Notes under the pieces: model-generated
What the model was told of the DNA's origin: nothing
Databases searched by the model: none
The model's input: the letters and a program-made list of their open reading frames with translations, nothing else
Position numbers and translations under genes: made by a program
Virus record (IMG/VR): IMGVR_UViG_3300020595_000003
Span: 1-41,593 of that record
Length of the DNA: 41,593 nt
DNA from: a virus
Reading direction: 5' to 3' (one strand)
Shown here: piece by piece, positions 1 through 41,593 of the stretch
Position numbering within the stretch: the first letter of the stretch is position 1
Layout: each line of letters begins with the position of its first letter

Positions 1-127
1 AAGGTGTACCTACAGTGTGGTAAGCAGCGTTGGCTTTACCAGTCACTGGGAAGGACGCTGATTTACCTGACGCGATGGTGCGTGAGACGTGCAGGTCCTT
101 CATTACGTTTACTTCGTCAAATGCGGT
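1..127. repeat. Exact 127-bp terminal redundancy of the window (copy 1), identical to 41467-41593
   Basis: Base-by-base comparison shows the first 127 nt equal the last 127 nt. The repeat falls inside the capsid gene and its length equals a common maximal assembler k-mer, so it is read as a circular-contig overlap. Confidence 0.9.
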
Positions 128-235
128 TAGAACTTCACCGGCAAAGACTTTAAGGAACAGAGCCGAAGCTGCTGCGTTGTCTGCTGGGGTCGCCTTGTTG
201 ACAACACCCAAGCGTGATGGGGTTACGTTGGTCAT
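1..235 (-). CDS. Major capsid protein, N-terminal part; the gene wraps the junction and continues 41466->40739, about 320 aa in total
   Basis: Hand translation upstream of the track start (M at 103 = 41569) stays open to the ATG at 235-233: MTNVTPSRLGVVNKATPADNAAASALFLKVFAGEVLTAFDEVNVMKDL. The ALFLKVF.GEVLTAF segment matches the T7 gp10 N-terminus. Confidence 0.85.
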   Translation of the reverse strand, partial: MTNVTPSRLGVVNKATPADNAAASALFLKVFAGEVLTAFDEVNVMKDLHVSRTIASGKSASFPVTGKANAAYHTVGTP

Positions 236-377
236 TTTATAAATCCAAAATTATTGTAAGGGGAAATGACTGTCGTTATGTCTAAGCGTGGTTGTCGCTC
301 GCGAGCGGCCCCGTTGTTCATAGTTGATAGTCCGTCTGCCTAAGAAGGCATGACATTTGACCCATTAAGGATTTGTT

Positions 378-701
378 ATGTTTTGGAAGTTTTTCAATCA
401 GTGGCTCGATCCATTCATCGATGGCTCATATGCAGATACTTGGACTAGTCTTGGTGTAGCGTTCCTGCCCCCCGCAGTGGTGATTGCTATAATCTACCAT
501 GTTTACTCGCTTTGGGAGGAGGGAGATATACTACCTATGTTCCTCGTCTACGCTGGTGGCATCGCTGGATTTGCTTCAGGATATTACATTACTCAAGGAG
601 ACGGCCCTTTTTGGTTAGCCCTTATCAGTCTTTTTGCTTGTATTTTTATGGGCCTGAATGTCGTTGGTTCAGTTGGTCATAGGGATAGGAACGACAAGTG
701 A
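378..701 (+). CDS. Small integral membrane protein (about 3 TM helices), an opposite-strand insert between scaffold and capsid
   Basis: The 107-aa ORF has an AAGGA SD 7 nt upstream of the ATG. Three hydrophobic stretches are visible: LGVAFLPPAVVIAIIY, ILPMFLVYAGGIAGFASGYYI and FWLALISLFACIFMGLNVVGSV. Confidence 0.6.
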   Translation: MFWKFFNQWLDPFIDGSYADTWTSLGVAFLPPAVVIAIIYHVYSLWEEGDILPMFLVYAGGIAGFASGYYITQGDGPFWLALISLFACIFMGLNVVGSVGHRDRNDK

Positions 702-719
702 CGGGGGATTAACCCCCCG
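702..719 (+). terminator. GC hairpin (CGGGGG-loop-CCCCCG) just after the membrane ORF, followed by a loose T-rich tract
   Basis: A 6-bp G/C stem sits directly after the stop at 701. The downstream sequence ccagattatttactttttcttt is T-rich but not contiguous with the stem. Confidence 0.35.
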
Positions 720-728
720 CCAGATTAT

Positions 729-788
729 TTACTTTTTCTTTGGTGGACGACCTACTTTTTTACCGTAAGCCCCTTTTCCTTTTGGCAT
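729..788 (-). CDS. 19-codon highly basic micro-ORF (MPKGKGAYGKKVGRPPKKK)
   Basis: Hand translation; an AAGGA SD lies 7 nt upstream of the ATG. It is below the ORF-track length cutoff and there is no homology evidence. Confidence 0.2.
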   Translation of the reverse strand: MPKGKGAYGKKVGRPPKKK

Positions 789-800
789 CTTAATATCCTT

Positions 801-1493
801 TTAAAATACTGAGGACCGACCGAGCTTGTCTTCCACGTCTTGAGTGTACGCGGTGTCTTTGCCGTACCGTGGGTCCTTCATCGCAGCTACTACTTCCGCA
901 GTAGAACGAAACTCATCCTTGGATGGACCCTGAGGTTTGCCAGAGAGCAGGGAAGGCTCTGAACCTTCTACTGCTTCACGCTTAGATTGCAGCCACTCGA
1001 CCGCCATCTTTGCATTCTCAGTGCTTGTCCCAACCATCTGGTTGTATAGTTCTAATTCGTTTGTCGCGAGACTGTCTCTCGCCCAGTCAGTTAACTCTTG
1101 ATAACCGTCTTTTCCGCCAGCGACTTCCATCACTGCGTCTGCATCTGCTGTCTGAGCGGATTGCATACCCTTGATGTAGGTTTCCACCATTTCTTTCGGG
1201 TAACCCATAGTCTCAAGTTCTGCGTAGCTTTCCTCGCCTAACTCACCAGAGCTAGCAAATTCCTCAGAGAACTTATCGAAACTTGGAGGTTCACTTTTAG
1301 GTGCCTCAGTCTCAGGTGCAGTTTCATCTGCAGGACCAGAGAGTTTCTTTTCAAGTTCACTGTAAGATTTTGCTAGGTCTTCGGGAGAGCTAAACTTTTC
1401 AGGCAACCATTCAGGACGTTCAGATTGGTTATCCTCAGCAACGGGTGCCTCTGGGCCAGTATCGTCTTCTGTGATTGTGATGCTTTCTGCCAT
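801..1493 (-). CDS. Scaffolding protein (T7 gp9 position)
   Basis: The 230-aa protein is very acidic and Glu/Ala/Ser-rich, and it lies between portal and capsid as in T7. Confidence 0.6.
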   Translation of the reverse strand: MAESITITEDDTGPEAPVAEDNQSERPEWLPEKFSSPEDLAKSYSELEKKLSGPADETAPETEAPKSEPPSFDKFSEEFASSGELGEESYAELETMGYPKEMVETYIKGMQSAQTADADAVMEVAGGKDGYQELTDWARDSLATNELELYNQMVGTSTENAKMAVEWLQSKREAVEGSEPSLLSGKPQGPSKDEFRSTAEVVAAMKDPRYGKDTAYTQDVEDKLGRSSVF

Positions 1494-1495
1494 AT

Positions 1496-1636
1496 TTAGT
1501 AATCGATCCGTGTAATTTTGGATACGCCTTTAGATACGGCAGGTGCAGCCAGTGGTTTCTTTTCAGGGGTAGGGGTTGGCTTAGCTTCTACAGCTTTAGC
1601 TTTCTCCTCCGCCTTGTTGTCTTTGGGCTTCGACAT
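1496..1636 (-). CDS. 46-aa Lys/Ala/Pro-rich small ORF filling the portal-scaffold gap
   Basis: Hand translation gives MSKPKDNKAEEKAKAVEAKPTPTPEKKPLAAPAVSKGVSKITRIDY. An AGGAA SD lies 6 nt upstream. The ORF overlaps the portal 3' end and stops 2 nt before the scaffold ATG. Confidence 0.3.
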   Translation of the reverse strand: MSKPKDNKAEEKAKAVEAKPTPTPEKKPLAAPAVSKGVSKITRIDY

Positions 1637-3149
1637 AAGAGTTTCCTAATGCTTTAGCGCCTTCTTGAATTGCAGACGGTCCAGCTTGCATTAACATTTG
1701 TTGCTGCTGAGCCTGTTGCTGTTCTTGGGCGATTTGTTCTTGGGTTTTAATCAAGCCTTCAGTCTCAATTCCGAGGGCTGTGGCTCGACGTTTTATGTAA
1801 TCTTGTAAGTTGACGTATTGCTGAAGAACCTCTGGTCCTAACGCTTGGGTCATACCTTGAATAAACATGTCCAGTTTACGCAGGTCATGGCCGCGACCGA
1901 GTGCTTCCATACCTGTAACGATAGTAGGTTTGACCACGTTCTCAGGCAGCTTTGGAAGTTTCTTTGCTTTGGTTAAAACCTCAATCTTACGGTTAACGTA
2001 AGGTAGCTGAAATTCTTGCGACAAGATCGAATAGATACCTGACAATGTGTCTTCTAACTCACCGGCGAGGTAACGAATTTCCTCTGCGGTCACCCGCTCA
2101 CCGTTACGTTGAACCGATGATTGCAGCATGAACTGCTGAGACAGACGCTCTTCAATTCCCTGCATTGCCTGATAGGCCACGCGGAAGTCGTTGAACTTGT
2201 CCATCTGAAGCACTGAAACATCGTTGCGATTGCCTTCGATGATGGCAGTGTTTTCAGCTTGCGCGATTGTGCGCATACGTGTTGTGCCGTTTGGGTTCAC
2301 CATAAAGAGAACCTTGGCTGCAGCTGCAGCACCTTCAACGATAGCTTGGGACAGACCCTCGAGGGACCTGAGGTCACCCAGAAGCTCTTCTACAAACCCG
2401 CGCCCATAGTCTTCACCGTCGATGCGGGAAAAGCGGAGGGGCAGGAAGGGTACGTTGTTTTTCTTGTATTTGCCTTTGGAGCCACTGACGACTGTGCCTT
2501 TGACTTCTTGGTATACGTTGAAGAACTCGTTTTTACGTTGAACGTGAGTGTAGACTTCAACAGTCTTTTCATCACCTTCCAGTTTGCCAGAGATATTAGC
2601 GGCAGTCGCTTTATCCAGAGCGTTAGGAGAGACATGCTCAACAGTAACGATTTCGAGGACTTCGCCGTTGGGTGCGCGAGAAACAACGTAACTGTCTAAA
2701 TGAATTACGCGTGTTTTCTCGGGGCCAACTTGTAGGAGGACATTACCGCCTACGATTAGATGTTTAAGTGCTTCATGTACCGCTACTCGGTCACCAGACG
2801 TTTCAATCTCCGACATAACTGCCCGCTCATACTCACCCAATTGTTGTTCAATCTGGGTTCGTGCTGCTTCATCTTCGGCCAAATCCTTTAAGGTGTAAGG
2901 CTCAACCATGAAACGGAAGAAGGGGGAGTTCGGTGGCATCAGAGCAAGAGATAGCTTCGATGCTAGGTTGTTCACTCCACGCGCACCGATACCTTGAAAC
3001 GGAGTGTATAAATCACTCGTCTCGTTATGGGCATCCTGCGGTATTAGGGAGGGAATTGTCAGCAACGAGCAGTCTCTTGCTCGATCTAGATATGATTGAC
3101 GCGACTGTTCGAGTTGGTGGTAACGCGCTTCAGCGGTTCCCATACTCAT
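1596..3149 (-). CDS. Portal (head-to-tail connector, T7 gp8-like)
   Basis: The 517-aa ORF sits upstream of scaffold and capsid. It has a Gln-rich C-terminal tail and T7-type synteny. Confidence 0.85.
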   Translation of the reverse strand: MSMGTAEARYHQLEQSRQSYLDRARDCSLLTIPSLIPQDAHNETSDLYTPFQGIGARGVNNLASKLSLALMPPNSPFFRFMVEPYTLKDLAEDEAARTQIEQQLGEYERAVMSEIETSGDRVAVHEALKHLIVGGNVLLQVGPEKTRVIHLDSYVVSRAPNGEVLEIVTVEHVSPNALDKATAANISGKLEGDEKTVEVYTHVQRKNEFFNVYQEVKGTVVSGSKGKYKKNNVPFLPLRFSRIDGEDYGRGFVEELLGDLRSLEGLSQAIVEGAAAAAKVLFMVNPNGTTRMRTIAQAENTAIIEGNRNDVSVLQMDKFNDFRVAYQAMQGIEERLSQQFMLQSSVQRNGERVTAEEIRYLAGELEDTLSGIYSILSQEFQLPYVNRKIEVLTKAKKLPKLPENVVKPTIVTGMEALGRGHDLRKLDMFIQGMTQALGPEVLQQYVNLQDYIKRRATALGIETEGLIKTQEQIAQEQQQAQQQQMLMQAGPSAIQEGAKALGNSYVEAQRQQGGGES

Positions 3150-3157
3150 TCAGTTTC

Positions 3158-3382
3158 TCACTTGTTAATTTGGAGACCAGTACCTTTACCGAGGTTACTC
3201 ACGGTAGGGTCTAGGTCGACTTTAAGCTGGGACGTACCTTTAGCTTTGTTTTGCACTGCACCTTTTTCAGCTGCCATGCCGCTCTCAGGGTTACTTGGGT
3301 CATACATATTTGTAAGGACCGGATTTACAGCAGCGGGGGCTGCTGGTGGGGGTGCTGGTTCAGGTGAGCCGCCAAAGCACAT
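3158..3382 (-). CDS. Small virion-associated protein, T7 gp6.7-like
   Basis: The 74-aa ORF lies immediately upstream of portal. Its MCFGG N-terminus resembles the MCFSP start I recall for T7 gp6.7. A GGAG SD is present. Confidence 0.45.
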   Translation of the reverse strand: MCFGGSPEPAPPPAAPAAVNPVLTNMYDPSNPESGMAAEKGAVQNKAKGTSQLKVDLDPTVSNLGKGTGLQINK

Positions 3383-3384
3383 AG

Positions 3385-3561
3385 TTATTCTCCTAAGTGA
3401 GAGGCCAATTGGTCCTCATGAATTTGATTTAATAGTTCGACAACCGACCGCTGACCTCCACGCCACATAAGCTGCGAATGGTCTTCATCTTGATGAGGGC
3501 TTTTCTCGGGAAAGCGCGTATTCAGTTCGTCGATTAGGTCATTGGAAATGAATGGAAACAT
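3385..3561 (-). CDS. 58-aa hypothetical protein (not in the ORF track)
   Basis: Hand translation gives MFPFISNDLIDELNTRFPEKSPHQDEDHSQLMWRGGQRSVVELLNQIHEDQLASHLGE. A GAGGA SD lies 6 nt upstream of the ATG at 3561, and the stop lies 2 nt before the next gene. Confidence 0.55.
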   Translation of the reverse strand: MFPFISNDLIDELNTRFPEKSPHQDEDHSQLMWRGGQRSVVELLNQIHEDQLASHLGE

Positions 3562-3580
3562 TTGTTATCCTCTTTAGTGC

Positions 3581-3613
3581 AACAAACAAAACTTGCCCTA
3601 ATGAAAGGACAAG
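3581..3613 (-). terminator. Hairpin plus U-tract (CUUGUCC-8nt-GGGCAAG-UUUUGUUUGUU on the minus strand); also U-rich on the plus side
   Basis: A 7-bp stem (one G-U pair) is followed by a T-rich run. It lies between the plus-strand island and the structural module. Confidence 0.4.
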
Positions 3614-3647
3614 TTTATCGTTTGAGATGTTTGAGTTAGGGGCGTTG

Positions 3648-4133
3648 ATGAGACAAATTTTATTGAGTGTTGTTTTTGTTTTGTCTGGCGTTGCGCAAGT
3701 AAATGCGCATCACACCGATAGAGAATCTTTTGGCGAGTTGTATACCGAGGATGACACCATATCACGGTTCTTTGGCGCTAATCTGTCCGAGTTTTACAAA
3801 CCTTGCGACGTAAGTAGTTTCGTTGAGCTCTTACGAAATATATTGAACGGTGTACCTTCTGACGTATCCTTGCACTTATTCAGTAAAAGTTACGAGGGGG
3901 CGGGATTGTTCTCGGATAAAGACGTACATGCAAGTATTTACGCCAGATTTTTGAATCAGCTACATCTAAGCGAGCAAGGACAATCGAAGTCTACACAGAA
4001 AGCCTACGATTCACTGAGCAATGTATACGATAGTTCTGGTAATCGTATCTACATGACCAAAGCAGAGAAGGACATTATCGTTACAACCTTCTTTGCTTGC
4101 GGCCTTACTGGCCAGTTTGGCTCAAGCGAATAG
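3648..4133 (+). CDS. Secreted/periplasmic protein of unknown function (moron-like)
   Basis: An internal ATG of the 193-aa track ORF gives a classic signal peptide, MRQILLSVVFVLSGVAQVNA|HH. The upstream part of the track ORF overlaps the minus-strand 58-aa gene. Confidence 0.6.
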   Translation: MRQILLSVVFVLSGVAQVNAHHTDRESFGELYTEDDTISRFFGANLSEFYKPCDVSSFVELLRNILNGVPSDVSLHLFSKSYEGAGLFSDKDVHASIYARFLNQLHLSEQGQSKSTQKAYDSLSNVYDSSGNRIYMTKAEKDIIVTTFFACGLTGQFGSSE

Positions 4134-4134
4134 G

Positions 4135-4176
4135 TAATCACTCGCAACTTTTTGGCCAGTATTAACGCCAATGTAA
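4135..4176. repeat. Degenerate duplicate ('ghost') of the RNR gene 3' end
   Basis: 37 of 43 aligned positions match 4570-4612, with one 1-nt indel. The reverse translation YIGVNTGQKVASD compares with the authentic RNR C-terminus YIDANTGQKSCE*. Confidence 0.8.
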
Positions 4177-4188
4177 GGAGTAAACATT

Positions 4189-4572
4189 TTGAAACAGTTT
4201 ATGCTTGGATTGGGTGTGGCCATGTTGTTTGGTAACACGGCTACCGCTGAGTATGCTTCTTGGAGTTGTAAGGCATCCACCGCCCAGTACACTATTTTTT
4301 CGGACAAAATGGTTATGATTGACATAGATGGGGATGTGATTAACTGGACTTGCAAAAAGGGATTTTGCGTTTTTATGAAACAAGAAACCGAATTCCAAAG
4401 GGACTATGTCAGTACAGCACAAATACTTTACGAAAAGCCTGAAGATGGGTCTAAAGCAACAAAACCCCTAGAATTAAGGCACCACTTTTTTGCGCGTGGA
4501 GCAGATGGCACTATACACATTAGTCCAACAACAAATCATTTGATAGAACCCATAAATTGTGAGGAATTTTAA
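4189..4572 (+). CDS. Secreted Cys-containing protein of unknown function (moron-like)
   Basis: A TTG start lies 8 nt after an AAGGAG SD. The signal peptide is MKQFMLGLGVAMLFGNTATA|EY. The stop codon directly abuts the RNR stop codon on the other strand. Confidence 0.6.
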   Translation: MKQFMLGLGVAMLFGNTATAEYASWSCKASTAQYTIFSDKMVMIDIDGDVINWTCKKGFCVFMKQETEFQRDYVSTAQILYEKPEDGSKATKPLELRHHFFARGADGTIHISPTTNHLIEPINCEEF

Positions 4573-4612
4573 TCACTCACAGCTTTTCTGGCCAGTATTA
4601 GCGTCGATGTAA
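4570..4612. repeat. Authentic RNR 3' end, partner of the ghost copy at 4135-4176
   Basis: See 4135-4176. The two copies flank the 4189-4572 cassette as direct repeats. Confidence 0.8.
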
Positions 4613-6276
4613 CAAGCCTCTGCGGCTGGTTTTTCCTCAGCTTTAACTTCATTGAGAATGCCATAGCGTTTGCCAGCTGCGCGGAATGTTGTGATGCCTT
4701 TGCAACCAGCTTTCCAAGCATCAAAGTATAGGCTTTTGAACTCGTCATAGCTGACGCCATCACCCACGTTGCAGGTCTTTGAAACAGCACTATCCACGTA
4801 TTTTGAAGACAATTCTAAGACTGCTAAGTGGTCCTGTGCTGAAATCTCATTGGCTGTTCGTCCATGAACACCTTGGCGGTACGCATAGTCTTCAACACGT
4901 TCCACTTGGAAGCCATCAAACTGTTGGATGGTTCGGTCGTAGAAGAGAGAGAAGGGCGGCTCAATGCCACTGCTGACGTTATCGGCGGTGAGGCTGATAG
5001 TGCCTGTAGGTGCGATAGAAGTGAGGTGTGAATTGCGAATACCATTCACCCGTATCTTTTCTTGAACCCACTCTGGCAGCGTCTGGATGAACTTACTCTT
5101 TAAGAATTTATCCGCATCATAGAGTGGGAATGAACCTTTCTCTGCAGCTAGCGTTGAGCTGGTGAAGTACGTGTGGTCACGCAGTGTGCTTAGGATACCC
5201 TCCGCAAACTTCATAAACTCAGGTGAAGCATAGGGATGCCCACACATCTCAGCAGCGTTGGCTAAGCCTGTGATGCCGAGACCCATCCGACGCTTGTTCT
5301 TAGCCTCAAGTTCCTGTGCTGGGAGAGGGTAGATGGTGCGGTCAATCACGTTATCCATAGCGCGAACTACGGTTGCGATGTCCGCCTCATACTGTCCCTG
5401 ATTAAAGACCCCATCCTCAACGTACTTTGTGAGATTGAAAGAACCGAGCAAACACGCACCGTAGGGCGGCAGCGGTTGTTCACCACATGGGTTTGTCGCC
5501 TCAATAGTCTCACAGTAGTAGAGATTATTCATCTTATTGATGGTATCGATGAACAAAACTCCTGGTTCTGCCCAGTCCCAAGTGGACCGCATAATCATAT
5601 CCCAAAGGGCTACAGGGTCTACTTCGCGGTGAACTTCCCGATCAAACCTCAGCTTGAATGGCTTCTTCTGTTCAAGGCATTCCATGAACTCATCGGTCAC
5701 GCCGACTGAAATATTAAAGCCCGATAGCGAACTGCCATCGTTCTTTGTCGTAATGAACTGTTCAATGTCTGGGTGGTCGATACGGATGACACCCATTTGT
5801 GCGCCTCTACGGTGACCTGAGGATGCGATAGTCTGGCACACTGCATCAAATATCTGCATGAATGAGACGGCACCGGAGGCTTTGCTTTCCAGTGATTTGA
5901 TACGGTCACCTCGTGGGCGCAAGCGGCTGAAGTCGTATCCGATGCCACCACCACGGCGCATCGTTTCCGCAGCTTCTGTGGCTCGCTGCATGATGCTGTC
6001 CATGCTGTCATCGATAACCCCAGACACAAAGCAATTATACGCTGTGGTCTGACGTGCAGCACCCATCGCATTCTGAACGCGTCCAGCAGGAAGGAAGCGC
6101 ATGTAGCGCATAGCGTCCTTAAAATCCTCGAAGTGATGTGGGCCATCTTTAAGAGCGTCAGCAATGCGTACCACCTTGGCATAAAAATCTTCGCCAGTTT
6201 GGCGATATTTGAGTTGGTCAATTTCCTCGGAGATAGGCAGGGATGGGCCATAAGGTTGATTGTGTTTATTGTTCAT
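4573..6276 (-). CDS. Ribonucleotide reductase, probably class II (B12-dependent, NrdJ-like)
   Basis: The TNPCGEQPL active-site motif is present, along with a C-terminal Cys pair (ACYIDANTGQKSCE). The protein is 567 aa and no beta-subunit gene is in the genome. Confidence 0.8.
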   Translation of the reverse strand: MNNKHNQPYGPSLPISEEIDQLKYRQTGEDFYAKVVRIADALKDGPHHFEDFKDAMRYMRFLPAGRVQNAMGAARQTTAYNCFVSGVIDDSMDSIMQRATEAAETMRRGGGIGYDFSRLRPRGDRIKSLESKASGAVSFMQIFDAVCQTIASSGHRRGAQMGVIRIDHPDIEQFITTKNDGSSLSGFNISVGVTDEFMECLEQKKPFKLRFDREVHREVDPVALWDMIMRSTWDWAEPGVLFIDTINKMNNLYYCETIEATNPCGEQPLPPYGACLLGSFNLTKYVEDGVFNQGQYEADIATVVRAMDNVIDRTIYPLPAQELEAKNKRRMGLGITGLANAAEMCGHPYASPEFMKFAEGILSTLRDHTYFTSSTLAAEKGSFPLYDADKFLKSKFIQTLPEWVQEKIRVNGIRNSHLTSIAPTGTISLTADNVSSGIEPPFSLFYDRTIQQFDGFQVERVEDYAYRQGVHGRTANEISAQDHLAVLELSSKYVDSAVSKTCNVGDGVSYDEFKSLYFDAWKAGCKGITTFRAAGKRYGILNEVKAEEKPAAEACYIDANTGQKSCE

Positions 6277-6605
6277 CGGTAGTCACCATTGCCTTTAAGT
6301 TTCCCGCGCTTTTGGCGGGATGCGAGTTTGTCCAAGTTGTCTTGGGCAAGATTTGAGAGGGGTTTGTTATGAAGCCGAGCAAACTCGGAGATGAACCAGA
6401 GGACGTCTCCAGCTTCAGCCAATAAAGCTTCAGCAGGGTATGCTTTGCCCTCGTTATCGTTGCGTAGCCACTTGGCTAAATGACCTGCCAGTTCACCACA
6501 TTCGGCCATCAAGCCCATGGCTAAATATTCGAGGGCAGCACTGTCTGGGTATATGGCGGTCTTGGCTGCGTGGGTTTGGTACGTGTCTAAGTCCAACCCC
6601 ATCAA
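6273..6605 (-). CDS. mazG: MazG-like nucleotide pyrophosphohydrolase
   Basis: The 110-aa ORF carries the ECGELAGHLAKWLR ... EAGDVLWF pattern typical of the MazG fold. Confidence 0.8.
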   Translation of the reverse strand: MMGLDLDTYQTHAAKTAIYPDSAALEYLAMGLMAECGELAGHLAKWLRNDNEGKAYPAEALLAEAGDVLWFISEFARLHNKPLSNLAQDNLDKLASRQKRGKLKGNGDYR

Positions 6606-6841
6606 AGGTCAGTCTCATTGTTGAGCATATTGATGCGCATTTCACAGTAACGCATCGCTTTGCGCAGGTCTGTGATTTCAGATTCAGTCTCGTCTTTGCC
6701 CTCATACGATTTATGCCCTGCACGGCAGACATACTTGATGACGTTGCCGCGCCAGAAATCGATTTCGTTGGTCATTATGAACTCAATAGGTTCAACAACG
6801 TACTGCGTGTAATGGTCGGGTTGGTTAATTATATCATCCAT
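6602..6841 (-). CDS. DUF3310-family phage protein
   Basis: The sequence QPDHY..EPIEFI...FWRGNVIKYVCRAG.K......DLRKA..Y resembles the DUF3310 signature. Confidence 0.55.
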   Translation of the reverse strand: MDDIINQPDHYTQYVVEPIEFIMTNEIDFWRGNVIKYVCRAGHKSYEGKDETESEITDLRKAMRYCEMRINMLNNETDL

Positions 6842-7563
6842 GGAATGACCTTCCTTGTGGTTGTGTCAAAGTCTGAGGCACGACAAATCCGAGCGACTTG
6901 CGCTTGGACCATTGCCACTTCTTCTGAAAGTTTCTGTTTTTTAAAAGCGGCCAGAGTTGCCTCCCAAAGCTGAGCAGTGGTTGTGCAATCCTTTAAAATT
7001 TTTTCCGCAGTTTTGGGGCCAATCGTCGGACATCCCGCGTAGCCATCGACAGTGTCACCAGTCAGCGTTTGGAGCATGTGGTTATAGTCAGCTTCAAATT
7101 TTGTGATGCGCTTTGCCTTGATGTCTTTGGCTGGGTTGAACAGCAGACAGGGGATGGTCTTAAGGTCTTTGTCCTCTGAGACGATTGTGGTGTTGTCAGG
7201 GTCTGATGTGGCGTGGATGCCCAGTAAATCATCAGCCTCAAGGCCATCCTCTAGGACAGCTTTGAGTTCTGATTGCATCCAATCACGTAGGAAGTTGAGA
7301 AGCATAGGCTTCCGCTTCCCCACGCGATTGGCTTTGTATGTGGGCAGGATGGTTTTTCGCCAGTTGTTTTCGCCTGTGAGAAACAACTCTAATTGGCCGT
7401 GACCTAGATTGTGGTTTAGCCTGTCGAGGTAATTGAGGCAGTGGTCGATGGCCTCGTGTTCATAGCTATGCAAAGTCCAAAGACCATCACCCCAGTCGAT
7501 TGGGCGTTCACAGCTTGTGGCTGCTTTAAACGCTACAATGTCAGCATCAACGAGGAACCTCAT
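6829..7563 (-). CDS. 5'-3' exonuclease (T7 gp6-like, FEN/PIN fold)
   Basis: Acidic clusters are present: FLVDADIVAF, GLEADDLLG and VSEDKDLKTIP. A helix-hairpin-helix-like GCPTIGPKTAEK segment is also seen. Confidence 0.8.
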   Translation of the reverse strand: MRFLVDADIVAFKAATSCERPIDWGDGLWTLHSYEHEAIDHCLNYLDRLNHNLGHGQLELFLTGENNWRKTILPTYKANRVGKRKPMLLNFLRDWMQSELKAVLEDGLEADDLLGIHATSDPDNTTIVSEDKDLKTIPCLLFNPAKDIKAKRITKFEADYNHMLQTLTGDTVDGYAGCPTIGPKTAEKILKDCTTTAQLWEATLAAFKKQKLSEEVAMVQAQVARICRASDFDTTTRKVIPWMI

Positions 7564-7763
7564 TGCAGCTTACCTCCATCCATCGAATGGACTTTTGCTG
7601 GCTGCCGCTGCGTTTTAAGCATCATGTTTAAACAAATGCTTGCTGCTGTTGTTGCTAGTGCTTGGAGTTGTTCGTTTTCTGTTTTGCCCGATGCGACGGT
7701 TAAGCCTCTAATGGCTTCGGACATCGTGGCGAGGACGGCTATCTCATAATCAGGCTCATCCAT
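7560..7763 (-). CDS. Hypothetical protein
   Basis: The 67-aa ORF has 4-8 nt overlaps with both neighbours, which suggests coupling. No motif was recognised. Confidence 0.4.
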   Translation of the reverse strand: MDEPDYEIAVLATMSEAIRGLTVASGKTENEQLQALATTAASICLNMMLKTQRQPAKVHSMDGGKLQ

Positions 7764-8394
7764 TGGTGAGTGCCTCCCATGAAATTGGGTACAGAGACGT
7801 CATCTGTGCATCGAGTAGCTCAGCGAACTCTCGTGTCTCCGCTTGCGTGTTGTCCGCACTGCGAAGTCCATAGACCCGTGACCAGAAGAGTAGGGAACCA
7901 GTCCATACCCATTCAGTGATTGCGCCCTGTGGGAGGATAGCTCTGGCTTGCTCTGTGCAGATACCAAGCGCGACCATCTTGTTATAAGCGGCAACAGCAT
8001 CGATGCAGATGTCGAGGTACTCTTCCATGAACTCATCGCTGCGACGGTGAGGGTCGGAGGATGAACCCTGCTTTACGTCTGCAGCCGAGGCTCGAAAGTA
8101 ATTGGGTTTCCAGAACTCTGGACTGGTCGTCACGTAACGGCGGCTCACTTCGTTCCAAGTCCCGCCAACCTGATGTTTTGCTAGCTGTCGCGCCATAAAG
8201 ATGGGCGCTTTGCATCTAAAAGTTGCTGTGGGATGCGTGAATGGAGCGGTGTGTTTTTCTCTTGCGAGGAAATTGATGAGCCGCTCGTTTTGGTGGGGGC
8301 CGTAGTTCTCGGCCTGTTTGTGAAAAGACACCCTTGCGGCATCTGTAACTAAGTCGTCGTCGCCATGTGAACACATGTATTGAACTGCTATCAT
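7756..8394 (-). CDS. thyX: ThyX-like (flavin-dependent thymidylate synthase family) with a divergent signature
   Basis: GDDDLVTDAARVSF, HTAPFTHP and NEVSRRY resemble ThyX. However, the position of the canonical RHR triad reads KHQ. Confidence 0.65.
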   Translation of the reverse strand: MIAVQYMCSHGDDDLVTDAARVSFHKQAENYGPHQNERLINFLAREKHTAPFTHPTATFRCKAPIFMARQLAKHQVGGTWNEVSRRYVTTSPEFWKPNYFRASAADVKQGSSSDPHRRSDEFMEEYLDICIDAVAAYNKMVALGICTEQARAILPQGAITEWVWTGSLLFWSRVYGLRSADNTQAETREFAELLDAQMTSLYPISWEALTNG

Positions 8395-8789
8395 TCAGCA
8401 TCCTTTTCAGTTGTTTTGAGAAATTGAGGGTCGTCTTCGAAGTGGACTACGCGGTGGCAATTAGCGCACAGCAGGTGGCATTTATCCGCTTCGGTAATCA
8501 GGTCGTCCCATACTCGGCTCATGTGCCGCTGCGATAATGGGAAGAGCTTTTGGCTTGGGTCTTGGTGGTGGAAGTCAAAGGCGACATAATGAAATTCTTG
8601 ATTACATCTCTCGCAGATACTTCCTTTGTGTTTCACCAATTCCTGACGACGGGCATTACGCTTGCGACGTTGAGTGTCAGTGCGTGTCGGCCCATGTCTG
8701 TCCGACTTTGAACTCACCCGTGATTGGGCAGTTAAAGTCGTAGTACGCACCAGCTTCCTCGAAGGCGGTGACGGCTTGTTGTCCGACAA
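8391..8789 (-). CDS. HNH endonuclease; start uncertain (TTG 8789, or GTG 8750 with a GAGGA SD)
   Basis: The pattern CERCN...FHH.DP..K...CHLLCANCH fits an HNH/zinc-finger layout. The gene overlaps the DNAP 3' end and overlaps the ThyX start by 4 nt. Confidence 0.75.
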   Translation of the reverse strand: MSDNKPSPPSRKLVRTTTLTAQSRVSSKSDRHGPTRTDTQRRKRNARRQELVKHKGSICERCNQEFHYVAFDFHHQDPSQKLFPLSQRHMSRVWDDLITEADKCHLLCANCHRVVHFEDDPQFLKTTEKDAE

Positions 8790-10461
8790 TTTCGGCTATT
8801 TCCTCTCTGGTAATAAGCTGAACTTCATCATGGACGTGAGCGACAAGCGCGTAGTCTTTACCGAAAACATACCCAAGTCGGGTTAGGTTCTCATGCAGGA
8901 TGACGGTTGAGCGTTTACACAAAATGCTTCCAGCAGATTGCAGTAACATGTTCAGTGCTGAGTGGTCCGAGCGGATTGGTAGTATACGTCCGTCCAGTCC
9001 TTTTAGGTGGCCTTTGACTTTGACCGATCTGACGACAGCTTCCCGCAGCATCTTGATGGCTGGTGTAGCCTTCATAAACTTTGAAATTAGCTTCTTGCCT
9101 TCGGCTTCTGAACCACCAACGATTGAGCCAATCTTTGCTGCACCTGCGCCATAGAGAAAGCCGTAGATGAATGTCTTGGCATTGTTACGTGTAGGTAAGC
9201 CCGCAGCCTTTTGGTTGGCTGTATGGACGTCTCCGTTCACGACTTCATCGGAGTATGCACCATCATCAAACCTTGCCATGTAGTGGGCGAGGCAGCGTAG
9301 TTCTAAACCTGAGAGGTCAGCACCAACTAGCTTTGAGCCTTTGGGTGCATGAAACAACTCGCGACATTCAGTGCCATAAGGTGCATTAACGCTTGGCGTT
9401 TGGCTAATGTTGGGCCTCATATGCGTGCAGCGAAAGGTTGCTGTACCTGATGTTATGACCTGACCGTGCATCTTGCCGTTACGTACCAGCTTTAGCCACG
9501 CGTTCTGACCTACAGCCAGCTGCCCGATGCGTTTGTTAAGCAGTAGGAACTCATTGAGTGCCTCAGCTTCTGGGTAATCCAGTTTCTTCAGCACGTCTTC
9601 ATCGACCTTTGGTTTCCCGTTGGATGTGAAGTCTGCAGGTTGCCAGCCGTGAATAGCCGTAAGGCGGTTCGCGATGTGGTCTCGTGATGCAGGATTAAAG
9701 ACAACGCTTTTAACTTTGTGCGTCATCACTCCCTTTTGGTAGCCGCGGCTTTTGTTGTTCACCTTTGGAATGAACGGCTCACGTATTTCCCAAGGGGGGA
9801 AGGCGGTTTGGAGTTCAGCCTCAAGTGTAGCTTTGCGGGACTGTAGTTTGGCCAGCAATGCATTCGCTTTGGTTACATCGAATGGAAAGCCATGTGCTTC
9901 CTGCTTACGAATGATGGCAGCGAAGTCATGTTCCAATTGTATGCTATCGGGCGATGGCTCTTTGCTCATGATTTTTTCGTAGAGCGTGAGGTTGGTGTAA
10001 ATGTCGCCCTCGCAGTAGGTCTGCATTTCTTCAGACCATTCTGCCCAGCCACCCGAGTATTCAATCTTGTGGTTGGATAGGCGATGGCCCCACGCACCCA
10101 GAGAATGTGAGCCAATCAACTTCATGGGGAAGTCGCGATTTTTCTTCACGAATTTAAAGTCATTCTGTTTAAGGTCTGACCAGACCAAACGTGACATTAC
10201 CAATGTATCATATAGCTCACCAAGGTAGGTGAAGCCATACACTTTTTGTAATGCTGGTAAGTCGAATGCTTGTATATTGTGACCGACAAGGCGCTCTGCT
10301 TTGGTGAGTAATTCCAAGCCATCTGTTATTGGTGTGTAGTCTTGGTGGTCGGCGCAAGATACCATCTTGCCAGTATCAATATCGAGTATCACCAGTGAAT
10401 GTACGACATCAAGTTCGTCTAACAATCCATTGGTCTCAATATCAAATAGTATATTTTTCAT
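8677..10461 (-). CDS. Family A DNA polymerase (T7 gp5-like, compact 594 aa)
   Basis: Motifs seen are Exo I FDIETNGL, pol motif A DLSGLELR, motif B RNNAKTFIYGFLYGAG and motif C HVHDEV. Confidence 0.9.
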   Translation of the reverse strand: MKNILFDIETNGLLDELDVVHSLVILDIDTGKMVSCADHQDYTPITDGLELLTKAERLVGHNIQAFDLPALQKVYGFTYLGELYDTLVMSRLVWSDLKQNDFKFVKKNRDFPMKLIGSHSLGAWGHRLSNHKIEYSGGWAEWSEEMQTYCEGDIYTNLTLYEKIMSKEPSPDSIQLEHDFAAIIRKQEAHGFPFDVTKANALLAKLQSRKATLEAELQTAFPPWEIREPFIPKVNNKSRGYQKGVMTHKVKSVVFNPASRDHIANRLTAIHGWQPADFTSNGKPKVDEDVLKKLDYPEAEALNEFLLLNKRIGQLAVGQNAWLKLVRNGKMHGQVITSGTATFRCTHMRPNISQTPSVNAPYGTECRELFHAPKGSKLVGADLSGLELRCLAHYMARFDDGAYSDEVVNGDVHTANQKAAGLPTRNNAKTFIYGFLYGAGAAKIGSIVGGSEAEGKKLISKFMKATPAIKMLREAVVRSVKVKGHLKGLDGRILPIRSDHSALNMLLQSAGSILCKRSTVILHENLTRLGYVFGKDYALVAHVHDEVQLITREEIAEIVGQQAVTAFEEAGAYYDFNCPITGEFKVGQTWADTH

Positions 10462-10485
10462 AGGCTGTCCTTTTGACTAGCGTGT

Positions 10486-12117
10486 TTAAAAGTCTTCTGT
10501 GACTTCTCCATTTTCGGTGTCGTCTTCAAAGACCGTCGGGTCTTCAACTTCGACCATCCGTCCAGTTTCTTTGTTGTAATGGACGAAACATCCGACCCCT
10601 GTTTCACCTGTAAATCGGTTCTTCAGGATGCGGATTGTTGAGACGTTTGGGTTGTCGCTTTGTTGGTCGCGCTCAACACCCAGACAGATGTCTGAAAGCT
10701 GTGCGATAGCAGCACTGCCGCGTAGTGAGTTGAGGTTGGTTTCAAGACCGTTCTCCCATCCCTTGTCGCCCGATGGACGCTTCAGGTGAGATACAAGAAT
10801 AAGGCCAATCCCTGTCTCTTCGCACAAGGACCTCAGCTTCGTCATGATGACGTCGATGGCTTTGCGCTCGTCTCCATTATCTACGCCAGAGACGACGATG
10901 CTGAGGTGGTCGAGTATAACCCACCCAACATCACAAGCCTTGGCCAAGTACCGCACACGGTTCAGCAGGTTGTCTGTAGCGAGAGAACCAAAGTGGTCGT
11001 AGAGAAAGACACGACCACTGCCGACGGTATCATCAAAGGCTGAACGCAACGCGCCTTCAGAGATGCCTTCCTTTGACAGATGAAGCGGCTTTTCCAGTGA
11101 TAGACCCATAAGGCCCAAAGCTGTTCGCTTGGTATTCTCTTCCAAAGCAATGTAGCCGATGCTCTCACCACGTTTGAGTAGCTCGAAAGCAATTTCGCGA
11201 CAGACCTGCGACTTACCAACGCCAGAACCAGCTGTGATAGTGACCAGTTCCCCGCGTCGCATACCCAAGGTTTTCTTATTCAAACCCTCAAATGGGTAGT
11301 CGATGCACTCGGTTTCTTCGTCAGTTATAATGGTTTCCCACATGTTCTGACCATCGATGATGCCATCTGGGCGGTAGACCTTTGCGTCCCACATTGCAGA
11401 GATGAGTTCAGCACCTTTACCAGCGACTAGCATTTCGTTGGCATCTTTTAGGGGTAGGGTGGCTATGGCTGCTTTGCCCACCGAGAGCATGGCGGCAACT
11501 TCTTGGCTTGCCATTCGGCCGGCCTCATCGTTGTCAAACATGATGACGACGCGTTCGAAACTCTCAACAAACTCAAGTGAGTTCGACACTGCTTTCTTTG
11601 CACCAGCTGCGCCTGTGCCTACGCTACATACTGGAAAACGGTTTCCTTGGGCTTGTGAAAGACTGAGGCAATCAACCTCGCCCTCCACCAAACATAACAT
11701 TTTGCCACCTTCGTTACGCCAAAGGTGCTGACCATAAAGGCCAGCCTTCTTTGTATCCCCGATGAACTTAAATTGTTTGCCTTTGAACCGCAGTTTTTGA
11801 GCCACTGGGGTGCCAGTGCCATCGCGATAAGTCGCAATCTGTACAGGTTCGCCGTGATATTCACCGAGCGTATAACCAAACTTGCGGCAGGTTTCGTCAG
11901 TGATGCCACGCTTGGGCAACGCTTGGGCTTCCCCAAACGGTATTAAGTCTTGCGGCATTCGAGTTCCACTTCTTGTAGGCTCAGCATCGTCACCGCGAGT
12001 GCGGGCCGTGCATGAGAAACAGTAAGTGTGTCCATCACTATAGATGGCTCTGGCGTCAGAGCTTCCACAGGATGGACACGGTTCTTTGCGGAGGTATTCG
12101 CTTTCGCTATCCAGCAA
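10486..12117 (-). CDS. Primase-helicase (T7 gp4-like)
   Basis: An N-terminal zinc ribbon (CPSCGSSD...CFSC) is followed by a TOPRIM-like EGEVD/FDNDEAG region, Walker A GSGVGKS and a DnaB-type C-terminal domain. Confidence 0.9.
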   Translation of the reverse strand: MLDSESEYLRKEPCPSCGSSDARAIYSDGHTYCFSCTARTRGDDAEPTRSGTRMPQDLIPFGEAQALPKRGITDETCRKFGYTLGEYHGEPVQIATYRDGTGTPVAQKLRFKGKQFKFIGDTKKAGLYGQHLWRNEGGKMLCLVEGEVDCLSLSQAQGNRFPVCSVGTGAAGAKKAVSNSLEFVESFERVVIMFDNDEAGRMASQEVAAMLSVGKAAIATLPLKDANEMLVAGKGAELISAMWDAKVYRPDGIIDGQNMWETIITDEETECIDYPFEGLNKKTLGMRRGELVTITAGSGVGKSQVCREIAFELLKRGESIGYIALEENTKRTALGLMGLSLEKPLHLSKEGISEGALRSAFDDTVGSGRVFLYDHFGSLATDNLLNRVRYLAKACDVGWVILDHLSIVVSGVDNGDERKAIDVIMTKLRSLCEETGIGLILVSHLKRPSGDKGWENGLETNLNSLRGSAAIAQLSDICLGVERDQQSDNPNVSTIRILKNRFTGETGVGCFVHYNKETGRMVEVEDPTVFEDDTENGEVTEDF

Positions 12118-12304
12118 TGCTGTAGACCGCGTACCGAGAGCCGCTTGGTGCGGTCTTCAGTTGGCGCGAGATTTCAACGCCTCGGTTCTTAAGTTTGTGA
12201 ACCACGGCAGCTAAGCGCCAAATGTTGTAGTTGGATTGGGCCTCAAGTGGTGTGATTGAGCCGTGGTTTTTAAGGTGGTGATTTACGATTTCCATTTGTG
12301 TCAT
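12107..12304 (-). CDS. Small winged-helix DNA-binding protein (HTH_39-like)
   Basis: The 65-aa ORF carries the pattern SITPLEA...YNIWRLAAVVHKLKNRGVEI......GSRYAVYSI. Confidence 0.5.
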   Translation of the reverse strand: MTQMEIVNHHLKNHGSITPLEAQSNYNIWRLAAVVHKLKNRGVEISRQLKTAPSGSRYAVYSIAG

Positions 12305-12330
12305 GGGGTTTTCCTATTTGTCAGGTGTAA

Positions 12331-12359
12331 ATGAAAAAGGCCCACCGAATGGTGAGCCT
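12331..12359 (-). terminator. Intrinsic terminator after the amidase gene
   Basis: The minus-strand RNA AGGCUCACC-AUUC-GGUGGGCCU forms a 9-bp stem with one G-U pair, followed by UUUUUCAUUU. Confidence 0.65.
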
Positions 12360-12389
12360 TCTGGATTGTTGTGGATTTGATGCAGGGGG

Positions 12390-12830
12390 TTAAAACGTCG
12401 GCACGAGTTCTTCGTGTTCGTACCAGTGGCCAGCATCAAAGTTCGGGCAGGTCTTGCCCTTGTCGAAATCAACATGCCCCTTAACCTGAGCGGCTGGGAA
12501 CTCTTCGGCGATGAGGTCATCGATGGTATCGCGTAGAGCGACCATCTGCTCATCGGTGTAATTGATTTCTGGACTTGGGTTCTTGGAACGCATTCCTCCA
12601 ACAAGGCAGATGCCAATGCTTTTGGAGTTCATTCCTCGGACATGTGCGCCCTGTCGATTAAGGGCGCGTCCTTCTTCCACTGTGCCATCTCGTTTGATGA
12701 CAAGGTGGTATCCACAGCCCATCCACCCACGCTCACGATGCCATCGGTCAATATCTTTGACACCAATGTCCATGTCAGGTGGGGTGTATGCGCAGTGAAC
12801 AATGATAAACTTAACGTCTGCTTTATTCAT
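12390..12830 (-). CDS. N-acetylmuramoyl-L-alanine amidase (T7 lysozyme gp3.5-like)
   Basis: MNKADVKFIIVHCAYT...WHRERGWMGCGYHLVIKRDGTVEEGR...SIGICLVGG...CPNFD aligns by eye with T7 lysozyme. The true start is the ATG at 12830; the longer track ORF overlaps endonuclease I. Confidence 0.85.
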   Translation of the reverse strand: MNKADVKFIIVHCAYTPPDMDIGVKDIDRWHRERGWMGCGYHLVIKRDGTVEEGRALNRQGAHVRGMNSKSIGICLVGGMRSKNPSPEINYTDEQMVALRDTIDDLIAEEFPAAQVKGHVDFDKGKTCPNFDAGHWYEHEELVPTF

Positions 12831-13266
12831 TGAGCCAACTTTCTGGAACCAGCTGTTTGGCGTAGAGAAAGCCATGTTTCTCGCACCAATCGGCATATGT
12901 GGTTCGTGATTTTTTTGAGATTTTTGTATTCGGGTTGGAAAAGACCATCCGAATATCAAGGTGAGGATGCTGCGCTTTGACGAGCAGCATCTTTTGGCGG
13001 TCTGCGGTAACGAACCGTCCCTTGGTCTCAACTACGATTACTTTACCACTCGCGGTGGTGACGTAGAAATCAGGCGTGTAAGTGGCTTGGCGCTGCGGCA
13101 CGGCATACGTGAGCTTCGTCTCTTCGTACTCATACGTGATGCCTTTGCCAGAGAGGTAGGCGGCATTTGCTTCTTCAAGCCCTGACCGCCAACCATTCTT
13201 AATTGCGTTTTTTCGTAGTTCGCTTTGGGAAGGTGAAACCCAGCCGCGCTTAGAAGTCGGCGGCAG
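12823..13266 (-). CDS. Endonuclease I (T7 gp3-like Holliday-junction resolvase); the 5' end has no canonical start (CTG 13266 proposed)
   Basis: WRSGLEEANAAYLSGKGITYEYEETKLTYAVPQRQATYTPDFYV...ETKG compares with T7 FRSGLEDKVSKQLESKGIKFEYEEWKVPYVIPASNHTYTPDFLL...ETKG. The homologous frame is open back to a TAG at 13272-13270 and contains no ATG, GTG or TTG upstream of the GTG at 13101. Confidence 0.7.
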   Translation of the reverse strand: MPPTSKRGWVSPSQSELRKNAIKNGWRSGLEEANAAYLSGKGITYEYEETKLTYAVPQRQATYTPDFYVTTASGKVIVVETKGRFVTADRQKMLLVKAQHPHLDIRMVFSNPNTKISKKSRTTYADWCEKHGFLYAKQLVPESWLNE

Positions 13267-13870
13267 TGTCTAACTCTTGGGTGTTAAAGTTATCGTTTGC
13301 CGATGGGGCTGCTTCAGTCTTAAAGCCTTCTTCGTCATCAAATAATGAGACCACATTTGATTGGTTGGAAACGAGGGACAAGATTTGAACGGCGGATGGG
13401 CGTAGAGATAGACCAATCGATTTGGTTGTACTCATTGCATATGGGAAAACCGTAGCTGCAATTTTGATTTCGCTGCCGCCACCGACGTTGACGCTTGTTG
13501 GAGTACGAGACGCATCAACTAGGGCTACCTTCATGTCGATGACCCGCCCATCCTTTGTATGGATTTTAGCCTTCTGTTTAAACTTGAACAGATAGTGGCC
13601 TGTTAAGTTTCCTTGGTCATCCATCTCCTCCTCATATGGAGGGGAGACTGAATATCGAGCTAACTTAGGGTCAGCCTTAGTTTGTTGTGACTGATAGTTG
13701 CTGATTATTTCATCCAATTTTTGAATGAGGGGGGAGGCATCCTCAGCTGGAACTTTTAGGGTTACCTTAAAGTCCCCATCTGCGGAGAACTTAGTGTCAG
13801 GGCGGTTTAGCCATGGGTAGACGGCTATGCCGCGTGGGCTGACGATTTTGATCTGGTTGTTTTGAGCCAT
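13250..13870 (-). CDS. ssDNA-binding protein (T7 gp2.5-like)
   Basis: The 206-aa ORF lies between RNAP and endonuclease I. Its acidic C-terminal tail ends in an aromatic residue (ELDTAADF), like gp2.5 (..DGDF). Confidence 0.7.
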   Translation of the reverse strand: MAQNNQIKIVSPRGIAVYPWLNRPDTKFSADGDFKVTLKVPAEDASPLIQKLDEIISNYQSQQTKADPKLARYSVSPPYEEEMDDQGNLTGHYLFKFKQKAKIHTKDGRVIDMKVALVDASRTPTSVNVGGGSEIKIAATVFPYAMSTTKSIGLSLRPSAVQILSLVSNQSNVVSLFDDEEGFKTEAAPSANDNFNTQELDTAADF

Positions 13871-14021
13871 ATTGGGCCTTCCTATGTAAACTTTTTGATG
13901 TCGATGCCCATTTCCAGTAGTCGGGTTAGGGTATCTATTGGTACGGGTTGCCCATATTTTATTAGATATTGGGCGGTGTGGATTAGGGTTTCGGTTTGTG
14001 CTGTGATTGGCTGTTTCCTCC

Positions 14022-14046
14022 TATACGCTTAGGTGCAACCTTTGAA
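14022..14046 (-). promoter_or_regulatory. Candidate phage-RNAP promoter, copy A (minus-strand reading TTCAAAGGTTGCACCTAAGCGTATA|GGAGG)
   Basis: The 25-nt block is repeated at 22460-22484 with 24/25 identity. Conservation ends right after TATA, as in T7-group promoters. It lies immediately downstream of the RNAP gene, the phi1.1 position in T7. Confidence 0.45.
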
Positions 14047-14068
14047 GTAAAATCAAAAGTAATTCTAA

Positions 14069-16540
14069 TTATGCGAAGAAAAACTCGGACTCACGCACCG
14101 CTGTTAAATCCAATTCTCCTTTCTTTGGCAGGGACGGCAATGCTGTTGTCGTTAACAGTTGAGTTTCATCCCGAAACATCGCCAATGGGTCATTATCTAG
14201 GTACAGCTCGATAAACGCTTCGCGCAGACATGCATTAAGCATTGGGACATCGGCAGCATGTGTACCAAAACTGTCATGTATCATTGCAAAGCTGCCAACA
14301 CCGTTTCCAGCAGCTAAGTTGACGGTCATTCTGAGGTGACAGCCGTCATTGGCATGCACCCAATTCGGGCTAATCGAGTTGGCTTGTTTGCGTTTGTCAA
14401 TTTCCTGCAGTTCTTCCCTCAGGCTGACGTAAATCTGTTTGTCGCCAAATTTTGTCTTGATGCGATGTCTGCTTGTGTTTGGATAATGCTGTAGGACGGG
14501 TAATCCATCTAGGGTGGTCCACATCGTTGGGAGGTTTTCCCCCGCAAGAATGCGAGAACATTTTTGAAGCCAATCCATTCCTTCTTTTGCGGCGATAACA
14601 GTTTCATTGATTGAGGCCCAGATGTGGCCAGACAGATAGAGCGATGCCTCCCATTCCTGACCATGTAGGGTGCTGACATAGGACGGGTTTTCTTGACGGC
14701 GCTGGGCATCTGTATCCTTGATATACTCAGCGACGAACGCCCGTGAAGAGTACAGCGTACTACCGTAAACTCTAGTCATAGTGCATCGTTTTGCAGCTTT
14801 GCGCGATAATCCATAGTCCAAGCAAGCCTTTGCCAACGCGCCTTTAGTGCCCTTTAGGTCTACTTTTATCTTTTCTTGTGCGAGGTCGATGACGCGTTGG
14901 TAGATGTCCTCTGGCTGGCTTGATGGTATTAGATTGGTTGCGGTTGCCCCTACAGGGTCACGCAGTGCAGCTGAGAAATGTTGCAGACCTGAGCAGCTAC
15001 CATCTTTGGCGATAGGGATGTGGCTTATGTGGTCATATCCGTCCCGTTGGAAGCCTGCCCATTCCTTGGCAAAAGCGAAAAAACACCACGGACTGTCCGC
15101 TTCTTTGGCCCACCACAGGTCCGCTAGCGGGTCGTTGGCTATCTGCAAGATACGGTCTGTGTTGTCTTCGACCCAATCAATGCGTTCTTCCATGGATACT
15201 TTGTCATAGCCAAAGCAGTTTGCACCGTGGACAGCCAATTCAAACGCAGCCTCATTAGACCCAAGGGGTTTACCTTGAGAAAATTCGAGCAAGCCTTTTG
15301 CAAGGCTATTGCCCTGTGGATTTAAATACATTGGCGCGGGGTACAGCCTTCCTCGAAAATCCATCGTGTGGGGAAAGTAGATTGCATCGAAATCTGCAAA
15401 TTGATTGGCAATGGAAGCAATCTTTGCCGTCATCAGTCGCTTAGATTTAAGGATGATGTTTGCCTCGTGACGCTCTACCTCTTTTCGCTTCCAATCCTTG
15501 AACTTCAGTTTGTCTGCCTCACTCAGTTCTTTGGTTTTTGCGCTGGTCGCTAACGGCGAGGGGATAGGTGGAACCTCTTCATGAGATGGCAATCCAGCAA
15601 CGAGCAATCCAGCACCATTTATGGTCTCAAATATTTCTAATACGGATTTATTTATACGCCACGCAGTTCGTTGGACTGTATTCACCGCGTCATAAACAGG
15701 CTTCATTTGTTCTATGACGCTGCTCAAGTCGCTGAAATAGTTTTTACCCTGCTCATTTCGCTTTATTTTGATAAAGGGCAATCGAGGGGTGTGATAGGTC
15801 ATGTAGCCGCCACCAAATGGGCCTGACCAATCCAGCGGTCGTACGACCATTGGCAAATGTATCGGATTTAAAAGGCTGGCAGCACCTTTGTTTTGTTCAA
15901 TGAAGGCACAGATACTTTCGGTCGGCTTAATGAAAATGTCGGTCTTGTTCTTTTCCCGTTTCACTCGGTGTTCAAATACGAAGCCAGTCGCGTCAATAAA
16001 GAGACTAATCAGAGCCATGCCGACATGTACTTTGTCTGTCTTGGACCATCCCGACCATTTTTCACAGTAGCGGTTGTACGCTGCAACGAGTGTTTGGCGT
16101 TTACGCTTATCTGTGGTGGTGGTTTCACTCTGTATTTTCTTAAACAGATGTGGGTGCTGGTTATCGAAGGAAATATAGCGCAATTCATCTTCGCAAGCTG
16201 TAGCGATGCGGATGGCGGAATCCTGTATTCGTGTTGTGAACATGATTCTATCGATGATTATACGCGCTGTATGGTAGGCGACGACCTCGGGTTTCATTTT
16301 CGAGATATGTTTAAACGCGATGTTTGCGTTTCCAGCCTTTCCTTTCTGCACTTCATTTTGTTTTTGGATGATGAGTTCGGCCATCGGTTCGATAGCGCGT
16401 TTCATGAGGGGTGACCCGAAGTAGGTTGAGGATTGCTCACCTTTCTGTATCTTAGCTGATAGTTCGTTTTCAAACTTCAGCACTGTTTCCACTCGGCACT
16501 GTTTTTCGAGGTTTTCTTGTACTTGGTATAAATCTGTCAT
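14069..16540 (-). CDS. Single-subunit DNA-dependent RNA polymerase (T7 gp1-like)
   Basis: The 823-aa ORF carries DFRGRLYP, DGSCSGLQHFSA, MIHDSFGTH and a C-terminal ESEFFFA (T7: DGSCSGIQHFSA, IHDSFGT, SDFAFA). Confidence 0.95.
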   Translation of the reverse strand: MTDLYQVQENLEKQCRVETVLKFENELSAKIQKGEQSSTYFGSPLMKRAIEPMAELIIQKQNEVQKGKAGNANIAFKHISKMKPEVVAYHTARIIIDRIMFTTRIQDSAIRIATACEDELRYISFDNQHPHLFKKIQSETTTTDKRKRQTLVAAYNRYCEKWSGWSKTDKVHVGMALISLFIDATGFVFEHRVKREKNKTDIFIKPTESICAFIEQNKGAASLLNPIHLPMVVRPLDWSGPFGGGYMTYHTPRLPFIKIKRNEQGKNYFSDLSSVIEQMKPVYDAVNTVQRTAWRINKSVLEIFETINGAGLLVAGLPSHEEVPPIPSPLATSAKTKELSEADKLKFKDWKRKEVERHEANIILKSKRLMTAKIASIANQFADFDAIYFPHTMDFRGRLYPAPMYLNPQGNSLAKGLLEFSQGKPLGSNEAAFELAVHGANCFGYDKVSMEERIDWVEDNTDRILQIANDPLADLWWAKEADSPWCFFAFAKEWAGFQRDGYDHISHIPIAKDGSCSGLQHFSAALRDPVGATATNLIPSSQPEDIYQRVIDLAQEKIKVDLKGTKGALAKACLDYGLSRKAAKRCTMTRVYGSTLYSSRAFVAEYIKDTDAQRRQENPSYVSTLHGQEWEASLYLSGHIWASINETVIAAKEGMDWLQKCSRILAGENLPTMWTTLDGLPVLQHYPNTSRHRIKTKFGDKQIYVSLREELQEIDKRKQANSISPNWVHANDGCHLRMTVNLAAGNGVGSFAMIHDSFGTHAADVPMLNACLREAFIELYLDNDPLAMFRDETQLLTTTALPSLPKKGELDLTAVRESEFFFA

Positions 16541-16763
16541 GCATGTCCTTTAGGTTGTGGATGCGTTGATTAGGTGAGGGGTCATGAACGTCCCCTTTGG
16601 TGAGTAGATGATATGATATATAGACTTACTTTTGATTTTTAATAGATGAGTTAGGTGCGGCAATGCGCCCCGCAACTGTTACCGAAAATGAAATCAATCA
16701 ACTGAATACGGGTTTTCTCTTATGAAATCGGTCAACGGACGGTAATCGGATTCCTATATACCT

Positions 16764-16792
16764 TTGACAAAGTATCCTCATGGACTCAGAAT
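16764..16792 (+). promoter_or_regulatory. Sigma70-like promoter for the plus-strand integrase (TTGACA-N17-CAGAAT)
   Basis: A perfect -35 hexamer, a 17-nt spacer and a 4/6 -10 hexamer lie about 25 nt upstream of the GAGGA SD and the ATG. Confidence 0.4.
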
Positions 16793-16812
16793 CGAGGTCT
16801 TAACTAGAGGAG

Positions 16813-17778
16813 ATGACTATGAAGTTAGTCTTATTTTGGAGGGGTGAATCGGCTTATGTCCGTGGAACGACCCCCGACGGTAAGCGAATAAGGGAACCTT
16901 TGAAGACGAAGGACAAAAAGCGAGCCGAAGAGTTACGAGCGGCAATGGAAGCCCGAATTTGGAAGGAACACCTGTACGGTCCAGAAGCGGTTATGACCTT
17001 TAAGGAAGCTGCAGAGCATTACATTGCAGACGGTGGTGACTCACGCTTTTTAAATAAGGTCCCAGATGGTTTTTCACAGACCACTCTGGGTAAAATTGTA
17101 CCAATGGCTGTAAGGAAAGCTGCCAAAGAGGCTTATCCAAACCACGCTGCAGCAACCTTGAACCGTCAAGCAATTACACCCATCAGAGCAGTCATTAACT
17201 ATGCGCATCAGCAAGGTTGGTGTGCGCCTATCAAGGTAAAGGCTTTTCCTACCGTGAAGCCTAAACGTAAGGCTGTGGATGTAGACTACCTTATCGCTCT
17301 GAAGCCAGAGTTACCGTCCAACCTGTTTGCGATGCTGCTCTTTTTGCACACGACGGGGCGGCGTATCGGTGAAGCTATTTCGTTAACGCCTGATGATGTG
17401 CGAGAGGGGGTCGCGCATATACAAAAGACAAAGAATGGGGAGCCAGCAAAAGCTACGTTAGTCCCCGTACTGGTTAAGATGCTGGAGGGGCTACCTGCCA
17501 AGCATGGTCGCGTGTTCGGTTACACAGACCGACACAACATCTACAGCACTCTTAAAAGAGCCTGTGTTCGGGCTGGAGTCGAATACCTCGGGACGCATCA
17601 AGTTGGACGTCATTCTTTTGCAACTGCATTGGAGAGAGAAGGGTGGTCTAGCAAAGCGATTGCGGATGCTGGCGGCTGGAAATCAGTACGCTTAGTAGAC
17701 GAAACCTATATCCACACAGACAATGCTGCGGGCCGTGCATCAGACATGATTGGCACAAAATTAGCGCATGCATTTTAA
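16813..17778 (+). CDS. int: Tyrosine integrase 1 (opposite strand to the phage core genes; start may be the ATG at 16819)
   Basis: The catalytic pattern is Arg in TTGRRIGEA, HxxR-type GRHSFATAL, and GGWKS...ETYIHT (Tyr). An N-terminal SAM-like region is present. Confidence 0.85.
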   Translation: MTMKLVLFWRGESAYVRGTTPDGKRIREPLKTKDKKRAEELRAAMEARIWKEHLYGPEAVMTFKEAAEHYIADGGDSRFLNKVPDGFSQTTLGKIVPMAVRKAAKEAYPNHAAATLNRQAITPIRAVINYAHQQGWCAPIKVKAFPTVKPKRKAVDVDYLIALKPELPSNLFAMLLFLHTTGRRIGEAISLTPDDVREGVAHIQKTKNGEPAKATLVPVLVKMLEGLPAKHGRVFGYTDRHNIYSTLKRACVRAGVEYLGTHQVGRHSFATALEREGWSSKAIADAGGWKSVRLVDETYIHTDNAAGRASDMIGTKLAHAF

Positions 17779-17818
17779 TAACTAATTGAAACTAATGCAT
17801 AAAATAACCATCTGGTTA

Positions 17819-17878
17819 CCCTGCTAAGGGAGTAGGCCCGTGAGGGTCTCGAGGGTTCGAATCCCTTCGTCTCTGCCA
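17819..17878 (+). other. tRNA-Ser(GCU)-like 3' fragment (anticodon loop to CCA); candidate attP core
   Basis: The sequence is CC-CTGCTAA-GGGAG, then a variable arm AGGCCC-GTGA-GGGTCT, a T arm GAGGG-TTCGAAT-CCCTT, an acceptor 3' strand CGTCTCT and G-CCA. No complementary 5' acceptor strand or D arm lies upstream. The CCTGCTAAGGGAGT segment matches the E. coli tRNA-Ser(GCU) anticodon arm as I recall it. Confidence 0.7.
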
Positions 17879-17905
17879 GATTTCGCTGTATTTACAGTAA
17901 CTTAA

Positions 17906-17936
17906 GGCTCCTCTTCGTGAGGGGCCTTTTGCTTTT
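17906..17936 (+). terminator. Intrinsic terminator downstream of the tRNA fragment and integrase 1
   Basis: GGCTCCTC-TTCGT-GAGGGGCC forms an 8-bp stem with one G-U pair, followed by TTTTGCTTTT. Confidence 0.65.
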
Positions 17937-17970
17937 CTAGGGGATGCTACGTGAAAAATAGTAGGCTCAT

Positions 17971-18024
17971 TTGGCACACTTCTGACACAGTTTGGCACAC
18001 TTCTGGCACACTTTTGGCACAGAT
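17971..18024. repeat. Five tandem, helically phased 10-11-bp repeats (YTGRCACA core)
   Basis: The units are TTGGCACACTT / CTGACACAGT / TTGGCACACTT / CTGGCACACTT / TTGGCACAGAT, starting at 17971, 17982, 17992, 18003 and 18014. A further TTGGCACA lies at 17750-17757 on the other side of the tRNA fragment. Confidence 0.85.
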
Positions 18025-18032
18025 TTTTAGGT

Positions 18033-19076
18033 TTACGGCTGGTTCACACGTAGGGAAACTAGACGTTCTGCTGCGTCATCCATGCGCTCTGGTATGAAGT
18101 GAGAATATCTTTGGGTTATCTCTAGCGTGGAATGACCCATCCATTCCATGACTGTCCTTAAGTCAGTGCCTGCAGAAATCAAACGTGTGCAGCAGGTGTG
18201 ACGTAGAGCATGAACTACAAACTGGTTGTCATCCTTTAGTCCTATCGCGGTTCTCATGGTTACCCAAGTTCGACCAAAGTGGCGTTCTGCGATGTGACCA
18301 AATACTTTCTGGTCGTGGCGTGGGATATTGTGCTGGCGGAGTTTGAGACGGCTTAAAATCTCAAGAACCATCGGTGTAGCATTAATTGTTCTGGGCGAGT
18401 TTGACTTGGTCTCCCATAGCGTGATGCGTTTTCTGCCGAGGTCTATGTCTGACCATTTCAGTTCAAGCGCCTCAGTCTTACGAAAGCCCGTTTCGATATA
18501 GAACAGCATTAAGTCCCTATAGTCGTCGTGGTTGTTCTTTTCGAACCAATCAACAGCCTGATGTTCTTCTTGTTCAGTGAGGAACCTTATCCGTCCGTTT
18601 GTCGCAGTCAGGCTTTTCATGCGGGTTGGTTCATTAACCATCTGACCGCGTTCAAAGGCGTCTGTCATTGCACCGTAAAGTATCGACCCAACATAATTGA
18701 TGGTGGTGTTGGCCCACTGACTGTCTGTCATAGAATCTTGAAACAGATGAACCCGCGCCGAGGTGATACCGTCCAGCTTTGTGGTCGGACCAAAGAAGTC
18801 GATGATGGTCTGCTTGTACCAATCGAATGTCTTCGTGGATGTCTTCTTTGAGGTGCTGGTGGATACTCTGCGCTGGATGTAAGCGGTGAGGGCGTCTGTG
18901 ATTGAAATACTGTTCTGGGGCGAAGCCGATTTGTACTGACCAGCCTTCATCAGCTTTTTGAGGGCAATCGCGTCCTCTAAACTATCAGTCGTCCCATTGA
19001 GGCGTTTACCTGCCAACATGGTTTGCACGGCAAACTTACCGTTAGACTTCTCTATGATGCCCTTGGGTATCTTCAC
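18033..19076 (-). CDS. int: Tyrosine integrase 2 (same strand as the phage core genes)
   Basis: The catalytic pattern is Arg in ETGFRKTEAL, VHALRHTCCT (HxLRH) and GHSTLEITQRYSH (His, Tyr). The GTG start overlaps the TGA of the upstream gene (GTGA). Confidence 0.85.
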   Translation of the reverse strand: MKIPKGIIEKSNGKFAVQTMLAGKRLNGTTDSLEDAIALKKLMKAGQYKSASPQNSISITDALTAYIQRRVSTSTSKKTSTKTFDWYKQTIIDFFGPTTKLDGITSARVHLFQDSMTDSQWANTTINYVGSILYGAMTDAFERGQMVNEPTRMKSLTATNGRIRFLTEQEEHQAVDWFEKNNHDDYRDLMLFYIETGFRKTEALELKWSDIDLGRKRITLWETKSNSPRTINATPMVLEILSRLKLRQHNIPRHDQKVFGHIAERHFGRTWVTMRTAIGLKDDNQFVVHALRHTCCTRLISAGTDLRTVMEWMGHSTLEITQRYSHFIPERMDDAAERLVSLRVNQP

Positions 19077-20254
19077 TCTAAGTCATCCTGAAGCATATCT
19101 CGGATTTCCTGCTGTTCAAGCAAAGCCTCTGTTCTTGCTTTTTGTTCGGGTGTCTTCGACGCGTCTCGCAGTTCTGCTTTGAGCGATTCAACTTCATCAA
19201 GTAGCGTTAACTCGGCTGCGGTCAGGCTTTGTATATGTTTAGCGTTCCGAAGTTGTTCCTGCATCATAACCCACTGCGCATTCAAATGTGGCGTTTCAAA
19301 TATGTGTTCTGAGTCGAATTGTTTTTGAAATTTTCGAAGCTGGTCTTCAGCTTCTGCTATTTCCTCATTCGCGTGAGCTATCTCAGCTTCCAGCTTACCC
19401 CGTCTCGTTTTGGGGGTGGGGGTGAGCATGCTTTCGTATTCTGCATCACTTGCAGATTTGAGATATTCCACCACATCGGCCATGCTCTGCTGCTGCCAGT
19501 CATCGGCCATTTGGTCTAACTCGTCTTTCGGCGTACGTTCACGAAGACGCTTCAAAAGTACCTTATAGGTTACAATACCTCTGTCAGTCCTAACGTAACC
19601 TGCGCCTACTTCAATTTTCCCTGCGTCTGGTTGTCCAGCTGCCAAGACTGCGCGGAGGTCTGTTTTGAGGTAAAACGCTTGCCGTTTCTGCTCTGCTTTT
19701 TGGACTTTCCCAGCTAAACCTTCGGCTTCAACGCCTACCGCTTCTACATTCACATTCATTGATGCTTTTGCGACAATGGGTGCGCCAGCAAGAAGACTCT
19801 CTGCACCCATCAGAACTTCACGTTCTTTTGCCTTCTCATCAATGTTAGCTTTCATAGCTTTGCTTGCAGCTTGATAGGCGAAGTCGTTTTTCTCTTCTGA
19901 AAAGCAGGGTGATAGTTTGTCAAAAAGCGCAAGACCTTTTTCGGTAAGGTGAACTATTCTTTGACGTCTATCTTGCAGGTCTTGCTTGAGTGTAATCCAG
20001 CCTACGTTTTGCAGCGCAACAGCTATACGCTGCATCTTCGCTTGCTTGTGACCCAGAGCCTCTTGCAAGTTCAGTAATGGAATCCCGTCTTGGTCGCGAT
20101 GTGCCATAAGAAATAAGAAAGCCTCCATGTGCAAAATGGAGACCTTCTCTTTGCTTAAACCGCCGCTACTGTTGTACGCGGTCGCAAAAGCCTTAACAAA
20201 GTTTAACCCGTTTAAGGCGTTATTCTGTTCGTCGCTCACGTCGATACCTAACAT
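19073..20254 (-). CDS. MarR-type winged-helix domain fused to a long coiled-coil region; candidate lysogeny or recombination-directionality regulator
   Basis: Over roughly the first 115 aa, LHMEAFLFLMAH....LLNLQEALGHKQAKMQRIAVALQNVGWITLKQDLQDRRQRIVHLTEKG fits the MarR wHTH pattern. The C-terminal 150 aa is heptad-like and E/K/Q-rich. The gene is translationally coupled to integrase 2. Confidence 0.55.
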   Translation of the reverse strand: MLGIDVSDEQNNALNGLNFVKAFATAYNSSGGLSKEKVSILHMEAFLFLMAHRDQDGIPLLNLQEALGHKQAKMQRIAVALQNVGWITLKQDLQDRRQRIVHLTEKGLALFDKLSPCFSEEKNDFAYQAASKAMKANIDEKAKEREVLMGAESLLAGAPIVAKASMNVNVEAVGVEAEGLAGKVQKAEQKRQAFYLKTDLRAVLAAGQPDAGKIEVGAGYVRTDRGIVTYKVLLKRLRERTPKDELDQMADDWQQQSMADVVEYLKSASDAEYESMLTPTPKTRRGKLEAEIAHANEEIAEAEDQLRKFQKQFDSEHIFETPHLNAQWVMMQEQLRNAKHIQSLTAAELTLLDEVESLKAELRDASKTPEQKARTEALLEQQEIRDMLQDDLE

Positions 20255-20257
20255 TAT

Positions 20258-20297
20258 TGATTTAAAATCAGTTCTGATTACATTATCTTAATGTCAA
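20258..20297 (-). promoter_or_regulatory. Two palindromes plus a TTGACA hexamer upstream of the MarR-like/integrase 2 operon
   Basis: TGATTTAAAATCA (20258-20270) is a perfect 6+1+6 palindrome. ACATTA-TCT-TAATGT spans 20280-20294. A minus-strand TTGACA at 20297-20292 overlaps the second palindrome. No convincing -10 hexamer was found. Confidence 0.35.
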
Positions 20298-20315
20298 GAA
20301 ATTGCAAGGTATTTT

Positions 20316-20489
20316 TCACGACTGCTTCAACCGCTGAAGGATTTTGGCAAAAGTATTACAGGCTTTATCCATGTCCGCAGCCACCTCATGCTCATGATAA
20401 ACATCGCGCAAAAAGTCAGCCATGCCCTCCATATCGTAGAGGACATCATCAAGTTCCATCGCCTCCGCGGCGTCAATCTTAACCATCAT
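20316..20489 (-). CDS. Small acidic early protein (57 aa from the ATG at 20489)
   Basis: An ATGA start/stop overlap joins it to the upstream ORF. No motif was recognised. Confidence 0.45.
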   Translation of the reverse strand: MMVKIDAAEAMELDDVLYDMEGMADFLRDVYHEHEVAADMDKACNTFAKILQRLKQS

Positions 20490-20839
20490 GAGCGTCGCGC
20501 CCAATAAAGGTCGCTAGTCGCCATCTGGAACCCTGCAGGGTCTGTGTCATAGCTTTCGCTTACTGATAGTTCATTCCAACTAGCTGTCACGACGCCCTCG
20601 TAAGTGTCATGGACTAGCTTGATGCCATGAGAGCCGTAGAAGATGACCTTCGCGCCCAATGATGTCCGTGCATCCCAAGTCGTGATGTGATGCAAATCAT
20701 CAGCAGATAAAATTTCTTCCATGCTATCGGTCTTGTGGTCTTCGATGCGGCTTAGCGTTTCATGGACCAATTGCGTCAGGGTAGCTTCGCGCTCTTCACT
20801 GGACATCACCATCGGCTGTTTCATTCGAGTGTTTCTCAT
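20486..20839 (-). CDS. Early hypothetical protein (117 aa from the ATG at 20839)
   Basis: An AAGGA SD lies 8 nt upstream of the ATG at 20839. The track start further upstream is a GTG with no SD. Confidence 0.5.
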   Translation of the reverse strand: MRNTRMKQPMVMSSEEREATLTQLVHETLSRIEDHKTDSMEEILSADDLHHITTWDARTSLGAKVIFYGSHGIKLVHDTYEGVVTASWNELSVSESYDTDPAGFQMATSDLYWARRS

Positions 20840-20894
20840 ATGCAAATTCCTTTTTGCGAGTTGGGGTTTCACAGGTCTTATGGCCTATGGGATG

Positions 20895-20920
20895 CCAGCA
20901 GTGGGGCAGGAGGCTGCTGG
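20895..20920 (-). other. Intergenic hairpin (CCAGCAG-12nt-CTGCTGG) without a U-tract
   Basis: A perfect 7-bp stem lies in the 96-nt gap between two early genes. It may be an RNA processing or stability element. Confidence 0.3.
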
Positions 20921-20935
20921 ACACCAATAGGTCAG

Positions 20936-21130
20936 TCAGTAGGTGGCTTCGTCGTGATAGAAGACCTTCATGCGTGGTCGCATTTGGCAGATGTCGCCGT
21001 TCGCCTTGGTGATGTGCATACAGCGTGACCTGCTGTCGTAGCCGTCGAGGTAGAATGAGACACCGTCGCGAGACGTACGGAACTTGGAGCCAATCTGTAG
21101 GTTAGCCAGTTGTGTGATTTGGATGGTCAT
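20936..21130 (-). CDS. Early hypothetical protein (64 aa)
   Basis: A strong AAGGAGG SD lies 7 nt upstream of the ATG. Confidence 0.55.
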   Translation of the reverse strand: MTIQITQLANLQIGSKFRTSRDGVSFYLDGYDSRSRCMHITKANGDICQMRPRMKVFYHDEATY

Positions 21131-21142
21131 CGGGTTTCCTCC

Positions 21143-21535
21143 TTAGCAGTGAAACAGTTCAGAGATTGCATCTGCGACGCCCATTGGGTCGTCGTGAAAG
21201 GACGCTCGAGCAGTCTCACCGCCCCAGTATCCCTCGACCTCGCCGCGCTTGGTATCGATCCAGATGTTGGGACCACCAAAGGCAACCAAGATACGCGCCC
21301 CGAGATACGTCTTGTCGCTTGCAACGTAATATTCGATGTCCAAGGCGTCCTCTAAGTAGTCATAGCCACTCAATGTTTGGAATTTCATCACCTCACCACA
21401 ATCAGGGCAGGGAGTTTCATCCTCTTCGAAGTCTACCGCATGAAACTCGTCACAGTGGTCGCAGTAGGGTTGTCCTGCGCCGTCGTGAATATCGGCTGCG
21501 ATAGCTTTTACGTGGTGTTGTAGTTGCGTATTCAT
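21143..21535 (-). CDS. Early zinc-ribbon protein (130 aa from the ATG at 21535)
   Basis: CDHC...(17 aa)...CPDC forms a Cys4 pattern. A GAAGGA SD precedes the ATG at 21535. The longer track ORF (174 aa) has no SD. Confidence 0.55.
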   Translation of the reverse strand: MNTQLQHHVKAIAADIHDGAGQPYCDHCDEFHAVDFEEDETPCPDCGEVMKFQTLSGYDYLEDALDIEYYVASDKTYLGARILVAFGGPNIWIDTKRGEVEGYWGGETARASFHDDPMGVADAISELFHC

Positions 21536-21593
21536 GGTGTTGGTTCCTTCTGTTTTCAGTCCGTGACTAATGTATTTAAAATCAAAAAAGAGT

Positions 21594-21857
21594 TTATTTG
21601 TGCAAGCTGGGAACAGTTGTGACGACAGGCTGCACCATCCCAAGGATGTCATCTGGAACGAAAACAACTGAGTTGCTGAAGTGGTAGAGTGTGCCGTCGG
21701 TTTCTTCGAATGAACCGCGAGTATCGATTGGCATCATGCGTGTCGTTCTGTGGCCGTCTAGCTCTGGGTAGTACAGGTCGATATTGTCTGCTCGTGCTGA
21801 CTCAAGGAAGAAGTCTAGTTCGTCAGCTTCGAATTGTGCGTTCTTGTGGTAACCCAT
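21594..21857 (-). CDS. First early hypothetical protein (87 aa)
   Basis: A GAGGA SD is present. It is the first minus-strand ORF after the control region. Confidence 0.5.
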   Translation of the reverse strand: MGYHKNAQFEADELDFFLESARADNIDLYYPELDGHRTTRMMPIDTRGSFEETDGTLYHFSNSVVFVPDDILGMVQPVVTTVPSLHK

Positions 21858-21926
21858 GTGGTTTGTCCTCGTGTTGACTGCAGGTGTCGGAGGTGACCCT
21901 GTGTGGATATTTCTAGAACACTTTTG

Positions 21927-21953
21927 ATTTTATGTAAATGAGTAAAATGGCAA
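21927..21953 (-). promoter_or_regulatory. Possible sigma70-like early promoter (TTGCCA-N15-TAAAAT on the minus strand)
   Basis: Both hexamers match 5/6 but the spacer is short (15 nt). It lies about 70 nt upstream of the first early gene. Confidence 0.25.
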
Positions 21954-22281
21954 TTACGTGCAGATTTGTTGCAAGTCGTATTATTTATCGTTCATTTACA
22001 GCACGTTACACAGCTCATTTATTTAAAATTACCGATGATTTTATGTACCGTCTGCTCAATTTGCAAAACGATAGAGTAAAGAAAGAGAGCCAAAACAAGC
22101 CGACGAAACGTAGAGATTCTGCACTGATTTGGCTGGTAACAGTTGTTTTAACTGTCACAAATGACCCCGCCACCCCTTGTTTGTATGGATATAGAGAGGG
22201 GTGACGGTAAAATTGGCGGTAAAACAGTGGTTTCTGTGTCGCTTTGAGCCAAAGGCGGAGGGGGGACGTTTCGCTTGAGGT

Positions 22282-22293
22282 ATATACGTATAT
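22282..22293. repeat. Perfect 12-bp palindrome ATATACGTATAT with G/C-rich flanks (GAGG...CCCCTC)
   Basis: Read directly from the sequence in the control region. Confidence 0.6.
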
Positions 22294-22337
22294 CCCCTCA
22301 GATTTTCTTGCCGAAATCTTTTGGTTAACCAGCGGCT

Positions 22338-22446
22338 ACCCTATAGTTAACCTGCAGTTACCTGTCGGCTTCATATTTAAGGGCATTCCATCTCCTGTCC
22401 ATTTTATCCTTCGAATTAAGATAAGATGCAGGTCAACCTATAGGGT
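22338..22446. repeat. Imperfect 19/20-bp inverted repeat ACCCTATAGTTAACCTGCA ... TGCAGGTCAACCTATAGGGT (70-bp spacer)
   Basis: The arms span 22338-22356 and 22427-22446. 18 positions match, with 1 mismatch and 1 indel. Each arm reads outward as ..CTATAGGGT, reminiscent of a T7-group promoter core. Confidence 0.6.
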
Positions 22447-22459
22447 CATTACCCTTCGA

Positions 22460-22484
22460 TATACCCTTAGGTGCAACCTTTGAA
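22460..22484 (-). promoter_or_regulatory. Candidate phage-RNAP promoter, copy B (TTCAAAGGTTGCACCTAAGGGTATA|TCGAAGG)
   Basis: 24/25 identity to 14022-14046. It lies in the control region upstream of the early genes, the phiOL-like position in T7. Confidence 0.45.
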
Positions 22485-22600
22485 ATGGGTCATATTAATA
22501 AGGGTTTTTACAAGGTAGGGGGAATATCGATAGTCAAACTTACAGGTCACCTATATATTAAACTTATAGTTGGATACTTCGCAGTAACAGGAGCCGGCAT

Positions 22601-22741
22601 ATGTCTCGTTTAATAAAAGTCTTTTTGGTTGGCCTCCTTCTAACAACTGTTGCCTTTATTGTATTAGTTATTTTGGAGCCTTATTGTCCTCCTCCAGAAT
22701 ATTTGGTGAACGACTTTGGTGGCTGTGAACTCGTCGATTGA
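22601..22741 (+). CDS. 46-aa single-pass membrane/secreted micro-protein (not in the ORF track)
   Basis: Hand translation gives MSRLIKVFLVGLLLTTVAFIVLVILEPYCPPPEYLVNDFGGCELVD. An AGGAG SD lies 7-8 nt upstream. The ORF converges on the TerL stop codon. Confidence 0.45.
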   Translation: MSRLIKVFLVGLLLTTVAFIVLVILEPYCPPPEYLVNDFGGCELVD

Positions 22742-22763
22742 GGAAAATTCGAGATGGTACTGC

Positions 22764-24485
22764 CTACCACCTAAGACTGTTGGTCTTCTGCCCTTGGTGA
22801 CCCGTAAGTACCGCTAGTCCCATTGATGCAGCAGCTTTCAGTCTGTCCAATTCAGCGACCATCAGTTCCTCTTTACGCGCACCCATACGCACCTCTGCAT
22901 CCTGAGCCATCGCATCCACCCAATACTGACAAGCCATAGCTAGAGCATCCAGCCTATCATCATTGGTCAGAGCGCCACGGTCAGCCGTAAGTCGCGTCAG
23001 CTGATACATCAGTTGGTAACGTAGTGCTTGCTCAGGGGGCAGGTGCTGACAGCTATCAAAGTCCTTCTGGATGACCTTCTTGTCCATCACCAGTCTGTGC
23101 TGGTTCATCACAGGTTCGAGGACATCGATAATACGACGTTCCTTCTGTGTGTTATGACGGACTTCACTCATGGTTACCGAATGAACTTTCGACAGAACGG
23201 GCAGGAACAATTGGTTAAACATCCCATCACCGAAGTTGCTCTCGACGATAATTTCGTTGACCTGTTCTTCCTTAGCGATGACCGCGAGTTTCTGCAGTGC
23301 TTCCTCAGAATAACCACCAGCGATACCACCGCATCTGCGGACGTACAGGTAGCCGTTGAGCATTTTGACGACTGCATACCCAGTCTCATCCTTACCGCGT
23401 CCTGAGGGGTCGATAGACATCACTGAGCCGCTATATTCGACGAACTGTTCGGACATAAACATGGGTCGATGGAGATGGTCACCGTTGAATGCCACGTTGG
23501 GTAGTTCTTCGATGATATACTGGTTGTCAGATGACCATACGACCTTCTCAGGGGCCTCTAGGATAGGCACATCCATGATTACTAGGTCGGACACCTTGAG
23601 AGGGTATCTCTCGGCATCAGAGAGCCTCGTATCGAGCATAAACTGTAGCGCAAAACCAGAGCGTCCATAGGATGCTTCGCGTTCCAATAAGTCAAAGTCT
23701 GAGAAGCGATTAGGGTCTGTAGGTTGACTTACAATAGAAGCGTCTGCCTGTAGTTTTCTATCAATAAGGAGGGCGAGTTTATTGCCATATCCTATTGCTT
23801 GGTCTTCGCTTGGATACCTAGCGGGCCAGATGCTCACTTTGTATCCACGGTCGGGTAATTTGTTGTAGAGGCTCTCTTGGTTTTGAGGTGTGCCTAGGTA
23901 GATGATGCGCCCATCTGGTTTGAGGATAGCATCAAATTCCTTCACAGCCTCTGACAGCTTATCGCGCATCCCTTGGGTCATAGAGTTGTTCGGCACTTCG
24001 ATGTCATCTGCAACGATTACATCGGCTCGAGAGCCAGCCAGCTGACCTGAGATACCTACAGACTTAACTGAAGGTGCATGGGACGCGGCAGCGGGTGCTA
24101 CATCAAAGCTAATCTTGGACTGTCTTTGGTCAGTCTTTGGCTGCAGGTGGGCCAAGATGTCCATTTCGTTGATGAGCCTTAGGGTAAACGTAGTGAAGTC
24201 ATCAGAGCGAGACTTCGACGCGGATACGACCAAGATGTTTAACTGCGGGTTCATGTAGAGCAGCCAGACAACGTAGGCTGAGGTAATCCAAGATTTACCC
24301 ACCCCTCTGAATGCTTGGATAATCATTCGCTTATCGCCGTGCTGTAGGTTGTAGGCGATGTCGTATTGAACAGGGGTAGGGTCGGGGAGGTTAAGGTGCT
24401 TCCAGATAACGAAAAGGAACTTTCGAAAATCTGAAAGCGGGTCTTTCGCTATGGGGATACCAAGCGAGGTGTTTGCTTTGAACAT
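22764..24485 (-). CDS. Terminase large subunit (T7 gp19-like)
   Basis: FLFVIWKHLNLPDPTPVQ, IIQAFRGVGKSWITSAYVVW, SVKSVGISGQLAGSRADVIVADDIE, IDPSGRGKDETGYAV and ESNFGDGMF align by eye with T7 gp19. The ATG at 24485 is preferred over the TTG at 24509. Confidence 0.9.
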   Translation of the reverse strand: MFKANTSLGIPIAKDPLSDFRKFLFVIWKHLNLPDPTPVQYDIAYNLQHGDKRMIIQAFRGVGKSWITSAYVVWLLYMNPQLNILVVSASKSRSDDFTTFTLRLINEMDILAHLQPKTDQRQSKISFDVAPAAASHAPSVKSVGISGQLAGSRADVIVADDIEVPNNSMTQGMRDKLSEAVKEFDAILKPDGRIIYLGTPQNQESLYNKLPDRGYKVSIWPARYPSEDQAIGYGNKLALLIDRKLQADASIVSQPTDPNRFSDFDLLEREASYGRSGFALQFMLDTRLSDAERYPLKVSDLVIMDVPILEAPEKVVWSSDNQYIIEELPNVAFNGDHLHRPMFMSEQFVEYSGSVMSIDPSGRGKDETGYAVVKMLNGYLYVRRCGGIAGGYSEEALQKLAVIAKEEQVNEIIVESNFGDGMFNQLFLPVLSKVHSVTMSEVRHNTQKERRIIDVLEPVMNQHRLVMDKKVIQKDFDSCQHLPPEQALRYQLMYQLTRLTADRGALTNDDRLDALAMACQYWVDAMAQDAEVRMGARKEELMVAELDRLKAAASMGLAVLTGHQGQKTNSLRW

Positions 24486-24535
24486 ATTTATCCGTATTAT
24501 TGGTCTCAAATTAAGATTAATTGAGGAATGGAACT

Positions 24536-24769
24536 ATGCGCGCAGTATTAATATGCATGATTATGGCGTTCGGCACGCAGGCTGCCGCTGCTTCCACAAC
24601 ATTAAGGTACTGGGATGGTTCCTATATTGCTCAAATCAGTGGGTTAAAGAGCTTCGGTGAATGTGAGCGGTTAGCTAAGCAAAAACGACTTAAGAGTAAT
24701 CATTTTTATTGTATTGAAACTGGTAAACCCTTTGATAAAAATTTTGAAAGACAAAATAATTGGAATTAG
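24536..24769 (+). CDS. Small secreted protein (77 aa)
   Basis: A GAGGA SD lies 8 nt upstream of the ATG at 24536. The signal peptide is MRAVLICMIMAFGTQAAAA. By eye the region is AT-rich compared with its flanks. Confidence 0.55.
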   Translation: MRAVLICMIMAFGTQAAAASTTLRYWDGSYIAQISGLKSFGECERLAKQKRLKSNHFYCIETGKPFDKNFERQNNWN

Positions 24770-24777
24770 GGTCGAAT

Positions 24778-24996
24778 ATGAATGAAGACAAAAAGCAGAT
24801 GCTGAGAAAATCGTTCGCGGGCAAATCTGTGTCTCAAATGACCAAAGAAGAGCGCGAAGTATTTGATGCGGATTTTCAATACGGTTTCGGTGATAAGCCA
24901 TCCCAAGTTAACACAGCGGCTAACGATGCTTTACCAGAAGAGCCACCAGCCTCAGCCATATCGGTTCACAAGCTGTTTGGCTTGTTTCAGAAATAG
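24778..24996 (+). CDS. Small acidic cytoplasmic protein (72 aa)
   Basis: The ORF begins at the ATG at 24778 (MNEDKKQ...). It has no signal peptide and sits in the plus-strand island. Confidence 0.4.
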   Translation: MNEDKKQMLRKSFAGKSVSQMTKEEREVFDADFQYGFGDKPSQVNTAANDALPEEPPASAISVHKLFGLFQK

Positions 24997-25026
24997 TGAA
25001 TAGTATTTATTTAAGGGCCAATAGTT

Positions 25027-25479
25027 TTGACTAAATTGAAGAGTATATTTGCTGTTATTGTGTTGCTGTTCTCAACTTCAGCGTCTTTTGCTCAGCAATC
25101 AGGATTGGAGTACCTGAAAGGCATCAAACATATAGATGTCTTCTTAGGAGACAGAGCTACGGACGCTTGTTGGACTAATCTTACCGAGTCTCGTGAGTAT
25201 GCCGAAGAGAAAATCCGTATGGCTGGTGGCAATCTTTATGAAGCTGGCACACCAAAAGCACATGGTGAGTATTACTCTTTGAATTTAGTGGTGATTAGCT
25301 CTCGTGCTAACAACGGATTATGCTTTGGATATATCGAAGTTCATCTGACTACTGGCACTAGGTTGAATGGAAAATTTCATATAGCTGGTGTAGGAAATCA
25401 CCAAAATATTTTTGCAAATGCTCCCAATGCAAACAGCCTTGTTATTGATGTAGTGCAAGCATTTTTTAGTGGCGACTGA
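25027..25479 (+). CDS. Secreted protein (150 aa, TTG start)
   Basis: The signal peptide is MTKLKSIFAVIVLLFSTSASFA|QQ. An AAGGG SD lies 9 nt upstream of the TTG. Confidence 0.55.
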   Translation: MTKLKSIFAVIVLLFSTSASFAQQSGLEYLKGIKHIDVFLGDRATDACWTNLTESREYAEEKIRMAGGNLYEAGTPKAHGEYYSLNLVVISSRANNGLCFGYIEVHLTTGTRLNGKFHIAGVGNHQNIFANAPNANSLVIDVVQAFFSGD

Positions 25480-25489
25480 CTGCTATCTT

Positions 25490-25723
25490 TCAGTGAGCCT
25501 TCAGTTCACTAACATCAAAATCAGCATCGCTAAAGTCGGGCAGGGTACGCACTAGGTCACTTAAAGGCGAACCCTCTGCGGGTAAGGCATCAATGCCGTT
25601 GTCCTTTAAGAACTGTCGGGCGACGTTGAGGTCAGCCGATTTAGCCTCAGGGTCTTGGATGCGAAGGAGGAGGTTCTCTGCTAGCGTTTTGTGTAGCAGA
25701 GCCATCATTTCTTTGTCTGTCAT
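25490..25723 (-). CDS. Putative terminase small subunit (T7 gp18 position)
   Basis: The 77-aa ORF follows the holin. It carries an ARQFLKDNGI motif of the kind seen in T7-group gp18 proteins, and an ATGA overlap joins it to the upstream gene. Confidence 0.45.
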   Translation of the reverse strand: MTDKEMMALLHKTLAENLLLRIQDPEAKSADLNVARQFLKDNGIDALPAEGSPLSDLVRTLPDFSDADFDVSELKAH

Positions 25724-26112
25724 TTGGACACTCCAGTGTATTTCTCGAACGTGCGCATTCCACCGAGGCCAAGCAGGGCCATTACGAGTGTCAGCAACTG
25801 TTCACCTTGAAGGTTCGGGAGTTCCGCAGGTAGCGGAAGATACGCGTTGATTAGGGTAGCAAAGGGCAAGACGAGGTACTGATAGGCAAGGCCCAGCGCA
25901 GCAATCCAGCCAATAGCTGGACGCCAACCAGCCACAAATATCGAGCGATGTTTGGCACCTTCAATATTTGCGACTGCTTGGAGAATGTGAGGCTGCTGCA
26001 TCAAAGTCATTAACTTTAACTTCGCGGCCTCACGCTCTTCATCTGATGTGAAAAGGTCGTCTAAACCAGTTGCTAGCCCAGCGACGATACCGCCGATTGG
26101 GTCTAGTTTCAT
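25720..26112 (-). CDS. Putative holin (3 TM, resembles the GTA-type 3TM holin family)
   Basis: An N-terminal DDLFTSDEEREAAK segment is followed by FVAGWRPAIGWIAALGLAYQYLVLPF and LLTLVMALLGLGG hydrophobic segments. It occupies the T7 gp17.5 position. Confidence 0.5.
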   Translation of the reverse strand: MKLDPIGGIVAGLATGLDDLFTSDEEREAAKLKLMTLMQQPHILQAVANIEGAKHRSIFVAGWRPAIGWIAALGLAYQYLVLPFATLINAYLPLPAELPNLQGEQLLTLVMALLGLGGMRTFEKYTGVSK

Positions 26113-26121
26113 AGTGGTTCC

Positions 26122-26385
26122 TTATTGGCTTGCCATCTTCTCGACAGCGCCACGTATATGTTGGATGTTTTCGTCGATACGCGCCATGCTTATCGCTTGG
26201 CTCTGTACCATCTCTTCTACCTTGGTCACACGCTCCGAGAAGGCATTTAGGTTCTCAGTGTTTCGATTAATGTCGGACATCATCATTGATACCGTCCAGA
26301 CTATTGCCGCTGCTTGTGTAACCAGACCGAGGAGGAGAGTTGCGGGGACACTTTTGGATATGTGCCAACCGTCATTTGTGTTCAA
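26122..26385 (-). CDS. Type II membrane protein with a coiled coil (possible lysis accessory or i-spanin-like)
   Basis: An N-terminal TM segment (VPATLLLGLVTQAAAIVWTVSMMM) is followed by a helical region. Confidence 0.4.
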   Translation of the reverse strand: MNTNDGWHISKSVPATLLLGLVTQAAAIVWTVSMMMSDINRNTENLNAFSERVTKVEEMVQSQAISMARIDENIQHIRGAVEKMASQ

Positions 26386-26387
26386 GT

Positions 26388-26606
26388 TTAGTCGTTAGAG
26401 CCTCGAGGCCCTACTTTCCACCAGCGGTCATAGCTAGGTTCTTTAAACCAAGCTGTAGACCCGCCATTTACGGTTGGGTCTGTTTCGACCATCTCATTGT
26501 CAAACGCTTCACCGTACACAACGTACTCAATATCTTGAGGATAGATTGCTGCTGTGAAGTTATGACCGATGCCGTAGTCGCCTAGATTGTCTACTGTAAT
26601 TGTCAT
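26388..26606 (-). CDS. Hypothetical protein (72 aa)
   Basis: The ORF is tightly packed with its neighbours. No motif was recognised. Confidence 0.4.
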   Translation of the reverse strand: MTITVDNLGDYGIGHNFTAAIYPQDIEYVVYGEAFDNEMVETDPTVNGGSTAWFKEPSYDRWWKVGPRGSND

Positions 26607-26616
26607 AGTGTTTCCT

Positions 26617-26967
26617 TTAGAAAATACCTACTGGCCGAGTAGGTTTGATGCCTGTTTCTGGATAATCCAACCACTCGTCTCTCCATACACCCAAGTCGGT
26701 TTGCTGTTGGGAAGAGAGGGAGTTGAACCATAAAGGGTTAAGGACGTTCAACGTCTCTGCGAACTCTTCAGTCCGTTCGAGGGTCCGTTCTGTGTAAGCC
26801 GTCTCTGCTTTTTTAGAGAAGGTTCCATTAAGATACGCGTACCCATCATTATAACCTTCATAGTCATCCTCAACTATGACGCCGCCAAGTTCTGCCTGAT
26901 CTATTTCCACAAACTCTCTTTCACTGTTTCCAGCGAGAATTTCTGTACCTGAAATTAAATAATACAT
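26617..26967 (-). CDS. Possible tail-fibre assembly/chaperone-like protein
   Basis: The C-terminal ...DLGVWRDEWLDYPETGIKPTRP resembles the W..YR..L.D.P....P ending of fibre assembly proteins. It lies downstream of the fibre genes. Confidence 0.35.
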   Translation of the reverse strand: MYYLISGTEILAGNSEREFVEIDQAELGGVIVEDDYEGYNDGYAYLNGTFSKKAETAYTERTLERTEEFAETLNVLNPLWFNSLSSQQQTDLGVWRDEWLDYPETGIKPTRPVGIF

Positions 26968-26976
26968 GATGTATCC

Positions 26977-27828
26977 TTATTTTTTATTCCAATAGAATTG
27001 TTTGTATCTATTGAAAAATTTAGTTGTCAGGCGCGTGTTAACTTCCGCCACCTTATCTTTATCGACAACACCTAACTCCATATCCATCCGCTCTCTCTTA
27101 AAGGGTATGATTTGAGCAATAGGTGTCCCACAGGGGATAAGGAAAGTTCCAACCTCAGACCCTGTCCATACGAATGGAAGGTTTACGTTGGCGTAATATC
27201 TATCTGTATCCACGACACCTTCTATTAGTTGTATGTCGTAGTCCCAGTTGTTCGCGGGGTTTTGGAATTTTATTGAGTAGCCTTCAGAGGTTTCAATAAC
27301 CCAAGGATTGATAAGTTTAAGCAGGACTTTACCCAACTTAAACTTTTTCAACATACAGGCTTGCCCCACTTGGTCCCAGCTATGAGCACCAATCGTCTCT
27401 TCGTTATCGTTATCATTAGAAAAACGCATCTGAATTGCAAGATTGTCGTCTGCTTTATAGCTGGAAATAACCTCATGGGTTTCTTTATCTACTGTTCCAA
27501 TAAGCGTTTCTGGATTGGGAACTACATCAGATAATACCAGCTTGTCTTGGCTGTTATAGAAGTTATGGGAAACTGCCACCTCAACATGTAAGTCTGCCCA
27601 TAATGGTATGATATAACCCTGAGAAACTGCATCTAACACGGGCATACAACGCTTAACTGTGCCAGCTTCCCATTCTTCATGTCCATCAGGTTTAGGTTTT
27701 AAATTCTTAAACCATAAGGGCATTGCCCTTGATGCAGGTACTGGGTGAGGGATTGAGTTAAGTTTCTCAGCGGTCGTATGAAAACTTATTATAGGCTTCC
27801 TATTAAAGAGAAGCATTAAGCGTTCCAC
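26977..27828 (-). CDS. Conserved hypothetical protein (283 aa) following the fibre genes
   Basis: It overlaps fibre gene 2 by 13 nt. The [21 protein letters not shown] and [12 protein letters not shown] motifs recall a beta-rich/cupin-like family of unknown function, though I am not certain of this. Confidence 0.45.
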
Positions 27829-29498
27829 CAGACTGTTGTGGAACCTGCTGAACCACTAATACTTACGTTCCCACCATTCGCAACGTATCCCTGAAACACT
27901 TTGACGTTCTGCCCGTAATATGCACTGTTGCTTCTTACTCCTGAAACGCCTTGGAAACGTCCGTGGACGTGCGTGTTAGCGGAGAACATCCAAGAGCTAT
28001 TACCATTTACCGTTATGTTGGCATTATTAACACTATTGTTGTAGGTTGGACCAGTTACAGTGGTACGAAAGTACCTACCGTTTGAGCCGCCAAGAACCGT
28101 GCCGTTATTACTGTTTACGGTTGATGCGCCTGAATTTGAGAACCACTTTGCTGATGGACCTGCTGGACCTGTAGCACCTGTAGAACCTGTAGCACCAGTA
28201 TTGCCTCGAGGACCTGTTGCACCATTGGAGCCAGCATTTCCTTGCGGTCCTTGATTACCAGTAGCCCCTGCTGAACCTGTAGCACCTGTAGCACCTTGAG
28301 GACCTGTCGGACCTGCCGGACCAACCGCACCTGTACCGCCAGTGGCACCTGTATTACCGGTGTTACCTTTATCGCCTTTAGGGCCTGTAGAACCTTGTGG
28401 ACCCGTACCGCCTTGTGGACCTGTAGAACCTTGAGGGCCTGTCTGACCTTGGATACCTTGACCACCTGTAGCACCTGCAGCACCGGTATTACCTTTTGGG
28501 CCTTGTGAGCCTGTAGGACCTTGTGGTCCAGTGGCACCTGTAGAACCGCGAAGGTTTGTGTAGGAGCCTTGAGTTCCATTAGGGTTTTCAAACCGCAGAC
28601 TGTAGCCTGACCAGTTGTGGTCTGGGGCAGGGCCTGTTGAGCCGGTAGCACCTGTAGAGCCTGTACCACCTTGAGGGCCTTGAGGCCCGATTGCTCCGGT
28701 CGCACCTGTTCCACCTGTAGAACCTTGAGGACCCGTCGCACCTGTAGCACCTTGAGGACCTGTTCCGCCTGTGTTGCCAGTAGGTCCTTGAATACCCTGC
28801 GGGCCAGTGTCGCCATCATCGCCCTGTGGTCCTTGAGGGCCAACTGCGCCTGTATTTCCGATAGGACCTTGTGGGCCTGTAGAACCAGTTGAGCCTGTAA
28901 GACCAATAGGTCCTTGAGAGCCTGTAGAACCTGTAGGGCCTGTATTTCCGATAGGACCTTGTGAGCCTGTGGCACCTGTAGCACCATCATCACCTGCAGG
29001 GCCTGTCGCTCCGATACCGCCTGTCGCGCCAGTATTGCCGATAGGTCCTTGGATACCTTGAGCGCCAGTGTCTCCGTCATCACCTTGTGGGCCTTGTGGG
29101 CCTGTGGCACCGGTATTCCCGATGGGTCCTTGAGGACCTGTAGCACCTGTAGCACCATCATCACCTGCAGGGCCTGTAGCACCTATAGCACCTGTCGGAC
29201 CTGTTGCGCCTGTAGCACCTTGGATACCCTGTGGGCCTTGGTCACCTTCGATGCCTTGGTCACCTTGAGGGCCTTGTGGGCCTGTAGCACCATCAGAGCC
29301 GTCAGAACCGTTTGTACCTTTCTGAGCAACTTGTTGCCAGTAGGTTGTGTTAGTTGTCGCTGTACCAACAGGAACGTCAATACGAGCAACAAATGTTTCG
29401 CCGTAATAGTACACAGCATCTTGTGCAACGTAAGTTGTAGAGGAAACCCAAGTTCCCTTCCAACCCATGCGCACACGACCGATATTTATCTGAGACAT
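27816..29498 (-). CDS. Collagen-like fibre protein 2 (two GXY tracts interrupted by about 30 aa)
   Basis: The 560-aa protein has an N-terminal W/Y-rich domain ([25 protein letters not shown]...YWQQV) and long uninterrupted G-X-Y tracts. Its C-terminal region is non-collagenous and Asn/Ser/Gly-rich. Confidence 0.7.
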
Positions 29499-29503
29499 AT
29501 GTT

Positions 29504-31174
29504 TTACACCGTTGTTACATAGAGGAAGCCATCGGCATCGATTGAGAAATCGTTGTCGTTAGCATCGCCGTAATATTCTATTTGAAGCTCACCATCTGAA
29601 TTGATGGAGAACGTACCGAAAGCTAGGCCGAGTGGGGTTGCACCCATCGCGCCTGTAGGTCCTGCAGAACCGAGTGGTCCTGTATCGCCTTGGTCGCCTT
29701 TAATACCTTGTGGGCCAATCGGTCCTGCTACGCCTTGAGGGCCTAGTGGGCCTGTAGCACCAGTAATACCTTGGGCACCCGTAGGACCTTGTAGGCCGGT
29801 AGCACCCGTAGCACCGATAGGGCCTTGGTCACCTGTAGCCCCCTTAGCACCAGTAGAACCTGTAGCACCGACAGGCCCTTGAGTTCCTTGGTCACCCGCG
29901 ATGCCTTGGTCCCCTTGCAAGCCTTGAGGGCCTTGACTGCCAGTAGCACCTGTAGGGCCTTGTAAGCCAGTAGCACCGTCAGCACCGATAGGGCCTTGGT
30001 CACCTGTCGCGCCTTTAGCACCAGTAGAACCTGTAGGTCCTTGAGGACCCTCATCGCCTGTAGCACCTGTGGCACCGATAGGGCCTTGGTCACCTTGAGG
30101 GCCTTGAGAACCTGTGGCCCCTGTAGGACCTTCAGGGCCTTGGAGGCCAGTATTACCTTCATCGCCTTGAGGGCCTTGAATACCTTGAGGACCTTGAGAG
30201 CCTGTGGCACCAGTTGGGCCTTGGTCACCTTGAGGGCCGACAGGGCCTGTGGCACCAGCGTCTCCGGTAATACCTTGGTCACCAGTGTCACCAGTAATAC
30301 CTTGAGAACCTGTAGGTCCTTCAGGGCCTTGTGGGCCTGTTAAACCTGTGACGCCTTGTGGGCCTGTAGCACCTGTAGCACCTACGTTACCTTGCGTACC
30401 TTCAGGGCCTACTGGTCCTTGGTCACCAGTAACACCTTGGATACCTGTAGGGCCTTGCAGACCTGCAGGACCCTCTGGACCTGTAGCACCTGTTTGTCCT
30501 GTAGGGCCTTGAGGGCCTTGGACGCCTTGGATACCGACTGGGCCTTCTGGTCCTGTAGGTCCGCTGTTACCAACGACACCCTGAACACCTTGAGGGCCTT
30601 CAGATAGGTAGAGAGTGTAGTCACCTGTCGCAGCATCGTAGGTTGCATAACCATCTGTGCCGTAGGGCAGGCGCTCTACGACTGGGTTTAAGTTGTAAAG
30701 TTGATTACGGATTACTGTAGCATCCGCGAGGATTGATAGACCTGTAGTGTTCACAAAGCCGCGTGTAGCCACCTCGTCGTCACCTGTAGGTGTACCAATG
30801 TTCTTGATTGAGTAACCTTTAGCATCCCAGACACCATCTACGTCATCTAACGCGATAGCTTCATCAGCTCTGTCTCTAGCCTCTTCAGCTAAGTATCGGG
30901 ATTGTTTGTTTGCTAAATCAAGGTCAGCTTCGAATAGGGTCGAGCCGTCTGTGAAATCGACCAGCGGCACCTTCGAAGTTTGCCGCTTAATTGTAACTAA
31001 CTGTTGGTCATTAGGGGTGGTTGTAAGTGTGATACTTGTATCGTTGATATAGGTATGTGCAGCCGCAGTTCCGCTCACGAGAACCGTTACATCTGTCCTA
31101 CTGATATAGGGGAATGTAATTGCAAATTCTGAGGTGGTTCCATCGGCGACATACTTGACGATTGAGTCCGTCAT
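29504..31174 (-). CDS. Tail fibre with a T7 gp17 N-terminal adaptor domain and a collagen-like shaft of about 105 triplets
   Basis: [31 protein letters not shown] compares with T7 gp17 [34 protein letters not shown] repeats then run from about residue 193 to about residue 505. Confidence 0.85.
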
Positions 31175-31220
31175 GTTGTCTCCTTAAAAGAGTAGAGCCC
31201 TCCGAAGAGGGGCCTGTAAC

Positions 31221-34200
31221 TTAGTCTAGGGTTTCGAGGGTGACATTTGGCCGCTCGGCGTCTCTGCCTCGGCGCGTGTCATTCTTAAACCTGTCGTATT
31301 CGCGTATCTTCTCTTTGATGATTGGATATTCGCGTTTTAGCTGGTCGAACGCTCTGTCACGGTATTTTTTGATTTCTCGGTTCAGAATTTCAACTCGGTG
31401 GCTTTCAGAAGCTGTAACCAAATTATAATCGCTACCGCCTTTATCATACCGACTGGACTCAATCTTATCGACTAAGCGTTGCTCAAGTGTTTTGGAGCCA
31501 CGCTTGATTGTACCCATGAGTTCATTCCAGCGTTGGTATTGTTCGCCTGATAGCTCAACACCCTGTACCTTCCGACGCGCTCCATCAAAGCGAACGCCAA
31601 GTTTGCGCATCTCGGTATAGATTGTTGCAGCGTCTGACTGACGCTCTTCGAGACCTTTGGTGGTTATGTGGAAGAGGCCACCTAGTGTATCAGGCGTTTC
31701 TAGTGGCTGACCTGTTACCCAATCGTATTTTAATGGGAGGTCACCACGCATCAAACCATTTGTTTTCTTGAGTTGGTCAGAAAACCCACGCACTTCGCGC
31801 ATATAGTCATCGTTTAGGTTGCCGACTTGGTTGGTTAAGCTGGAAAGAGGCATCAATGATGCCATTCGACGCTTAAAGAAGTTGGCAATTTCCCAAGGTC
31901 TGTCTTTGGCATCCATTAGACCAACAGTATCCGAGATACCTTGGAGGTATGTCTTGGACACGACGTTGTTGCCGATAGCCGCTATTGTCATTGCAGCTAA
32001 ATCAGCAGTGTCGCTGTCTGCCATTTGACCAATTTCACGCATTTCTGCGATGTCACCAACGACGCCAAACGCTGTGGTCCAAGGGTCCATACGAGCATAG
32101 CTAACCCAATAAGGCTTTTCTTGAGAACCAAAGTTAATGGAGTAGGGCTGCCAGTTAGGTGAGTTGCGCCAAATTGTTGCTCGTTTAGGGTCTGTTGGAC
32201 CACCGCCTGTAATACGACCCTCGACAGCGAGCATTGTGAGAGTACCATAAATGGCGGCACCCATTGCCATCTTACCTTTTGTTTGGGCTACGATTGCAGG
32301 GTCAGCTGATGCCAAATCATCGAGATACTGCTGTCTTAAAAGGTTGAGCAGAGGTGTTCTGTCCCATGCTTGTCCCATAATATTCATCGGAGTTTGGATG
32401 AATGGGATGACCTGCCTCAATAGTGGATGCTTATTAGCCATTGTCTGCACCGAGTATGAGAAGGTGCCTTTCTTAAGCGGGTCAGTAAAGGTTGCTTGAC
32501 GTGCATCGTACAGAGCAGCTTCGGCGTATTTGTTGCCTACTTTTGAACTGCCAATGCTCTGGGCAATGAACTCTGCTTTTACAGCATCGTCTTCTTTCAG
32601 TTTACCCATCATCACAGCTTCTTGGTACGCTTCCTCGGCATCAATTTTAGAAGTGAAGGCAGCGTCGAAATTACTTTCAACCCATTCCTCGCGTGTTTTG
32701 AAGCCAGCCGCTTTGATTTCCTTCATCGACATGTAAGCAGCGTCGGTAACCAATCGTGCCTGTAGGTTGGAACGGTAAGCAAGCTGTTTGAAGAACTCAT
32801 CCTCCGTCCCGAGCATACGGGATGGCAAGGTTAGGATTTTACCAACCATATCCATAGCAGAACCACCAAAACCGAGATATTCAGATGAGATGGCGCGTGT
32901 GTTGCTGTTAGGGATAATATTATCAACTTTGACGCTCTGGTCGAGAACGGGACGCATATTGTAACCCGACTTAGCCGCAAGCTGGATTGCATCACTTAGA
33001 TTGTGAAACAGGTACTTATAGGTTCTAGCCGCTGCTTTGAGTTGTTTAGCGTCGCCATTCAGTGCCGCACCAATGCCTCGCTCAAGTGGGCGTACCAACA
33101 CGTTGATAGCGTTAGACGACATATTCAACGCGTGAGTGGTGGGGCCTGATAAAATCGAGTTAATCCAGTATTCGTTAAGAACACGCATCCCTTTACGGTC
33201 TACTGCTTTCTTAATTGTGCGGGACATCTGAGTATCATCAGTAACTTTAGCAAGTTCTCTCGCTAGGTTGCGAACTCGCTTTGAACCACCAAAGGCTGAA
33301 AGAGCATCTAGTGAATCCCCTGTAAGGGTATCTCCAGTCACAATACGCCCAGCAGATGTTGCTCGTGCTGCTGCGGTTTGAAGGCCCTTCACGTTAGCTT
33401 GTAGCTCTACGTGCGTCTGCATGAGGTCTATTAATTGGCGGTCCATGTTTTCAGTCATGGTTCCGTTTTTCTCAGCATCGGCAAATATCTTTGCATATTC
33501 GTTAATTTTGCGCCCAGTGGACTGCAAAGCCACTTTCCCAGCAACAATACGTGCGGCCATATCGCGAGACACTGTTTCGGTAATGCCGAGGTCTCGGATT
33601 AGGTTGTTAACATCGGTATCTGTATTATCGGCAAGGAACTTTAGACTTTGTTTAACAACTTCGTCGTGGGTCTCAGGACTGGTCAGTCCCATGGCTTTTA
33701 CCCCACGCGAACCCACAAGAACCTCTTGCATTGCATCGATGATTTTAGCCGCTTCTACAGGGCCATCCATCTTGCCGAGATTAAACCAGCCACCTTCATC
33801 GATGTTACGTAGCTCGAAGTCCCCCATCTCGATTGAACGAGATAGGGCTGCTTGCATCGCTTCAGTATCGATTATCTCAATTTTAGGTTTAACTGGGATA
33901 GTGGCATCTGCGACTTGTGCGCCTAAGTCCTCACCCTGTTGCCGTAGGTTTGGCTGGGGAAGGGGACTGACTTCACCCCTGACTGGAAGGTTGAGTGGTT
34001 CGATGTTCCCAATACCAGTTAAGGTATCGTCATCATTTAGCTTATAAACCAAGCCATCAGGGGCTTCGAACATGCCATCTGGACGTGACTTTAGATTGTC
34101 TGCGCCTTTCTGGGCTTGTTCGTGTTCGACTACATCGCGATGCGCTTCATCCAGTTGTTCGGCAGTATCATCTGAAATCTTACCGAGTTCTTTGATTTCC

Positions 34201-35027
34201 GTATTAGCTTTACGGGTAAACGCGACTGCTTTGAGGCTTCGAATTGCACCCTCTAATGCAATACCCGCTAGGCCACCTTCTAAAGTATTTCTAGCTCGGT
34301 TAACCCATGCAGGGTCATTTGGGTCCATCGCGAGAATGTTAGTGACTGGGTTCTTTAGGTGAGGGTACTCTTCAACAAGGCTAGATAGGTTGCCTTCAAA
34401 CGGGTCAAACGCAGTGGCATCGACAACGCCACCTTTGAGCATCGCACCAAGAAAGGTCCGGCCACCGCCAAATGTCGCAAAACCTGAAACGAACTGTGAA
34501 ATACCTTCACTAATTGTTCCAGCTGTTGTGTCGAGTTGGAGAGTTTCTGTTAAACCGAGGCTATCGACGACATCTTGAGTATCGAAGTCCACGCGTTCAT
34601 CTCGTACGGCAATACCACCAGCGGCCATCCCAACACCCATGCGGTCAGAAAATTCAGCTTCCTCTTCTGGTGTCATTGGCGGCAGGTCGCGCTGTGCTAA
34701 GACGTTGTTGCGATAATCAATTGTCTTTTTGTAGAGTGAGTTGGCTTTTTCGGTTTCCATCGTATTAGCATTTGCAACGGTTTCGGCTGTCTCGACATTT
34801 GAGCCGATAATACCACGGCCAATGCCTTGCACGATGTCCACGAGACCTTCGCCAACAGTCTCAAAAAAACCGCCTTCATCTTCTTGAGGCGGTTCTTGGG
34901 TAGTTGTGGGTTCAGGCGTTGGAGCCTTAATACCGATTGCTTTGTTGTACTGCTCTTCACCGTACGAACCTATGAAGTCCGCCTTGGATAGCAGTCCGCC
35001 CTGTAGGCGTAGTAAATCCTGTTCCAT
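31221..35027 (-). CDS. Internal virion/core protein (T7 gp16 position, 1268 aa)
   Basis: Assigned by size and synteny. I did not see a recognisable lytic transglycosylase motif. Confidence 0.7.
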   Translation of the reverse strand: MEQDLLRLQGGLLSKADFIGSYGEEQYNKAIGIKAPTPEPTTTQEPPQEDEGGFFETVGEGLVDIVQGIGRGIIGSNVETAETVANANTMETEKANSLYKKTIDYRNNVLAQRDLPPMTPEEEAEFSDRMGVGMAAGGIAVRDERVDFDTQDVVDSLGLTETLQLDTTAGTISEGISQFVSGFATFGGGRTFLGAMLKGGVVDATAFDPFEGNLSSLVEEYPHLKNPVTNILAMDPNDPAWVNRARNTLEGGLAGIALEGAIRSLKAVAFTRKANTEIKELGKISDDTAEQLDEAHRDVVEHEQAQKGADNLKSRPDGMFEAPDGLVYKLNDDDTLTGIGNIEPLNLPVRGEVSPLPQPNLRQQGEDLGAQVADATIPVKPKIEIIDTEAMQAALSRSIEMGDFELRNIDEGGWFNLGKMDGPVEAAKIIDAMQEVLVGSRGVKAMGLTSPETHDEVVKQSLKFLADNTDTDVNNLIRDLGITETVSRDMAARIVAGKVALQSTGRKINEYAKIFADAEKNGTMTENMDRQLIDLMQTHVELQANVKGLQTAAARATSAGRIVTGDTLTGDSLDALSAFGGSKRVRNLARELAKVTDDTQMSRTIKKAVDRKGMRVLNEYWINSILSGPTTHALNMSSNAINVLVRPLERGIGAALNGDAKQLKAAARTYKYLFHNLSDAIQLAAKSGYNMRPVLDQSVKVDNIIPNSNTRAISSEYLGFGGSAMDMVGKILTLPSRMLGTEDEFFKQLAYRSNLQARLVTDAAYMSMKEIKAAGFKTREEWVESNFDAAFTSKIDAEEAYQEAVMMGKLKEDDAVKAEFIAQSIGSSKVGNKYAEAALYDARQATFTDPLKKGTFSYSVQTMANKHPLLRQVIPFIQTPMNIMGQAWDRTPLLNLLRQQYLDDLASADPAIVAQTKGKMAMGAAIYGTLTMLAVEGRITGGGPTDPKRATIWRNSPNWQPYSINFGSQEKPYWVSYARMDPWTTAFGVVGDIAEMREIGQMADSDTADLAAMTIAAIGNNVVSKTYLQGISDTVGLMDAKDRPWEIANFFKRRMASLMPLSSLTNQVGNLNDDYMREVRGFSDQLKKTNGLMRGDLPLKYDWVTGQPLETPDTLGGLFHITTKGLEERQSDAATIYTEMRKLGVRFDGARRKVQGVELSGEQYQRWNELMGTIKRGSKTLEQRLVDKIESSRYDKGGSDYNLVTASESHRVEILNREIKKYRDRAFDQLKREYPIIKEKIREYDRFKNDTRRGRDAERPNVTLETLD

Positions 35028-35033
35028 TAAGGT

Positions 35034-36638
35034 TTATCCATTTTCTGGTGAGGTGATGACCCCATTTTCGAGTAGGCGGTCGATGATGAGTTGCTGTGCG
35101 TTATAAGCCAGTTCCTCTAACTCAAACTCTGTTGGGAAACGGTTGTTTTTTTCTTGGAAGAGCTTCACACCAAGCCGTACTTGTTGCTTGAGTTTCATAG
35201 CTTCTCTACGTGCGCGTACGAGAGTTTCCGCGTCATAGTCGTACTCATTTCCACGGATAATTCCTGAAAGTTCGCGTACGGCTGCGCCTTCGACTGAGGT
35301 TGATGTGTTGAAGTCCAGACCTGCAGCAACGTCCAAAGCAGGGTCAAAGGATGTACGCCACTTGTTCATCTTTGTGGTCACATCGTTTGGCGTTAGCTCA
35401 CCGTTTAAAGCTGCAGATTGTAGCAGATTAGTCGCTTCCTCAAATGTCTGTGCAGACATCAAGGCAGTCTCAATTCTGATTTCACTTTCGGCAGATTTGT
35501 TTACGCCACCATTGGTTTGTGCAGCGTCAAAAGTATCCAGCTGTTTTCTCAGTGATGCAGCGAGAATGGTGTTTTTATCATCAGGGGTCTGTAAAAGCAC
35601 ATCAATAGCATCATTCAGCTCTGTTCTGTTTTGGGCAGAAGGGTCGGTCAGGAAGTCATCTGCTATCGAACGAGTTGTTGCTCGTGCGCTTTCATATGAC
35701 GCCTCTAGTTCGCGGTCTTCTTGAGCGGCGTTGGCATTTTCGATCTGAATTGCTTTAGCTTCGATAGCTAGCAGTTTGGCTTGTACCTTAAGGGAAGACG
35801 CGGCAGCATTCGTACCAAACGTCGTGTCTTTGAAGACCTCTAGAATATCTGTTTGGCCTGACTGCTGCACGGCAATACCTACGCCTTGTAGAATTGTGTC
35901 GAGGACCTTGGTATTATCCATCCCATCAGTGTTCGCTGATGCTGCTTTCCCCTCGAGCCATTCACTAAAGCTACCCATTGCAGCTTTACGCTCTTCATCG
36001 CTCATATCAGGCTTGAATAAAGAGATTGTGGCTTCTGCCACTTCCTTCTCAAAGGCTTTATAGTTTTGAGCGCGTTGCCAAGTTACGTGCTTTTGTCGCC
36101 AAGATGCGCGAAAGACTTCATTACTCTTTGCCGCTGTGACACCAAAATGTTCTGATAGTTCAGAGGCTGTAAAGTCTCCCATACCGTTGTTGGCCACAAA
36201 TTTATCTTGGAATTGACCAACAAACTTATCGATGCGCTCAGGGTCTCCAGAAGTGTAGAGTTTTTGACGCTCTAATGCGCTTTCTAGTTCTGAAGCATAG
36301 CGCATACCGAGAGTATTCATCTGAGCTATACGATACCCTTTACGCAAATAAGGGCTTTCACCCTCATCGATTAGGCCCTTCTTAACTGCTTCACCAAGAG
36401 CAATACGGTTCGTATTATACAGGGCTTGCCCTTCTTTAAATTCTTTGTCGGCTTGGCGTTGTTCTTCGCGCTGTAAAGCTGGGACGGCCTTACGTTCTAA
36501 GTTGCCGAGGGTGTTCGCCAATGCCTCGAATGCACTCTTCTTCACTACCCCACGCTTATAGATGTCTACAGGGCGAGCGACGGGTGCCACCGTTCCGATT
36601 TGGCCATCGAACGGGTTACCTACTACTGGTCTAGCCAT
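35034..36638 (-). CDS. Internal virion/core protein (T7 gp15 position, 534 aa)
   Basis: Assigned by synteny between the gp14-like and gp16-like genes. The protein looks helical in composition. Confidence 0.6.
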   Translation of the reverse strand: MARPVVGNPFDGQIGTVAPVARPVDIYKRGVVKKSAFEALANTLGNLERKAVPALQREEQRQADKEFKEGQALYNTNRIALGEAVKKGLIDEGESPYLRKGYRIAQMNTLGMRYASELESALERQKLYTSGDPERIDKFVGQFQDKFVANNGMGDFTASELSEHFGVTAAKSNEVFRASWRQKHVTWQRAQNYKAFEKEVAEATISLFKPDMSDEERKAAMGSFSEWLEGKAASANTDGMDNTKVLDTILQGVGIAVQQSGQTDILEVFKDTTFGTNAAASSLKVQAKLLAIEAKAIQIENANAAQEDRELEASYESARATTRSIADDFLTDPSAQNRTELNDAIDVLLQTPDDKNTILAASLRKQLDTFDAAQTNGGVNKSAESEIRIETALMSAQTFEEATNLLQSAALNGELTPNDVTTKMNKWRTSFDPALDVAAGLDFNTSTSVEGAAVRELSGIIRGNEYDYDAETLVRARREAMKLKQQVRLGVKLFQEKNNRFPTEFELEELAYNAQQLIIDRLLENGVITSPENG

Positions 36639-36641
36639 TCG

Positions 36642-37265
36642 TTAATTCTCCAAATCTACAAGCCGCGCTTGTGTGTCGTAGTAATCGATACCGAAGCCAG
36701 CGAGTGGTTCGGCTACGTTGAATAGGGTTTCTGCAAAGCCTTGAGGCTGCATAGAATTGATCCGGTTCTGAGCTTCTGATTGGAACGCTAGCTTCTGCAT
36801 TTCGTTCTGGCTCTGCATACTCTCGAGACGCTGCGAAACACGGTCTGTTAAGACACCTTCAGAACGCTCGAAATCATTTAAGAGCTGTCCAATGTTGACG
36901 CCCTGAACACCAGAACCACCGGCTGCAGCTATAGCTGTGCCTTGTGATTTCATAGCTTTAAGGTCGGCATCATTTCTCTGTTGGGAAGCCTGTGTTTGTT
37001 CCTGCATGATGCTGAGGTTGGCCTGTTTGGTCTTCAGGAAGTAGGCGTCTTTAGCTGACTGAGCGTTCTGGGCCGCAGCTTTGTTTTGAGCGGATGCCGC
37101 CGCTAGAGCGCCGACGCCTTGAGCCGCGGCTGTCACGCCTTGGATGGTTAGCGCGGTTGTGGAAGCTGCTGCTGCCGTACCCGCTGCTGCCGTACCTGCT
37201 GCTGCTGCTCCGCCAGCCCCTGCAAATGTACTGCCAAGGGCAGCAAGTGTTACTGGGTCACACAT
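36642..37265 (-). CDS. Internal virion protein (T7 gp14-like)
   Basis: The 207-aa protein starts with MC.. and has an Ala/Gly/Gln-rich composition like gp14. Synteny supports the call. Confidence 0.6.
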   Translation of the reverse strand: MCDPVTLAALGSTFAGAGGAAAAGTAAAGTAAAASTTALTIQGVTAAAQGVGALAAASAQNKAAAQNAQSAKDAYFLKTKQANLSIMQEQTQASQQRNDADLKAMKSQGTAIAAAGGSGVQGVNIGQLLNDFERSEGVLTDRVSQRLESMQSQNEMQKLAFQSEAQNRINSMQPQGFAETLFNVAEPLAGFGIDYYDTQARLVDLEN

Positions 37266-37729
37266 TATTTAATCCTCACAAATTCGTAGAAGAGCCGTTT
37301 TTCGGCCCCATAATTTTCGTGCTTTTTGATGAACGTGAAGCCCATCCATTTAAGCCACTTTATGTGGAGGGAGTTTCGGGCATCGACACAGTTATAAAGG
37401 ACGAGATAGTCCTCAGAGAGATACTGCAGTGCTCTCTTTGAATTACGCAGAAATGTTATCTGGTGCTGATAGATGTCATCTGTAGCGACCATCCAAACAA
37501 CTCCTGCTTCGGGTAGGGAAGCTGAAGGTACGACACCGCACAGGCCCACACGGTCATCATTAGGTGCGCGGAGGGTCAGGGTGATGTCCCCAAGATTTAA
37601 ACCTTGCTGCAAGATACCAAGAGGTTCTCTGCCTGTCGCGGCAAAGCACTCTGATATATCAGCTTGGCGTAATCTTGGGGCTATGTACTCAACATCTTCC
37701 ACCGTAGTTGGTGTTAGAAGTTTATCCAT
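37265..37729 (-). CDS. Internal virion protein A-like (DUF2833/GNAT-like fold)
   Basis: The 154-aa protein carries APRLRQADISE...VWMVATD...LYNCVDARNSLHIKWLKWMGF, which resembles the family found at this position in T7/SP6/phiKMV-type phages. Confidence 0.5.
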   Translation of the reverse strand: MDKLLTPTTVEDVEYIAPRLRQADISECFAATGREPLGILQQGLNLGDITLTLRAPNDDRVGLCGVVPSASLPEAGVVWMVATDDIYQHQITFLRNSKRALQYLSEDYLVLYNCVDARNSLHIKWLKWMGFTFIKKHENYGAEKRLFYEFVRIK

Positions 37730-40091
37730 TTACTCGTCTTGATCTGAGGTGCATTGAGCCTTCCCATTCTGCCGATAGGAACTGGCAGGGAAGGTGGCTA
37801 TCACTTTCGATTATCACTCGAAGACGGTCAGACTTTGCCATGATGGGGAACCTGAAGTCGCCTGAAGCGAGTGTGGTTGAGCCTAGTACGTTGGCACCAC
37901 CACCGATAATTCGACCTGTGTAATCGTAAGTTCCACCAAGGCCATAGACCTCGAGTGGTTTGTAGCGTGGCTCAACTTTTACATTGAAGTCACCGCTGTC
38001 CTGATACCGTAGTAACCAGTGTTTAATCTGTAGGCGTCCACCAGCAATCGCTACGCGACCACCGGATGATGTACCTTCTTTGAGTGTTGGCTCAGAGAAC
38101 TCATACTTCATGGTGTATTTCTCACCGATGTAGAACTCAGTTGCTGTCTTATCGCCAGCAATCACAAAGACGCCATCAGTGTGGGATACAGGTACAATGA
38201 CAGTGCCGTGAGCGGAGCCTCGTGTAACAACCAATGGGCTTTCCAGCGTATATGGTGTCGTAACCGTAGTCCGGTCCGCAACAGCATCATAAACCTTAGT
38301 CACGTCCGTCTCATCGAAGCGGAAGTCTAGTCGTGTTACATAGTCTTGATCGATGTCAGAGCGTCCTGCGTCGAACTGAATCTTTAGCAGAACGGTCTTA
38401 CTGTCTTTGTTCCCCACGATGTAGAGCGAGCTTTCAATGAACTCAGCGCTAATCACGTCCGTATCGTTCAGATTATATTTGAACCATGCAGATTGTAGCT
38501 TCTCTCGGCCGGCCCAGTGATACTTATAGATATAAAGGGTGCTGCTATCTTCCGTAGTCAAGCATACCAGCGCATTCTCGGCAGAACTGGACGCCATTTC
38601 ATAGACGCCATCAGGGACATACTTAGCTACGTGAGACGTGATGTCTTGAGCATCTGAGCGGTCTGTATCGTCCACAACATAGTATTCACGAACAGCCGTA
38701 AAGCCGCCACGTTTAGCTGGAAAATACACAACACTACCTGCCGTAGCTGGTCGCGCTAATGTACTCGCTTCATACTCAGTTGTTGTGTTGATTGACGTAT
38801 TTTTAGGGGTGATGAAATCTGCACCTTTGAGGATGAACTGTGTCTGATCTGAGAACAGCAGCAGCTTACGGTCAAAGGCGACAGCATGTTTGAGCAGGGA
38901 AACTTTAGAGTTACTAGCTGCAACATCGATCGGGTCATTGTCCAACAGTGTACGCGCAGTCGTCGCAAAGAAGTCAAAGTATTCTGACGTTCTCGACATG
39001 ACTACATTCTCACCGGAGAGGAAACCTAGACGGTTCTGAAAGAAGAACGTGTCGGTAATCTTGCCGCCAATGAATGATGGGTTAGGAACAGAGGTTAAAT
39101 CACCTACTGCACGGTCGCCCCATTCCGCTTGCTCCAATGTAAAGCTGCCATCGGACTGACGTATCAACAGATGAGGCATGGTGGCGGCATCTATCTCATA
39201 GGAGATATTTGGCTCGATCCATTCAATCCAAGTACCTTCACCGAGTTTCGTCTGTGTACCGTTGTCTGATACAAACTTAACGTAGTAATCATCGAAGTCG
39301 TTTGTCTGGTCGCCTTGGACGTGGGCGATGAAGCCATCCGGTGCTTTTGCTGGCAGGTCGTCAAACCGCTGCACGGTTCCTGAAGTTGCTGAAAGACCCA
39401 CATCACCTAGACTATCGTAAGTTGCTAGGTCGAAAGTTGCGTTGCCTGTCTTAGTGATAACCACAGTTGAGCCATCGGCTCTTGCAGTGAACCCTGAGAC
39501 AGTACCGATTGCTGTGGCTAGTCGGGTTGCAATATCGTCAGTACGTGTTTCGACTTGGTCGGTTTCACTGGTCTCGATATTTGCAGCGATAGCGCCGTCT
39601 AAATAGACCGTATAGCGTTGGTTGTAGTCACCTTGTTTGACAGCAACCAGACCTGTGAATGGGAAGAGGGGGGATGTCGCGCTGGTCATCGCTGTCGTCT
39701 GAGACGTGTTAACGATGAAGGTATAATCGGCCACTGTTACTGCGCGGAAGTCAGCGGCTGGTGCGGTACTATTCAAATATGATGTACCGTCTGGGTATGT
39801 GACTGTTTTCGCCACTCCTGCTAAATCGTATACTGACAACTCATTGCTGTCGTTGATGAATACAAAATATCTCTCATTAACGTCTCTGTTAATAAGGTGC
39901 GTGAAGGCCCCTGTAGTCTCGGAGCTTTTCATTAGTGCTACATGTTCTGCAGGAGGACGCTTCTGAAGGCCCTCGACCAAAGATGGATACGCATTCTCCA
40001 TTACTTCCGCTTGAGATGATAAGCGTAGCGAGGGAGATTGTTGCGAAACACCTTGGACTAGGTTTGGGATAGCGGAACTAATTAGGCCCAT
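37722..40091 (-). CDS. Tail tubular protein B (T7 gp12-like)
   Basis: The 789-aa ORF directly follows the gp11-like gene with an ATGA-type overlap. Confidence 0.8.
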   Translation of the reverse strand: MGLISSAIPNLVQGVSQQSPSLRLSSQAEVMENAYPSLVEGLQKRPPAEHVALMKSSETTGAFTHLINRDVNERYFVFINDSNELSVYDLAGVAKTVTYPDGTSYLNSTAPAADFRAVTVADYTFIVNTSQTTAMTSATSPLFPFTGLVAVKQGDYNQRYTVYLDGAIAANIETSETDQVETRTDDIATRLATAIGTVSGFTARADGSTVVITKTGNATFDLATYDSLGDVGLSATSGTVQRFDDLPAKAPDGFIAHVQGDQTNDFDDYYVKFVSDNGTQTKLGEGTWIEWIEPNISYEIDAATMPHLLIRQSDGSFTLEQAEWGDRAVGDLTSVPNPSFIGGKITDTFFFQNRLGFLSGENVVMSRTSEYFDFFATTARTLLDNDPIDVAASNSKVSLLKHAVAFDRKLLLFSDQTQFILKGADFITPKNTSINTTTEYEASTLARPATAGSVVYFPAKRGGFTAVREYYVVDDTDRSDAQDITSHVAKYVPDGVYEMASSSAENALVCLTTEDSSTLYIYKYHWAGREKLQSAWFKYNLNDTDVISAEFIESSLYIVGNKDSKTVLLKIQFDAGRSDIDQDYVTRLDFRFDETDVTKVYDAVADRTTVTTPYTLESPLVVTRGSAHGTVIVPVSHTDGVFVIAGDKTATEFYIGEKYTMKYEFSEPTLKEGTSSGGRVAIAGGRLQIKHWLLRYQDSGDFNVKVEPRYKPLEVYGLGGTYDYTGRIIGGGANVLGSTTLASGDFRFPIMAKSDRLRVIIESDSHLPCQFLSAEWEGSMHLRSRRVNG

Positions 40092-40678
40092 TACAGCACC
40101 TTACGATTAAAGCCGCGGTTCAATACGCGTGAGACTGAATAGCTATCCATCATGTTGTAATCGCCGGTATCGCCCTCAAATTCTTTCAAATCAATCAAGG
40201 CTCGTTGCTCGTCTCGTGCAGTCATCTTGTGGATGCTCTCAGAGTTCAGAAGACGATCCGAAAAGATACGTGCAGCGCGTGTCGTGATGTATTTCTTGGC
40301 TTGCTGAGGAAGTACGGAGAAATCTTGATAGTAAACGATGTCTACTTTGATTTTCGAAGCGAACGTGAATGTGCGGTCAGTAAGGTTGAATAGCTTGTCT
40401 TCGCGTACAACAGTATTGAAATCCTGTGCGTCAATTCGAGCAGTGTCTGCGGGTATCGCAATGTCACCAGAAATGTTGGGAGATAGCTCGATGTCTTGTT
40501 CGGTATTGAAGTGCCACCCTTGAGCCTGAACTTCACGACTAACTTCGTTTAGAACCTGCTTGGCAATCGATACGTCTGTCACTTGGTTGCCATCTAGCGT
40601 GTTAACGGGTGCTTCACCAATCGTGGTAAGTAACACATTAACCGCCTCTAGCTCGGTCATGGACGTTGGTTTAGTCAT
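40091..40678 (-). CDS. Tail tubular protein A (T7 gp11-like)
   Basis: ELEAVNVLLTTIGEAPVNTLDG compares with T7 gp11 [22 protein letters not shown]. The true start is the ATG at 40678 (GAGGA SD); the upstream track extension covers the terminator. Confidence 0.85.
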   Translation of the reverse strand: MTKPTSMTELEAVNVLLTTIGEAPVNTLDGNQVTDVSIAKQVLNEVSREVQAQGWHFNTEQDIELSPNISGDIAIPADTARIDAQDFNTVVREDKLFNLTDRTFTFASKIKVDIVYYQDFSVLPQQAKKYITTRAARIFSDRLLNSESIHKMTARDEQRALIDLKEFEGDTGDYNMMDSYSVSRVLNRGFNRKVL

Positions 40679-40692
40679 GATGTCCTCGTATG

Positions 40693-40727
40693 AAAAAAAA
40701 GGGCTGGCCCCAGTTAAGAGCCAACCC
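40693..40727 (-). terminator. Strong intrinsic terminator just after the capsid gene (T-phi analogue)
   Basis: The minus-strand RNA GGGUUGGCUC-UUAACUG-GGGGCCAGCCC forms a 10-bp stem with two G-U pairs, followed by U8. It lies 11 nt after the capsid stop codon. Confidence 0.75.
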
Positions 40728-40738
40728 AAATTAAATTA

Positions 40739-41593
40739 TTAAGCAGTTTTGATTTCGACTGCGCACTCAGGACGTAGAACGCCGTGGCCCATCGCGTATT
40801 TTGCGGCCATTAGCGTACCTTGGTACATGACTTCAAAGTCGCCAGATGTGCGTTCAACAGCAAGGTCCATCAACTTAACTGTACCGATTGCAGACTTCTG
40901 CATGACCAGTGCGGCAGTAGTTGAGAAGTTACCGGAGTAGGTATTATTCTCGCCAGATACGGCTGCTACGTTGCTTGTCGGTAGGTTGTTAGTCTTAACA
41001 ATCTGGATACCAGCAACTTTCAGAACTGTGCCTTCAGCGTATACACCGGCTCCGCCCCAGTCACGATTGATGACTGATGTCTCTTGAACCAAGTTGTAAT
41101 ACTGAGCAGGGGCCACGAGTGCCACGCGTTCGTTCTCAGGAACATCTTTCTCGTCCATAGCTTTCGCTGCGTCGAAGATAGCTGCGGCCAAAGCTGAGCC
41201 AGATGTTTTAGCTGTAGCAGACACAAGGGCTGTACCGCCGTTGCCGCCAGAGACAGTCGCTGCTGAACGTGCGCCCAATAGACCTACGCGCATTGTGCGT
41301 GTGTCGAATTCTTTAGCCAAGGCCATACCCAACAGACGTGAATATTCTGCACGTACGTCATAGTGGTTCTTAGCTTCATCGATGTTTGCAATGAAAGTGT
41401 CAGCAATTAGAACGTCATCGATGTTGATAACGATTTCGTTGTGAGCAATTTTCTGTGTACCCAACAAAGGTGTACCTACAGTGTGGTAAGCAGCGTTGGC
41501 TTTACCAGTCACTGGGAAGGACGCTGATTTACCTGACGCGATGGTGCGTGAGACGTGCAGGTCCTTCATTACGTTTACTTCGTCAAATGCGGT
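40739..41593 (-). CDS. Major capsid protein, main body (T7 gp10-like); the 5' end continues at 235-128 after wrapping
   Basis: SGKSASFPV.GK, DEAKNHYDVRAEYSRLLG and AKYAMGHGVLRPE match the T7 gp10 segments SGKSAQFPVLGR, EDAMNHYDVRSEYTSQLG and AKYAMGHGGLRPE. Confidence 0.9.
   Translation of the reverse strand, partial: TAFDEVNVMKDLHVSRTIASGKSASFPVTGKANAAYHTVGTPLLGTQKIAHNEIVINIDDVLIADTFIANIDEAKNHYDVRAEYSRLLGMALAKEFDTRTMRVGLLGARSAATVSGGNGGTALVSATAKTSGSALAAAIFDAAKAMDEKDVPENERVALVAPAQYYNLVQETSVINRDWGGAGVYAEGTVLKVAGIQIVKTNNLPTSNVAAVSGENNTYSGNFSTTAALVMQKSAIGTVKLMDLAVERTSGDFEVMYQGTLMAAKYAMGHGVLRPECAVEIKTA
41467..41593. repeat. Exact 127-bp terminal redundancy (copy 2), identical to 1-127
   Basis: See feature 1-127. 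Confidence 0.9.

What the first reader, a model, noticed from the sequence alone, without database searches (positions are those of the whole stretch)
16764..19076. Two intact, convergent tyrosine integrases bracket a tRNA-Ser(GCU)-derived attP in a T7-like genome
Int1 (16813-17778, plus strand) has its own TTGACA-N17-CAGAAT promoter. Int2 (18033-19076) lies on the minus strand with the phage core genes. Both keep the R...HxxR...Y catalytic signature. They converge on a 254-bp spacer with three elements. (i) A 60-nt segment folds as the anticodon loop CT-GCT-AA, long variable arm, T arm, acceptor 3' strand and CCA of a type II tRNA, but it lacks the 5' acceptor strand and D arm. (ii) An intrinsic terminator follows it. 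(iii) Phased repeats follow the terminator. T7-like marine phages with one integrase beside a tRNA-matching site are known (P-SSP7, HTVC019P-type pelagiphages). I do not recognise a precedent for two different integrases facing one core. They could act as a heteromeric XerC/D-like pair, serve alternative hosts or sites, or one could be a recent capture.
Basis: partly seen in the sequence, partly recalled or inferred. Interest (0 to 1): 0.75.

Follow-up and report, generated by a model that had tools for sequence, protein, structure and literature searches.

The report
Two-integrase temperate T7-like roseophage
A complete T7-like marine phage genome carries two intact integrases around a copy of the 3' two-thirds of its host's tRNA-Ser gene; natural lysogens show that it inserts there, and a whole clade of related phages also carries two integrases.

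Summary
Int1 (16813/16819-17778, +) and Int2 (18033-19076, -) are intact tyrosine recombinases that converge on a 254-bp spacer.

Window 17819-17878 is 60/60 identical to positions 31-90 of the tRNA-Ser(GCU) gene of Ascidiaceihabitans-like Rhodobacteraceae. An intrinsic terminator and 11-nt-phased TTGGCACA repeats follow it. Metagenome contigs hold both prophage junctions, attR and attL, with 100%-identical integrases. The site is therefore a working attP, and the arrangement is not a chimera: it recurs in five other assemblies.

The two integrases do not look like equal partners. Int2 is the lineage's own integrase (MarR-like gene, int, RNA polymerase order, as in CRP roseophages and HTVC019P-type pelagiphages). 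Int1, the tRNA-Ser core and the TTGGCA repeats form a portable module, which also occurs in unrelated phages and prophages that lack Int2. The repeats change with the type of second integrase, not with Int2. So Int1 most likely performs the tRNA-Ser integration.

Int2's own site was not found. All 13 distinct loci of the Int2 clade whose downstream sequence could be read carry a second integrase, of three types, each beside a different tRNA fragment. I found no report of this in T7-like phages.

The parts
16764..16792 (+). sigma-70-like promoter TTGACA-N17-CAGAAT upstream of Int1
   Evidence: 10/12 consensus match. Both hexamers and the 17-nt spacing are kept in L032 with a different spacer sequence. 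Activity not tested.
16813..17778 (+). Int1, an accessory tyrosine integrase. Probable true start is ATG 16819 (319 aa). R184, K207, H262/Q263, R266, W289, Y299.
   Evidence: PF00589 E 1e-16; phrog_1 E 2e-33. The listed residues are at least 95% conserved in 121 homologs. A 100%-identical protein occurs on 19 contigs. Homologs are tied to the tRNA-Ser(GCU) 31-90 fragment.
17750..17757 (+). P-arm TTGGCACA site inside the 3' end of Int1, 69 nt before the core
   Evidence: TTGGCA sites lie at about -64 to -80 from the core in L032, L021, L017 and L016 as well. In L021 the motif sits in a different codon register, so it is a DNA-level element.
17819..17878 (+). attP core: 60 nt identical to positions 31-90 of host tRNA-Ser(GCU). 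It comprises the last 2 nt of the 5' anticodon-stem strand, the anticodon loop 17821-17827 (GCT = 17823-17825), the variable arm, the T arm, the 3' acceptor strand, the discriminator and CCA.
   Evidence: Exact matches in L001-L005. attR hybrid in L041. attL with the full 90-nt tRNA in L054. Same left boundary in L016, L017, L032 and L049.
17904..17938 (+). Intrinsic terminator (stem 17904-17928 plus T-tract), + strand only. In the lysogen it ends the rebuilt tRNA-Ser gene; in the phage it ends Int1.
   Evidence: Compensatory changes in L021 and L032. It lies directly after the full tRNA in attL.
17970..18022 (+). P'-arm: four TGGCACA sites (17972, 17993, 18004, 18015) plus a degenerate one at 17983, with 10-11-nt phasing
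   Evidence: TRF period 11, 4.6 copies. The same layout at +91 to +136 from the core occurs in L021, L032 and the Int2-less L017. It is absent from IntX-type loci whose Int2 N-terminus is conserved.
18033..19076 (-). Int2, the lineage-native tyrosine integrase. R199, K224, H289, R292, H315, Y324.
   Evidence: PF00589 E 2e-25. Aligned to HP1 integrase 1aih. 36-44% identical to the integrases of CRP roseophages in the same MarR-int-RNAP position. dN/dS 0.12 against L021.
19073..20254 (-). 393-aa winged-helix (MarR-like) protein. Its stop overlaps the Int2 start by 4 nt.
   Evidence: Weak, sub-threshold matches to HTH_34 and SarA/Rot. Positional equivalent of the MarR genes annotated upstream of int in CRP phages. 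Homologs lie upstream of Int2 in L009, L010 and L015.
16674..16745 (-). Conserved elements upstream of RNAP: TTACCGTC (16738-16745) and the block GGTAACAGTTG (16674-16684). They could be an operator/promoter or the remains of Int2's own attP. Function open.
   Evidence: TTACCGTC occurs 4 times in the window against 0.8 expected. A copy (exact in the window, L032, L010 and L015; one mismatch in L031 and L034) lies 139-220 nt upstream of RNAP in every two-integrase locus checked. The block is conserved in alignment A2.
14069..16540 (-). T7-type single-subunit RNA polymerase. Integration at attP separates it from the early promoters.
   Evidence: PF00940 and PF14700. 57-58% identical to CRP-125, CRP-171 and CRP-113.

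Best explanation
This is the complete genome of a temperate T7-like (Autographiviridae) roseophage. It lysogenises an Ascidiaceihabitans-like Rhodobacteraceae host by site-specific recombination into the single tRNA-Ser(GCU) gene found in each host locus examined.

The attP spans about 17750-18022:
- one P-arm TTGGCACA site inside the end of Int1;
- a 60-nt core identical to tRNA positions 31-90;
- a terminator;
- four to five phased TTGGCACA P'-arm sites.

Strand exchange is inferred to occur in the anticodon-loop region. The lysogen keeps an unchanged tRNA-Ser, built from the host 5' part and the phage 3' part and ended by the phage terminator.

This attP belongs to Int1. Int1 is an acquired, self-promoted int-attP cassette of a family that targets the anticodon-loop region of tRNA genes in alphaproteobacteria. 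Int2 is the lineage's vertically inherited integrase (MarR-like gene, int, RNAP). It is kept under purifying selection and most likely serves a second attachment site that is not a tRNA 3' fragment and has not been identified.

Shown: the core identity, attL and attR, reproducibility across assemblies, and module co-occurrence. Inferred: which integrase cuts, the crossover position, arm binding, and Int2's role.
For: Integration is real.
- attR: L041 is a 444.5-kb contig that reads Int1 (100%), then the core, then host GT8/icd/ilvD flank. This is the same flank as downstream of tRNA-Ser in L003.
- attL: L054 reads Int2 (100%), then the TGTGCCA repeats, the terminator, the full 90-nt tRNA-Ser and the host upstream flank of L003.
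- The other end of the 444.5-kb contig stops inside the tRNA, 162 nt past Int2.
- Decayed attL-side remnants lie beside icd in host contigs L023 and L026.

Int1 owns the site.
- Homologs at 62-79% identity in L016, L017 (a high-GC contig with contractile-tail-type genes and no Int2), L032 and L049 (Pacificoceanicola chromosome) are all followed by a tRNA-Ser fragment that starts at the same base. L016 shows compensatory changes in the variable arm.
- A 55% homolog in Sulfitobacter faviae sits next to tRNA-Thr(GGU)-like 3' fragments; this identification is read by eye.
- TTGGCA sites hold fixed offsets on both sides of the core in the window, L032, L021 and the Int2-less L017. L017 has a 17-nt exact repeat.

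Int2 is native.
- It shares its position with CRP phages and with the pelagiphage layout in which attP lies between int and RNAP.
- Its divergence tracks RNAP (57% against 58% to L032), whereas Int1 is 78% identical.
- Int2-type integrases act alone elsewhere: prophage L020 compared with phage L008 gives a crossover about 170 bp past the int stop, with GTAGTAA arms on both sides.
Against: - No experiment assigns the reaction to Int1.
- Int2's stop codon lies 10 bp from the P' arm, and the core sits 155-214 bp from the Int2 stop. Sole Int2-type integrases (L008) have their crossover at about that distance.
- No attP for Int2 was found. No junction that would indicate a second integration site was seen among about 30 contigs of this phage.
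- Every Int2-clade locus with readable context has a second integrase (13 of 13). This could mean dependence rather than independence.
- The Int1 module here lacks the small HTH (Xis-like) gene that precedes the Int1 homolog in L017, so control of directionality is unexplained.
Confidence: 0.68

Rival explanations
1. Int2-clade integrases have lost a working attP of their own. They act together with the second integrase on the tRNA-derived site, for example one for integration and one for excision or directionality, or each exchanging one strand pair as XerC/D do.
For: All 13 Int2-clade loci with readable context carry a second integrase. These are of three unrelated types, and none was found alone. 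Both genes are under purifying selection. IntX-type partners are short (253-282 aa), and their PHROG match starts later in the profile, so they may lack an arm-binding domain. No Xis-like gene was seen near either integrase in the window. No separate Int2 attP was found.
Against: Int1-type integrases keep the same core and arm layout without any Int2. Int2's closest outgroup integrases work alone. The arm repeats differ completely between Int1-type and IntX-type loci, although the Int2 N-terminus is conserved. A clade founded by one ancestor with two integrases would give the same co-occurrence without any dependence.
Confidence: 0.13
2. Int2 alone is the tRNA-Ser integrase. Its attP sits in the position usual for this phage group (directly downstream of int, before RNAP), and Int1 is a passenger or a redundant gene.
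For: In HTVC019P-type pelagiphages all attP sites lie between int and RNAP. The core lies 155-214 bp from the Int2 stop, similar to the crossover distance in L008/L020. The host prophage remnants keep the Int2 side.
Against: The tRNA fragment's identity and orientation follow the accessory integrase, not Int2. Loci with Int2 homologs of 57-73% identity and IntX or a third integrase type carry other tRNA fragments, in the opposite orientation. The TTGGCA arms recur with Int1 homologs that have no Int2. The attL-side remnants are uninformative, because they would arise whichever enzyme acted.
Confidence: 0.08
3. Int2 no longer integrates anything. It is retained for another job, such as resolving multimers or regulation, or it is a relic on its way to loss.
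For: No attP was identified for it. Arm repeats next to int, as seen beside sole Int2-type integrases (L008, CRP-114), are missing downstream of Int2-clade genes.
Against: All catalytic residues are intact. dN/dS is 0.12. The gene is intact in all 13 loci across a depth of about 57% identity, which argues against a relic. TTACCGTC elements conserved upstream of RNAP could be part of its site.
Confidence: 0.1
4. The Int1 segment is an assembly chimera.
For: None found.
Against: The identical Int1/Int2 arrangement occurs in five other assemblies, from five samples, besides the window (L040, L042, L043, L044, L045). It also appears in the prophage (L041/L053) and in the diverged relative L032.
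Confidence: 0.01

Closest known systems
HTVC019P-type pelagiphages and P-SSP7-type cyanopodoviruses (temperate marine T7-like phages)
   Same: A MarR-like gene, a tyrosine integrase, attP and then RNAP at the early/middle boundary. attB lies in a tRNA gene, the phage copy rebuilds the tRNA, and integration has been shown by hybrid junctions. Int2 is about 30% identical to pelagiphage integrases.
   Different: Those phages are described with one integrase. Here there are two, and the tRNA-derived attP belongs to the extra one. The host is a roseobacter and the target is tRNA-Ser(GCU).
Autographiviridae roseophages CRP-125/171/113 and CRP-114/227/361 (PMC11092137)
   Same: These are the closest cultured relatives: RNAP 51-58% and Int2 36-44% identical, with the same MarR-int-RNAP order.
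   Different: Each has a single integrase. The paper infers lysogenic potential only and names no att sites. CRP-114 has its own arm-like repeats (GGTGCA/TGCACC) around an unknown core.
Integrases that target the anticodon-loop sublocation of tRNA genes (Williams 2002 classification, recalled from memory); Rhizobium phage phiU, Bradyrhizobium ppBeUSDA76-2 and Caulobacter Cr30 integrases
   Same: Int1 is 36-45% identical to these alphaproteobacterial phage integrases. The identity block runs from the anticodon stem to the 3' end of the tRNA gene, with int beside attP and lambda-style arm repeats on both sides.
   Different: The module sits inside a T7-like genome, next to a second, unrelated integrase, and lacks the Xis-like gene seen upstream of the homolog in L017.
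XerC/XerD heteromeric recombinase pairs
   Same: Two different tyrosine recombinases are encoded by one replicon and always co-occur within a clade.
   Different: Int1 and Int2 are only 24% identical and have different domain lengths. Each family is found working without the other. The core's half-sites are the near-symmetric anticodon stem, so there is no evidence for two distinct half-sites.

Membership tests
Tyrosine recombinase / phage integrase (PF00589) | Catalytic domain match above Pfam's gathering score | tested here: met
   Int1 61.5 bits and Int2 89.9 bits against a cut-off of 27.1. Both match phrog_1.
Tyrosine recombinase / phage integrase (PF00589) | Catalytic R-K-H-R-H/W-Y residues in alignment | tested here: met
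   Int2: R199, K224, H289, R292, H315 and Y324, aligned to HP1 Int 1aih. Int1: R184, K207, R266, W289 and Y299 are at least 95% conserved in 121 homologs. The first His is displaced by one position (THQxGRH: H262, Q263).
tRNA-gene attP with phage-borne 3' tRNA fragment (anticodon-loop sublocation) | Block of identity to a host tRNA gene running from the anticodon stem/loop to the 3' end | tested here: met
   60/60 identity to positions 31-90 of tRNA-Ser(GCU) in five genomes.
tRNA-gene attP with phage-borne 3' tRNA fragment (anticodon-loop sublocation) | Hybrid attL and attR junctions in host DNA | tested here: met
   attR in L041. attL in L054 with the full tRNA rebuilt.
tRNA-gene attP with phage-borne 3' tRNA fragment (anticodon-loop sublocation) | Strand exchange within the 7-nt anticodon loop | not testable with these tools
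   Only inferred, because the core is identical in phage and host. Two deletion variants have their left breakpoint in the loop, which is suggestive only.
Lambda-type complex attP (arm-type sites flanking the core) | Repeated motif on both sides of the core, conserved in position among relatives | tested here: met
   TTGGCA sites at -64 to -80 and at +91 to +136 in the window, L032, L021 and L017.
Lambda-type complex attP (arm-type sites flanking the core) | Binding of the integrase N-terminal domain to the arm sites | not testable with these tools
   Needs footprinting or EMSA.
Temperate marine T7-like phage integration module (HTVC019P / ARP type) | MarR-like gene, integrase, attP, then RNAP, in a genome with T7-type RNAP | tested here: met
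Temperate marine T7-like phage integration module (HTVC019P / ARP type) | A single integrase that uses the attP directly downstream of it | tested here: not met
   There are two integrases. The attP between them co-varies with the accessory one.
XerC/XerD-like heteromeric pair | Neither partner works or occurs without the other | tested here: not met
   Int1-type occurs alone in L016, L017 and L049. Int2-type occurs alone in L020/L008 and the CRP phages. Within the narrower Int2 clade, 13 of 13 loci have a partner, so for that clade alone the test is inconclusive.
tRNA gene | Complete cloverleaf detectable by a tRNA finder | tested here: not met
   ARAGORN reports 0 genes in the window. Rfam gives no tRNA hit. 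The 5' acceptor strand, the D arm and most of the 5' strand of the anticodon stem are absent.
Intrinsic (rho-independent) terminator | GC-rich hairpin followed by a T-tract, kept by compensatory change | tested here: met

The most novel reading that the evidence does not exclude
Int2-clade integrases of these roseophages have no attachment site of their own. They are obligate partners of an interchangeable, tRNA-targeting second integrase. This would be a two-recombinase integration/excision system with a division of labour, for example Int2 as the directionality or architectural factor or as the excisive recombinase. It would explain why the clade is never found with one integrase and why no Xis-like gene is seen.
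Probability: 0.13. Interest if true: 0.8.

Novelty: new variant of a known kind. Interest (0 to 1): 0.55.

Why it matters
Temperate T7-like phages are among the most abundant marine viruses, yet their lysogeny is documented for only a few hosts. This finding adds four things.

1. Sequence-level proof (attP, attB, attL and attR) that an uncultured roseophage lysogenises an Ascidiaceihabitans-like roseobacter at tRNA-Ser(GCU). That also gives a host assignment.
2. A clade in which two integrases are the rule. The second one is swapped between at least three types, each bringing a different tRNA-derived site. The int-RNAP junction is therefore a cassette-exchange hot spot that retargets integration.
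3. A clean natural test case for what a second integrase does: dual-site lysogeny, host-range bet-hedging or cooperation. All sequences needed for attP x attB assays are in hand.
4. A compact, self-promoted Int1-attP cassette with a defined 60-nt core and arm layout, which may be useful as an integration tool for roseobacters.

Tried and rejected
- Rfam and ARAGORN on the spacer found no tRNA call. Identity was settled by exact match to host genomes instead.
- blastn of the region against GenBank phages found nothing.
- The exact core and a spacer 19-mer had no match in IMG/VR. In the metagenome scan with the 19-mer, six of the eight hits were chance matches.
- I first read the TGGCACA repeats as Int2 arm sites, by analogy with the repeats just downstream of the sole integrases in L008 and CRP-114. 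I rejected this after finding the same motif and offsets with the Int2-less Int1 homolog in L017, and different repeats in IntX-type loci.
- I looked for Int2's own attP. The block GGTAACAGTTG and the 8-mer TTACCGTC upstream of RNAP are conserved. A fourth TTACCGTC copy at 22203, in the non-coding stretch upstream of the early genes, makes an operator reading equally likely, so this stays unresolved.
- Phmmer of Int1 against the PDB gave no hit. Its catalytic residues were placed through the pairwise alignment with Int2 and family conservation.
- Rfam could not name the tRNA-like fragment of IntX-type loci; only the T-arm hairpin scored. 'tRNA-Tyr(GTA)-like' is therefore my reading of the anticodon-loop sequence only.
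- The look-up of Int2 with its V start failed; it worked with an M start.
Full report
**What is in the window**

The window is a circular assembly; its first and last 127 nt are identical, so the true length is 41,466 bp. It is a T7-like podovirus genome with nearly all genes on the minus strand. These include a single-subunit RNA polymerase (14069-16540; PF00940, E 9e-104) and a large terminase; the identical phage in other assemblies shows the rest of the T7-like gene set (SSB, primase-helicase, DNA polymerase, ThyX, exonuclease).

The closest cultured relatives are the RCA-roseobacter phages. CRP-125, CRP-171 and CRP-113 have RNAP 57-58% identical, and CRP-114, CRP-227 and CRP-361 have 51%.

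**Checking the observation**

Int1 (16813-17778, +) and Int2 (18033-19076, -) are both full-length tyrosine recombinases. They are only 24% identical to each other.

Int2 carries the canonical R199/K224/H289xxR292/H315/Y324 set, aligned to HP1 integrase. Int1 carries R184/K207/R266/W289/Y299, with the first His displaced by one residue (THQVGRH). This pattern is at least 95% conserved in 121 homologs. GAGGAG at 16807-16812, and the gene calls in other assemblies, favour ATG 16819 as the Int1 start.

- **tRNA fragment.** No tRNA gene is called. But 17819-17878 is 60/60 identical to positions 31-90 of the 90-nt tRNA-Ser(GCU) gene of five Ascidiaceihabitans/Rhodobacteraceae genomes. This is the last two bases of the 5' anticodon-stem strand through to CCA.
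- **Terminator.** A 10-bp-stem terminator follows at 17904-17928 with a T-tract. It is kept through compensatory changes in relatives.
- **Repeats.** 4.6 copies of an 11-nt unit carrying TGGCACA lie at 17970-18022.
- **Promoter.** The TTGACA-N17-CAGAAT promoter match upstream of Int1 keeps both hexamers and its spacing in a relative whose spacer sequence differs.

**The site works in nature**

The exact Int1 protein is on 19 contigs and the exact Int2 protein on 13.
- Five other assemblies, including phage-sized contigs of 41.2-42.7 kb from different samples, reproduce the convergent pair. This rules out a chimera.
- A 444.5-kb contig (L041) reads RNAP, then Int1, then the 60-nt core, then host DNA (GT8-like gene, icd, ilvD). 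That is the flank found downstream of tRNA-Ser in genome L003, so this is attR.
- The other end of the same contig stops inside the tRNA, 162 nt past Int2.
- A 5.2-kb contig (L054) reads Int2, then the repeats, the terminator, the complete 90-nt tRNA-Ser and the host upstream flank of L003. This is attL.

The lysogen therefore keeps an unchanged tRNA-Ser that uses the phage's 3' part and the phage's terminator. Two host contigs (L023, L026) carry decayed attL-side remnants next to icd: a truncated Int2, the repeats and the terminator. A further island with a third integrase is inserted in the T-loop/3' end.

**Which integrase owns the site**

Four lines point to Int1.

1. Int1 homologs (62-79% identical) are each followed by a tRNA-Ser(GCU) fragment that begins at exactly the same base. 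This holds in contexts that have no Int2-type gene: L017 (a high-GC contig with contractile-tail-type genes), L016, and a Pacificoceanicola chromosome (L049). L016 shows compensatory changes in the variable arm. A 55% homolog in Sulfitobacter faviae sits next to what reads as a tRNA-Thr(GGU) 3' fragment (identified by eye).
2. TTGGCA sites hold fixed offsets around the core in the window, L032, L021 and the Int2-less L017. They lie at -64 to -80, inside the 3' end of the int gene, and at +91 to +136. L017 has a 17-nt exact repeat on both sides. In L021 the upstream site falls in a different codon register, so it is conserved as DNA rather than as protein sequence.
3. Loci have an equally conserved Int2 N-terminal domain but a different second integrase. 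Those loci carry different repeats (CGAGGGACTAAAT) and a different tRNA-like fragment in the other orientation.
4. Between the window and L032, Int1 is 78% identical, while RNAP (58%) and Int2 (57%) have diverged together. This marks Int1 as a younger, horizontally moving cassette and Int2 as vertically inherited.

Int2 occupies the position of the single integrase of CRP roseophages (36-44% identity). The same position holds the integrase of HTVC019P-type pelagiphages, whose attP lies between int and RNAP.

**Int2-type integrases can work alone**

A 432-kb bacterial contig (L020) holds a prophage that is 87-93% identical in nucleotide sequence to the window over the terminase and early genes. 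It has a different Int2-type integrase (55% identical) as its only integrase, at the junction with host chrB-like genes.

Comparison with the free-phage contig L008 places the crossover about 170 bp past the int stop. It lies between four GTAGTAA repeats and two inverted copies. No tRNA gene is called in the 21 kb of this contig that I fetched. Closely related phages thus differ by whole integration modules.

**A clade with two integrases**

In a neighbour-joining tree, the Int2 homologs that are 57-91% identical to Int2 form one clade, apart from the sole integrases. All 13 distinct loci of that clade whose downstream sequence could be read carry a second integrase between Int2 and RNAP:
- **Int1-type, convergent:** the window, L032 and L021 (in L021 only the last codons are visible).
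- **IntX, co-directional, 253-282 aa:** L009, L010, L015, L031, L034, L036, L059, L061 and L063.
- **A third type:** L062.

The IntX loci share a tRNA-3'-half-like fragment. It is 100% identical over 58-59 nt in L010, L059, L061 and L063, although the integrases around it have diverged. L062 carries what reads as the 5' two-thirds of a tRNA-Ser(CGA) (identified by eye).

Both Int1 and Int2 are under purifying selection. Int2 against L021 gives dN/dS 0.12; the more distant pairs are saturated at synonymous sites, with pN of 0.15-0.29.

**What remains open**

No attP could be assigned to Int2. Nothing downstream of Int2 is shared between Int1-type and IntX-type loci.

The only elements common to all lie upstream of RNAP: a TTACCGTC site 139-220 nt before the start codon and a GGTAACAGTTG block. 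TTACCGTC is over-represented in the window, with 4 copies against 0.8 expected. One copy sits in the non-coding stretch upstream of the early genes at 22203, so these may be operator or promoter elements rather than an att site.

The best-supported model is therefore two independent integration systems, with the site of one still unidentified. A cooperative two-recombinase system is not excluded; I rate it at about 0.13.

**Comparison and novelty**

The parts are all of known kinds: a tyrosine integrase, a tRNA-derived attP with arm sites, and a temperate marine T7-like phage. I found no report of two integrases in Autographiviridae in the paper library. The roseophage paper describes single integrases and names no att sites.

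The clade-wide two-integrase layout with interchangeable tRNA-targeting cassettes is a new variant of a known kind. It is of moderate interest, and all the sequences needed for a decisive recombination assay are available.

Noticed in passing
window 1-127 and 41467-41593: The two ends are identical over exactly 127 nt. This is the signature of a circular k-mer assembly, so the true genome length is 41,466 bp. The virion ends probably lie between the terminase gene (22764-24509) and the early genes.
   Followed up: partly
L040 (about 10990-11010) and L042, against window 17823-17884: Two phage-sized contigs from the same study as the lysogen lack the tRNA core. Their deletions are precise: 56 nt (17823-17878) and 62 nt (17823-17884). 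Both left breakpoints fall in the anticodon loop after CCCT. These may be real integration-defective variants, aberrant Int products or assembly artefacts.
   Followed up: partly
L023:4280-5810 and L026:1800-2206: Host contigs near icd carry a decayed attL side of this phage, with Int2 truncated. Only the last 18-23 nt of tRNA-Ser follow, then GTAGGTGGTAA x2 repeats and a third integrase of 421-429 aa. The tRNA-Ser locus is therefore a hot spot for tandem integration with a T-loop/3'-end crossover.
   Followed up: partly
L055:2300-2814: This contig has an Int2 100% identical to the window's, the same repeats, an L021-like terminator flank, and then only 26 nt of the tRNA 3' end before unrelated sequence. 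It is another junction type at the same tRNA.
   Followed up: no
L020 (ERZ10646654 contig_9091) against the window: A prophage 87-93% identical in nucleotide sequence to the window over the terminase and early genes carries a different, sole Int2-type integrase (55%). It sits next to chrB/chromate-transporter genes. No tRNA gene is called in the fetched 21 kb. This is whole-module swapping between near-identical phages.
   Followed up: partly
window 16738-16745, 16876-16883, 17311-17318, 22203-22210: TTACCGTC occurs 4 times against 0.8 expected. A copy (exact in the window, L032, L010 and L015; one mismatch in L031 and L034) lies 139-220 nt upstream of RNAP in all six two-integrase loci checked. 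It could be an operator for the MarR-like protein or a remnant of Int2's arm sites.
   Followed up: partly
window 27816-31174: Long runs of 9-nt (Gly-X-Y, collagen-like) repeats run through two tail-fibre-like ORFs. The matching gene in L020 has Phage_T7_tail and Collagen Pfam hits.
   Followed up: no
L002:318-1516: In the Ascidiaceihabitans single-cell genome AH-135-O06, a different integrase (336 aa, about 24% identical to Int1) ends 98 nt upstream of a complete tRNA-Ser(GCU) gene.
   Followed up: no
L062:4600-4690: The third accessory-integrase type is preceded by what reads as the 5' two-thirds of a tRNA-Ser(CGA): acceptor, D arm, anticodon arm, variable arm and the start of the T arm. That phage would then supply the 5' part of the tRNA, not the 3' part.
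   Followed up: no
L049:3981-6315: In Pacificoceanicola onchidii a HEPN/GmrSD defence-like gene pair lies between the Int1 homolog and its tRNA-Ser 31-90 fragment. Cargo has been inserted inside the int-attP module.
   Followed up: no

Follow-up and report, generated by a model that had tools for sequence, protein, structure and literature searches.

Whether T7-like phages truly lysogenize, and what would keep the gene for the phage RNA polymerase silent, are the questions raised by a locus in which a DNA-binding protein gene runs directly into an integrase gene; integration by such phages is documented, and a MarR-like repressor has been proposed. The window that we analyzed is the whole stretch of 41,593 nucleotides, a circularly assembled 41.5-kb marine T7-like phage with a 127-nt overlap between its ends. 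Around the cassette it encodes a T7-type RNA polymerase (RPOL_N/RNA_pol, 823 aa), a T7-type SSB, primase-helicase, DNA polymerase A, and a T7-type terminase. The gene of interest, here called MarRx for its extended MarR-type product, lies in the early region between the end of the terminase gene and the RNA polymerase gene. With moderate confidence, we interpret MarRx as an extended member of the MarR-like regulators found upstream of integrases in temperate T7-like phages, most likely acting as a transcriptional repressor in the choice between lysis and lysogeny.

An open reading frame of 393 aa, the length given in the preliminary description, occupies positions 19073 to 20254 on the minus strand, as judged from the list of open reading frames, start codon evidence, and the homologue alignment. 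Translation, however, probably starts at the GTG at 20239, yielding 388 aa, because the ATG is replaced by ACG in relative L010, the GTG was the start taken by gene callers, and an AGGT lies 6 nt upstream of this GTG. The predicted protein is acidic (44 kDa, computed pI of 5.3). Downstream on the same strand is integrase 2 (int2; 18033 to 19076), a 347-aa tyrosine recombinase identified by Pfam (PF00589, E = 2e-25). As originally described, the TGA of MarRx (19075 to 19073) overlaps the GTG of int2 (19076 to 19074), forming a GTGA stop/start overlap at 19073 to 19076 (minus strand). Comparison of relatives shows that codon overlap is kept in five lineages, with ATGA or GTGA in L005, L010, L013, and L016; the two genes are separated by a 4-nt gap in L012 and L014 and by a 24-nt gap in L018. 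From the 4-nt overlap and −35-like hexamers in the leader, we infer that MarRx and int2 are probably cotranscribed from a host-type promoter.

The proposed N-terminal MarR-like winged helix was borne out by profile and structure methods. A MarRx family profile searched against the PDB retrieved SlyA (E = 1.8e-5) and other MarR structures, aligning the MarRx wing with the “nDrRak” segment of SlyA. Matches to Pfam stayed below gathering thresholds (HTH_34, E = 5e-4 and 20.6 bits against a cutoff of 27; MarR, E = 0.038 and 14.3 bits against a cutoff of 24.6), so that detection came from the family profile and the structural model; in NCBIfam the best model was MprA (1.5e-6, 28 bits, cutoff 157), followed by ten other MarR-family models. 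AlphaFold applied to MarRx alone gave an unusable model (pLDDT 51), and we used instead one built with a 16-sequence alignment, in which pLDDT is ~90 across the winged helix-turn-helix (wHTH). This model has helices at residues 6 to 29, 40 to 51, 60 to 67, 71 to 84, 105 to 118, and 126 to 155 and strands at 87 to 91 and 99 to 103. It reproduces the MarR-family topology a1-a2-a3-a4(recognition)-b-b(wing)-a5-a6, with helix a1 at 6 to 29, the wHTH at 40 to 103, the recognition helix at 71 to 84, the wing at 87 to 103, and a5/a6 at 105 to 155. Foldseek matched it to full-length MarR, AbfR, PcaV, and MepR structures in the PDB over ~140 columns (E of 6e-5 to 1e-3, prob 1.00). Among 16 homologues, Q71, A72, K73, and R76 in the recognition helix and D95, R97, and Q98 in the wing are invariant. 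The alignment-based model places a predicted complete MarR fold at residues ~6 to 155 (19790 to 20239, minus strand), and these invariant positions of the recognition helix and wing lie within it.

About 60% of MarRx, some 240 residues, lies outside this fold, and the protein is unusually long for a MarR-type DNA-binding protein, its additions being a further conserved domain and a tail of helices. The remainder had been described as ~270 aa of coiled coil, a picture that the alignment and the AlphaFold model show to be only partly right: the MarR fold itself extends to residue ~155 and long helices are confined to residues 284 to 392. A variable linker (residues ~156 to 212; 19619 to 19789, minus strand) is of low confidence or disordered at 150 to 186 and then helical at 180 to 207. 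It leads into a small conserved domain (residues 213 to 283; 19406 to 19618, minus strand) modeled as a beta-hairpin with four short helices and carrying the motif (I/V)EVGxxYVKTxRGIVTFxVLLKR ... LTPTPKT, in which G217, Y220, T229, L233, and P279 are invariant in the homologue alignment. Searched on its own, this domain gave no meaningful match in Pfam, PDB sequences, or a set of 5.8 billion proteins. At the level of sequence comparison, this predicted ~70-aa domain is without relatives in Pfam, PHROGs, or the PDB, and its structure and its partner would therefore be new information.

The acidic helical C terminus (residues 284 to 393; 19076 to 19405, minus strand) was delimited by AlphaFold, heptad scoring, and divergence, and is modeled as three long helices spanning residues 284 to 392. 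A simple score of a/d positions is high only in two heptad-like patches, at ~288 to 315 and ~337 to 364, and heptad character is patchy. This is the fastest-diverging part of MarRx, with nucleotide identities to L010 of 0.40 to 0.57 compared with 0.83 to 0.97 for int2. Could the wHTH simply anchor DNA, with no regulation of particular genes, while the C-terminal helices arrange or partition phage DNA or counter a host function? The large share of the protein beyond the MarR fold, with its long helices, and the rapid C-terminal divergence expected of an interface under conflict would suit such a structural or tethering protein. The patchiness of the heptads would not; nor would the lack of similarity between MarRx and SMC, ParB, or defense-related families (PADLOC gave only noise), nor the existence of short 220-aa relatives that keep the wHTH and the central domain and lack the helical tail, which argues that the tail is dispensable for core function. 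We consider this explanation highly improbable.

MarRx belongs to a rare, marine protein family. In a tblastn survey, an int2 orthologue lay directly downstream in ~20 of ~20 distinct loci with enough downstream DNA, and the linkage holds even where MarRx identity drops to 26 to 34%. Gene order in these loci is MarRx, the int2 orthologue, usually a second integrase, and then the T7-type RNA polymerase gene. The expected co-occurrence with integrases was thus found without exception: full-length homologues were seen only beside integrases in ~20 distinct loci. Against 50,697 phage records, tblastn of MarRx returned only roseophage CRP-13 (E = 1e-5) and, marginally, S42C7 (E = 0.08), and megablast of the 6.3-kb region against the same records gave no match. 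The CRP-13 homologue is an early gene for a stand-alone N-terminal domain (110 aa, 34% identity) in a genome that is not T7-like and in which neither an integrase nor an RNA polymerase gene is annotated. The two small open reading frames upstream of MarRx were compared with the genes preceding the CRP-13 MarR gene and are not homologous to them. Small MarR proteins are also common in marine podoviruses, as with Gp0.7 of cyanophage P-SSP2, to which the MarRx model matches structurally (TM 0.69); the BFVD matches are 110 to 146 aa long.

These small relatives bring in a second explanation, namely, that MarRx tunes or shuts off early promoters dependent on the host polymerase, its own included, during lytic infection, the integrase linkage being merely positional. 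The early CRP-13 gene and the podoviral MarR proteins favor it, as does the position of MarRx behind sigma70-like promoters within the early region. It is harder to reconcile with the survey, in which no full-length homologue was seen without int2 downstream, usually with overlapping codons, down to 26% identity.

The preference for a lysogeny regulator draws further on the attachment site. A 60-nt attP core (17819 to 17878, plus strand), flanked in the window by the second recombinase gene, is identical to the 3′ part of tRNA-Ser(GCU) of Ascidiaceihabitans/Rhodobacteraceae. This tRNA piece is a fragment that emerged solely when host tRNA genes were compared; neither Rfam (E ≤ 1) nor ARAGORN reported anything in the region. 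The match points to a phage built to integrate and to a Roseobacter-group host of the genus Ascidiaceihabitans. Among 185,579 bacterial and archaeal species genomes, we found no relatives that would represent an integrated copy of this phage group, and the metagenomic MarRx loci are all in phage configuration.

The same region bears on whether MarRx is instead a recombination directionality factor (RDF) or integrase accessory, binding DNA and/or int2 and steering integration versus excision, possibly with a dual function like P2 Cox or 186 Apl. The preliminary description had offered both roles, lysogeny regulator or RDF, and the regulator is the better reading of a MarR-fold protein tied to an integrase. 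The conserved translational coupling to int2, a stop/start overlap resembling that of lambda xis-int, is what an RDF might show; no separate excisionase was recognized among the small open reading frames neighboring the cassette; and the conserved novel domain and helical tail could serve as a protein-protein interface. Yet a protein of 44 kDa and pI 5.3 differs from the small, basic RDFs, its fold is that of MarR and not of the Xis/MerR-like or Cox type, and forced coproduction with the integrase would hinder integration. Moreover, the attP region (17779 to 18032) contains no AATCA/TGATT half-sites, an indirect argument in that the motif is only a candidate; the repeats there are of the TTGGCACAC type, typical of integrase arm sites. 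A directionality role appears distinctly unlikely.

Where a MarR-type regulator might bind is suggested by the leader. The 61-bp gap upstream of MarRx described earlier is present at 20255 to 20315 (minus strand) and contains two −35-like hexamers, TTGCAA and TTGACA. Also as described, ACATTA-N3-TAATGT (20280 to 20294) overlaps TTGACA (20297 to 20292). For this hexamer there is no acceptable −10 hexamer at 16 to 18 nt, and no full promoter emerged from the promoter scan of the leader. The reported perfect palindrome, TGATTT-N1-AAATCA at 20258 to 20270, does exist as a 6-N1-6 inverted repeat but is not a strict palindrome, because it is a 13-mer. We also found a third inverted repeat that the earlier description had missed, AATCAG-AA-CTGATT at 20266 to 20279, which overlaps TGATTT-T-AAATCA (20258 to 20270); together they form a candidate operator of three alternating AATCA half-sites (20258 to 20279, no strand assigned). 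The leader thus holds three inverted repeats with 6-bp arms per 61 bp, compared with 0.097 per 61 bp genome-wide, and at least two separate inverted repeats arise in 1.1% of composition-matched shuffles. Three relatives share the gap without any difference, and a fourth differs by one change; this is weak evidence, because the flanking DNA is also 95 to 100% identical in these mosaic genomes, and we rejected perfect leader conservation as a sign of constraint given that neighboring coding DNA is conserved to the same degree. AATCA is also enriched in L016, a distant relative, with three copies upstream of the gene (0.38 expected).

Related sequences are dispersed through the early region. Upstream of the first early open reading frame, ACTCATTTACATAAAATCAAAAGT (21920 to 21943, minus strand) places the motif within the spacer of a promoter-like site, TTTACA-N17-TAGAAA, filling it; a second promoter-like site, TTGCAA-N17-TAAAAT (22014 to 22067, minus strand), is followed by the pseudopalindrome TAATTTTAAATAA (22019 to 22031). 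ACTCATCTATTAAAAATCAAAAGT (16628 to 16651, minus strand) precedes the RNA polymerase gene by about 90 nt, and just past that gene, in inverted orientation, TAAAATCAAAAGT (14048 to 14060, plus strand) abuts the phage-promoter-like AAGGTTGCACCTAAGCGTATA (14042 to 14022); L005 and L010 conserve both. There are three copies of the 24-mer ACTCATNTANNTAAAATCAAAAGT (0 expected), each of them in early intergenic DNA, and six of the 11 genomic copies of AAAATCA fall within 1.8 kb of early intergenic DNA (0.5 expected). The AAAATCA motif represents the sole 9-mer family common to the four regulatory regions, although these statistics are optimistic because the motif was picked once the sequence had been inspected. 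The corresponding regions of L012 and L016, both distant relatives, yielded no motif in common. The TAAAATCAAAAGT sites are also nonpalindromic, unlike usual MarR operators, and may instead belong to promoters or be bound by a different factor. IHF (WATCAANNNNTTR) was considered as a reader of the AATCAA motifs and set aside because its spacing, judged by eye, does not fit. We likewise rejected ACTCAT...AAAATCAAAAGT as a general phage-polymerase promoter, since it is confined to the early region; behind the polymerase gene, close and distant relatives alike carry another conserved element, AAGGTTGCACCTAAGnGTATA.

Motif copies overlapping early promoters again agree with a regulator of early-gene timing, whereas one copy adjoining the first phage promoter and another ahead of the polymerase gene fit a block of the lytic program and not timing. 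Weighing these with the integrase linkage, we regard a role confined to timing as plausible but unlikely.

In the lysogeny repressor that we prefer, a MarR-type dimer of MarRx would bind its own leader at the overlapping palindromes of AATCA type and so autoregulate the MarRx-int2 operon; regulator and integrase would therefore be produced jointly, much as P2 does with its lysogenic repressor-int operon. MarRx would also bind related (T)AAAATCA(AAAGT) sites in the early-promoter spacer, upstream of the RNA polymerase gene, and abutting the first phage-specific promoter. Occupied, these sites would block the supply of phage RNA polymerase and hence middle and late expression. More speculatively, the 70-aa domain and acidic helical C terminus may join dimers into higher oligomers that bridge sites 1.7 to 7.9 kb apart or, alternatively, may sense an inducing signal or make contact with the integrase. 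A bolder version envisages a new type of immunity repressor, with the MarR dimer bound to int2 via its tail or central domain and a single complex performing both repression of the polymerase gene and integration at tRNA-Ser. We think this very doubtful; if true, this group would be the first among T7-like phages whose lysogeny switch is mechanistically complete and self-contained, and in abundant marine Roseobacter hosts. The locus is a compact test system whose candidate operators lie at the promoter of MarRx itself, at early promoters, and to either side of the polymerase gene. It also offers an exact attP/attB pair and a natural series of relatives that keep the DNA-binding domain while their C-terminal part diverges fast.

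Several known systems share elements of this arrangement. The lysogenic operons of P2 and 186 place the repressor gene (C or CI) first and int next in one operon, so that establishment delivers both products; MarRx-int2 would likewise be a repressor-first operon with int. Unlike MarRx, P2 C is small and not a MarR protein, and P2 has face-to-face Pc/Pe promoters and the counter-repressor Cox; we found no such arrangement or Cox-like gene here. Lambda xis overlaps int, and Cox and Apl illustrate that one winged-helix protein can be both repressor and RDF. A DNA-binding protein gene similarly overlaps the start of int2, but MarRx differs from Xis, Cox, and Apl in size, charge, and fold, and its candidate motif is absent from attP. 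With SlyA, MprA/EmrR, MarR, OhrR, MepR, and AbfR, MarRx shares the predicted six-helix winged-helix fold, including the dimerization helices, and a D-x-R wing. Cellular MarR operators are short palindromes of 12 to 14 bp, and the leader repeats AATCAG-AA-CTGATT and TGATTT-T-AAATCA are of similar size. Cellular MarR proteins are, however, ~140 to 180 aa long and mostly responsive to ligands or oxidation, in contrast to MarRx with its ~240 extra residues and subthreshold scores.

The closest parallels are other T7-like phages, and they make outdated the earlier premise that those carrying integrases generally lack a recognizable repressor: a MarR-like gene already stands upstream of the integrase in LUZ100 (PMC10134795), is drawn beside the integrase in maps of HTVC019P-type pelagiphages (10.1101/410191), and is annotated in GenBank ahead of a XerD-like recombinase in Sieqvirus S42C7 (AP013541). 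A host promoter drives the MarR-int operon of LUZ100, and MarR is proposed to repress the phage RNA polymerase gene, although the LUZ100 authors obtained no stable lysogens; a passage of the same paper cites a MarR-like regulator for other T7-like phages (PMC10134795). The LUZ100 (PMC10134795) and pelagiphage (10.1101/410191) work reports no binding, repression, or stable lysogeny, and MarR as repressor is a proposal there. MarRx shares with LUZ100, the HTVC019P-type phages, and S42C7 a MarR-type gene that directly precedes a same-strand tyrosine integrase and stands before the T7-type RNA polymerase gene, together with a tRNA-related attP and proposed repression of the lytic program via sites near the polymerase gene. 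It departs from them in the overlapping MarRx/int2 codons and in the second recombinase gene flanking attP. It differs, too, from the 105-aa MarR of S42C7 and the other small MarR proteins of the cassette (about 100 to 150 aa) in its length of 388 to 393 aa, with the 70-aa domain and helical tail. The MarR-integrase cassette is therefore already known, and MarRx is an extended version of it with an added conserved domain and tail.

The extended MarR-type gene (MarRx; ORF 20254-19073, minus strand, 393 aa as first called) runs through a GTGA overlap into integrase 2, a tyrosine recombinase gene, and is preceded by a 61-bp leader (20255-20315), all as reported in the preliminary description. That observation is real and mostly correct, and the locus is a variant of the lysogeny cassette in which T7-like phages pair a MarR gene with an integrase; it includes one conserved domain that is unexplained.

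The two ends of the window are identical over 127 nt (1-127 = 41467-41593), which makes the assembly either circular or terminally redundant; the genome itself measures 41,466 bp, and the window shows its T7-like gene order in permuted form. The minus strand carries nearly all genes. On an identical metagenomic contig, gene calling and Pfam gave a T7-like set comprising a single-subunit RNA polymerase (823 aa; 16540-14069, minus strand), T7-type SSB, primase-helicase, family A DNA polymerase, and T7-type large terminase (24509-22764, minus strand). Along transcription, the terminase is followed by an ORF-poor stretch of ∼900 bp, five small early ORFs, MarRx, and integrase 2, and then, after 254 bp of noncoding DNA, by the oppositely oriented integrase 1 and the polymerase gene. 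No convincing minus-strand ORF occurs in the ORF-poor stretch (21858-22763), probably the region of the genome end and early promoters; besides two candidate sigma70-like promoters and one phage-promoter-like site, it contains a hydrophobic 46-aa ORF on the plus strand (22601-22741). AAGGTTGCACCTAAGnGTATA, likely a phage-polymerase promoter, occurs twice in the genome (14022-14042 and 22460-22480, both minus strand; 0 expected) with no further clear copies, and the copy past the RNA polymerase gene is kept in distant relatives. ATATCCACACAG, which includes the DnaA-box-like TATCCACA, also occurs twice (21896-21909, minus strand; 17706-17719, plus strand), with a variant at 22177-22194; 12-mer repeats of this kind arise at about chance frequency for a region of this size. 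Elsewhere, 9-nt periodic GGN-rich repeats extend over hundreds of bases at 28150-30600 (minus strand; local GC raised to 0.54-0.55), and two ORFs of ∼560 aa each in the tail-fiber position (29504-31174 and 27816-29498, minus strand) encode collagen-like Gly-X-Y tracts. Beside the DNA polymerase gene, a 282-bp "gap" between called ORFs (8395-8676, minus strand) seems by eye to encode Cys/His-rich motifs as in HNH endonucleases, which would point to a homing endonuclease-like ORF that is unlisted or lacks a start.

Two convergent tyrosine recombinase genes, integrase 1 (16813-17778, plus strand) and integrase 2 (18033-19076, minus strand), flank a 60-nt attP core (17819-17878, plus strand) found by comparison with host tRNA genes. 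The core exactly matches the 3′ part of tRNA-Ser(GCU), from anticodon stem to CCA, in Ascidiaceihabitans and other Rhodobacteraceae, which predicts a marine Roseobacter-group host as well as the integration site. Past it lie a terminator-like hairpin (17904-17928) and, beyond that, four or five repeats of the TTGGCACAC type spaced 10 to 11 bp apart (17971-18022), with one further copy at 17750; these look like integrase arm sites, and, judged by its sequence, the phage is built to integrate.

MarRx probably starts at GTG 20239, giving a 388-aa product. AGGT lies 6 nt upstream of this codon, gene callers chose it on several contigs, and the ATG is replaced by ACG in relative L010. Both palindromes noted earlier are present in the leader, TGATTT-N1-AAATCA (20258-20270) and ACATTA-N3-TAATGT (20280-20294), the latter overlapping a TTGACA (20297-20292) that has no usable −10 hexamer and was not reported by the promoter scan. 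A third inverted repeat, AATCAG-AA-CTGATT (20266-20279), had been overlooked; it overlaps the first, creating three alternating AATCA half-sites. Inverted repeats thus number three in 61 bp, against 0.097 per 61 bp genome-wide, and of composition-matched shuffles, 1.1% contain at least two separate ones. Three relatives share the leader unchanged and L010 has a single change, a conservation that says little because the adjoining coding DNA is likewise 95 to 100% identical in these mosaic genomes. Within the 5′ coding part (20115-20149, minus strand; codons ∼36 to 50), a 14-pair hairpin with a T-rich tail could be an attenuator or chance; terminator-like sites in the region are no more numerous than in shuffles.

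The predicted N-terminal MarR-type winged helix-turn-helix (wHTH) was borne out by both profile and structure methods. Pfam alone gave subthreshold winged-helix matches (residues 43-115), but a profile of 16 homologues matched numerous MarR structures, including SlyA (best E = 1.8e-5), and eleven NCBIfam MarR-family models matched the protein (best, MprA, 1.5e-6). An alignment-based AlphaFold model (mean pLDDT 74.6, ∼90 over the wHTH) has full MarR topology from helix 6-29 through helix 126-155, and Foldseek aligned ∼140 of its columns with MarR, AbfR, PcaV, and MepR (E ∼ 6e-5, probability 1.00). Q71, K73, and R76 in the recognition helix and D95 and R97 in the wing are invariant among homologues. 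The remaining 240 residues are not the single ∼270-aa coiled coil first proposed. By alignment and AlphaFold, a variable, low-confidence stretch (residues 150-186) precedes a second conserved module (residues 213-283; (I/V)EVGxxYVKTxRGIVTFxVLLKR ... LTPTPKT), a beta-hairpin with short helices; Pfam, PDB sequences, and a large protein set gave no match to this module. AlphaFold predicts three long acidic helices in the tail (residues 284-392), where heptad-like patches are restricted to ∼288-315 and ∼337-364; that MarRx is a structural or tethering protein seems to us very improbable. Shorter relatives (∼220 to 235 aa) keep the wHTH and central module and lack the tail.

The MarRx family is rare: a set of 5.8 billion clustered proteins contained 7 close homologues, and one of 1.84 billion contained 24 cluster representatives (E ≤ 1e-3); there was no relative in 185,579 species genomes. 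We gathered ∼40 loci by looking up proteins and by drawing on IMG/VR and on marine metagenomes, TARA among them. In all ∼20 distinct loci with enough downstream DNA, full-length MarRx is directly followed by an integrase 2 orthologue (50 to 98% identity), usually then by a second recombinase, whose type and orientation vary, and the T7-type polymerase gene, with terminase upstream. All relatives have the integrase 2 type; the second recombinase is on the same strand in L012, L014, and L016 and absent in L018. Stop and start codons overlap (as GTGA or ATGA) in five lineages and are separated by 4 nt in two others and by 24 nt in one. The regulator diverges faster than the integrase (26 to 34% versus 57 to 73% identity), and among close relatives no stretch of the whole region varies more than its C-terminal part. 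The only homologue in 50,697 GenBank phage records matches the N-terminal MarR domain (34% identity): gp06 of Roseobacter phage CRP-13 (MW514247; 1991-2323), a stand-alone protein of 110 aa annotated as hypothetical. Its gene belongs to the early region of the phage, a podovirus of 55 kb whose annotation lists neither an integrase nor an RNA polymerase. This stand-alone homologue lends support to an early regulator of the lytic cycle, a role made unlikely for MarRx because the full-length form is invariably linked to an integrase.

Candidate operators include the 24-mer ACTCATNTANNTAAAATCAAAAGT, whose three copies (0 expected) are confined to early intergenic DNA. One (21943-21920) occupies the spacer of a promoter-like site, TTTACA-N17-TAGAAA, ahead of the first early ORF; another (16651-16628), which two relatives share, is placed ∼90 nt ahead of the polymerase gene; the third (21566-21589) is inverted. 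The core TAAAATCAAAAGT (14048-14060) abuts the phage-promoter-like AAGGTTGCACCTAAGCGTATA just past the polymerase gene, and a TTGCAA-N17-TAAAAT site (22067-22038) is followed by TAATTTTAAATAA. AAAATCA has 6 of its 11 genomic copies within early intergenic DNA totaling 1.8 kb (0.5 expected) and is the sole 9-mer family common to all four regulatory regions. The motif was picked after inspection, and its dispersed copies are nonpalindromic. These copies share the AATCA half-site with the leader palindromes; AATCA is also enriched upstream of the gene in distant relative L016, and no common motif emerged from the equivalent regions of L012 and L016.

We lean, with modest confidence, toward MarRx being an autoregulated repressor made together with integrase 2, an arrangement resembling the P2 repressor-int operon. 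It would shut down early promoters and cut off the phage's polymerase supply; more speculatively, the extension may serve oligomerization or looping, signal reception, or integrase contact. The preliminary description had suggested a lysogeny regulator or a recombination directionality factor. The former points in the right direction and is not new in kind; a directionality or accessory factor has a xis-int-like overlap in its favor, but size, acidity, fold, and the lack of any AATCA half-site in attP make it a poor prospect.

The premise that integrase-carrying T7-like phages generally lack a recognizable repressor is outdated, and the MarR-integrase cassette is of a known kind because it has been described in LUZ100, pelagiphages, and Sieqvirus S42C7. 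In LUZ100, a MarR-like regulator lies directly upstream of the integrase and is cotranscribed from a host promoter; the same paper credits to Boeckman et al. 2022 a proposal that the regulator represses the polymerase gene via flanking sites, and its authors obtained no stable lysogens (PMC10134795). MarR adjoins int in pelagiphage maps (10.1101/410191), and neither publication demonstrates function for phage MarRs. The S42C7 GenBank record has an annotated 105-aa MarR followed by a XerD-like recombinase, and Foldseek against viral models returned small phage MarRs of this kind, including cyanophage P-SSP2 Gp0.7. Compared with these cassettes, the MarRx locus is new in its tripled regulator size, its conserved domain without a match, and its helical tail, as well as in the codon overlap and the second recombinase.
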